NCBI GenBank assembly: GCA_964016885.1
Contig: OZ024742.1
Coordinates: 15,314,001 to 15,378,000 of the forward strand
DNA: 64,000 nucleotides
Direction: 5' to 3'
From: Eledone cirrhosa
Taxonomy: Eukaryota
Position 1 is the stretch's first letter. Each line of letters starts with the position of its first letter. Positions 1 to 64,000 of the stretch are shown here, piece by piece. A program made the position numbers and the translations under genes. The notes beneath the pieces were generated by a model. That model saw only the letters and a list, made by a program, of their open reading frames with translations, was not told the origin of the DNA and did no database searches.

Positions 1-42
<42 letters not shown>
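1..42. repeat. (AC)n microsatellite, truncated by window start
   Basis: Direct ACAC run. Confidence 0.97.
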
Positions 43-47
<5 letters not shown>

Positions 48-57
48 TGCATATATA

Positions 58-178
58 TAACCCTGGAATGGACTGGTGTCGTATCCAGGGGGGAGTCTTG
101 TACTCTCAGTTGCTTCACGCCATAAAACCAGGATATGCACCGGCCTGATGAGCATCGTCGCTCGATACAGACTTTAAA
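58..178 (+). mobile_element. 3' part of tRNA-derived SINE family B (same family as 17856-18110)
   Basis: atggactgg..tccaggggg..tactctca..aaaccaggata..tacagacttt aligns by eye with 18005-18110. Confidence 0.7.
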
Positions 179-631
179 GTGTAATATGTTTCTAGATACA
201 CTACAAGAGTTATCTTGAGTCCTCCCTTGGTCTCTACTCAGAAGACCACGTAAACCATATTTGTGCCAATAACAGAGATCATGTTTATCATATTTAACCC
301 CAAGTTATCCACCAAATATTTAGAACTTCCGATGTTATCACATAACATACTAGACATGAAGGCTCAAACTTCACTATGTGGCAGCTGTTCATCATCATTG
401 TTGTTGTTTTTACTATTGTTGTTGTTATTATTGATGGTTTTTACTGTAAAATATGATTGCTGGGTCATCTATTCTGTTTAGTCTCAACGAGGACCTTATA
501 TAGACTACCTTTCTGTATTCAGACCTGGAGAGGAGATGGGCTCCGCCAGGTTTAAAAGTGCCGTATGTCAATATCGCACCTCTACGACTCCCTCAGGAGT
601 TACAGCTCCATACCATACATACTTTTCTGAG

Positions 632-689
632 TATATTATTATTATTATTATGATTATCATTGTTATTATTATTGTTGTTATTATTATCA
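632..689. repeat. Imperfect (ATT)n tract
   Basis: attattattattatgattatcattgttatt run immediately before a SINE copy. Confidence 0.85.
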
Positions 690-903
690 TAGCGCTGGAT
701 TGGACAAAATGCTTTGTGGCATTCAGTTACGACCCTTCATTTTTCTGAGTTCAAATCCCACTGAGGTCAACTTTTCCTTTCATCTTTTTGGTGTTGATAA
801 AAATAAAGTATCAGTCATGTACTGGGGTTAATGCAATCAACTTTTTCCTCCCTCCTCCCCCAAATGTTTGGCCTCGTGCCCAAATTGTAAATCATTATTA
901 TTT
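690..903 (+). mobile_element. SINE family A copy (tRNA-like B box GAGTTCAAATCCC, Meta-domain-like core, ATT tail)
   Basis: gagttcaaatccc..aggtcaacttt(t/g)cctttcatc..gataaaaataaagta..tactgggg..gtgcc..aaatcattatta; the same string recurs more than 10 times in the window. Confidence 0.8.
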
Positions 904-911
904 TTAATGTC

Positions 912-1097
912 AAGGGTGATGGAAATTGAGGCTTTGTGCCAGTGACCAATTTTATCTCTTTATTGGAGAACCAAAATGTTTTGTGGTATTTAGCTATTAT
1001 ATTCTTCATGTTCTGAATCGAAACCTCACCGAATTCCATTTTGCTTTCAACCTTTCTAGGTCATTAAAATGAGCACCCTTAATATGCAGGAGTCAGT
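912..1097 (+). mobile_element. Degenerate SINE family A copy
   Basis: aaaatgttttgtggtatttagcta..tgttctgaatcgaaacc..ttttgctttcaacctttc..aaaatgagcacc matches the family A consensus loosely. Confidence 0.55.
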
Positions 1098-1101
1098 TTA
1101 A

Positions 1102-1321
1102 CCCTTTAGCATTTACATAACTCTGTATATACTATTATATTTACTATTTTAAAAGCGTTACATCTCATAGTTATCTCACATAAGATCAAATCTATGAGAT
1201 TTTGATATTTTTTTTTGAGAACAATACTTCAACATATGTATGAGTTGCCGGTTACAGCTGGTTTGAACAGAAGCAGGTGAGAGAATTCTGGCTGGATATG
1301 ACCTGTTTAAATGCTAAAGGG
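1102..1321. mobile_element. piggyBac-type MITE family P1, complete copy (220 bp)
   Basis: TTAA (1098-1101), then CCCTTTAGCATTTA ... TAAATGCTAAAGGG, then TTAA (1322-1325): 14-bp perfect TIR with TTAA target duplication. Confidence 0.88.
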
Positions 1322-1539
1322 TTAATCTGATCTGCATGTCTCCCTCCTTGGAAATTTGTGGCCTTGCGCCATTATATATATTTTTTGAAAATATCATATT
1401 TACATATTTACACATCTTCCTTATCACTATCACCATCATTGTCATCGTCTTCATTGGGGTGAGTGAGTTGACAAAACATGGTAGGTTGATAAGATAGCTA
1501 TGTATGACTATATATATATTTTGTATATTTATATATATA

Positions 1540-1570
1540 TCGTCACCACCGTTTAACATCCATTTTTCTA
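1540..1570 (-). mobile_element. Isolated 3' tail of RTE-like element family C
   Basis: tcgtcaccaccgtttaacatccattttt matches the tail at 7640-7670 and 16880-16900. Confidence 0.55.
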
Positions 1571-3022
1571 CACATATATATATAAAACCAGACACACACA
1601 TGCATATATAGATACCCACCCACCCACACACTTATTTATATAGAGAGACAGCTGGTGATTCACTCTTTTGCTACCTGGTTTTTCCTGCCATGTGTAAGCC
1701 GTCAGGCAGCACTGTGGTGAACGTGTATTGTATGGCCAGGAGTGGTTAGGTGAAAGATTTTGTGAAGAATGTGCTTATGTTCCCAAACCAATGTTTCAAT
1801 AATGAAGTACTGATCCATACTTTTTGCAGAATCTGATGTTACAAAAAATAGAATGTCCTGATATAAGTGAATAAGTTGGATTATTGCAGGAAAGAACCAT
1901 TGGCTTAGAATGAACTCTTCTACATGTATTGAGTGCTTTTTATCCATTTTATGCATTCTTCTATATAACATAATTATGTATTGTCTGTGGGCATCGCAAT
2001 TTGTCTGAGAAATAGAACTGTGGAGTTTTATTGTCTTTGGTTTATATATGTCTTCTATTAGATTTGATGTCAATATTAGAGATGTTTTGGTCAGTATGAA
2101 TCAGCGGTTTGCAGTAATATAACAGATTGTGTCAAATGATTATTGTTGTTGTGGGTAGAAATGAAATGAAGTGTGCGTGTAAGTGTTATATATATATATA
2201 TGTACACACACATTATATATACATTATATATATATACACATTATATATATATACATTGGTGGAAATCCGTAGATAAAAGATCATGGAAAACGGTGTTCAA
2301 TCTGTTGCAAGAGAGCTTATTTAGTGTCAACAAAGTTTCATACACTTAACATATATGTGGTACTATTGGTTTCAGGGTCCAGCTATGGCCACTACTGTAT
2401 AATGGAGGAAGCACTTTTTAACTGGTCCTTCATTCAGGCACGTGAAACCATTGGTAACATATACATGTTAGGTATATGGAACTTTGTTTACCCTATATAT
2501 ATATATATATATAAATATATAAAAGCTGTATGTTCAAATTTACTCTAGGTTGTTTTGTATTTCTGGACAAAATAACCCTTCATTAACATAATAATCTAAA
2601 TAGACATGAAATAACTGCTGAACTTTTCTGAGAAGCCAGAGAGATTTTTCTATTATCTACTATGGCAACAGTAGTAGATCTGAGAGTCTTATAGTCTGTG
2701 TTTTGTCTAATTTGTTCCTTTATGTCCTGAAATTCTAACCTTTCTTTCATTGGAATTGATTAAATAATTTAATGAGGGCAAAAATGAGAGAAGGAAATAC
2801 ACTCATTTATTGTGACAGTGAATTTATGTAGTTATAAAACTGAGTGACTATAAAGGACCATAGGGGTTTTACTAGGGAACATTTTTAGGAAGATAAAATG
2901 TTAACGATAAATTAGGTGCAGGAATGTTTTGCCACCAGATGGCATGCTTTATCTCTAGTTTCAGAATTTGTACAACTTGAGATCTTTGAATTGAAATCCA
3001 GCCTTTGTTATGTTGATGAAAT

Positions 3023-3220
3023 TTAAACCAATAATATGCTGGTATCTAAACATCTGATGAAATTTGTTTGAATATGATTCATTTCAAATCTTTTGATAAC
3101 ATAATGATATCTGTGGTTTGTTGGTCTATAGTTGTTAGCAGTAATACACTTTTGGAAATTGATGATCCTGGCTATAGACCTCCAATAAGTTCCTCTGATC
3201 AACATGAGAATGTTGGTCAA
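3023..3220 (-). pseudogene. Decayed non-LTR retrotransposon (LINE) reverse-transcriptase fragment
   Basis: Translation GTYWRSIARIINFQKCITANNYRPTNHRYHYVIKRFEMNHIQTNFIRCLDTSILL follows the LINE RT N-terminal pattern G..P..WK.A.IIPI.K....NYRPISL....K.FE.II...L...L....LL. Confidence 0.6.
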
Positions 3221-4035
3221 TGAATGACACTTTCAATGAGATTATATATCCACCATGTGGTTTCATTGGTGACTCTAGACTGGATTGTTGCTGGGCATTA
3301 TGCCTTGCCAAAGGGTAGACTGTGTTTGGTCTGAGACAGCTTATTTTCATATTTGTTGCTAACACCTGTAACTAGGGGTTGTTTCTCTATCTGTACCTGG
3401 TGACCTGCTAGGTAGGAACTCCCTCTCTCTCCTGATATTACTGCTTTGCATGCAAAAGGTCCCAATCTAATAAATTGCTTATCTTCAGTTTTGCTTAAAA
3501 AAAGAAGAGTTTGCCTCCTTTGTGTTGCAGAAAGTGTTTATGCATGATGTTTGCAGTGAATTGAGATGGATTGCCTCAATATTTTGTGAGAATATTTGAA
3601 AATTTTAGGAATTTTCTAAGTATATTCATTTATTTGGGTATTGAAATTAGAATGTTGGAAGTATATTAAGTAGTAAACAATATGAGGTTGAAGTGTGTTT
3701 TTAAAGATAGGATACAAATGGTGGCGCTAATGACAACTTGGCTTCCATCATTAAGTTCCTCATCCTAAAAGAGTTAGCTTAAAAAAAGTTAAGGATATGA
3801 AGAGTGGTTATTTTTAAAACAATTGCATCATGATAGGGAACATTTTGGTAATTCAAACATGCATGTAATCATTTTTATTCTTCCTCAAACCATGTAGTTT
3901 TCAAGCTTAACAAAAACAACTTATGTATATACACAACTTATGTATATACACAATGTAAAGCACAATATATAATTTCAGAATGTAATCTGACAAATAATTT
4001 ATTTCTATATTGAGAGCTGCAGTTGGCTGATTTAA

Positions 4036-4232
4036 CCCTTTACATTATTATATATATATATGTATTTTTATGGCGAAGGTGTTATCTCACGTAATATCTC
4101 ACATAATATCGAATCTATGAGATTTTGAGAACAATACCTGAATATCAGTATGAGTGGCCAGTTACAATTGGTTTGAACAGAAAGAGGTGAGAGAATGCTG
4201 ACTGCATAGAGCTGGTTTAAATGCTAAATAGT
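4036..4232. mobile_element. MITE family P1 copy with degenerate right TIR
   Basis: TTAA-CCCTTTACATT start; internal atctcacataatatcgaatctatgagattttgagaacaatac..ggtttgaacagaaagaggtgagagaat..tttaaatgctaaa shared with 1102-1321. Confidence 0.8.
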
Positions 4233-5469
4233 TTAATAACATGTTGGACTGCTAACTGAAGGGTTCATATCCTGGTACCAACACTTCATTATGTCCATAG
4301 TGAAATCACTTAACTCTCAAATTACCAAACCATCCAAATAATAAATATGTTTTATGTCCCTTATATCAAACAGTTTATTGCTTGCTATGAGAGGCTTGCC
4401 GATTGTGTATAGTTGTAAATGTTTGTTGGCAGTTTTTAGTTGACATCTTGCTATGAGTGTCATTTGGAGTGGGATGTACCTCTAGGAGGATAATTTCTTA
4501 TAGATAACAGGTGAGGTCTTCAAATGCTGTCCTCTTAACCCCTCGTTAGAATACCACTGACATAGCTACACACCCATAGCTACACACATACATACTCTCT
4601 CTAACTCACTCACTCATTAATTCAACTCATTATGCAACTCATTACATATCTTCACTTCATTATTTATTTTTTAGCAGTTTTCTTTTTTCTTTTTCAATAT
4701 CTTTATCAGCAATTTCAAATTTATAAAAAAAAATAAATAAAAGGAATAAAATCTCTGAAGAAATTTAATTACATCCTTGTCTACCCTTAACAGAATGGAC
4801 CAGTTCTAAAATGTATAAGCTTTGCTAATTGTCGACAATCCTATTTCATAGACATTGCCAGTCTTGTCTTTTCTCTCCCTCAATAAAAAAATAATACAAA
4901 AAAAAAACAACAAAAAAAAACAAAACAAATTATAATAAATAAATTAAAACAACAACAATAACAATACCATCAAAAAGAAGAACTGGGAACAGCAAAGTTT
5001 AAATATCTTTAGTGTGATCCCAATCTGATAAGGATATGTATAAGGATATATTAAAGTATTAAGATAAACCTTAAATACAAATGAGACTTAAAAAAAAATA
5101 CTACTAAAATATCAAACTATATTCTTCAACATTGGCAAAGATCTCTGTTGTTTTGATGCTTTTTGTTGCTTCTTTTTTGTTCTTGTTGCATTTATTCTAA
5201 ACATTGATTTTTTCTTCTAAATGCTGCAAATATTTCTGTCTTACAGATGATATTTGCTTTAAATTTGTTTTCTTATTAATATTATAATTTATTAATCATT
5301 TGTTTTCTCCTTCTTTTCTTTCCGTTTTCTTTTATACTTTTTAAACTTTTTTTTTCTCTGTTTTAGTTTTGCTCTTAACTTTCTTTAATGTCTTAGTTCA
5401 ATTAACAGTAAAACTACACACAACATAAACATCCTTCTTTTATCTTTAATATACTAATTAATACATACC

Positions 5470-5488
5470 ATTACTACTACTATTACTA

Positions 5489-5520
<32 letters not shown>
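5470..5520. repeat. (ACT)n microsatellite
   Basis: Direct actactact run. Confidence 0.9.
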
Positions 5521-6270
5521 TTAATATTAAAAGTTGGCAGATATTGTGGAGTTGCACACTAAAAAGCTTTACAGTGTTTAGATTTGCTGCTTTTCTGTTG
5601 AAAGTTGAAACTCTACTGGTGCCAACTCTGCCTTCTCCCTGCCAGGAATAGGAACCAGTAATATCAGGGAGTTTGTTCTGTCTACACATGATGCTCCACA
5701 ATTTATAGTCACATGCCATATTAGAAATCAATATTAAAAAAAAATAAATAAATAGTATTTTTTGTTTGTTTTTGAATATATTAAAATGAATAAATAGAAA
5801 TAAATACAGAAACTAAATCCCCCGTCTCCGAACTAGCAAATAACATTGAAATAGGACAGAAAAACAGCAGAATACACGATTGAAAAAGAACAACAAAGAA
5901 AATTAGATAAAATCTAAAATGCTACCGGAAGGTTCTTACACTGCTAAATATTTCAAAGATCTGAAAGTTTTAAAAAACTAGGAAAATTCTAGCCCGTAGT
6001 GAGCTGCCGATCTAAAAACAACAACAAAAAACACTTCACACACTAAGCTGACTTTGTAAAATGTGTTCAACTTGTTAATATTATTAATCAACTGACCCGA
6101 CTTTTGTATATCCTTGTAGATGGCTTCTACAGTGCCGGGACACACTCCCTACCCCATTTTTACAGTGGTAGGTAATCAAAATTTTCTCTCTCATTGACCA
6201 AAATGGGGGCACATGCTGGTCCCGGTCAAAGGCTTCTTTTTTTTTCTGGGGTCAATAAACCAACAAACCT

Positions 6271-6273
<3 letters not shown>

Positions 6274-6340
<67 letters not shown>

Positions 6341-6352
6341 TACACACACACT
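6274..6352. repeat. (TA)n followed by (CA)n microsatellite
   Basis: Direct observation. Confidence 0.95.
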
Positions 6353-6606
6353 CACAACAAGATACCCAACAAATCTGCCTGTGCTTTGGTGTCCCTTACT
6401 GCCAACACATTAGATTATCAGTGCGCTTCAACCTCTTCTTCTTCCTACCACCACCACTACTACTACTACCACCACCACAACTATTCCTTCATGTTAATAT
6501 CTCTCCCCCCATATTCACACTTATTCATAATGTACCATTTATATCTTAAAATTTATATTTTGCTTATCTTATTTTATTTCCTGTTATTTTACTTTTTAGC
6601 CTTGAG

Positions 6607-7200
6607 ATTATTGTTATTACTGTTATTATTATTATTATTATTATTATTATATGTTGGACACCATGCTTTGCGGCATAAAGTTACGGTCCTTTATGATCTG
6701 AGTTCAAATCCAGCCGATGTTATCTTTGCCTTTCATCCTTATGGAGTCGATAAAATAAAGTACCAGTAACACATTGGGGTCGATTTAATCGACTTTCACC
6801 ATCCCAATATTGCTGACCTTGTGCCTCAATCAGAAACCATTATTATTATTATTATTGAGGGTGGTGGGTTGGTAGTATTGGTAGGGCATTGGACGAAATA
6901 CTTTGCAGTATGTAATTACGACTTTCAACGTTCTGACTTTAAATCCTGCTGAGGGGGGGGTCAGCTTTGTCTTTCATCTTTCCGGGGTTGATGAAATAAA
7001 GTACCAGTAAAGTACTGGGATTGATCTAATCAACTTTTCTCTCCTCCCAAATTGTGCCTAAATTAGAAGCCATTATTATTAGATTGGCAGTATTGGTAGA
7101 ACATTGGCCAACATGCTTAGTGGTATTTAGCTATGACTTTTGACATTCTGAGTTCAAATGCTGCTGAATTGTTCTTCCTTTGATCATTATAATGAAATAA
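6607..7200 (+). mobile_element. Head-to-tail cluster of three SINE family A copies (about 6651-6857, 6858-7080, partial 7084-7200) after an (ATT)n tract
   Basis: Three successive ttggac..(ga)gttcaaatcc..tttcatc..ataaagtaccagtaa..tgtgcct..agaa(a/g)ccattattatt units. Confidence 0.82.
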
Positions 7201-7215
7201 ATCCATCTTGTTTAA

Positions 7216-7322
7216 CCTTTAGTATGCTCTAAGTGACATAAGGTGCCGATAGAGTAATCTCCCCTTAATACATAATCCAAGGCCAAGGGAAGCAATTCAT
7301 ACAAATTTCTAGCATTTAAAGG
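7216..7322. mobile_element. Short TTAA-flanked element with P1-like termini
   Basis: TTAA-CCTTTAGTATGCT ... AGCATTTAAAGG-TTAA, an imperfect TIR. Confidence 0.5.
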
Positions 7323-7477
7323 TTAAATATTTTCACCTAAAATAATTGAAATCCAAAATCTTGATTATAGAAATTAGTTATGGGGTGATCCAGCCTGGCC
7401 ACTGCCTTCTAGAAGCAGTAAATATTTCATTACTGTGTAGAATGAAGGATTAAAGTTCCTTGTATTATTATATTTCT

Positions 7478-7615
7478 GTATGTTCTGAGTTCAAATCACT
7501 TTAAAGTCAACTATACCTCTCATTGGAGGGGGTTAGTAAAATATAGTAACGGTGTAAACTAATATTATCTATTTTCTTTCTTCAAAATTTGAGGCCTTAT
7601 GTCTGCTCTCAGTTG
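7478..7615 (+). mobile_element. Degenerate SINE family A copy
   Basis: tatgttctgagttcaaatcac..gtcaactatacctctcat..aaaatttgaggccttatgtct. Confidence 0.55.
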
Positions 7616-7637
7616 TTGAATAATTGTCACCCCCGCT

Positions 7638-7812
7638 TCATCATCATCACCGTTTAACATCCATTTTCCATGCTTGCATGGGTTAGACCGATCAGCCATG
7701 TCATGAGACAAGTCTGGCCAGATTAGCCACACCGTACCTTGCTCAGACGGAACTGTAAATTTGGTCAGGATATTTACAGCTGGATTTCCTACCAACCACC
7801 TTTACTGTGTGG
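7638..7812 (-). mobile_element. RTE-like retroposon 3' end, family C
   Basis: catcatcatcaccgtttaacatccattttccatgcttgcatgggttagac..tacagctggat..accaaccacctttac; reverse complement of 8600-8767. Confidence 0.72.
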
Positions 7813-8499
7813 AATCATTATTGTTTATTTAACAGTAAAGGAATAGGAAAACTAATTTCTGATTTTTATCTTGGTTTTCTTCAACATTATCAATTTTCGC
7901 TCACAATTGTAGGCTTTTTTTGTAACAGTTCCATAACCAGGAGAGAATTATTAGAGATATTTAAACCAATGTAATCCTTGATTGTTTTTTGTTTGTTATT
8001 GATTAAGTAAACCTATAAAGATGTACCTGCTGTAACCACTCAGTTTCTGTTTCACCCCATAGTGTATCTAGTTATTTCTCTATCTGTGGTTTTATGATAT
8101 TCCTTTAGTCTTACTTTTAGAGGGTGGCTCGGTCTCACCTTTATATCCCTTGTCACAACTGTGTGGGGTGGAGTGCAGTACCCACTTCTTATTTATGATC
8201 TTTCCTGATGTTAGATGCAATCCATTGTGTTTCTGTACAATGAATCAACTAGCTGTTTAAATGGCAACAGCTCATCTGTCGGGTCCCGGCATTTTATAAT
8301 ATAACCCTACTCTACTACCCCAAGTATCGAATATACTGTTGTGTAATGGTCTAACCAGTTTCAAACTGAATCCATCCTGATTTATATATATATATAAATC
8401 AGAACTGAGACCTCTGGTGTTACGCAGTAATGCAGAAGACCCGACTTCCCACAGGTACAAGCCGAAGCTGAAGCATATAGACAGTATCCCCTCTCCCCC

Positions 8500-8767
8500 T
8501 CCTACTGTAAAGTGGTCGTGGAGGTGTCACAACATAAATCACCCAGTCCACACTGTAGAATAGTCGTGTAGGTGCCACGGTAAAAAACACCCAGTACTCA
8601 CTGTAAATGAGGTTGGTGTTAGGAAGGGCATCCAGCTGTAGAAATGAAGCCAGAATCAGTTCCTGTATGAGCAAGACATGGTCACCTGACCTGACATTGC
8701 CCACAACAGGACAACCCGTCTAACCCATGCTAGCGTGAAAGAATGGATGTAAAACGGTGATGATGAT
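8500..8767 (+). mobile_element. RTE-like retroposon 3' end, family C, with internal ~50-bp tandem unit
   Basis: ggttggtgttaggaagggcatccagctgtagaaa..ccgtctaacccatgctagc..ggatgtaaaacggtgatgatgat with (GAT)n tail; upstream (ac)actgta..gtcgtg(g/t)aggtg..cacccagt occurs twice. Confidence 0.72.
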
Positions 8768-8788
8768 ACACACACACACACACACACA

Positions 8789-8823
<35 letters not shown>
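8768..8823. repeat. (CA)n microsatellite
   Basis: Direct observation. Confidence 0.95.
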
Positions 8824-8825
<2 letters not shown>

Positions 8826-8985
8826 AAATGAGTATATGTGAGATCATAAACCTAAATGCACATATCTATATACAAATGCATATTTACACACATGTACATT
8901 AGAAAGATAGGATCACAACTACATACACATTTACATGTGAACATCTAATGCATACATACACACATACATCCACATAGAAACACAA

Positions 8986-8996
8986 TGCATACATAC

Positions 8997-9054
<58 letters not shown>
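8986..9054. repeat. (CATA)/(TA)n microsatellite
   Basis: Direct observation. Confidence 0.95.
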
Positions 9055-9056
<2 letters not shown>

Positions 9057-9448
9057 AATTATATACACATCTTCCCACATGCAAAAATATACAGGCTTAA
9101 ACACATGCGTATATAGGAATTTATACATACATGTATCCACATATAGTGATGAGAGAGAAATGATACAAAATGCTAATGTTCTATTTTGTTATTCACTGAA
9201 AGACAATGCTTTATTTTAGAACACTCCTCAATACCTAATGCTTATATATGAATTTAGATGTACATGTCCATGTACACATACATATACAGTAAAACTTGTG
9301 CATGCATGAGAGAGCGGTAGAGAGGGCAAGGGAGATAATGACAAGTTTCTAGTTGTTTCAGTAAATATTTCAGAACACTCCTCAAACTATCCCACTTCTA
9401 CTCCATTAAAACTTTTAATCTCCACTTCCTTGTTTTTTATTTTAGATT

Positions 9449-9464
9449 TATGTGTGTGTATGTA

Positions 9465-9545
<81 letters not shown>

Positions 9546-9546
9546 A
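9449..9546. repeat. (TG)n/(TA)n microsatellite
   Basis: Direct observation; abuts the transposon left TIR. Confidence 0.95.
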
Positions 9547-10753
9547 CCGTATATACTCACGTATAGGTCGCCCCGGCAGATAGGTCGCATACCCACTTTT
9601 CATTTAACAAATAGGCTAGTTGCCATTGACTCGCAGATAGGTCGCACTGAAATTTGGGCCGTCAAACTAATATTTTTTATGATAATTGAAACTAATAATC
9701 TGTTAGCTTTCCATTACTTCACCGTTGCGATATATACTCCAAACCTTGTTTTATTTATAAAATAAACATCTACATCATCGAAATCTCGTCAATTCAAGAT
9801 TACTGCGAGATAAAGCCTTTAAGCGCGAAAATTAACTCTTAATATAGTGAAAGAACTTGAAATAACACCTGTTTTTTAATGTTGAAAGTATAACAGATTT
9901 TTTCGTATCACCATGGCTTCCCAAAGTAGCGAATACCGACTTTGAAGGTTTTACATGCGACAACATTCGAAATGAAAAAGAAACACAAGATAATATTAGT
10001 GATTTATCTTCAAATGAATCAGACGTATTTATTTCTGACGATGATAGTTACTTTGAAAGTGAAAGCGAAGATCTGACGGACACCATTGAAAATATTACAG
10101 CAACGTGGTTGAAAGATACAACACCAATACATGTTCACACCTGTTAATGAACTTATATATTGGGAACACTCTGTTACGTAAATTTACACCGTACATTGTG
10201 TAAGAGTACATTGCAAATATTATTTTGACTGGTGAAAAGGTTTTATACATTTTTTTTCAATGAAAATATTTGCCTGGAATGTAGAGAAAGACTAAAACCT
10301 TGTACTGATTATATCTGCATTTTTAATTAATTCACCTGTTCGGAAAACTGCTAATTTTGAAAAGGAATGCCAAATAGAATAATCTGTTTCCTGTTAAAGT
10401 AAATACGTCACAATACGTGTTCATAGCAACGCTAAGACAATGAAATCACATTTTAAATACCGGGTATGCATTTCTATGGATTTTAATGACGGATGGTTCG
10501 GTCAGATAGAAAAAAACGTAAACACTACACAGTTTTAGTAAAAAATTTAAAATCAAGAAATATATGTATTAGAAGGTAGATATATGAAATTATTATGTTA
10601 AATAATAAAAAATATTATTTTTATAAATACCCATCGTTGATTAAGTCTATGAAAAATCATTGGTCAGTCTGATGTCGATCGGATAGGTCGTACCCCAAAA
10701 ATTTATACTTATTTATCGTTAAAAAAGTGCGACCTATACGCGAGTATATATGG
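9547..10753 (+). mobile_element. Non-autonomous TIR DNA transposon, about 1.2 kb
   Basis: Left end CCGTATATACTCACGTATAGGTCGC; right end GCGACCTATACGCGAGTATATATGG (25-bp TIR, 2 mismatches); flanked by TATA on both sides; subterminal GATAGGTCG repeats near 9579, 9636 and 10682; interior richer in CpG than the flanks. Confidence 0.88.
9913..10147 (+). pseudogene. Frameshifted acidic transposase-like N-terminal remnant inside the TIR element
   Basis: ATG GCT TCC CAA AGT AGC GAA, then one frameshift to TDFEGFTCDNIRNEKETQDNISDLSSNESDVFISDDDSYFESESEDLTDTIENITATWLKDTTPIHVHTC*. Confidence 0.5.
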
Positions 10754-11177
10754 TATATGGTACTCTGATATATGTGTAATTTAGAAAGTTTGATAAATAG
10801 TATTATTTTCTATGTGGGAACAGAATGATGTTCTTATTTTTTTCTGTATGTTTTTTATTTTATTTTATTGGAATAATTTAATCATTGACCGAACATTGAT
10901 TATCGAGATACCAATATAATGTGCATCTCTTTTTAGAGACATTCATGCAATATTGTTACATATGCACTTAATATTATTGACACCATTCTAGCTTCAATAT
11001 TCAACTGGCAGCCTTCCTCTCATTTTATTGAGTTGTGTAGTTATATATGATGAACAACAAATACTAATGTCCCCTCCTTTCCTTATTAGTTTATTAAAAG
11101 AAAACTGTGGCACAAATGTTTAGCTGAAGCATTTGCTGCTACAGCTAGGATGTAACCTTTTCAGGACCAGTATTCAA

Positions 11178-11360
11178 CTTCCTTTTGATATCAAACAACT
11201 TGGGACTTCATCTGATTCAATGATACAAAACTATTTATTTTAAAGTATTTATATTTATCTAAAACCTTCCATCATAAATTTCATGAGAATTTGTTTAATA
11301 TACTTTCCAAATATCATCTTAATAAGAAAGTTAGTTAGGTTAACAAAATCTCACCAAATT
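11178..11360 (+). mobile_element. Partial copy of MITE family P2
   Basis: ccttttgatatcaaac..atgatacaaaactatttattttaaagt..atatttatctaaaacc..ttaataagaaagtt aligns with 18466-18625. Confidence 0.6.
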
Positions 11361-11654
11361 GTTGACGACCATTTAGTGACAGCTATAATGAAAATTATAT
11401 ATATATAATAATAATATGGAAAACGAAGAATCAGTGATGCATCGGAATACAGTTTATTACGTATCACAATTGTTTCTCCGGCGAACAGCTTGAGGTGCGA
11501 TCTGTTTGTGGATCGAACCTGACTCTGGATTCACAAGTTCCTTAGACGTCTAGTGATTTTGAAGCAAATCCTCTTTCTATATAAGTAGAGTGCTCAACTG
11601 GCATACTGCCTATGGATGCATCTTAGCAACCTACTACAAATATATTCATTTCAT

Positions 11655-11810
11655 TTCATTTTACGTCCACTTTTCCCTGCTTGCAAGGGTGGGACGGGAA
11701 CTGATTCTGGCTTGATTTCTACAGCTGGATGCCCTTCCTAACACCAACCTCATTTACAGTGAGTGCTGGGTGCTTTTTTGCTGTGGCACCTCCACGACCA
11801 CTTTGCAGTG
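11655..11810 (-). mobile_element. RTE-like retroposon 3' end, family C
   Basis: tttacgtccacttttccctgcttgcaagggtgggacgg..tctacagctggatgcccttcctaacaccaacctcatttacagtgagt. Confidence 0.75.
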
Positions 11811-11827
11811 GAATGATAGGGACCCCA

Positions 11828-11980
11828 GTCATCTCATTTCTACAGCTGAGTAAACTGGAGCAATGTGAAATAAAGTGTCTTGCTCAAGGAAACAACACAT
11901 CACCCGGTCTGAGAATTGAACTCACAACCTTTCGATTGCAAGGCCAATGCTCTAACCACTAAGCCAGCCATGTGCCTCCA
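11828..11980 (-). mobile_element. 5' half of tRNA-derived SINE family B (CORE-like body)
   Basis: Minus strand reads ggcacatggctggcTTAGTGGttagagc..GAGTTCAATTC..tccttgagcaagacactttatttcacattgctccagtttactcagctg, with A and B boxes; similar to 17856-17975. Confidence 0.75.
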
Positions 11981-12008
11981 TATATATATATATACATACA
12001 CACACACA

Positions 12009-12231
12009 CAAGGTGCCCCCCCCCCCCCCCAATGTATATACACTTTGATTACCTGAACAGGCAATATTTATTAGAATGCATAGCCTTTCCCAAAAATAAA
12101 CTGATCCACAGACATAATTGTATGTAAACACCCAAAAATGTTTACATAATTTAAATAATGCATATAAAACAATTTATTTTAATGCATTTTTTAAAGGTTT
12201 TTTTCTGTATACATTTTTCTGGGACAGCCTG
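12009..12231. mobile_element. Tc1/mariner-type MITE
   Basis: caaggtgcccc..aatgtatatacacttt ... gtatacatttttctgggacagcctg-TA; shares gcaatattt(t)attagaatgc with 12554-12641. Confidence 0.65.
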
Positions 12232-12412
12232 TATATGTATAGTTGGTGTGTGAAATAGAGAGAGATTAATAGTTTATTAAAGCTGACTCTGTAACTCTGG
12301 AGATTCCCTTGCGTACTATAGGTTCCTCCTTAATCTTTAATATGGTATTGAGTACTCATTCTTATATTCATCAATACTAATGTGTGCATATACATATATA
12401 CACACACACACT

Positions 12413-12414
<2 letters not shown>

Positions 12415-12456
<42 letters not shown>
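12415..12456. repeat. (TA)n microsatellite
   Basis: Direct observation. Confidence 0.95.
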
Positions 12457-12460
<4 letters not shown>

Positions 12461-12553
12461 CATATATCAATTCCCTATACTTTTTTGCTAAATATCTAGC
12501 TATCTGTTTGCCTTTCTATATATATATAAATAAATAGATTATATATATATACA

Positions 12554-12641
12554 CAGGATGTACCAAAAAAATGTATTATCTGTGTGTGCAATATTTATTA
12601 GAATGCTGTTGAAGTGTCTATACATTTTTTGGGACACCCTG
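12554..12641. mobile_element. Internally deleted Tc1/mariner-type MITE (88 bp)
   Basis: CAGGATGTACCAAAAAAATGTAT ... ATACATTTTTTGGGACACCCTG-TA imperfect TIRs. Confidence 0.7.
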
Positions 12642-13525
12642 TATACATATATAAATACTCTATGGAAAGGTACATCAGATATTGAAAAGTAAAAACATAC
12701 ACATCACACTTAATTAATCGTTTGACACCAAAGAAATGAAAGTGTCTATTGATTTTTTTACATAATCAAACTATATTGGCTTGTTAAACTGTGAAATATG
12801 ACTTTTAACTTATGTATATTGTTTCCTTCCATTAGTATAGAGTTTAGATTAATTTCTTACCAACCATTCACTTTGTTGTAACCTACACAAAACTAGTATT
12901 ATCATTGATTTAACTCTTAACATCCTGTAATGATTTTAACATTAAAAACTGTAAAAACAGGTTTTTAATTCAAATGTTTATCGTATCATTATTAGCAGAC
13001 AGATTGTGAAACTAAGCTGTGTTGGTGTAAAAACTTTAGTTTTCAATGTGATGCAGTCATATTGCTGTATTTCTCAGTAATGTCTTGCTATTGTGATTTT
13101 ATGCAGTACATCATGTCAAGAGTTAAAAACAAGCAAACAAAATTTTTGAAAAATTCATTTGACTGTTTCATGTTTGCCTTCTTTATACTTAGCCTTTTTA
13201 TCTGCATTCTTTAATTTTTCCTTTTTTTTTCATTTTTCTTTGTTGTTATTCACATCTTATTTTGATATTTAGATTCCACTCCAACTAAAAACATTCATTT
13301 TATGATTTATACATTTTATTTCTTTAAAACAAAACAACAAAACGTTTTGATTTCTAAGATTATAAAACAAAACACACTTCTTCCAAAAATTATTTCATTT
13401 AATTATTTAGAGATAAAACACATTGTCATTTTCTATAAGAGTTTTTTAAATAATTCTTTTACTCTTTTACACATCAAAAGTGTTCAAATATAAATTAAAA
13501 TCTCATTATTACATAACAGATAACA

Positions 13526-13736
13526 GGTGGTGGGTTGGCAGTAATTGGTTGAGTGTCGGACATGCTTTGTAGTATGGAGTTACGGCCCTTTACGTTCTGT
13601 GCTCATATCCCGTTGAGCTTATAGCTTTGCCTTTCATCCTTACGGGGATTGATAAAATAAAGTAAAGTACCAGTAACACACTGGGGTTGGTTTATTCACC
13701 TTTTCCCTTCCTTTCAAAAGTGGAAACAATTATTAT
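13526..13736 (+). mobile_element. SINE family A copy, near full length
   Basis: ggtggtgggttggcagtaattggttgagtgtcggac..tttgcctttcatcc..gataaaataaag..taccagtaacacactgggg..gaaacaattatta. Confidence 0.8.
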
Positions 13737-13845
13737 CTAGCAGATAATATTAAATTTTATTAAATTTAAAGTTAGTTATTTCACTCAACCCCTCATATTT
13801 CTTGATTTCTTTAATAATTAAAACACAAAGGTTACTTTTGTTCGA

Positions 13846-14140
13846 AATATCACCACAAAAGGGTTAGAAATTCTTATTTACAAATATGGTCACAAAAGGG
13901 TTAGATATTCTTATTTCTAAATATGGTCACAAAAAGGTTAGATATTATTTCCAAATATGAAGAGTTAGATGTATGTTTTTATTACTAAATATAGTCATAA
14001 AAGAGTTAGATGTATGTTTTTATTATTAAATATGGTCACAAAAGGGTTAGATATTCTTATTTCCAAATATGGTCAAAAAGAGTTAGATGTATGTTTTTAT
14101 TACCAAATATGGTCACAAAAGAGTTAGATGTATGTTTTTA
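13846..14140. repeat. Minisatellite, 36-40 bp unit, about 8 copies (aaatatggtcacaaaag(g/a)gttagat..)
   Basis: Two alternating unit types: ..gggttagatattcttatttcc and ..gagttagatgtatgtttttattac. Confidence 0.9.
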
Positions 14141-14264
14141 TTTTGATATTATTTATTTTGAGAACAATACCTTAACATAAATATGAGCAGTTCGTTACGG
14201 CCGGTTTGAACAGAAAGAAGTGAGAGAATTCTGACTGGTTATGACTGGTTTAAATGTTAAAGGG
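14141..14264. mobile_element. Right half of MITE family P1
   Basis: ttttgatattatttattttgagaacaatacc..ggtttgaacagaaag..tttaaatgttaaaggg-TTAA. Confidence 0.8.
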
Positions 14265-14558
14265 TTAATGAAAGAATCTTATACAATCTAATAATGTTTA
14301 GGGCCAATCAGTTTTTATTTTACTCAGTCTGTGTTGTATAATGGTGTCTTTGATACAGTTGTATTGAAGCCCTACATGAGTTTTGGTGGAGCTGTTTGTA
14401 ATAGATTAACACCCCTACCCCATCACCTGCAACTGTCCTTAGTTCTATGATACAAAGAAAAGTCTTACTTTGTCATTTTATAGGTTATTCTGAACAAAAT
14501 TACCAATGTCCATTATCACATGAAGAAAAATTTTAAACACAAATGAATAAACATTGAT

Positions 14559-14751
14559 GTCTCTTTACTGACCACTAGCCACTGGTCTCTACTGACCACT
14601 AACCACTGGTCTCTACAGACCACTAGCCACTGGTCTCTACTGACCACTAGCCACTGGTCTCTGTTGACCACTAGCCACTGGTCTCTGCTGACCACTAGCC
14701 ACTGGTCTCTGTTGACCACTGGTCTCTGCTGACCACTAGCCACTGGTCTCT
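14559..14751. repeat. 24-bp minisatellite (ctctactgaccactagccactggt), about 8 copies
   Basis: Direct tandem units; one copy lacks an 8-bp agccact-type subunit; it produces the spurious RDQWLVVS ORF. Confidence 0.93.
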
Positions 14752-15423
14752 TTCCTTGGAGGTATTTTTACCCAACATTGACAGTATTTGGCTGTTTTAA
14801 CAGTTATTCCTGCGTTGAGTTTTTTTCATATTTCTATGAATTTCAACACAAATATTTAAAAGTCATTCTCTCATTATCTCCCTTTTTCCAAGCTATCTAC
14901 AAGGTGTTGGTTAATGCTTGAAGCTTATCATTTTCTAAACCCTTTATCTTAATTTATTCAAATTTGCTTAGCTTTCTACTGCTAAAAAAAAAAATAAAAA
15001 AAAATAAAATAAAATACTGTTTACATGTAAATATAAAACTATAAATTATATCTACTAATTTTATTCTTATAGGTATGTGGCAGGGTAAGTGGCTCTTTGA
15101 AATGTTTTTACTATTACTATTATTATCATTATTATTATTATTACACAATATGGGCAATATTTGCTGTTGGCCTGGTTTTTAAGATATGCATTATTTAATA
15201 ACAATTTGAAGATGTAATTTAAAAAAAAATTAAAATCCTTTCTTTACTCATGCACCTGAAGTGGAAACTTTTATTAGGAGCACCTCCGATTAAGAACTTT
15301 TCAATATTCATAGGAAGCTCAGCTCTTTGTCTATGAACTGTACATTTCAGTTTGAAGGCTGAAGCTGATTCTAGATAACTAAATGAATTATGAAAGAAAA
15401 ATGTAATGCAGTTTCCCTTAGAA

Positions 15424-15425
<2 letters not shown>

Positions 15426-15466
<41 letters not shown>
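15426..15466. repeat. (TA)n/(TG)n microsatellite
   Basis: Direct observation. Confidence 0.95.
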
Positions 15467-15765
15467 AAAAAAGGAAAAGAATGACTTCACTAGTAGTTGG
15501 TATTCTATAACAATTTAATTCTATAATTTTACAATTTTGCTATGTATATCTAATAAATCCATCTAATAAAACTTTGGTGGAAAGATTTTTTTAAAACCTG
15601 GTTAAGTTTCTGGAGAACTTCGCATTCATTGGTGGCGATTGTCAAACTGAAGGATTTAAAAAAAACTTTTCACTGAAAGGACTTACTAGTTCTACAGAGC
15701 AAAATTATAAAATTAAATTGTAATAGAATACCAACTACAAGTAAAGTCATTCGTTTCCTTTTTTT
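15467..15765. mobile_element. About 300-bp foldback (hairpin) element inserted in a TA tract
   Basis: Left arm aaaaaaggaaaagaatgacttcactagtagttggtattctataacaatttaatt.. is the near reverse complement of ..aattaaattgtaatagaataccaactacaagtaaagtcattcgtttcctttttt; arms about 115-130 bp. Confidence 0.85.
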
Positions 15766-16083
15766 AAATATATATATAATGACCAATTCATTATATCATT
15801 TTGATTAACAGCAATTTTTTTTCACTGTGCAACTCCAGATTCTTAGCTTAGCAAAAAATTAAGAAGTAATGTTAAATCACTGCTGTATATACATACATAT
15901 ATAATATAATATAATATAATATTTCAGCTCTCTTCCCGATTGAGCACTGTTTTACTTTTTCCTTTTTCACACCTATGGATATTGCTATATATATATATTT
16001 ATATAGTTAGTTGCCATTCTTATATGAACAGCTTTGAATCACCTGCTTCACAGGTTTTTATACAATAGCTTCTCACAGATACC

Positions 16084-16087
<4 letters not shown>

Positions 16088-16150
<63 letters not shown>
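16088..16150. repeat. (TA)n microsatellite
   Basis: Direct observation. Confidence 0.95.
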
Positions 16151-16153
<3 letters not shown>

Positions 16154-16341
16154 AAAGAGTCAAAGTCAGTGTTGCAGCATATGTACAAACTTTATTTGCA
16201 TATTACATTTGTTTCAATATTGATCAGTTCAGGGTACAATCAAGGTGATGGGGTTCCGACTTTTTTCCACATCTCATCAGATATGCGAGCTTATATATAT
16301 TTAGCACATATGCTGCAACACTGACTTTGACTCTTTTAAAT
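16149..16341. mobile_element. 193-bp hairpin element with perfect 36-bp inverted arms
   Basis: atttaaaagagtcaaagtcagtgttgcagcatatgt (16149-16184) and acatatgctgcaacactgactttgactcttttaaat (16306-16341). Confidence 0.9.
16198..16286 (-). ncRNA. Putative type I hammerhead ribozyme with minimal helix III
   Basis: Minus strand: GCAUAU-CUGAUGA-[GAUGU..AUAUU]-GAAA-C-AAAU-G-UA-AUAUGC: 6-bp helix I, complete CUGAUGA and GAAA cores, GUA cleavage triplet. Confidence 0.7.
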
Positions 16342-16711
16342 CTATTTACACTCTGCACACTACAGCTATAACACAGGGATACAACCCAGACAAAACTTGA
16401 TGGCATCTATCTTCCCCATTAGATGGCTATAAAGGTTTGGTTGTGTAAGATGAGTTTGGGAGAATAGGTGGTTCGTGTATGATTTGATGAATTCGGAGCA
16501 TTAGTATGGTTTTTTTGGCAAGAGTCGTGGCTACAGGCTGGCGTTTGGTTTTGGGTATTTGCTGAGGGTGAGTAGACTGATTGGTCTTGTTTATGTGTAT
16601 ATATATATATACACACACACACATGGATGAAACTGAAATGAAAGACATAGGATGTGGAGAAGATAGTCAATTAAATATCTCACATGTCAGGTGTTGGCTT
16701 GGGTCCATTGA

Positions 16712-16715
<4 letters not shown>

Positions 16716-16772
<57 letters not shown>
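16716..16772. repeat. (TA)n microsatellite
   Basis: Direct observation. Confidence 0.95.
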
Positions 16773-16775
<3 letters not shown>

Positions 16776-16792
16776 TTGTCTTATGTCTTGGG

Positions 16793-16841
16793 CAACCCGT
16801 CTAACCCATGGACGTTAAACGGTGATGGTGACGATAGTGAT
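16793..16841 (+). mobile_element. Short 3' tail of family C element
   Basis: caacccgtctaacccatggacgttaaacggtgatggtgacgat, matching 8712-8767 with an internal deletion. Confidence 0.7.
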
Positions 16842-16862
16842 ATATATGTATATATATATATA

Positions 16863-17121
16863 TCATCATCATCATCATCATCATCGTTTAACATCCATCT
16901 TCCACACTAGCATGGGTTAGACGGGAGTTGTCCCAATTTGAGGCAAGGTTGGTCGGGTGGCCGTGTCTCGCTCATATAGGACTATCTGGCAGGTCTTCTA
17001 TGGCTGGATGCCCTTCCTAACACCAACCACATTTACAGTGTGGACTGGGAACTTTTTACCGTGTTACCTACACGGCCACATTACAGCGTGGACTGTGTTT
17101 TTTTGTCGTGACACCTACACG
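16863..17121 (-). mobile_element. RTE-like retroposon 3' end, family C
   Basis: (CAT)n cgtttaacatcc..ctagcatgggttagacggg..gctggatgcccttcctaacaccaaccacatttacagtgtggactggg, followed by the ~45-50 bp duplicated unit. Confidence 0.78.
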
Positions 17122-17434
17122 ATATATAAATAAAATATTATCTGAGTTTAATGACATTTCTGCTACATCCTATATTGCCACACTTTTTACACTTAGAACA
17201 TTTTAATATACACTGCTAATTAAATATTTTTAAACATTTCTAAATAAACATGCTACCTCTGCTTTAATGAAATTTAATGAATATTAGATTTTTTTAAATT
17301 AACACTATTTTTTTCTTGATAGTTGTCAGTATACCACCATTATGGCATAATCTATTGCTTCTATCCACTATGTAGTAGATCTGCACAGATTAACAATCTT
17401 TATTAATACATTTCTTAATGGTTTACACTAAAAT

Positions 17435-17855
17435 TGCACCAAGGTCAACTTTGCCTTTCATCCCTCTGGAGTTGATAAAGTACCAGTAATGCATTGGGGT
17501 AGATTTAATCCTCTCACTCAACTCAAAATTGTTGACCGTGTGCCTAAATCAGAAACCATTAATATTACTATTGTTGTTGTTATTATTGTTAGAGGATTGT
17601 AAAGAATGTATTGCTGTATTTTGTTTAAGCTTTTTGCCCTCTAACTTCAAATCCCACTGAGATAACCTTTGCCTACAGTAGAATAATTGCCATTATTTTT
17701 AGGGCAGTACATATGAGAATAGGTTGTGAGCTAAACAATGTTTTGCAGTATTTACTGCAAGGTAACTGTAAGTTCTTGTATTCTAGGTTTATATCAGGTC
17801 TAACACTTTTCATCATTCCAATGTCAATAAAATTTGAAGCCTTGGTCCTATATTA
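17435..17855 (+). mobile_element. Cluster of truncated or degenerate SINE family A copies
   Basis: aaggtcaactttgcctttcatcc..gataaagtaccagtaatgcattgggg..tgtgcctaaatcagaaaccatt (17435-17560); acttcaaatcccactgagataacctttgcc (17643-17673); a further decayed copy to about 17855. Confidence 0.7.
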
Positions 17856-18110
17856 GGCACATGGCTTAGTGGTTAGGGATTTGGACTTACTATTGTAATG
17901 TCATGGGTTCGAATCTTGGCCCAGGTTGTATGTTGTGTTCATTTCATGTTGCCATCCACTCAACTGAAATTGAGTACCAACATTAGCTGGTAGTTAACTC
18001 AGTGATGGACTGGCATCCTGTCCAGGGGGTGTCTTCTACTCTCAATCATTTAACACCCATGAAACTGGGATAAGCCTGGTGAGCCTCCAGGTTAGGTACA
18101 GATTTTAACT
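17856..18110 (+). mobile_element. tRNA-derived SINE family B, near full length
   Basis: A box TGGCTTAGTGG, B box GGTTCGAATC, body ..tgagtaccaac..gatggactggcatcctgtccagggg..tactctca..gaaactgggataagcc..tacagattttaact. Confidence 0.8.
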
Positions 18111-18156
18111 GTTTTTAAACTCCTATATTATAAAACATTGATTATTGTGTTTATAA

Positions 18157-18335
18157 ATGGTAGAACTAGTAGAATGCTAGACAAAATGTTATGAAGACAG
18201 TTATGTCCCCTTTAGTTCTGAGTTCACTTCCTGTTAAGGTCAACTTTGTCTTTCATCCTTGTGGAGTCAAAGACTCAATCAAGTAGTGAAGTTGTCTTAT
18301 ACACTTTTCAAAAGTTTTTGTCTTATAATTACCAT
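18157..18335 (+). mobile_element. Degenerate SINE family A copy
   Basis: agacaaaatg..gttctgagttcacttcc..aaggtcaactttgtctttcatcc. Confidence 0.65.
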
Positions 18336-18465
18336 GGTTGTTTTACCATATTATTTGCCTAATTTGTTATTATTTTCAAAAGGTTATATCATAAAGCTTA
18401 AATCGGTATATATTTGTATTAATTTAAAATTGGACCATTCTTATTTATCAATATTTATTTTTTAA

Positions 18466-18720
18466 ATCTTTTGATACCAAACTGCCTGAAACTGCCCCTG
18501 GTTCTATGATATAAAACTGTTTATTTGAAAGTGTTTATATTTATCTAAAAACTGTCCACATAATTTAATTTAAGCAACTTTAAGTTATGTTTCAAACCAG
18601 TTTAATAATGAGAAAGTTGGATATATTAATAAATCCTTCTAAATTCTTGATTAATTTCAAAATGATTTGCAAAACTTAGGCAATGTCTTTCATTAGAAAT
18701 ATAGCAATTACAGGTTTGTA
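18466..18720 (+). mobile_element. MITE family P2, degenerate full copy
   Basis: TTAA-atcttttgataccaaactgcctgaaactgcccctggttctatgatata..cattagaaatatagcaattacagg; related pieces at 11178, 13770-13866, 14407-14555 and 18880-18907 (agaaatatggtaagaaagggg-TTAA). Confidence 0.6.
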
Positions 18721-19029
18721 ACTGAATCTATACTTGGTAATAATTCTTCTAAATATTATGGTTTGCTAATGATTAAAATACCATTTGTTATTAGACTATG
18801 ATTTAAAGTATTTTTATGAAATTATCCTCATCAGATTGCATCCATGCCATGCTTAACATAAATTTTACATTAAACTTGTCATTAGAAATATGGTAAGAAA
18901 GGGGTTAAGAATGTAATGAAATATAATATAGTGAAACCATGTCATCCAGCACTCTATGGACTCGGTCATTTATATTAGGAATAAGAAATGGGAAAGCTGA
19001 AACATTACTCTATATTTATTATTATATTT

Positions 19030-19207
19030 TTGTGGTAAAGGCTTTACCTTATAATTATCTCACATAATATCAAATCTATAAGATTTTGATATTATTTATT
19101 TTGAGAACAATATCTTAACATCAATATGAGCAGCTGGTTATGGCTGGTTTGAACAGAAAGAGGTGAGAGAATTCTGGCTGGATACAATTGGTTTAAATGC
19201 TAAAAGG
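19030..19207. mobile_element. MITE family P1 copy lacking its left TIR
   Basis: ttatctcacataatatcaaatctataagattttgatatt..gagaattctggctggata..tttaaatgctaaaagg-TTAA. Confidence 0.8.
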
Positions 19208-19966
19208 TTAAAGTATTTTTATGAAATTATCCATATCAGATTGTATCCATAAATTTTATATTAAACTTTATTGAGTTTATTATATGAATTATATCCCATC
19301 TTGTATTGAGTTCTTATTTCATGGGAACTTGTTAAATAACAATATAGAATGATTGCATTTACATATAAAAAAGTAACCCATTAGAACACATACACACACA
19401 TGTGTGTGTGTGTGTGTATATATGTATGTATATATATATATATGCGTGTATGTATACAAGCTTCTTTGCATCTATCATAAATTGCTGGCCTTTTGCCTAA
19501 GTTAGAAACTATTATTATTAATATTATTATTAGAATCTTTCATATAATAGTTTTTAAAGTTTCTCCTATTAAAACCCATTACAACTTGGGTAATTCATAT
19601 AAAAAAAAACAATCCATTTTGGAACTATTTTTGTATAAAACTTATAAAACTATTGCAAATGCTATTTGGTATAACATATAAGGAACATGATATTGCTGCT
19701 TCTGATGCTTCTGTTCATAGAATATTCTGGTTCAATAGTGTAGGAATGGTGGTTGAATATCTATAGTAGTTGAGGTGATGGTATATTGATAATGGTGTTT
19801 GTTGTAATTGATGATGGTGGTGGTGGTATTAGGATACTAGGTTGTTAGTATGACTACTAGTGCTAGATCATTCAACCATCATTTCTGCTAATGGACAAGA
19901 ATTTGAAAATCAGAAATAAACTTTACTTTCTTTTTTCTTTATCTTTTTATTATTATTTTGTCCGTC

Positions 19967-20360
19967 AGGGCAGTGAATTTTCAGAATCAGTAGAGCGTTG
20001 GACACCATGCTTTGCAGCATAGAGTTACAACCCTTTATGTTCAGATTTCAAATCCCACCAAGATTAACTTTGCCTTTCATCTTTACAAGGTTGATAAAAT
20101 AAAGCACCAGTAATACACTGGGGTTGATTTAATTCACTTTCCCTTCAAATTGCTGGCCTTGTGCCTAAATCAGAAATCATCAGTATCGGTAGAGGGTCAG
20201 ACGCCATGCTTTCTAGCATAGTTATGTCCCTTTATGATCTAAGTTCAAATCCCGCCGAGGTTAACTTTGCCTTTCATCCATACGGGGTCGATAAAATAAA
20301 GTACCAGTAATGTACTGGGTAATTGCTGGCCTTGTGCCAAAAAGTAGAAACAATTATGAT
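19967..20360 (+). mobile_element. Two head-to-tail SINE family A copies (about 19967-20180 and 20181-20360)
   Basis: Each has gtagag..ggac..atgcttt..ttcaaatccc..ttaactttgcctttcatc..gataaaataaag(c/t)accagtaat..aattgctggccttgtgcc. Confidence 0.85.
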
Positions 20361-20534
20361 TTTGCCTATCCTCTCAGTTTTTACAATGAACATCCAGTTG
20401 AACACCCAACTTGTAAATTAATGTGTAAGCTCTTGAATATTGTACAGACACGTGTAGTTTTAACATAACTCCTAAACCAGTGTCACTCAATATGTTACAA
20501 TGCTGAACCTTTCAATTACAGACACAATCTATCT

Positions 20535-20693
20535 GATGGCCTTTCACACAATTTCCGTTTAGCCAATTTCACTCAAGGCTTGGATCACTCTAAGACTATG
20601 ATAAATACAGTTGTCCAATATTCCCTGCAAGGGGATCGAACCTGGAACCCCATGATTATGAAGCAAACTTCATAATCACTTATCCATGCCTGT
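20535..20693 (-). mobile_element. tRNA-derived SINE family D, degenerate
   Basis: Minus strand caggcatggataagtg..aagtttgcttc..GGTTCGATCCC..ttggacaactgt..agccttgagtgaaattggctaaacggaaa: B box plus a body recalled from an abundant octopus SINE. Confidence 0.55.
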
Positions 20694-21338
20694 TAATCCT
20701 CTGCATCATAAAGAGGTGACTTAGTCATTAGAGTGTTAGTATTATTTTGTCCTCCAACTCAGTTTGTGTAATTTTGACAACCCCTCATTACACTACTTCT
20801 GTGTATTTATCATCCCCTAAGTCAATAAAACATTTATGAGTAGCATTCTTGACTGAGTCAAAAGTAACCAGCATTAGACTCATTACTACAAAATACACAA
20901 CACAACAACTTTTAAATCCATTTCCCCTTATTAAAGTATTGGTTTGCCTTGTAAACCCCCATGGAAGTCTTAATATACCTCATGGGTCCTTTTTGAAGCG
21001 ATGTTTTAAAGCTGGATGGCCCTCCCATGTTAGTTACCTCTTATAACACACAGAGGTATAGTATATCTATTTTAACCTGGGTATATACAGATGCCCTGCT
21101 ACAAAATGAACAGTTAATATATAATCTACACAAATAACCTGCCCACAACTTCTCTTCGTTTCTAATGGTTTTTATTTTACTTTTTCTTTAAATTAAATAT
21201 TTTATATTTCTGATGCTTATTTTTTTTTTACAGATTAAATGTGTTTTTTTTAAATTAATTTTTCTGTTTTTATCTTTTTAATGATTAATTTTGTTTTAAT
21301 TTGATTTCTTATATTTTATGATGTTTGTGATATAATTA

Positions 21339-21400
21339 GAGAGAGAGAGAGTGACTTAAAGGAATTAATGAGAGAGAGAGAGAGACTTAAAGGAATTAAT
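21339..21400. repeat. 31-bp direct duplication ((GA)n-gacttaaaggaattaat) x2
   Basis: gacttaaaggaattaat starts at 21353 and at 21384. Confidence 0.9.
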
Positions 21401-21505
21401 CCTTTATTGATCTTTTCTTTGTCTACATTTGTCCCCCTTTTTTAATATATAATTCTTTTATTTTACCTTTATAAACCCTTCACTCCTGTATTTTGCTATT
21501 TTGGT

Positions 21506-24500
21506 CCACTCTACCAATGTAGGATGTCCACTAGTTCCACTCTACCAATGTAGGATGTCCACTAGTTCCACTCTACCAATGTAGGATGTCCACTAGTTCC
21601 ACTCTACCAATGTAGGATGTCCACTAGTTCCACTCTACCAATGTAGGATGTCCACTAGTTCCACTCAACCAATGTAATATGTCCACTAGTTCCACTCTAC
21701 CAATGTAGGATGTCCACTAGTTCCACTCTACCAATGTAATATGTCCACTAGTTCTACTCTACCAATGTAGGATGTCCACTAGTTCCACTCTACCAATGTA
21801 ATATGTCCACTAGTTCCACTCTACCAATGTAGGATGTCCACTAGTTCCACTCTACCAATGTAGGATGTCCACTAGTTCCACTCTACCAATGTAATATGTC
21901 CACTAGTTCCACTCTACCAATGTAATATGTCCACTAGTTCCACTCTACCAGTGTAGGATATCCACTAGTTCCACTCTACCAATGTAATATGTCCACTAGT
22001 TCCACTCTACCAATGTAATATGTCCACTAGTTCCACTCTACCAATGTAATATGTCCACTAGTTCCACTCTACCAATGTAGGATGTCTACTAGTTCCACTC
22101 TACCAATGTAATATGTCCACTAGTTCCACTCTACCAATGTAATATGTCCACTAGTTCCACTCTACCAATGTAGGATGTCCACTAGTTCCACTCTACCAAT
22201 GTAGGTTGTCCACTAGTTCCACTCAACCAATGTAATATGTCCACTAGTTCCACTCTACCAATGTAGGATGTCCACTAGTTCCACTCTACCAATGTAATAT
22301 GTCCACTAGTTCCACTCTACCAATGTAGGATGTCCACTAGTTCCACTCTACCAATGTAGGATGTCCACTAGTTCCACTCTACCAATGTAGGTTGTCCACT
22401 AGTTCCACTCTATACCAATGTAATATGTCAACTAGTTCCACTCTACCAATGTAGGATGTCCACTAGTTCCACTCTACCAATGTAGGATGTCCACTAGTTC
22501 CACTCTACCAATGTAATATGTCCACTAGTTCCACTCTACGAATGTAATATGTCCACTAGTTCCACTCTACCAATGTAGGATGTCCACTAGTTCCACTCTA
22601 CCAATGTAATATGTCCACTAGTTCCACTCTACCAATGTAATATGTCCACTAGTTCCACTCTACCAATGTAATATGTCCACTAGTTCCACTCTACCAATGT
22701 AGGATGTCCACTAGTTCCACTCTACCAATGTAGGATGTTCACTAGTTCCACTCTACCAATGTAATATGTCCACTAGTTCCACTCTACCAGTGTAGGATAT
22801 CCACTAGTTCCACTCTACCAATGTAATATGTCCACTAGTTCCACTCTACCAATGTAGGATGTCCACTAGTTCCACTCTACCAATGTAATATGTCCACTAG
22901 TTCCACTCTACCAATGTAATATGTCCACTAGTTCCACTCTACCAATGTAATATGTCCACTAGTTCCACTCTACCAATGTAGGATGTCCACTAGTTCCACT
23001 CTACCAATGTAGGATGTTCACTAGTTCCACTCTACCAATGTAATATGTCCACTAGTTCCACTCTACCAGTGTAGGATATCCACTAGTTCCACTCTACCAA
23101 TGTAATATGTCCACTAGTTCCACTCTACCAATGTAATATGTCCACTAGTTCCACTCTACCAATGTAGGATGTCTACTAGTTCCACTCTACCAATGTAATA
23201 TGTCCACTAGTTCCACTCTACCAATGTAATATGTCCACTAGTTCCACTCTACCAATGTAATATGTCCACTAGTTCCACTCTACCAATGTAATATGTCCAC
23301 TAGTTCCACTCTACCAATGTAGGATGTCTACTAGTTCCACTCTACCAATGTAATATGTCCACTAGTTCCACTCTACCAATGTAATATGTCCACTAGTTCC
23401 ACTCTACCAATGTAATATGTCCACTAGTTCCACTCTACCAATGTAGGATGTCCACTAGTTCCACTCTACCAATGTAGGATGTCCACTAGTTCCACTCTAC
23501 CAATGTAGGATGTCCACTAGTTCCACTCTACCAATGTAGGATGTCCACTAGTTCCACTCTACCAATGTAGGATGTCCACTAGTTCCACTCTACCAAGGTA
23601 GGATGTCCACTAGTTCCACTCTACCAAGGTAGGATGTCCACTGGTTCCACTCTACCAATGTAGGATGTCCACTAGTTCCACTCTACCAATGTAATATGTC
23701 CACTAGTTCCACTCTACCAATGTAGGATGTCCACTAGTTCCACTCTACCAATGTAGGATGTCCACTGGTTCCACTCTACCAATGTAGGATGTCCACTAGT
23801 TCCACTCTACCAATGTAATATGTCCACTAGTTCCACTCTACCAATGTAATATGTCCACTAGTTCCACTCTACCAATGTAATATGTCCACTAGTTCCACTC
23901 TACCAATGTAATATGTCCACTAGTTCCACTCTACCAATGTAGGATGTCCACTAGTTCCACTCTACCAATGTAATATGTCCACTAGTTCCACTCTACCAAT
24001 GTAGGATGTCCACTAGTTCCACTCTACCAATGTAGGATGTCCACTAGTTCCACTCTACCAATGTAGGATGTCCACTAGTTCCACTCTACCAAGGCAGGAT
24101 GTCCACTAGTTCCACTCTACCAAGGTAGGATGTCCACTGGTTCCACTCTACCAATGTAGGATGTCCACTAGTTCCACTCTACCAATGTAATATGTCCACT
24201 AGTTCCACTCTACCAATGTAATATGTCCACTAGTTCCACTCTACCAATGTAAGATGTCCACTAGTTCCACTCTACCAATGTAGGATGTCCACTAGTTCCA
24301 CTCTACCAATGTAGGATGTCCACTGGTTCCACTCTACCAATGTAGGATGTCCACTAGTTCCACTCTACCAATGTAATATGTACACTAGTTCCACTATACC
24401 AATGTAGGATGTCTACTAGTTCCACTCTACCAATGTAGGATGTCCACTAGTTCCTCTCTACCAATGTAGGATATCCACTAGTTCCACTCTACCAAGTAGG

Positions 24501-27500
24501 ATGTCCACTAGTTCCACTCCATCAATGTAATATGTGCACTAGTTCCACTCTACCATGTAGGATGTCCACTAGTTCCACTCTACCAATGTAATATGTCCAC
24601 TAGTTCCACTCTACCAATGTAGGATGTCCACTAGTTCCACTCTATCAATGTAGGATGTCCACTAGTTCCACTCTACCAATGTAGGATGTCCACTAGTTCC
24701 ACTCTACCAATGTAGGATGTCCACTAGTTCCACTCTACCAATGTAGGATGGCCACTAGTTCCACTCTACCAATGTAGGATGGCCACTAGTTCCACTCTAC
24801 CAATGTAGGATGTCTACTAGTTCCACTCTACCAATGTAATATGTCCACTAGTTCTACTCTACCAATGTAATATGTCCACTAGTTCCACTCTACCAATGTA
24901 GGATGTCCACTAGTTCCACTCTACCAATGTAATATGTCCACTAGTTCCACTCTACCAATGTAATATGTCCACTAGTTCCACTCTACCAATGTAGGATGTC
25001 CACTAGTTCCACTCTACCAATGTAGGATGTCCACTAGTTCCACTCTACCAATGTAATATGTCCACTAGTTCCACTCTACCAATGTAGGATGTCCACTAGT
25101 TCCACTCTACCAATGTAGGATGTCCACTAGTTCCACTCTATCAATGTAGGATGTCCACTAGTTCCACTCTACCAATGTAGGATGTCCACTAGTTCCACTC
25201 TACCAATGTAGGATGTCCACTAGTTCCACTCTACCAATGTAGGATGTCCACTAGTTCCACTCTACCAATGTAATATGTCCACTAGTTCCACTCTACCAAT
25301 GTAGGATGTCCACTAGTTCCACTCTACCAATGCAATATGTCCACTAGTTCCACTCTACCAATGTAGGATGTCCACTAGTTCCACTCTACCAATGTAATAT
25401 GTCCACTAGTTCCACTCTACCAATGTAATATGTCCACTAGTTCCACTCTACCAACGTAATATATCCACTAGTTCCACTCTACCAATGTAATATGTCCACT
25501 AGTTCCACTCTACCAATGTAGGATGTCCACTAGTTCCACTGTACCAATGTAATATGTCCACTAGTTCCACTCTACCAATGTAGGATATCCACTAGTTCCA
25601 CTCTACCAATGTAATATGTCCACTAGTTCCACTCTACCAATGTAGGATGTCCACTAGTTCCACTCTACCAATGTAATATGTCCACTAGTTCCACTCTACC
25701 AATGTAATATGTCCACTAGTTCCACTCTACCAATGTAATATATCCACTAGTTCCACTCTACCAATGTAGGATGTCCACTAGTTCCACTCTACCAATGTAA
25801 TATGTCCACTATTTCCACTCTACCAATGTAATATGTCCACTAGTTCCACTCTACCAATGTAGGATGTCCACTAGTTCCACTCTACCAATGTAGGATGTCC
25901 ACTAGTTCCACTCAACGATGTAGGATGTCTACTAGTTCCACTCTATCAATTTAGAATTTCCACTAGTTCCACTCTACCAATGTAATATATCCACTAGTTC
26001 CACTCTACCAATGTAGGATGTCCACTAGTTCCACTCTACCAATGTAATATGTCCACTATTTCCACTCTACCAATGTAATATGTCCACTAGTTCCACTCTA
26101 CCAATGTAGGATGTCCACTAGTTCCACTCTACCAATGTAGGATGTCCACTAGTTCCACTCTACCAATGTAGGATGTCCACTAGTTCCACTCTACCAATGT
26201 AGGATGTCCACTAGTTCCACTCTACCAATGTAATATGTCCACTAGTTCCACTCTACCAATGTAATATATCCACTAGTTCCACTCTACCAATGTAGGATGT
26301 CCACTAGTTCCACTCTACCAATGTAATATGTCCACTAGTTCCACTCTACCAATGTAATATGTCCACTAGTTCCACTCTACCAATGTAGGATGTCCACTAG
26401 TTCCACTCTACCAACGTAGGATATCCACTAGTTCCACTCTACCAATGTAGGATGTCCACTAGTTCCACTCTGCCAATGTAATATGTCCACTAGTTCCACT
26501 CTACCAATGTAATATGTCCACTAGTTCCACTCTATCAATGTAGGATGTCCACTAGTTCCACTCTACCAATGTAGGATGTCCACTAGTTCCACTCTACCAA
26601 TGTAATATGTCCACTATTACCACTCTACCAATGTAATATGTCCACTAGTTCCACTCTACCAATGTAGGATGTCCACTAGTTCCACTCTACCAATGTAGGA
26701 TGTCGACTAGTTCCACTCTACCAATGTAGGATGTCCACTAGTTCCACTCAACGATGTAGGATGTCTACTAGTTCCACTCTACCAATGTAATATATCCACT
26801 AGTTCCACTCTACCAATGTAATATATCCACTAGTTCCACTCTACCAATGTAGGATGTCCACTAGTTCCACTCTACCAATGTAATATGTCCACTAGTTCCA
26901 CTCTACCAATGTAATATGTCCACTAGTTCCACTCTACCAATGTAATATGTCCACTAGTTCCACTCTACCAACGTAGGATATCCACTAGTTCCACTCTACC
27001 AATGTAGGATGTCCACTAGTTCTACTCTACCAATGTAATATTTCCACTAGTTCCACTCTACCAATGTAATATGTCCACTAGTTCCACTCTGCCAATGTAA
27101 TATGTCCACTAGTTCCACTCTACCAATGTAATATGTCCACTAGTTCCACTCTATCAATGTAGGATGTCCACTAGTTCCACTCTACCAATGTAATATGTCC
27201 ACTATTTCCACTCTACCAATGTAATATGTCCACTATTTCCACTCTACCAATGTAATATGTCCACTAGTTCCACTCTACCAATGTAGGATGTCCACTAGTT
27301 CCACTCTACCAATGTAATATGTCCACTAGTTCCACTCTACCAACGTAGGATATCCACTAGTTCCACTCTACCAATGTAGGATGTCCACTGGTTCCACTCT
27401 ACCAATGCAATATGTCCACTAGTTCCACTCTACCAATGTAGGATGTCCACTAGTTCCACTCTACCAATGTAATATGTCCACTAGTTCCACTCTACCAACA

Positions 27501-30500
27501 TAGGATATCCACTAGTTCCACTCTACCAATGTAGGATGTCCACTAGTTCCACTCTACCAATGCAATATGTCCACTAGTTCCACTCTACCAATGTAGGATG
27601 TCCACTAGTTCCACTCTACCAATGTAATATGTCCACTAGTTCCACTCTACCAATGTAATATGTCCACTAGTTCCACTCTACCAATGTAGGATGTCCACTA
27701 GTTCCACTCTACCAACGTAGGATAACCACTAGTTCCACTCTACCAATGTAGGATGTCCACTAGTTCCACTCTACCAATGTAATATGTCCACTAGTTCCAC
27801 TCTACCAATGTAATATGTCCACTAGTTCCACTCTGCCAATGTAATATGTCCACTAGTTCCACTCTACCAATGTAATATGTCCTACTAGTTCCACTCTATC
27901 AATGTAGGATGTCCACTAGTTCCACTCTACCAATGTAGGATGTCCACTAGTTCCACTCTACCAATGTAGGATGTCCACTAGTTCCACTCTACCAATGTAG
28001 GATGTCCACTAGTTCCACTCTACCAATGTAATATGTCCACTAGTTCCACTCTACCAATGTAATATGTCCACTAGTTCCACTCTACCAATGTAATATGTCC
28101 ACTAGTTCCACTCTACCAATGTAGGATGTCCACTAGTTCCACTCTACCAATGTAGGATGTCCACTAGTTCCACTCTACCAATGTAGGATGTCCATTAGTT
28201 CCACTCTACCAGTGTAATATGTCCACTAGTTCCACTCTACCAATGTAATATGTCCACTAGTTCCACTCTACCAATGTAATATGTCCACTAGTTCCACTCT
28301 ACCAATGTAGGATGTCCACTAGTTCCACTCTACCAATGTAATATGTCCACTAGTTCCACTCTACCAATGTAATATGTCCACTAGTTCCACTCTACCAGTG
28401 TAATATGTCTACTAGTTCCACTCTACCAATGTAATAAGTCCACTAGTTCCACTCTACCAATGTAGGATGTCCACTAGTTCAACTCTATCAATGTAGGATG
28501 TCCACTAGTTCCACTCTACCAATGTAGGATGTCCACTAGTTCCACTCTACCAATGTAGGATATGCACTAGTTCCACTCTACCAATGTAGGATGTCCACTA
28601 GTTCCACTCTACCAATGTAATATGTCCACTAGTTCCACTCTACCAATGTAGGATGTCCACTAGTTCCACTCTACCAATGTAGGATATCCACTAGTTCCAC
28701 TCTACCAATGTAGGATGTCCACTAGTTCCACTCTACCAATGTAGGATGTCCACTAGTTCCACTCTACCAATGTAGGATGTCCACTAGTTCCACTCTACCA
28801 ATGTAATATGTCCACTACTTCCACTCTACCAATGTAGGATGTCCACTAGTTCCACTCTACCAATGTAGGATGTCCACTAGTTCCACTCTACCAATGTAGG
28901 ATGTCCACTAGTTCCACTCTACCAATGTATGATGTCCTCTAGTTCCACTCCATCAATGTAATATGTCCACTAGTTCCACTCTACCATGTAGGATGTCCAC
29001 TAGTTCCACTCTACCAATGTAATATGTCCACTAGTTCCACTCTACCAATGTAGGATGTCCACTAGTTCCACTCTATCAATGTAGGATGTCCACTAGTTCC
29101 ACTCTACCAATGTAGGATGTCCACTAGTTCAACTCTATCAATGTAGGATGTCCACTAGTTCCACTCTACCAATGTAGGATGTCCACTAGTTCCACTCTAC
29201 CAATGTAGGATATGCACTAGTTCCACTCTACCAATGTAGGATGTCCACTAGTTCCACTCTACCAATGTAATATGTCCACTAGTTCCACTCTACCAATGTA
29301 GGATGTCCACTAGTTCCACTCTACCAATGTAGGATATCCACTAGTTCCACTCTACCAATGTAGGATGTCCACTAGTTCCACTCTACCAATGTAGGATGTC
29401 CACTAGTTCCACTCTACCAATGTAGGATGTCCACTAGTTCCACTCTACCAATGTAATATGTCCACTAGTTCCACTCTACCAATGTAGGATGTCCACTAGT
29501 TCCACTCTACCAATGTAGGATGTCCACTAGTTCCACTCTACCAATGTATGATGTCCTCTAGTTCCACTCCATCAATGTAATATGTCCACTAGTTCCACTC
29601 TACCATGTAGGATGTCCACTAGTTCCACTCTACCAATGTAATATGTCCACTAGTTCCACTCTACCAATGTAGGATGTCCTCTAGTTCCACTCTATCAATG
29701 TAATATGTCCACTAGTTCCACTCTACCATGTAGGATGTCCACTAGTTCCACTCTACCAATGTAATATGTCCACTAGTTCCACTCTACCAATGTAGGATGT
29801 CCACTAGTTCCACTCTACCAATGTAATATGTCCACTAGTTCCACTCTACCAATGTAGGATGTCCACTAGTTCCACTCTACCAATGTAGGATGTCTACTAG
29901 TTCCACTCTACCAATGTAGGATGTCCACTAGTTCCACTCTACCAATGTAGGATGTCCACTAGTTCCACTCTACCAATGTAGGATGTCCACTAGTTCCACT
30001 CTACCAATGTAATATGTCTACTAGTTCCACTCTACCAATGTAATATGTCCACTAGTTCCACTCTACCAATGTAATATGTCCACTAGTTCCACTCTACCAA
30101 TGTAGGATGTCCACTAGTTCCACTCTACCAATGTAGGATGTCCACTAGTTCCACTCTACCAATGTAATATGTCCACTAGTTCCACTCTACCAATGTAGGA
30201 TGTCCACTAGTTCCACTCTACCAATGTAGGATGTCCACTAGTTCCACTCTACCAAGTAGGATGTCCTCTAGTTCCACTCCATCAATGTAATATGTCCACT
30301 AGTTCCACTCTACCATGTAGGATGTCCACTAGTTCCACTCTACCAATGTAATATGTCCACTAGTTCCACTCTACCAATGTAGGATGTCCACTAGTTCCAC
30401 TCTATCAATGTAGGATGTCCACTAGTTCCACTCTACCAATGTAATATGTCCACTAGTTCCACTCTACCAATGTAGGATGTCCACTAGTTCCACTCTACCA

Positions 30501-33500
30501 ATGTAATATGTCCACTAGTTCCACTCTACCAATGTAATATGTCCACTAGTTCCACTCTACCAATGTAGGATGTCCACTAGTTCCACTCTACCAATGTAGG
30601 ATGTCCACTAGTTCCACTCTACCAATGTAATATGTCCACTAGTTCCACTCTACCAATGTAATATGTCCACTAGTTCCACTCTACCAATGTAGGATGTCCA
30701 CTAGTTCCACTCTACCAATGTAGGATGTCCACTAGTTCCACTCTACCAATGTAATATGTCCACTAGTTCCACTCTACCAATGTAGGATGTCCACTAGTTC
30801 CACTCTACCAATGTAGGATGTCCACTAGTTCCACTCTACCAATGGAGGATGTCCACTAGTTCCACTCTACCAATGTAATATGTCCACTAGTTCCACACTA
30901 CCAATGTAGCATGTCCACTAGTTCCACTCTACCAATGTAATATGTCCACTAGTTCCACTCTACCAATGTAGGATGTCCACTAGTTCCACTCTACCAATGT
31001 AGGATGTCCACTAGTTCCACTCTACCAATGTAATATGTCCACTAGTTCCACTCTACCAATGTAGGATGTCCACTAGTTCCACTGTACCAATGTAATATGT
31101 CCACTAGTTCCACTCTACCAATGTAGGATATCCACTAGTTCCACTCTACCAATGTAATATGTCCACTAGTTCCACTCTACCAATGTAGGATATCCACTAG
31201 TTCCACTCTACCAATGTAATATGTCCACTAGTTCCACTCTACCAATGTAGGATGTCCACTAGTTCCACTCTACCAATGTAATATGTCCACTAGTTCCACT
31301 CTACCAATGTAATATGCCCACTAGTTCCACTCTACCAATGTAATATATCCACTAGTTCCACTCTACCAATGTAGGATGTCCACTAGTTCCACTCTACCAA
31401 TGTAATATGTCCACTATTTCCACTCTACCAATGTAATATGTCCACTAGTTCCACTCTACCAATGTAGGATGTCCACTAGTTCCACTCTACCAATGTAGGA
31501 TGTCCACTAGTTCCACTCAACGATGTAGGATGTCTACTAGTTCCACTCTATCAATTTAGGATTTCCACTAGTTCCACTCTACCAATGTAGGATGTCCACT
31601 AGTTCCACTCTACCAATGTAATATGTCCACTATTTCCACTCTACCAATGTAATATGTCCACTAGTTCCACTCTACCAATGTAGGATGTCCACTAGTTCCA
31701 CTCTACCAATGTAGGATGTCCACTAGTTCCACTCTACCAATGTAGGATGTCCACTAGTTCCACTCTACCAATGAAGGATGTCCACTAGTTCCACTCTACC
31801 AATGTAGGATGTCCACTAGTTCCACTCTACCGATGTAATATGTCCACTAGTTCCACTCTACCAATGTAATATGTCCACTAGTTCCACTCTACCAATGTAA
31901 TATATCCACTAGTTCCACTCTACCAATGTAGGATGTCCACTAGTTCCACTCTACCAATGTAATATGTCCACTAGTTCCACTCTACCAATGTAATATGTCC
32001 ACTAGTTCCACTCTACCAATGTAGGATGTCCACTAGTTCCACTCTACCAACGTAGGATATCCACTAGTTCCACTCTACCAATGTAGGATGTCCACTAGTT
32101 CCACTCTACCAATGTAATATGTCCACTAGTTCCACTCTACCAATGTAATATGTCCACTAGTTCCACTCTGCCAATGTAATATGTCCACTAGTTCCACTCT
32201 ACCAATGTAATATGTCCACTAGTTCCACTCTATCAATGTAGGATGTCCACTAGTTCCACTCTACCAATGTAGGATGTGCACTAGTTCCACTCTACCAATG
32301 TAGGATGTCCACTAGTTCCACTCTACCAATGTAGGATGTCCACTAGTTCCACTCTACCAATATAATATGTCCACTAGTTCCACTCTACCAATGTAATATG
32401 TCCACTAGTTCCACTCTACCAATGTAATATGTCCACTAGTTCCACTCTACCAATGTAGGATGTCCACTAGTTCCACTCTACCAATGTAATATGTCCACTA
32501 GTTCCACTCTACCAATGTAGGATGTCCACTAGTTCCACTGTACCAATGTAATATGTCCACTAGTTCCACTCTACCAATGTAGGATATCCACTAGTTCCAC
32601 TCTACCAATGTAATATGTCCACTAGTTCCACTCTACCAATGTAATATATCCACTAGTTCCACTCTACCAATGTAGGATGTCCACTAGTTCCACTCTACCA
32701 ATGTAGGATGTCCACTAGTTCCACTCAACAATGTAGGATGTCTACTAGTTCCACTCTATCAATTTAGGATTTCCACTAGTTCCACTCTACCAATGTAATA
32801 TATCCACTAGTTCCACTCTACCAATGTAGGATGTCCACTAGTTCCACTCTACCAATGTAATATGTCCACTAGTTTCACTCTACCAATGTAATATGTCCAC
32901 TAGTTCCACTCTACCAATGTAGGATGTCCACTAGTTCCACTCTACCAACGTAGGATATCCACTAGCTCCACTCTACCAATGTAGGATGTCCACTAGTTCC
33001 ACTCTACCAATGTAATATTTCCACTAGTTCCACTCTACCAATGTAATGTGTCCACTAGTTCCACTCTGCCAATGTAATATGTCCACTAGTTCCACTCTAC
33101 CAATGTAATATGTCCACTAGTTCCACTCTATCAATGTAGGATGTCCACTAGTTCCACTCTACCAATGTAATATGTCCACTAGTTCCACTCTACCAATGTA
33201 GGATGTCCACTAGTTCCACTCTACCAATGTAATATTTCCACTAGTTCTACTCTACCAATGTAGGATGTCCACTAGTTCCACTCTACCAATGTAATATGTC
33301 CACTAGTTCCACTCTACCAATGTAGGATGTCCACTAGTTCCACTCTACCAATGCAATAATGTCCACTAGTTCCACTCTACCAATGTAGGATGTCCACTAG
33401 TTCCACTCTACCAATGTAATATGTCCACTAGTTCCACTCTACCAATGTAATATGTCCACTAGTTCCACTCTACCAATGTAGGATGTCCACTAGTTCCACT

Positions 33501-36500
33501 CTACCAACGTAGGATATCCACTAGTTCCACTCTACCAATGTAGGATGTCCACTAGTTCCACTCTACCAATGTAATATGTCCACTAGTTCCACTCTACCAA
33601 TGTAATATGTCCACTAGTTCCACTCTGCCAATGTAATATGTCCACTAGTTCCACTCTACCAATGTAATATGTCCACTAGTTCCACTCTACCAATGTAGGA
33701 TGTCCACTAGTTCCACTCTACCAATGTAGGATGTCCACTAGTTCCACTCTACCAATGTAGGATGTCCACTAGTTCCACTCTACCAATGTAATATGTCTAC
33801 TAGTTCCACTCTACCAATGTAATATGTCCACTAGTTCCACTCTACCAATGTAATATGTCCACTAGTTCCACTCTACCAATGTAGGATGTCCACTAGTTCC
33901 ACTCTACCAATGTAGGATGTCCACTAGTTCCACTCTACCAATGTAATATGTCCACTAGTTCCACTCTACCAATGTAGGATGTCCACTAGTTCCACTCTAC
34001 CAATGTAGGATGTCCACTAGTTCCACTCTACCAAGTAGGATGTCCTCTAGTTCCACTCCATCAATGTAATATGTCCACTAGTTCCACTCTACCATGTAGG
34101 ATGTCCACTAGTTCCACTCTACCAATGTAATATGTCCACTAGTTCCACTCTACCAATGTAGGATGTCCACTAGTTCCACTCTATCAATGTAGGATGTCCA
34201 CTAGTTCCACTCTACCAATGTAATATGTCCACTAGTTCCACTCTACCAATGTAGGATGTCCACTAGTTCCACTCTACCAATGTAATATGTCCACTAGTTC
34301 CACTCTACCAATGTAATATGTCCACTAGTTCCACTCTACCAATGTAGGATGTCCACTAGTTCCACTCTACCAATGTAGGATGTCCACTAGTTCCACTCTA
34401 CCAATGTAATATGTCCACTAGTTCCACTCTACCAATGTAATATGTCCACTAGTTCCACTCTACCAATGTAGGATGTCCACTAGTTCCACTCTACCAATGT
34501 AGGATGTCCACTAGTTCCACTCTACCAATGTAATATGTCCACTAGTTCCACTCTACCAATGTAGGATGTCCACTAGTTCCACTCTACCAATGTAGGATGT
34601 CCACTAGTTCCACTCTACCAATGGAGGATGTCCACTAGTTCCACTCTACCAATGTAATATGTCCACTAGTTCCACACTACCAATGTAGCATGTCCACTAG
34701 TTCCACTCTACCAATGTAATATGTCCACTAGTTCCACTCTACCAATGTAGGATGTCCACTAGTTCCACTCTACCAATGTAGGATGTCCACTAGTTCCACT
34801 CTACCAATGTAATATGTCCACTAGTTCCACTCTACCAATGTAGGATGTCCACTAGTTCCACTGTACCAATGTAATATGTCCACTAGTTCCACTCTACCAA
34901 TGTAGGATATCCACTAGTTCCACTCTACCAATGTAATATGTCCACTAGTTCCACTCTACCAATGTAGGATATCCACTAGTTCCACTCTACCAATGTAATA
35001 TGTCCACTAGTTCCACTCTACCAATATAGGATGTCCACTAGTTCCACTCTACCAATGTAATATGTCCACTAGTTCCACTCTACCAATGTAATATGCCCAC
35101 TAGTTCCACTCTACCAATGTAATATATCCACTAGTTCCACTCTACCAATGTAGGATGTCCACTAGTTCCACTCTACCAATGTAATATGTCCACTATTTCC
35201 ACTCTACCAATGTAATATGTCCACTAGTTCCACTCTACCAATGTAGGATGTCCACTAGTTCCACTCTACCAATGTAGGATGTCCACTAGTTCCACTCAAC
35301 GATGTAGGATGTCTACTAGTTCCACTCTATCAATTTAGGATTTCCACTAGTTCCACTCTACCAATGTAGGATGTCCACTAGTTCCACTCTACCAATGTAA
35401 TATGTCCACTATTTCCACTCTACCAATGTAATATGTCCACTAGTTCCACTCTACCAATGTAGGATGTCCACTAGTTCCACTCTACCAATGTAGGATGTCC
35501 ACTAGTTCCACTCTACCAATGTAGGATGTCCACTAGTTCCACTCTACCAATGAAGGATGTCCACTAGTTCCACTCTACCAATGTAGGATGTCCACTAGTT
35601 CCACTCTACCGATGTAATATGTCCACTAGTTCCACTCTACCAATGTAATATGTCCACTAGTTCCACTCTACCAATGTAATATATCCACTAGTTCCACTCT
35701 ACCAATGTAGGATGTCCACTAGTTCCACTCTACCAATGTAATATGTCCACTAGTTCCACTCTACCAATGTAATATGTCCACTAGTTCCACTCTACCAATG
35801 TAGGATGTCCACTAGTTCCACTCTACCAACGTAGGATATCCACTAGTTCCACTCTACCAATGTAGGATGTCCACTAGTTCCACTCTACCAATGTAATATG
35901 TCCACTAGTTCCACTCTACCAATGTAATATGTCCACTAGTTCTACTCTGCCAATGTAATATGTCCACTAGTTCCACTCTACCAATGTAATATGTCCACTA
36001 GTTCCACTCTATCAATGTAGGATGTCCACTAGTTCCACTCTACCAATGTAGGATGTGCACTAGTTCCACTCTACCAATGTAGGATGTCCACTAGTTCCAC
36101 TCTACCAATGTAGGATGTCCACTAGTTCCACTCTACCAATATAATATGTCCACTAGTTCCACTCTACCAATGTAATATGTCCACTAGTTCCACTCTACCA
36201 ATGTAATATGTCCACTAGTTCCACTCTACCAATGTAGGATGTCCACTAGTTCCACTCTACCAATGTAATATGTCCACTAGTTCCACTCTACCAATGTAGG
36301 ATGTCCACTAGTTCCACTGTACCAATGTAATATGTCCACTAGTTCCACTCTACCAATGTAGGATATCCACTAGTTCCACTCTACCAATGTAATATGTCCA
36401 CTAGTTCCACTCTACCAATGTAATATATCCACTAGTTCCACTCTACCAATGTAGGATGTCCACTAGTTCCACTCTACCAATGTAGGATGTCCACTAGTTC

Positions 36501-39500
36501 CACTCAACAATGTAGGATGTCTACTAGTTCCACTCTATCAATTTAGGATTTCCACTAGTTCCACTCTACCAATGTAATATATCCACTAGTTCCACTCTAC
36601 CAATGTAGGATGTCCACTAGTTCCACTCTACCAATGTAATATGTCCACTAGCTTCACTCTACCAATGTAATATGTCCACTAGTTCCACTCTACCAATGTA
36701 GGATGTCCACTAGTTCCACTCTACCAACGTAGGATATCCACTAGCTCCACTCTACCAATGTAGGATGTCCACTAGTTCCACTCTACCAATGTAATATTTC
36801 CACTAGTTCCACTCTACCAATGTAATGTGTCCACTAGTTCCACTCTGCCAATGTAATATGTCCACTAGTTCCACTCTACCAATGTAATATGTCCACTAGT
36901 TCCACTCTATCAATGTAGGATGTCCACTAGTTCCACTCTACCAATGTAATATGTCCACTAGTTCCACTCTACCAATGTAGGATGTCCACTAGTTCCACTC
37001 TACCAATGTAATATTTCCACTAGTTCTACTCTACCAATGTAGGATGTCCACTAGTTCCACTCTACCAATGTAATATGTCCACTAGTTCCACTCTACCAAT
37101 GTAGGATGTCCACTAGTTCCACTCTACCAATGCAATAATGTCCACTAGTTCCACTCTACCAATGTAGGATGTCCACTAGTTCCACTCTACCAATGTAATA
37201 TGTCCACTAGTTCCACTCTACCAATGTAATATGTCCACTAGTTCCACTCTACCAATGTAGGATGTCCACTAGTTCCACTCTACCAACGTAGGATATCCAC
37301 TAGTTCCACTCTACCAATGTAGGATGTCCACTAGTTCCACTCTACCAATGTAATATGTCCACTAGTTCCACTCTACCAATGTAATATGTCCACTAGTTCC
37401 ACTCTGCCAATGTAATATGTCCACTAGTTCCACTCTACCAATGTAATATGTCCACTAGTTCCACTCTATCAATGTAGGATATCCACTAGTTCCACTCTAC
37501 CAATGTAGGATGTCCACTAGTTCCACTCTACCAATGTAGGATGTCCACTAGTTTCACTCTACCAATGTAGGATGTCCACTAGTTCCACTCTACCAATGTA
37601 ATATGTCAACTAGTTCCACTCTACCAATGTAATATGTCCACTAGTTCCACTCTACCAATGTAATATGTCCACTAGTTCCACTCTACCAATGTAGGATGTC
37701 CACTAGTTCCACTCTACCAATGTAGGATGTCCACTAGTTCCACTCTACCAATGTAGGATGTCCATTAGTTCCACTCTACCAATGTAATATGTCCACTAGT
37801 TGCACTCTACCAATGTAATATGTCCACTAGTTCCACTCTACCAATGTAGGATGTCCACTAGTTCCACTCTACCAATGTAATATGTCCACTAGTTCCACTC
37901 TACCAATGTAATATGTCTACTAGTTCCACTCTACCAATGTAATAAGTCCACTAGTTCCACTCTACCAATGTAGGATGTCCACTAGTTCCACTCTATCAAT
38001 GTAGGATGTCCACTAGTTCCACTCTACCAATGTAGGATGTCCACTAGTTCCACTCTACCAATGTAGGATATGCACTAGTTTCACTCTACCAATGTAATAA
38101 GTCCACTAGTTCCACTCTACCAATGTAGGATGTCCACTAGTTCCACTCTATCAATGTAGGATGTCCACTAGTTCCACTCTACCAATGTAGGATGTCCACT
38201 AGTTCCACTCTACCAATGTAGGATGTCCACTAGTTCCACTCTACCAATGTAATATGTCCACTAGTTCCACTCTACCAATGTAGGATGTCCACTAGTTCCA
38301 CTCTACCAATGTAGGATATCCACTAGTTCCACTCTACCAATGTAGGATGTCCACTAGTTCCACTCTACCAATGTAGGATGTCCACTAGTTCCACTCTACC
38401 AATGTAGGATGTCCACTAGTTCCACTCTACCAATGTAATATGTCCACTAGTTCCACTCTACCAATGTAGGATGTCCACTAGTTCCACTCTATCAATGTAG
38501 GATGTCCACTAGTTCCACTCTACCAATGTAGGATGTCCACTAGTTCCACTCTACCAATGTAGGATGTCCACTAGTTCCACTCTACCAATGTAGGATGTCC
38601 ACTAGTTCCACTCTACCAATGTAATATGTCTACTAGTTCCACTCTACCAAAGTAATATGTCTACTAGTTCCACTCTACCAATGTAATATGTCCACTAGTT
38701 CCACTCTACCAATGTAATATGTCCACTAGTTCTACTCTACCAATGTAGGATGTCCACTAGTTCCACTCTACCAATGTAATATGTCCACTAGTTCCACTCT
38801 ACCAATGTAATATGTCCACTAGTTCCACTCTACCAATGTAATATATCCACTAGTTCCACTCTACCAATGTAGGATATCCACTAGTTCCACTCTACCAATG
38901 TAATATGTCCACTAGTTCCACTCTACCAATGTAGGATGTCCACTAGTTCCACTCTACCAATGTAATATGTCCACTAGTTCCACTCTACCAATGTAATATG
39001 TCCACTAGTTCCACTCTACCAATGTAATATATCCACTAGTTCCACTCTACCAATGTAGGATGTCCACTAGTTCCACTCTACCAATGTAATATGTCCACTA
39101 TTTCCACTCTACCAATGTAGGATGTCCACTAGTTCCACTCTACCAATGTAGGATGTCCACTAGTTCCACTCAACGATGTAGGATGTCTACTAGTTCCACT
39201 CTATCAATTTAGGATTTCCACTAGTTCCACTCTACCAATGTAATATATCCACTAGTTCCACTCTACCAATGTAGGATGTCCACTAGTTCCACTCTACCAA
39301 TGTAATATGTCCACTATTTCCACTCTACCAATGTAATATGTCCACTAGTTCCACTCTACCAATGTAGGATATCCACTAGTTCCACTCTACCAATGAAGGA
39401 TGTCCACTAGTTCCACTCTACCAATGTAGGATGTACACTAGTTCCACTCTACCAATGTAATATGTCCACTAGTTCCACTCTACCAATGTAATATGTCCAC

Positions 39501-42500
39501 TAGTTCCACTCTACCAATGTAGGATGTCCACTAGTTCCACTCTACCAATGTAATATGTCCACTAGTTCCACTCTACCAATGTAGGATGTCCACTAGTTCC
39601 ACTCTACCAATGTAGGATGTCCACTAGGGCCACTCTACCAATGTAATATGTCCACTAGTTCCACTCTACCAATGTAGGATGTCCACTAGTTCCACTCTAC
39701 CAATGTAATATGTCCACTAGTTCCACTCTACCAATGTAATATGTCCACTAGTTCCACTCTACCAATGTAGGATGTCCACTAGTTCCACTCTACCAACGTA
39801 GGATATCCACTAGTTCCACTCTACCAATGTAATATGTCCACTAGTTCCACTCTACCAATGTAATATGTCCACTAGTTCCACTCTGCCAATGTAATATGTC
39901 CACTAGTTCCACTCTACCAATGTAATATGTCCACTAGTTCCACTCTATCAATGTAGGATGTCCACTAGTTCCACTCTACCAATGTAGGATGTGCACTAGT
40001 TCCACTCTACCAATGTAGGATGTCCACTAGTTCCACTCTACCAATGTAGGATGTCCACTAGTTCCACTCTTCCAATGTAATATGTCCACTAGTTCCACTC
40101 TACCAATGTAATATGTCCACTAGTTCCACTCTACCAATGTAGGATGTCCACTAGTTCCACTCTACCAATGTAGGATGTCCACTAGTTCCACTCTACCAAT
40201 GTAGGATGTCCATTAGTTCCACTCTCCCAATGTAATATGTCCTCTAGTTCCACTCTACCAATGTAATATGTCCACTAGTTCCACTCTACCAATGTAGGAT
40301 GTCCACTAGTTCCACTCTACCAATGTAATATGTCCACTAGTTCCACTCTACCAATGTAATATGTCTACTAGTTCCACTCTACCAATGTAATAAGTCCACT
40401 AGTTCCACTCTACCAATGTAGGATGTCCACTAGTTCCACTCTATCAATGTAGGATGTCCACTAGTTCTACTCCACCAATGTAGGATGTCCACTAGTTCCA
40501 CTCTACCAATGTAGGATATGCACTAGTTCCACTCTACCAATGTAGGATGTCCACTAGTTCCACTCTACCAATGTAATATGTCCACTAGTTCCACTCTACC
40601 AATGTAGGATGTCCACTAGTTCCACTCTACCAATGTAGGATATCCACTAGTTCCACTCTACCAATGTAGGATGTCCACTAGTTCCACTCTACCAATGTAG
40701 GATGTCCACTAGTTCCACTCTACCAAGGTAGGATGTCCACTAGTTCCACTCTACCAAGGTAGGATGTCCACTAGTTCCACTCTACCAATCTAGGATGTCT
40801 ACTAGTTCCACTCTACCAATGTAATATGTCCACTAGTTCCACTCTACCAATGTAGGATGTCTACTAGTTCCACTCTACCAATGTAGGATGTCCACTAGTT
40901 CCACTCTACCAATGTAGGATATCCACTAGTTCCACTCTACCAATGTAGGATGTCCACTAGTTCCACTCTACCAATGTAGGATGTCCACTAGTTCCACTCT
41001 ACCAAGGTAGGATGTCCACTAGTTCCACTCTACCAATGTAGGATGTCCACTAGTTCCACTCTATCAATGTAGGATGTCCACTAGTTCCACTCTACCAATG
41101 TAATATGTCCACTATTTCCACTCTACCAATGTAATATGTCCACTAGTTCCACTCTACCAATGTAGGATGTCCACTAGTTCCACTCTACCAATGTAGGATG
41201 TCCACTAGTTCCACTCTACCAATGTAGGATGTCCACTAGTTCCACTCTACCAATGTAATATGTCCACTAGTCCCACGCTACCAATGTAATATGTTCACTA
41301 GTTCCACTCTACGAATGTAATATGTCCACTAGTTCCACTCTACCAATGTAGGATGTCCACTAGTTCCACTCTACCAATGTAATATGTCCACTAGTTCCAC
41401 TCTACGAATGTAATATGTCCACTAGTTCCACTCTACCAATGTAGGATGTCCACTAGTCCCACTCTACCAATGTAGGATGTCCACTAGTTCCACTCTACCA
41501 ATGTAATATGTCCACTAGTTCCACTCTACCAATGTAATATGTCCACTAGTTCCACTCTACCAATGTAATATCTTCACTAGTTCCACTCTACCAATGTAAT
41601 ATGTCCACTAGTTCCACTCTACCAATGTAATATGTCCACTAGTTCCACTCTACCAATGTAATATGTCCACTAGTTCCACTCTACCAATGTAATATGTTCA
41701 CTAGTTCCACTCTACCAATGTAGTATGTCCACTAGTTCCACTCTACCAATGTAATATATCCACTACTTCCACTCTACCAATGTAGGATGTCCTCTAGTTC
41801 CACTCTACGAATGTAATATGTCCACTAGTTCCACTCTACCAATGTAGGATGTCCACTAGTTCCACTCTACCAATGTAATATTTCCACTAGTTCTACTCTA
41901 CCAATGTAGGATGTCCACTAGTTCCACTCTACCAATGTAATATGTCCACTAGTTCCACTCTACCAATGTAGGATGTCCACTAGTTCCACTCTACCAATGC
42001 AATAATGTCCACTAGTTCCACTCTACCAATGTAGGATGTCCACTAGTTCCACTCTACCAATGTAATATGTCCACTAGTTCCACTCTACCAATGTAATATG
42101 TCCACTAGTTCCACTCTACCAATGTAGGATGTCCACTAGTTCCACTCTACCAACGTAGGATATCCACTAGTTCCACTCTACCAATGTAGGATGTCCACTA
42201 GTTCCACTCTACCAATGTAATATGTCCACTAGTTCCACTCTACCAATGTAATATGTCCACTAGTTCCACTCTGCCAATGTAATATGTCCACTAGTTCCAC
42301 TCTACCAATGTAATATGTCCACTAGTTCCACTCTATCAATGTAGGATATCCACTAGTTCCACTCTACCAATGTAGGATGTCCACTAGTTCCACTCTACCA
42401 ATGTAGGATGTCCACTAGTTTCACTCTACCAATGTAGGATGTCCACTAGTTCCACTCTACCAATGTAATATGTCAACTAGTTCCACTCTACCAATGTAAT

Positions 42501-45500
42501 ATGTCCACTAGTTCCACTCTACCAATGTAATATGTCCACTAGTTCCACTCTACCAATGTAGGATGTCCACTAGTTCCACTCTACCAATGTAGGATGTCCA
42601 CTAGTTCCACTCTACCAATGTAGGATGTCCATTAGTTCCACTCTACCAATGTAATATGTCCACTAGTTGCACTCTACCAATGTAATATGTCCACTAGTTC
42701 CACTCTACCAATGTAGGATGTCCACTAGTTCCACTCTACCAATGTAATATGTCCACTAGTTCCACTCTACCAATGTAATATGTCTACTAGTTCCACTCTA
42801 CCAATGTAATAAGTCCACTAGTTCCACTCTACCAATGTAGGATGTCCACTAGTTCCACTCTATCAATGTAGGATGTCCACTAGTTCCACTCTACCAATGT
42901 AGGATGTCCACTAGTTCCACTCTACCAATGTAGGATATGCACTAGTTTCACTCTACCAATGTAATAAGTCCACTAGTTCCACTCTACCAATGTAGGATGT
43001 CCACTAGTTCCACTCTATCAATGTAGGATGTCCACTAGTTCCACTCTACCAATGTAGGATGTCCACTAGTTCCACTCTACCAATGTAGGATGTCCACTAG
43101 TTCCACTCTACCAATGTAATATGTCCACTAGTTCCACTCTACCAATGTAGGATGTCCACTAGTTCCACTCTACCAATGTAGGATATCCACTAGTTCCACT
43201 CTACCAATGTAGGATGTCCACTAGTTCCACTCTACCAATGTAGGATGTCCACTAGTTCCACTCTACCAATGTAGGATGTCCACTAGTTCCACTCTACCAA
43301 TGTAATATGTCCACTAGTTCCACTCTACCAATGTAGGATGTCCACTAGTTCCACTCTATCAATGTAGGATGTCCACTAGTTCCACTCTACCAATGTAGGA
43401 TGTCCACTAGTTCCACTCTACCAATGTAGGATGTCCACTAGTTCCACTCTACCAATGTAGGATGTCCACTAGTTCCACTCTACCAATGTAATATGTCTAC
43501 TAGTTCCACTCTACCAAAGTAATATGTCTACTAGTTCCACTCTACCAATGTAATATGTCCACTAGTTCCACTCTACCAATGTAATATGTCCACTAGTTCT
43601 ACTCTACCAATGTAGGATGTCCACTAGTTCCACTCTACCAATGTAATATGTCCACTAGTTCCACTCTACCAATGTAATATGTCCACTAGTTCCACTCTAC
43701 CAATGTAATATATCCACTAGTTCCACTCTACCAATGTAGGATATCCACTAGTTCCACTCTACCAATGTAATATGTCCACTAGTTCCACTCTACCAATGTA
43801 GGATGTCCACTAGTTCCACTCTACCAATGTAATATGTCCACTAGTTCCACTCTACCAATGTAATATGTCCACTAGTTCCACTCTACCAATGTAATATATC
43901 CACTAGTTCCACTCTACCAATGTAGGATGTCCACTAGTTCCACTCTACCAATGTAATATGTCCACTATTTCCACTCTACCAATGTAGGATGTCCACTAGT
44001 TCCACTCTACCAATGTAGGATGTCCACTAGTTCCACTCAACGATGTAGGATGTCTACTAGTTCCACTCTATCAATTTAGGATTTCCACTAGTTCCACTCT
44101 ACCAATGTAATATATCCACTAGTTCCACTCTACCAATGTAGGATGTCCACTAGTTCCACTCTACCAATGTAATATGTCCACTATTTCCACTCTACCAATG
44201 TAATATGTCCACTAGTTCCACTCTACCAATGTAGGATATCCACTAGTTCCACTCTACCAATGAAGGATGTCCACTAGTTCCACTCTACCAATGTAGGATG
44301 TACACTAGTTCCACTCTACCAATGTAATATGTCCACTAGTTCCACTCTACCAATGTAATATGTCCACTAGTTCCACTCTACCAATGTAGGATGTCCACTA
44401 GTTCCACTCTACCAATGTAATATGTCCACTAGTTCCACTCTACCAATGTAGGATGTCCACTAGTTCCACTCTACCAATGTAGGATGTCCACTAGGGCCAC
44501 TCTACCAATGTAATATGTCCACTAGTTCCACTCTACCAATGTAGGATGTCCACTAGTTCCACTCTACCAATGTAATATGTCCACTAGTTCCACTCTACCA
44601 ATGTAATATGTCCACTAGTTCCACTCTACCAATGTAGGATGTCCACTAGTTCCACTCTACCAACGTAGGATATCCACTAGTTCCACTCTACCAATGTAAT
44701 ATGTCCACTAGTTCCACTCTACCAATGTAATATGTCCACTAGTTCCACTCTGCCAATGTAATATGTCCACTAGTTCCACTCTACCAATGTAATATGTCCA
44801 CTAGTTCCACTCTATCAATGTAGGATGTCCACTAGTTCCACTCTACCAATGTAGGATGTGCACTAGTTCCACTCTACCAATGTAGGATGTCCACTAGTTC
44901 CACTCTACCAATGTAGGATGTCCACTAGTTCCACTCTTCCAATGTAATATGTCCACTAGTTCCACTCTACCAATGTAATATGTCCACTAGTTCCACTCTA
45001 CCAATGTAGGATGTCCACTAGTTCCACTCTACCAATGTAGGATGTCCACTAGTTCCACTCTACCAATGTAGGATGTCCATTAGTTCCACTCTCCCAATGT
45101 AATATGTCCTCTAGTTCCACTCTACCAATGTAATATGTCCACTAGTTCCACTCTACCAATGTAGGATGTCCACTAGTTCCACTCTACCAATGTAATATGT
45201 CCACTAGTTCCACTCTACCAATGTAATATGTCTACTAGTTCCACTCTACCAATGTAATAAGTCCACTAGTTCCACTCTACCAATGTAGGATGTCCACTAG
45301 TTCCACTCTATCAATGTAGGATGTCCACTAGTTCTACTCCACCAATGTAGGATGTCCACTAGTTCCACTCTACCAATGTAGGATATGCACTAGTTCCACT
45401 CTACCAATGTAGGATGTCCACTAGTTCCACTCTACCAATGTAATATGTCCACTAGTTCCACTCTACCAATGTAGGATGTCCACTAGTTCCACTCTACCAA

Positions 45501-48500
45501 TGTAGGATATCCACTAGTTCCACTCTACCAATGTAGGATGTCCACTAGTTCCACTCTACCAATGTAGGATGTCCACTAGTTCCACTCTACCAAGGTAGGA
45601 TGTCCACTAGTTCCACTCTACCAAGGTAGGATGTCCACTAGTTCCACTCTACCAATCTAGGATGTCTACTAGTTCCACTCTACCAATGTAATATGTCCAC
45701 TAGTTCCACTCTACCAATGTAGGATGTCTACTAGTTCCACTCTACCAATGTAGGATGTCCACTAGTTCCACTCTACCAATGTAGGATATCCACTAGTTCC
45801 ACTCTACCAATGTAGGATGTCCACTAGTTCCACTCTACCAATGTAGGATGTCCACTAGTTCCACTCTACCAAGGTAGGATGTCCACTAGTTCCACTCTAC
45901 CAATGTAGGATGTCCACTAGTTCCACTCTATCAATGTAGGATGTCCACTAGTTCCACTCTACCAATGTAATATGTCCACTATTTCCACTCTACCAATGTA
46001 ATATGTCCACTAGTTCCACTCTACCAATGTAGGATGTCCACTAGTTCCACTCTACCAATGTAGGATGTCCACTAGTTCCACTCTACCAATGTAGGATGTC
46101 CACTAGTTCCACTCTACCAATGTAATATGTCCACTAGTCCCACGCTACCAATGTAATATGTTCACTAGTTCCACTCTACGAATGTAATATGTCCACTAGT
46201 TCCACTCTACCAATGTAGGATGTCCACTAGTTCCACTCTACCAATGTAATATGTCCACTAGTTCCACTCTACGAATGTAATATGTCCACTAGTTCCACTC
46301 TACCAATGTAGGATGTCCACTAGTCCCACTCTACCAATGTAGGATGTCCACTAGTTCCACTCTACCAATGTAATATGTCCACTAGTTCCACTCTACCAAT
46401 GTAATATGTCCACTAGTTCCACTCTACCAATGTAATATCTTCACTAGTTCCACTCTACCAATGTAATATGTCCACTAGTTCCACTCTACCAATGTAATAT
46501 GTCCACTAGTTCCACTCTACCAATGTAATATGTCCACTAGTTCCACTCTACCAATGTAATATGTTCACTAGTTCCACTCTACCAATGTAGTATGTCCACT
46601 AGTTCCACTCTACCAATGTAATATATCCACTACTTCCACTCTACCAATGTAGGATGTCCTCTAGTTCCACTCTACGAATGTAATATGTCCACTAGTTCCA
46701 CTCTACCAATGTAATATGTCCACTATTTCCACTCTACCAATGTAATATGTCCACTAGTTCCACTCTACCAATGTAATATGTTCACTAGTTCCACTCTACC
46801 AATGTAATATTTCCACTAGTTCCACTCTACCAATGTAATATGTCCACTAGTTCCACTCTACCAATGTAGGATGTCCACCAGTTCCACTCTACCAATGTAA
46901 TATGTCCACTAGTTCCACTCTACTAATGTAATATGTCCACTAGTTCCACTCTACCAATGTAGGATATACACTAGTTCCACTCTACCAATGTAATATGGCC
47001 ACTAGTTCCACTCTACCAATGTAGGATGTCCACTAGTTCCACTCTACCAATATAATATGTCCACTAGTTCCACTCTACCAATGTAGGATGTCCACTAGTT
47101 CCACTCTACCAATGTAATATGTCCACTAGTTCCACTCTACCAATGTAGCATGTCCAATAGTTCCACTCTACCAATGTAGCATGTCCAATAGTTCCACTCT
47201 ACCAATATAATATGTCCACTAGTTCCACTCTACCAATGTAGGATGTCCACTAGTTCCACTCTACCAATGTAATATGTCCACTAGTTCCACTCTACTAATG
47301 TAATATGTCCACTAGTTCCACTCTACCAATGTAGGATATACACTAGTTCCACTCTACTAATGTAATATGTCCACTAGTTCCACTCTAGCAATGTAGGATG
47401 TCCACTAGTTCCACTCTACCAATGTAGGATGTCCACTAGTTCCACTGTACCAATGTAATATGTACACTAGTTCCACTATACCAATGTAGGATGTCCACTA
47501 GTTCCACTCTACCAATGTAATATGTCCACTAGTTCCACTCTACCAATGTAATATGTCCATTAGTTCCACTCTACCAATGTAATATGTTCACTAGTTCCAC
47601 TCTATCAATGTAATATGTCCACTAGTTCCACTCTACCAATGTAATATGTCTACTAGTTCCACTATACCAATGTAGGATGTCCACTAGTTCCACTATACCA
47701 ATGTAGGATGTACACTAATTCCACTCTACCAATGTAATATGTCCACTAGTTCCACTCTACCAATGTAAGATGTCCACTAGTTCCACTCTACCAATGCAGG
47801 ATTTCCGCTAGTTCCAATCTACCAATGTAATATATCCACTAGTTCCACTCTACCAATGTAGGATATGCACTAGTTCCACTCTACCAATGTAATATGTCCA
47901 CTAGTTCCACTCTATCAATGTAATATGTCCACTAGTTCCACTCTACCAATGTAATATGTCCACTAGTTCCACTCTACCAATGTAATATGTCCACTAGTTC
48001 CACTCTACCAATGTAGGATGTCCACTAGTTCCACTCTACCAACGTAGGATATCCACTAGTTCCACTCTACCAATGTAGGATGTCCACTAGTTCCACTCTA
48101 CCAATGTAATATGTCCACTAGTTCCACTCTACCAATGTAATATGTCCACTAGTTCTACTCTGCCAATGTAATATGTCCACTAGTTCCACTCTACCAATGT
48201 AATATGTCCACTAGTTCCACTCTATCAATGTAGGATGTCCACTAGTTCCACTCTACCAATGTAGGATGTGCACTAGTTCCACTCTACCAATGTAGGATGT
48301 CCACTAGTTCCACTCTACCAATGTAGGATGTCCACTAGTTCCACTCTACCAATATAATATGTCCACTAGTTCCACTCTACCAATGTAATATGTCCACTAG
48401 TTCCACTCTACCAATGTAATATGTCCACTAGTTCCACTCTACCAATGTAGGATGTCCACTAGTTCCACTCTACCAATGTAATATGTCCACTAGTTCCACT

Positions 48501-51500
48501 CTACCAATGTAGGATGTCCACTAGTTCCACTGTACCAATGTAATATGTCCACTAGTTCCACTCTACCAATGTAGGATATCCACTAGTTCCACTCTACCAA
48601 TGTAATATGTCCACTAGTTCCACTCTACCAATGTAATATATCCACTAGTTCCACTCTACCAATGTAGGATGTCCACTAGTTCCACTCTACCAATGTAGGA
48701 TGTCCACTAGTTCCACTCAACAATGTAGGATGTCTACTAGTTCCACTCTATCAATTTAGGATTTCCACTAGTTCCACTCTACCAATGTAATATATCCACT
48801 AGTTCCACTCTACCAATGTAGGATGTCCACTAGTTCCACTCTACCAATGTAATATGTCCACTAGCTTCACTCTACCAATGTAATATGTCCACTAGTTCCA
48901 CTCTACCAATGTAGGATGTCCACTAGTTCCACTCTACCAACGTAGGATATCCACTAGCTCCACTCTACCAATGTAGGATGTCCACTAGTTCCACTCTACC
49001 AATGTAATATTTCCACTAGTTCCACTCTACCAATGTAATGTGTCCACTAGTTCCACTCTGCCAATGTAATATGTCCACTAGTTCCACTCTACCAATGTAA
49101 TATGTCCACTAGTTCCACTCTATCAATGTAGGATGTCCACTAGTTCCACTCTACCAATGTAATATGTCCACTAGTTCCACTCTACCAATGTAGGATGTCC
49201 ACTAGTTCCACTCTACCAATGTAATATTTCCACTAGTTCTACTCTACCAATGTAGGATGTCCACTAGTTCCACTCTACCAATGTAATATGTCCACTAGTT
49301 CCACTCTACCAATGTAGGATGTCCACTAGTTCCACTCTACCAATGCAATAATGTCCACTAGTTCCACTCTACCAATGTAGGATGTCCACTAGTTCCACTC
49401 TACCAATGTAATATGTCCACTAGTTCCACTCTACCAATGTAATATGTCCACTAGTTCCACTCTACCAATGTAGGATGTCCACTAGTTCCACTCTACCAAC
49501 GTAGGATATCCACTAGTTCCACTCTACCAATGTAGGATGTCCACTAGTTCCACTCTACCAATGTAATATGTCCACTAGTTCCACTCTACCAATGTAATAT
49601 GTCCACTAGTTCCACTCTGCCAATGTAATATGTCCACTAGTTCCACTCTACCAATGTAATATGTCCACTAGTTCCACTCTATCAATGTAGGATATCCACT
49701 AGTTCCACTCTACCAATGTAGGATGTCCACTAGTTCCACTCTACCAATGTAGGATGTCCACTAGTTTCACTCTACCAATGTAGGATGTCCACTAGTTCCA
49801 CTCTACCAATGTAATATGTCAACTAGTTCCACTCTACCAATGTAATATGTCCACTAGTTCCACTCTACCAATGTAATATGTCCACTAGTTCCACTCTACC
49901 AATGTAGGATGTCCACTAGTTCCACTCTACCAATGTAGGATGTCCACTAGTTCCACTCTACCAATGTAGGATGTCCATTAGTTCCACTCTACCAATGTAA
50001 TATGTCCACTAGTTGCACTCTACCAATGTAATATGTCCACTAGTTCCACTCTACCAATGTAGGATGTCCACTAGTTCCACTCTACCAATGTAATATGTCC
50101 ACTAGTTCCACTCTACCAATGTAATATGTCTACTAGTTCCACTCTACCAATGTAATAAGTCCACTAGTTCCACTCTACCAATGTAGGATGTCCACTAGTT
50201 CCACTCTATCAATGTAGGATGTCCACTAGTTCCACTCTACCAATGTAGGATGTCCACTAGTTCCACTCTACCAATGTAGGATATGCACTAGTTTCACTCT
50301 ACCAATGTAATAAGTCCACTAGTTCCACTCTACCAATGTAGGATGTCCACTAGTTCCACTCTATCAATGTAGGATGTCCACTAGTTCCACTCTACCAATG
50401 TAGGATGTCCACTAGTTCCACTCTACCAATGTAGGATGTCCACTAGTTCCACTCTACCAATGTAATATGTCCACTAGTTCCACTCTACCAATGTAGGATG
50501 TCCACTAGTTCCACTCTACCAATGTAGGATATCCACTAGTTCCACTCTACCAATGTAGGATGTCCACTAGTTCCACTCTACCAATGTAGGATGTCCACTA
50601 GTTCCACTCTACCAATGTAGGATGTCCACTAGTTCCACTCTACCAATGTAATATGTCCACTAGTTCCACTCTACCAATGTAGGATGTCCACTAGTTCCAC
50701 TCTATCAATGTAGGATGTCCACTAGTTCCACTCTACCAATGTAGGATGTCCACTAGTTCCACTCTACCAATGTAGGATGTCCACTAGTTCCACTCTACCA
50801 ATGTAGGATGTCCACTAGTTCCACTCTACCAATGTAATATGTCTACTAGTTCCACTCTACCAAAGTAATATGTCTACTAGTTCCACTCTACCAATGTAAT
50901 ATGTCCACTAGTTCCACTCTACCAATGTAATATGTCCACTAGTTCTACTCTACCAATGTAGGATGTCCACTAGTTCCACTCTACCAATGTAATATGTCCA
51001 CTAGTTCCACTCTACCAATGTAATATGTCCACTAGTTCCACTCTACCAATGTAATATATCCACTAGTTCCACTCTACCAATGTAGGATATCCACTAGTTC
51101 CACTCTACCAATGTAATATGTCCACTAGTTCCACTCTACCAATGTAGGATGTCCACTAGTTCCACTCTACCAATGTAATATGTCCACTAGTTCCACTCTA
51201 CCAATGTAATATGTCCACTAGTTCCACTCTACCAATGTAATATATCCACTAGTTCCACTCTACCAATGTAGGATGTCCACTAGTTCCACTCTACCAATGT
51301 AATATGTCCACTATTTCCACTCTACCAATGTAGGATGTCCACTAGTTCCACTCTACCAATGTAGGATGTCCACTAGTTCCACTCAACGATGTAGGATGTC
51401 TACTAGTTCCACTCTATCAATTTAGGATTTCCACTAGTTCCACTCTACCAATGTAATATATCCACTAGTTCCACTCTACCAATGTAGGATGTCCACTAGT

Positions 51501-54500
51501 TCCACTCTACCAATGTAATATGTCCACTATTTCCACTCTACCAATGTAATATGTCCACTAGTTCCACTCTACCAATGTAGGATATCCACTAGTTCCACTC
51601 TACCAATGAAGGATGTCCACTAGTTCCACTCTACCAATGTAGGATGTACACTAGTTCCACTCTACCAATGTAATATGTCCACTAGTTCCACTCTACCAAT
51701 GTAATATGTCCACTAGTTCCACTCTACCAATGTAGGATGTCCACTAGTTCCACTCTACCAATGTAATATGTCCACTAGTTCCACTCTACCAATGTAGGAT
51801 GTCCACTAGTTCCACTCTACCAATGTAGGATGTCCACTAGGGCCACTCTACCAATGTAATATGTCCACTAGTTCCACTCTACCAATGTAGGATGTCCACT
51901 AGTTCCACTCTACCAATGTAATATGTCCACTAGTTCCACTCTACCAATGTAATATGTCCACTAGTTCCACTCTACCAATGTAGGATGTCCACTAGTTCCA
52001 CTCTACCAACGTAGGATATCCACTAGTTCCACTCTACCAATGTAATATGTCCACTAGTTCCACTCTACCAATGTAATATGTCCACTAGTTCCACTCTGCC
52101 AATGTAATATGTCCACTAGTTCCACTCTACCAATGTAATATGTCCACTAGTTCCACTCTATCAATGTAGGATGTCCACTAGTTCCACTCTACCAATGTAG
52201 GATGTGCACTAGTTCCACTCTACCAATGTAGGATGTCCACTAGTTCCACTCTACCAATGTAGGATGTCCACTAGTTCCACTCTTCCAATGTAATATGTCC
52301 ACTAGTTCCACTCTACCAATGTAATATGTCCACTAGTTCCACTCTACCAATGTAGGATGTCCACTAGTTCCACTCTACCAATGTAGGATGTCCACTAGTT
52401 CCACTCTACCAATGTAGGATGTCCATTAGTTCCACTCTCCCAATGTAATATGTCCTCTAGTTCCACTCTACCAATGTAATATGTCCACTAGTTCCACTCT
52501 ACCAATGTAGGATGTCCACTAGTTCCACTCTACCAATGTAATATGTCCACTAGTTCCACTCTACCAATGTAATATGTCTACTAGTTCCACTCTACCAATG
52601 TAATAAGTCCACTAGTTCCACTCTACCAATGTAGGATGTCCACTAGTTCCACTCTATCAATGTAGGATGTCCACTAGTTCTACTCCACCAATGTAGGATG
52701 TCCACTAGTTCCACTCTACCAATGTAGGATATGCACTAGTTCCACTCTACCAATGTAGGATGTCCACTAGTTCCACTCTACCAATGTAATATGTCCACTA
52801 GTTCCACTCTACCAATGTAGGATGTCCACTAGTTCCACTCTACCAATGTAGGATATCCACTAGTTCCACTCTACCAATGTAGGATGTCCACTAGTTCCAC
52901 TCTACCAATGTAGGATGTCCACTAGTTCCACTCTACCAAGGTAGGATGTCCACTAGTTCCACTCTACCAAGGTAGGATGTCCACTAGTTCCACTCTACCA
53001 ATCTAGGATGTCTACTAGTTCCACTCTACCAATGTAATATGTCCACTAGTTCCACTCTACCAATGTAGGATGTCTACTAGTTCCACTCTACCAATGTAGG
53101 ATGTCCACTAGTTCCACTCTACCAATGTAGGATATCCACTAGTTCCACTCTACCAATGTAGGATGTCCACTAGTTCCACTCTACCAATGTAGGATGTCCA
53201 CTAGTTCCACTCTACCAAGGTAGGATGTCCACTAGTTCCACTCTACCAATGTAGGATGTCCACTAGTTCCACTCTATCAATGTAGGATGTCCACTAGTTC
53301 CACTCTACCAATGTAATATGTCCACTATTTCCACTCTACCAATGTAATATGTCCACTAGTTCCACTCTACCAATGTAGGATGTCCACTAGTTCCACTCTA
53401 CCAATGTAGGATGTCCACTAGTTCCACTCTACCAATGTAGGATGTCCACTAGTTCCACTCTACCAATGTAATATGTCCACTAGTCCCACGCTACCAATGT
53501 AATATGTTCACTAGTTCCACTCTACGAATGTAATATGTCCACTAGTTCCACTCTACCAATGTAGGATGTCCACTAGTTCCACTCTACCAATGTAATATGT
53601 CCACTAGTTCCACTCTACGAATGTAATATGTCCACTAGTTCCACTCTACCAATGTAGGATGTCCACTAGTCCCACTCTACCAATGTAGGATGTCCACTAG
53701 TTCCACTCTACCAATGTAATATGTCCACTAGTTCCACTCTACCAATGTAATATGTCCACTAGTTCCACTCTACCAATGTAATATCTTCACTAGTTCCACT
53801 CTACCAATGTAATATGTCCACTAGTTCCACTCTACCAATGTAATATGTCCACTAGTTCCACTCTACCAATGTAATATGTCCACTAGTTCCACTCTACCAA
53901 TGTAATATGTTCACTAGTTCCACTCTACCAATGTAGTATGTCCACTAGTTCCACTCTACCAATGTAATATATCCACTACTTCCACTCTACCAATGTAGGA
54001 TGTCCTCTAGTTCCACTCTACGAATGTAATATGTCCACTAGTTCCACTCTACCAATGTAATATGTCCACTATTTCCACTCTACCAATGTAATATGTCCAC
54101 TAGTTCCACTCTACCAATGTAATATGTTCACTAGTTCCACTCTACCAATGTAATATTTCCACTAGTTCCACTCTACCAATGTAATATGTCCACTAGTTCC
54201 ACTCTACCAATGTAGGATGTCCACCAGTTCCACTCTACCAATGTAATATGTCCACTAGTTCCACTCTACTAATGTAATATGTCCACTAGTTCCACTCTAC
54301 CAATGTAGGATATACACTAGTTCCACTCTACCAATGTAATATGGCCACTAGTTCCACTCTACCAATGTAGGATGTCCACTAGTTCCACTCTACCAATATA
54401 ATATGTCCACTAGTTCCACTCTACCAATGTAGGATGTCCACTAGTTCCACTCTACCAATGTAATATGTCCACTAGTTCCACTCTACCAATGTAGCATGTC

Positions 54501-57500
54501 CAATAGTTCCACTCTACCAATGTAGCATGTCCAATAGTTCCACTCTACCAATATAATATGTCCACTAGTTCCACTCTACCAATGTAGGATGTCCACTAGT
54601 TCCACTCTACCAATGTAATATGTCCACTAGTTCCACTCTACTAATGTAATATGTCCACTAGTTCCACTCTACCAATGTAGGATATACACTAGTTCCACTC
54701 TACTAATGTAATATGTCCACTAGTTCCACTCTAGCAATGTAGGATGTCCACTAGTTCCACTCTACCAATGTAGGATGTCCACTAGTTCCACTGTACCAAT
54801 GTAATATGTACACTAGTTCCACTATACCAATGTAGGATGTCCACTAGTTCCACTCTACCAATGTAATATGTCCACTAGTTCCACTCTACCAATGTAATAT
54901 GTCCATTAGTTCCACTCTACCAATGTAATATGTTCACTAGTTCCACTCTATCAATGTAATATGTCCACTAGTTCCACTCTACCAATGTAATATGTCTACT
55001 AGTTCCACTATACCAATGTAGGATGTCCACTAGTTCCACTATACCAATGTAGGATGTACACTAATTCCACTCTACCAATGTAATATGTCCACTAGTTCCA
55101 CTCTACCAATGTAAGATGTCCACTAGTTCCACTCTACCAATGCAGGATTTCCGCTAGTTCCAATCTACCAATGTAATATATCCACTAGTTCCACTCTACC
55201 AATGTAGGATATGCACTAGTTCCACTCTACCAATGTAATATGTCCACTAGTTCCACTCTATCAATGTAATATGTCCACTAGTTCCACTCTACCAATGTAA
55301 TATGTCCACTAGTTCCACTCTACCAATGTTGTATATCCACTAGTTCCACTCTACCAATGTAGGATGTCCACTAGTTCCACTCTACCAATGTAGGATGTCC
55401 ACTAGTTCCACTCTACCAATGTAGGATGTCCACTAGTTCCACTCTACCAATGTAATATGTCCACTAGTTCCACTCTATCAATGTAATATGTCCACTAGTT
55501 CCACTCTACCAATGTAATATGTCCACTAGTTCCACTCTACCAATGTAGGATGTCCACTAGTTCCACTCTACCAATGTAGGATGTCCACTAGTTCCACTCT
55601 ACCATTGTAGGATGTACACTAGTTCCACTCTACCAATGTAATATGTCCACTAGTTCCACTCTACCAATGTAACATGTCCACTAGTTCCACGCTACCAATG
55701 TAGGATGTCCACTAGTTCCACTCTACCAATGTAATATGTCCACTAGTTCCACTCTACCAATGTAATATGTCCACTAGTTCCACTCTACCAATGTAGGATA
55801 TCCACTAGTTCCACTCTACCAATGTAATATGTCCACTAGTTCCACTCTACCAATGTAGGATGTCCACTAGTTCCACTCTACCAATGTAATATGTCCACTA
55901 GTTCCACTCTACCAATGTAATATCTCCACTAGTTCCACTCTACCAATGTAGGATGTCCACTAGTTCCACTCTACCAATGTAGGATGTCCACTAGTTCCAC
56001 TCCACCAATGTAATATGTCCACTAGTTCCACTCTACCAATGTAATATGTTCACTAGTTCCACTCTACCAATGTAATATGTCCACTAGTTCCACTCTACCA
56101 ATGTAGGATGTCCACTAGTTCCACTCTACCAATGCAATATGTCCACTAGCTCCACTCTACCAATGTAATATGTCCACTAGTTCCACTCTACCAATGTAGG
56201 ATGTACACTAGTTCCACTCTACCAATGTAGGATGTCCACTAGTTCCACACTACCAATGTAATATGTCCACTAATTCCACTCTACCAATGTAATATGTCCA
56301 CTAGTTCCACTCTACCAATGTAATATGTTCACTAGTTCCACTCTACCAATGTAATATGTCCCCTAGTTCCACTCTACCAATGTAATATGTCCACTAGTTC
56401 CACTCTACCAACGTAATATGTTCACTTGTTCCACTCTACCAATGTAATATGTCCACTAGTTCCACCCTACCAATGTAGTATGTCCACTAGTTCCACTCTA
56501 CCAATGTAATATGTCCACTAGTTGCACTCTACCAATGTAGTATGTCCACTAGTTCCACTCTACCAATGTAATATGTACACTAGTTCCACTCTACCAATGT
56601 AATATGTCCACTAGTTCCACTCTACCAATGTAATATGTCCACTAGTTCCAATCTACCAATGTAATATGTTCACTAGTTCCTCTACCAATGTAATATGTCC
56701 ACTAGTTCCACTCTACCAATGTAATATGTACACTAGTTCCACTCTACCAATGTAGGATGTCCACTAGTTCCACTCTACCAATGTAATATGTCCACTAGTT
56801 CCACTCTACCAATGTATGATGTCCACTTGTTCCAATCTACCAATGTAATATATCAACTACTTCCACTCTACCAATGTAGGATGTCCACTAGTTCCACTCT
56901 ACCAATGTAGGATGTCCACTAGTTCCACTCTACCAATGTAGGATGTCCACTAGTTCCACTCTACCAATGTAATATGTCCACTAGTTCCACGCTACCAATG
57001 TAATATGTCCACTAGTTCCACTCTACAGATGTAATATTTCCACTAGTTCCACTCTACCAATGTAAGATGTCCACTAGTTCCACTCTACCAATGTAGGATG
57101 TCCACTAGTTCCACTCTACCAATGTAGGATGTCCACTAGTTCCACTCTACCAATGTAGGATGTCCACTAGTTCCACTCTACCAATGTAATATGTCCACTA
57201 GTTCCACTCTATCTATGTAATATGTCCACTAGTTCCACTCTACCAATGTAATATGTCCACTAGTTCCACTCTACCAATGTAATATGTCCACTAGTTCCAC
57301 TCTACCAATGTAATATGTCCACTAGTTCCACTCTACCAATGTAATATGTCCACTAGTTCCACTCTACCAATGTAGGATGTCCACTAGTTCCACTCTACCA
57401 ATGTAGGATGTCCACTAGTTCCACTCTACCAATGTAGGATGTCCACTAGTTCCACTCTACCAATGTAATATGTCCACTATTTCCACTCTGCCAATGTAAT

Positions 57501-60500
57501 ATGTCCACTAGTTCCACTCTACCAATGTAGGATGTCCACTAGTTCCACTCTACCAATGTAGGATGTCCACTAGTTCCACTCTACCAATGTAGGATGTCCA
57601 CTAGTTCCACTCTACCAATGTAGGATGTCCACTAGTTCCACTCTACCAATGTAATATGTCCACTAGTTCCACTCTACCAATGTAGGATGTCCACTAGGTC
57701 CACTCTACCAATGCAATATGTCCACTAGTTCCACTCTACCAATGTAGGATGTCCACTAGTTCCACTCTACCAATGTAATATGTCCACTAGTTCCACTCTA
57801 CCAATGTAATATGTCCACTAGTTCCACTCTACCAACGTAATATATCCACTAGTTCCACTCTACCAATGTAATATGTCCACTAGTTCCACTCTACCAATGT
57901 AGGATGTCCACTAGTTCCACTGTACCAATGTAATATGTCCACTAGTTCCACTCTACCAATGTAGGATATCCACTAGTTCCACTCTACCAATGTAATATGT
58001 CCACTAGTTCCACTCTACCAATGTAGGATATCCACTAGTTCCACTCTACCAATGTAATATGTCCACTAGTTCCACTCTACCAATGTAGGATGTCCACTAG
58101 TTCCACTCTACCAATGTAATATGTCCACTAGTTCCACTCTACCAATGTAATATGTCCACTAGTTCCACTCTACCAATGTAGGATGTCCACTAGTTCCACT
58201 CTACCAATGTAGGATGTCCACTAGTTCCACTCTACCAATGTAATATGTCCACTAGTTCCACTCTATCAATGTAGGATCTCCACTAGTTCCACTCTACCAA
58301 TTTAATATGTCCTCTAGTTCCACTCTACCAATGTAGGATGTCCACTAGTTCCACTCTACCAATGTAGGATGTCCACTAGTTCCACTCTACCAATGTAATA
58401 TGTCAACTAGTTCCACTCTACCAATGTAATATGTTCACTAGTTCCACTCTACCAATGTAATATGTCCCCTAGTTCCACTCTACCAATGTAATATGTCCAC
58501 TAGTTCCACTCTACCAACGTAATATGTTCACTTGTTTCACTCTACCAATGTAATATGTCCACTAGTTCCACCCTACCAATGTAGTATGTCCACTAGTTCC
58601 ACTCTACCAATGTAATATGTCCACTAGTTCCACTCTACCAATGTAGTATGTCCACTAGTTCCACTCTACCAATGTAATATGTACACTAGTTCCACTCTAC
58701 CAATGTAATATGTCCACTAGTTCCACTCTACCAATGTAATATGTCCACTAGTTCCACGCTACCAATGTAATATGTTCACTAGTTCCACTCTACCAATGTA
58801 ATATGTCCACTAGTTCCACTCTACCAATGTAGGATGTCCACTAGTTCCACTCTACCAATGTAATATGTCCACTAGTTCCACTCTACCAATGTAGGTTGTC
58901 CACTAGTTCCACTCTACCAATGTAATATGTCCACTAGTTCCACTCTACTAATGTAATATGTCCACTAGTTCCACTCTACCAATGTAGGATGTCCACTAGT
59001 TCCACTCTACCAATGTAGGATGTACACTAGTTCCACTCTACCAATGTAATATGTCCACTAGTTCCACTCTACCAATGTAGTATGTCCACTAGTTCCACTC
59101 TACCAATGTAATATGTCCACTAGTTCCACTCTACCAATGTAATATGTCAACTAGTTCCACTCTACCAATGTAGTATGTCCACTAGTTTTACTCTACCAAT
59201 GTAATATGTACACTAGTTCCACTCTACCAATGTAATACGTCCACTAGTTCCACTCTACCAATGTAATATGTTCACTAGTTCCACTCTACCAATGTAATAT
59301 GTCTACTAGTTCCACTCTACCAATGTAATATGTCCACTAGTTCCACTCTACCAATGTAATATGTACACTAGTTCCACTATACCAATGTAGGATGTCCACT
59401 AATTCCACTCTACCAATGTAATATGTCCACTAGTTCCACTCTACCAATGTAAGATGTCCTCTAGTTCCACTCTACCAATGTAGGATGTCCACTAGTTCCA
59501 CTCTACCAATGTAGGATGTCCACTAGTTCCACTCTACCAATGTAGGATGTCCACTAGTTCCACTCTACCAATGTAATATGTCCACTAGTTCCACTCTATC
59601 TATGTAATATGTCCACTAGTTCCACTCTACCAATGTAATATGTCCACTAGTTCCACTCTACCAATGTAGGATGTCCACTAGTTCCACTCTACCAATGTAA
59701 TATGTCCACTAGTTCCACTCTACCAATGTAATATGTCCACTAGTTCCTCTACCAATGTAATATGTTCACTAGTTCCACTCTACCAATGTAATATGTCCCC
59801 TAGTTCCACTCTACCAATGTAATATGTCCACTAGTCCCACGCTACCAATGTAATATGTTCACTAGTTCCACTCTACCAATGTAATATGTCCACTAGTTCC
59901 ATTCTACCAATGTAGGATGTCCACTAGTTCCACTCTACCAATGTAATATGTCCACTAGTTCCACTCTACCAATGTAGGTTGTCCACTAGTTCCACTCTAC
60001 CAATGTAATATGTCCACTAGTTCCACTCTACTAATGTAATATGTCCACTAGTTCCACTCTACCAATGTAGGATGTCCACTAGTTCCACTCTACCAATGTA
60101 GGATGTACACTAGTTCCACTCTACCAATGTAATATGTCCACTAGTTCCACTCTACCAATGTAGTATGTCCACTAGTTCCACTCTACCAATGTAATATGTC
60201 CACTAGTTCCACTCTACCAATGTAATATGTCAACTAGTTCCACTCTACCAATGTAGTATGTCCACTAGTTTTACTCTACCAATGTAATATGTACACTAGT
60301 TCCACTCTACCAATGTAATACGTCCACTAGTTCCACTCTACCAATGTAATATGTTCACTAGTTCCACTCTACCAATGTAATATGTCTACTAGTTCCACTC
60401 TACCAATGTAATATGTCCACTAGTTCCACTCTACCAATGTAATATGTACACTAGTTCCACTATACCAATGTAGGATGTCCACTAATTCCACTCTACCAAT

Positions 60501-63500
60501 GTAATATGTCCACTAGTTCCACTCTACCAATGTAAGATGTCCACTAGTTCCACTCTACCAATGTAGGATGTCCACTAGTTCCACTCTACCAATGTAGGAT
60601 GTCCACTAGTTCCACTCTACCAATGTAGGATGTCCACTAGTTCCACTCTACCAATGTAATATGTCCACTAGTTCCACTCTATCTATGTAATATGTCCACT
60701 AGTTCCACTCTACCAATGTAATATGTCCACTAGTTCCACTCTACCAATGTAGGATGTCCACTAGTTCCACTCTACCAATGTAATATGTCCACTAGTTCCA
60801 CTCTACCAATGTAATATGTCCACTAGTTCCACTCTACCAATGTAGGATGTCCACTAGTTCCACTCTACCAATGTAGGATGTCCACTAGTTCCACTCTACC
60901 AATGTAGGATGTCCACTAGTTCCACTCTACCAATGTAATATGTCCACTATTTCCACTCTACCAATGTAATATGTCCACTAGTTCCACTCTACCAATGTAG
61001 GATGTCCACTAGTTCCACTCTACCAATGTAGGATGTCCACTAGTTCCACTCTACCAATGTAGGATGTCCACTAGTTCCACTCTACCAATGTAGGATGTCC
61101 ACTAGTTCCACTCTACCAACGTAATATGTCCACTAGTTCCACTCTACCAATGTAGGATGTCCACTAGTTCCACTCTACCAATGCAATATGTCCACTAGTT
61201 CCACTCTACCAATGTAGGATGTCCACTAGTTCCACTCTACCAATGTAATATGTCCACTAGTTCCACTCTACCAATGTAATATGTCCACTAGTTCCACTCT
61301 ACCAACGTAATATATCCACTAGTTCCACTCTACCAATGTAATATGTCCACTAGTTCCACTCTACCAATGTAGGATGTCCACTAGTTCCACTGTACCAATG
61401 TAATATGTCCACTAGTTCCACTCTACCAATGTAGGATATCCACTAGTTCCACTCTACCAATGTAATATGTCCACTAGTTCCACTCTACCAATGTAGGATA
61501 TCCACTAGTTCCACTCTACCAATGTAATATGTCCACTAGTTCCACTCTACCAATGTAGGATGTCCACTAGTTCCACTCTACCAATGTAATATGTCCACTA
61601 GTTCCACTCTACCAATGTAATATGTCCACTAGTTCCACTCTACCAATGTAATATGTTCACTAGTTCCACTCTACCAATGTAATATGTCCCCTAGTTCCAC
61701 TCTACCAATGTAATATGTCCACTAGTTCCACTCTACCAACGTAATATGTTCACTTGTTTCACTCTACCAATGTAATATGTCCACTAGTTCCACCCTACCA
61801 ATGTAGTATGTCCACTAGTTCCACTCTACCAATGTAATATGTCCACTAGTTCCACTCTACCAATGTAGTATGTCCACTAGTTCCACTCTACCAATGTAAT
61901 ATGTACACTAGTTCCACTCTACCAATGTAATATGTCCACTAGTTCCACTCTACCAATGTAATATGTCCACTAGTTCCAATCTACCAATGTAATATGTCCA
62001 CTAGTCCCACGCTACCAATGTAATATGTTCACTAGTTCCACTCTACCAATGTAATATGTCCACTAGTTCCACTCTACCAATCTAGGATGTCCACTAGTTC
62101 CACTCTACCAATGTAATATGTCCACTAGTTCCACTCTACGAATGTAATATGTCCACTAGTTCCACTCTACCAATGTAGGATGTCCACTAGTCCCACTCTA
62201 CCAATGTAGGGTGTCCACTAGTTCCACTCTACCAATGTAATATGTCCACTAGTTCCACTCTACCAATGTAGTATGTCCACTAGTTTTACTCTACCAATGT
62301 AATATGTACACTAGTTCCACTCTACCAATGTAATATGTCCACTAGTTCCACTCTACCAATGTAATATGTTCACTAGTTCCACTCTACCAATGTAATATGT
62401 CTACTAGTTCCACTCTACCAATGTAATATGTCCACTAGTTCCACTCTACCAATGTAATATGTACACTAGTTCCACTATACCAATGTAGGATGTCCACTAA
62501 TTCCACTCTATCAATGTAATATGTCCACTAGTTCCACTCTACCAATGTAGGATGTCCACTAGTTCCACTCTACCAATGTAGGATGTCCACTAGTTCCACT
62601 CTACCAATGTAGGATGTCCACTAGTTCCACTCTACCAATGTAGGATGTCCACTAGTTCCACTCTACCAATGTAATATGTCCACTAGTTCCACTCTATCTA
62701 TGTAATATGTCCACTAGTTCCACTCTACCAATGTAATATGTCCACTAGTTCCACTCTACCAATGTAGGATGTCCACTAGTTCCACTCTACCAATGTAATA
62801 TGTCCACTTGTTCCACTCTACCAATGTAATATGTCCACTAGTTCCACTCTACCAATGTAATATGTCCACTAGTTCCACTCTACCAATGTAGGATGTCCAC
62901 TAGTTCCACTCTACCAATGTAGGATGTCCACTAGTTCCACTCTACCAATGTAGGATGTCCACTAGTTCCACTCTACCAATGTAATATGTCCACTATTTCC
63001 ACTCTACCAATGTAATATGTCCACTAGTTCCACTCTACCAATGTAGGATGTCCACTAGTTCCACTCTACCAATGTAGGATGTCCACTAGTTCCACTCTAC
63101 CAATGTAGGATGTCCACTAGTTCCACTCTACCAATGTAGGATGTCCACTAGATCCACTCTACCAATGTAATATGTCCACTAGTTCCACTCTACCAATGTA
63201 GGATGTCCACTAGTTCCACTCTACCAATGCAATATGTCCACTAGTTCCACTCTACCAATGTAGGATGTCCACTAGTTCCACTCTACCAATGTAATATGTC
63301 CACTAGTTCCACTCTACCAATGTAATATGTCCACTAGTTCCACTCTACCAATGTAATATGTCCACTAGTTCCACTCTACCAACGTAATATATCCACTAGT
63401 TCCACTCTACCAATGTAATATGTCCACTAGTTCCACTCTACCAATGTAGGATGTCCACTAGTTCCACTGTACCAATGTAATATGTCCACTAGTTCCACTC

Positions 63501-64000
63501 TACCAATGTAGGATATCCACTAGTTCCACTCTACCAATGTAATATGTCCACTAGTTCCACTCTACCAATGTAGGATATCCACTAGTTCCACTCTACCAAT
63601 GTAATATGTCCACTAGTTCCACTCTACCAATGTAGGATGTCCACTAGTTCCACTCTACCAATGTAATATGTCCACTAGTTCCACTCTACCAATGTAATAT
63701 GTCCACTAGTTCCACTCTACCAATGTAGGATGTCCACTAGTTCCACTCTACCAATGTAGGATGTCCACTAGTTCCACTCTACCAATGTAATATGTCCACT
63801 AGTTCCACTCTACCAATGTAGGATCTCCACTAGTTCCACTCTACCAATTTAATATGTCCACTAGTTCCACTCTACCAATGTAGGATGTCCACTAGTTCCA
63901 CTCTACCAATGTAGGATGTCCACTAGTTCCACTCTACCAATGTAATATGTCAACTAGTTCCACTCTACCAATGTAATATGTTCACTAGTTCCACTCTACC
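21506..64000. repeat. 31-bp satellite DNA array, at least 42.5 kb, about 1,370 monomers, running off the window end
   Basis: Monomer CCACTCTACCAATGTA(GG|AT)ATGTCCACTAGTT; the phase shifts by -2 per 60-base line as expected for period 31; no interruption by other sequence was seen. Confidence 0.99.

What the first reader, a model, noticed from the sequence alone, without database searches (positions are those of the whole stretch)
16149..16341. Hammerhead ribozyme mounted on a perfect 36-bp inverted repeat: candidate miniature ribozyme-bearing mobile element
Seen: on the minus strand, helix I GCAUAU/AUAUGC closes CUGAUGA, a helix II region (GAUGU/AUAUU with G-U pairs, about 48-nt loop), GAAAC-AAAU-GUA. 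This sits in the loop of a 193-bp hairpin with identical arms, next to a (TA)n tract. Established: minimal type I hammerheads with very short helix III occur in Penelope-like elements and retrozymes and often need dimerisation to cleave; Penelope insertions frequently leave inverted terminal copies. Inference: a young, non-autonomous, TA-targeting hairpin retroelement family. The predicted cleavage is after GUA, between plus-strand 16204 and 16203.
Basis: partly seen in the sequence, partly recalled or inferred. Interest (0 to 1): 0.75.

Follow-up and report, generated by a model that had tools for sequence, protein, structure and literature searches.

The report
Decayed Penelope retrotransposon end with hammerhead
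This is a short, mutated end fragment of a Penelope-like jumping gene that has many copies in this genome; it carries a conserved hammerhead ribozyme motif that is probably disabled in this copy, and its inverted repeat is likely a by-product of insertion rather than a fixed hairpin element.

Summary
The 36-bp inverted repeat, the hammerhead motif and the predicted cut site are all there. The locus is not a miniature hairpin element. It is a 5'-truncated 3' end (pLTR) of a Hydra-clade Penelope-like retrotransposon (1,655-1,845 first-look candidates in the genome), linked by upstream walking to broken RT and endonuclease remnants. Across three sister families the catalytic core differs at 0 of 11 positions and helices I-II show 4 compensatory pairs. 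Helix II carries an unusual 42-46-nt structured insert. This copy is decayed in helix II and in the dimer palindrome. In 88 sampled loci, copies end at two sites, about 55 and 176 nt past the cut site. Of 41 inverted loci, the 26 with both ends at these sites all pair one of each, with overlaps from none to about 160 bp; the 36 bp here is one such overlap. Most copies read through the cut site and many stop at a TATA/initiator-like position. The two ends carry different microsatellites, (CT)n versus (AC)n, which may mean repeat synthesis by the RT. The family is old (median 89% identity). The scan's notes held no earlier report of it.

The parts
16084..16148 (.). (AT)n tract adjoining the element's site-A end; likely target site
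16149..16298 (-). Sense pLTR segment, family positions about -92 to +55 relative to the cut site; ends at site A
   Evidence: 88.7% to a real family copy over -92..+65 incl. AT run; 96.7% to locus L002
16198..16286 (-). Type I hammerhead motif with long helix II insert; decayed (helix II mismatches, G10.1-U11.1, loop III AAAU instead of AAUU)
16203..16204 (-). Predicted cleavage site after GUA
   Evidence: sequence; hammerhead rule; not tested
16149..16184 (.). Left arm of the 36-bp inverted repeat (family +20..+55 of the sense segment)
16299..16305 (.). Head-to-head junction; resembles family sequence upstream of the ribozyme and shares a 6-nt microhomology with the right arm
   Evidence: sequence; origin inferred
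16306..16394 (+). Inverted pLTR segment, family +20..+108; 16306-16341 is the right arm, 16342-16394 is tail between site A and site B; site-B end missing

Best explanation
This locus is a short, decayed copy of the 3' end of a Hydra-clade Penelope-like retrotransposon, likely made when the parent's reverse transcriptase primed the two strands of a nicked (TA)n target at two fixed sites on the element RNA, so that the 36-bp inverted repeat is the overlap of the two resulting cDNAs. Shown: family membership, two 3'-end sites, strict pairing of the two sites in inverted loci, conserved hammerhead, linked RT/endonuclease remnants. Inferred: the RNA starts at a TATA/initiator promoter 113 nt upstream of the cut site; one cDNA began at site A (+55) and ran to about -92, the other probably began at site B (+176) and stopped at +20, losing its outer end later; the RNA was uncleaved when copied; the parent ribozyme would cleave as a dimer through its palindromic helix III, and this copy probably cleaves poorly or not at all.
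For: 1,845, 1,655 and 1,798 first-look candidates for three queries; 166 exact matches to a 25-mer. In 92 motif-bearing segments from 88 loci, 3' ends lie at +45..66 in 52, at +168..178 in 26, elsewhere in 14. 41 of 88 loci are head-to-head; 26 are A+B, 0 A+A, 0 B+B, 15 have one end off-site. 82 of 92 segments run through the cut site; 5 start within 3 nt of it, no denser than neighbouring positions. Of 48 segments that reach -90, 40 stop by -119; TATATAAA lies 31 nt before the A at -113, and a hairpin that starts at that A is kept with changed pairs in a sister family. Upstream walking reached a broken endonuclease on the ribozyme's strand; a sister-family copy has endonuclease, UTR and hammerhead in line. 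RT remnants are 36% and 41% identical to a 759-aa RT-endonuclease protein (E 4e-45, 6e-27) and carry the Hydra motifs of PMC8557442. Core differences 0 of 11 versus 45 of 97 other positions, 4 compensatory pairs; covariation score above all 500 shuffles. Predicted dimer helix III -7.0 kcal/mol in the majority, -1.3 here; helix II probability 1.0 versus 0.01.
Against: No single copy of this family was seen with endonuclease, UTR and hammerhead uninterrupted; the link rests on overlapping loci. No intact parent ORF was found. Pfam and two protein searches gave no family name; the clade call is by eye against published motifs, without a tree. This locus lacks the site-B end, so it is an 'A + off-site' case. 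Zero arm differences are unusual for the family (about 0.005 at the mean arm divergence). The junction could also come from a later deletion between 6-nt repeats. The 5' hairpin could stall RT, mimicking a start site. Covariation comes from three related lineages, not independent events.
Confidence: 0.85

Rival explanations
1. A young non-autonomous hairpin family (MITE-like or retrozyme-like) of fixed 193-bp structure.
For: Perfect arms. One other copy, 2.1 Mb away on the same contig, is 97% identical and shares derived changes, so a decayed copy may have seeded later insertions.
Against: Most top matches cover only query 44-193. Arm overlap varies from none to about 160 bp. The right arm runs on into tail sequence. 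The sister copy has another junction and other flanks. 0 of 88 loci hold two whole ribozymes head-to-tail.
Confidence: 0.05
2. Same parent element, but the inversion arose by fold-back self-priming or by later deletion within a longer palindrome, with arms homogenised by gene conversion.
For: A stable hairpin sits at the 5' boundary; 7 of 88 loci have two whole ribozymes in opposite orientation; the junction has a 6-nt microhomology; self-priming was proposed for Penelope inversions (PMC3846280 passages); the tail outside the repeat has 6 differences from the majority in 53 nt while the arms are identical.
Against: 14 of 41 inverted loci have arms that do not overlap at all, which fold-back alone does not give; it does not explain why ends are always A+B.
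Confidence: 0.25
3. The hammerhead in this copy is active and functional for the host.
For: All 11 core nucleotides and helix I are intact.
Against: Helix II and the dimer palindrome are mutated; the hammerhead fold is 5-11 kcal/mol above the ensemble in every context folded; the promoter-like TATA element is missing from this copy.
Confidence: 0.07

Closest known systems
Hydra-clade Penelope-like elements, e.g. Hydra-1_Obim (Craig et al. 2021, PMC8557442)
   Same: RT and endonuclease motifs; hammerhead near the 3' end with one base after CUGANGA, a 7-bp helix II (AUGUCUA/UAGAUAU there, AUGUCGA/UCGAUAU here) and a palindromic helix III; (TA)n targets; inverted 5'-truncated copies.
   Different: Loop II is 3-10 nt in the listed Hydra ribozymes, 42-46 nt and structured here. 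Tail is about 120 nt against the 30-40 bp described. Long low-complexity linker and about 1.5-kb 3' region. All ORFs seen are broken.
Poseidon PAc of Anolis (Frangieh et al. 2024, PMC11167929)
   Same: Two internal RT start sites bounding the tail, priming on both strands, AT-rich targets, start in an AC-rich stem-loop, uncleaved RNA as template.
   Different: Different clade; start sites close together there; strict A+B pairing and end-specific microsatellites are not reported in the parts read.
[quoted passage not shown]
   Same: Mostly single dispersed motifs from truncated elements, some in opposite strands 100-700 bp apart; 7-8-bp helix II; likely dimer action.
   Different: This family keeps a small palindromic helix III and has a long helix II insert.
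Non-LTR retrozymes (PMC7229834; bioRxiv 10.64898/2026.07.22.740005)
   Same: Short, non-coding, type I hammerhead, pLTR-related.
   Different: Those are head-to-tail tandem repeats; none here (0 of 88 loci), and ends do not fall at the cut site.

Membership tests
Hydra-clade PLE | RT with DKT-type motif and divergent motif 4(B), C-terminal endonuclease | tested here: met
   DKS and a GS-S-SAQV motif in locus L099, by eye against the paper's alignment; BLASTP to P0139
Hydra-clade PLE | CxCX5C linker; CxxC and CxH around conserved E and N; no CCHH | tested here: met
   Loci L086, L107, L124 against section 11
Hydra-clade PLE | Hammerhead near the 3' end on the ORF strand | tested here: met
   In line in sister-family L107 and L092; by overlapping loci for this family
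Hydra-clade PLE | Insertion into (TA)n | tested here: met
   This copy; first microsatellite is (AT)n at 33 of 114 ends, and (AT)n follows many (CT)n/(AC)n tracts
Hydra-clade PLE | N-terminal RWK motif; single intact ORF, generally under 3 kb | tested here: inconclusive
   Copies are 5'-truncated and broken; linker and UTR look longer than typical
Hydra-clade PLE | Placement in the RT phylogeny | not tested
   No tree with named references was built
Type I hammerhead ribozyme | Conserved core and three helices with covariation | tested here: met
Type I hammerhead ribozyme | G10.1-C11.1 pair and palindromic helix III in this copy | tested here: not met
   G-U and AAAU here; G-C in 28 of 71 aligned rows, palindrome in the family majority
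Type I hammerhead ribozyme | Match to an Rfam hammerhead model | tested here: not met
   the long insert is the likely cause
Type I hammerhead ribozyme | Self-cleavage | not testable with these tools
   needs an in vitro assay
Non-LTR retrozyme | Head-to-tail tandem ribozyme units | tested here: not met
   0 of 88 loci within about 850 bp
MITE | Fixed terminal inverted repeats in all copies | tested here: not met

The most novel reading that the evidence does not exclude
The family records an asymmetric two-site insertion reaction in which the Penelope RT first copies a few template bases repeatedly, telomerase-like, adding (CT)n at site A and (AC)n at site B onto a (TA)n target, using an RNA whose extended-helix-II hammerhead is switched off by pairing of loop II with the sequence just before site A. 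Penelope elements would then be makers of compound microsatellites in this genome.
Probability: 0.25. Interest if true: 0.75.

Novelty: new variant of a known kind. Interest (0 to 1): 0.4.

Why it matters
The locus itself is one decayed copy of a known kind of element. The family is the useful part. How Penelope elements form their inverted structures and tails, and what their ribozyme does, are open questions in the papers read. Here genomic copies give clean, countable rules: two start sites always paired, cDNA stopping at a predicted transcription start, read-through of the cut site, and end-specific repeats. Three sister families also give a hammerhead variant with a long structured helix II that Rfam models miss, so such ribozymes are probably under-counted.

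Tried and rejected
Rfam scans found no hammerhead; miRNA hits were hairpin noise below gathering scores. Pfam gave no relevant family for the ORF remnants or for six long homologues; two word-index protein searches found nothing. Sequencing-run search: no RNA holder was listed, so no reads were laid. The scan's earlier notes returned two unrelated items. I first read the parent as Neptune-like from recalled motifs and dropped that after reading the Hydra definition. An endonuclease fragment upstream of L044 is cut off by (AT)n and was not used as a link. A larger endonuclease family (49,643 candidates, about 50-55% aa identity) mostly showed no such ribozyme within 1.5 kb. With two families only, covariation was weak (core versus rest p=0.057); the third family settled it. 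A peak of 5' ends at the cut site, hinted at in 30 loci, was not seen in the 88-locus set. The loop II / site A pairing is not clearly kept in the sister family. A sub-lineage with the AAAU loop is not widespread: 3 of 16 pattern matches.

Full report
Observation. The arms 16149-16184 and 16306-16341 are identical over 36 bp. The minus strand has a type I hammerhead motif at 16286-16198 with the predicted cut between 16204 and 16203. The descriptor matched once in the window and never in 100 shuffles of bases 1-21500. Rfam hammerhead models did not hit it.

Family. The window lies in a 3.0-Gb genome in which the 193-bp query gave 1,845 first-look candidates, 40 scored; most top matches cover only query 44-193. 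Positions below are counted from the cut site. To avoid selection on structure I took a 25-mer at +11..+35: 166 exact matches, 100 listed. I fetched 90 stretches that cover 92 of the 100, all on contigs C1-C4; the window itself, four loci already seen and the last three listed were left out. They gave 88 distinct loci. Of 92 motif-bearing segments, 52 end at +45..66 (site A), 26 at +168..178 (site B), 14 elsewhere. 41 of 88 loci have two segments head-to-head: 26 are A+B, none A+A or B+B, 15 have one end off-site; overlaps run from none (14 loci) to about 160 bp, with one 208-bp value. This locus is a sense segment -92..+55 plus an inverted segment +20..+108. The 36-bp repeat is their overlap, and the right arm goes on 53 bp into tail sequence.

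5' ends. 82 of 92 segments run through the cut site; 5 begin within 3 nt of it, the same density as neighbouring positions. Of 48 segments that reach -90, 40 stop by -119, with a mode at -113. TATATAAA lies 31 nt upstream of the A at -113. A hairpin that begins at that A is kept in a sister family with different pairs. The region upstream gave only 88 candidates and, further up, 19. Inference: most copies are short cDNAs that ran from site A or B towards the RNA's 5' end; RT stalling at the hairpin is the alternative.

Parent element. Two long copies share about 860 bp upstream of the ribozyme. That region lies downstream of a broken endonuclease frame on the same strand in L062/L083, which also has an inverted ribozyme end at its 5' side. 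6 of 14 other loci found with the endonuclease DNA carry ribozyme-end sequence within 1.5 kb. A sister-family copy, L107, has endonuclease, UTR, hammerhead and (TA)n in line. L099 holds RT remnants 36% and 41% identical to a 759-aa RT-endonuclease protein. The motifs fit the Hydra clade of PMC8557442 (seen: passages, section 11, supplement parts 1, 2, 52, 53 and search hits). This is a comparison by eye; Pfam gave no name. All ORFs seen are broken, and no copy of this family had the whole chain uninterrupted. The host is probably an octopus-like cephalopod (inference from repeat content and likeness to Hydra-1_Obim).

Ribozyme. The family majority has 8 pairs in helix II, a 42-nt structured insert and a palindromic helix III, and folds as a hammerhead on its own. 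A covariance model built from 71 copies found a second, distant copy in this window at 11448-11558; it belongs to a third family with 2,238 candidates. Across the three family majorities the core differs at 0 of 11 positions, the variable core base is U, A or G, and families 1 and 3 differ by 4 compensatory pairs against 45 of 97 other positions changed (Fisher p=0.002). On 44 selected rows 61 cells change on both sides against 21 in shuffles; these count sequences, not events. Families 2 and 3 lack the G10.1-C11.1 pair. The published Hydra ribozymes have the same layout with loops of 3-10 nt. This copy has lost two helix II pairs, has G-U at 10.1-11.1 and a broken palindrome; predicted dimer helix III falls from -7.0 to -1.3 kcal/mol. 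In majority RNA extended to +57, loop II pairs with +44..+53 (10 bp; 3 of 2,000 shuffles) and the hammerhead fold is lost; the sister family does not clearly keep this pairing.

Age and perfect arms. Median identity to the majority is 88.9% in 73 segments. Arms differ at 302 of 2,186 positions in 24 inverted loci, none with zero. Zero in 36 here has a chance of about 0.005. One copy 2.1 Mb away is 97% identical, shares derived changes and has different flanks and junction. A later insertion from a decayed source, gene conversion between arms, or luck among many loci all remain open.

Flanks. The first microsatellite after 70 site-A ends was (CT)n in 36, (AT)n in 17, (AC)n in 0, other or none in 17; after 44 site-B ends it was (AC)n in 16, (AT)n in 16, (CT)n in 1, other or none in 11. 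Random positions in the window gave 12, 38 and 247 of 4,000 for CT, AC and AT. 5 of 26 A+B loci have both CT and AC. The element's own end supplies an ACAC seed at site B. Target choice by microhomology, later expansion, or repeat synthesis by the RT could each explain this. Two searches found no paper reporting it in their listings.

Comparison. Inverted truncated copies with a one-sided tail are described in PMC8557442 and PMC3846280 (passages, which also note TATA and initiator motifs in a pLTR). Two internal RT start sites, priming on both strands and uncleaved template were shown in vitro in PMC11167929 (parts 1-2 of 4). Dispersed single and opposite-strand ribozymes from truncated elements are in PMC4209133 (parts 1-2 of 4). 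Retrozymes are tandem (PMC7229834 passages; bioRxiv 10.64898/2026.07.22.740005 part 1 of 5 and passages); 0 of 88 loci are. PMC13282606 (passages) lists Penelope-like repeats in an octopus and does not mention ribozymes. Searches for this ribozyme variant or host found nothing closer than PMC8557442 (listings only). Hammerhead numbering and the TATA/initiator spacing rule are recalled knowledge.

Verdict. A real but decayed hammerhead in a truncated Hydra-clade Penelope end. The hairpin is an insertion by-product. The family is a new variant of a known kind, with testable clues to the insertion mechanism.

Noticed in passing
window 11408-11640: A second truncated pLTR of a more distant sister family: hammerhead on the minus strand at 11448-11558 (core mutated), preceded by an inverted tail piece; 2,238 first-look candidates, two 3' ends about 75 nt apart.
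   Followed up: partly
window 21505-64000: 31-bp satellite array, 1,371 copies, 93% matches, strong GC skew.
   Followed up: no
window 11901-11973: tRNA-like Rfam hit, 32.9 bits, probably the head of a SINE.
   Followed up: no
window 16780-17130: An abundant repeat with an (ATC)n end, present as an inverted pair around 16812-16894; similar pieces flank many fetched loci.
   Followed up: no
loci L107-L133: A much larger related endonuclease family (49,643 candidates) with long open stretches; its 3' end and ribozyme were mostly not found within 1.5 kb.
   Followed up: partly
L083:6116-6580 (minus strand): A 154-aa low-complexity open frame antisense to the element's 3' region, with triplet periodicity shared by several copies.
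   Followed up: no
window 14562-14751 and 13854-14142: Minisatellites with 24-bp and 37-41-bp units.
   Followed up: no
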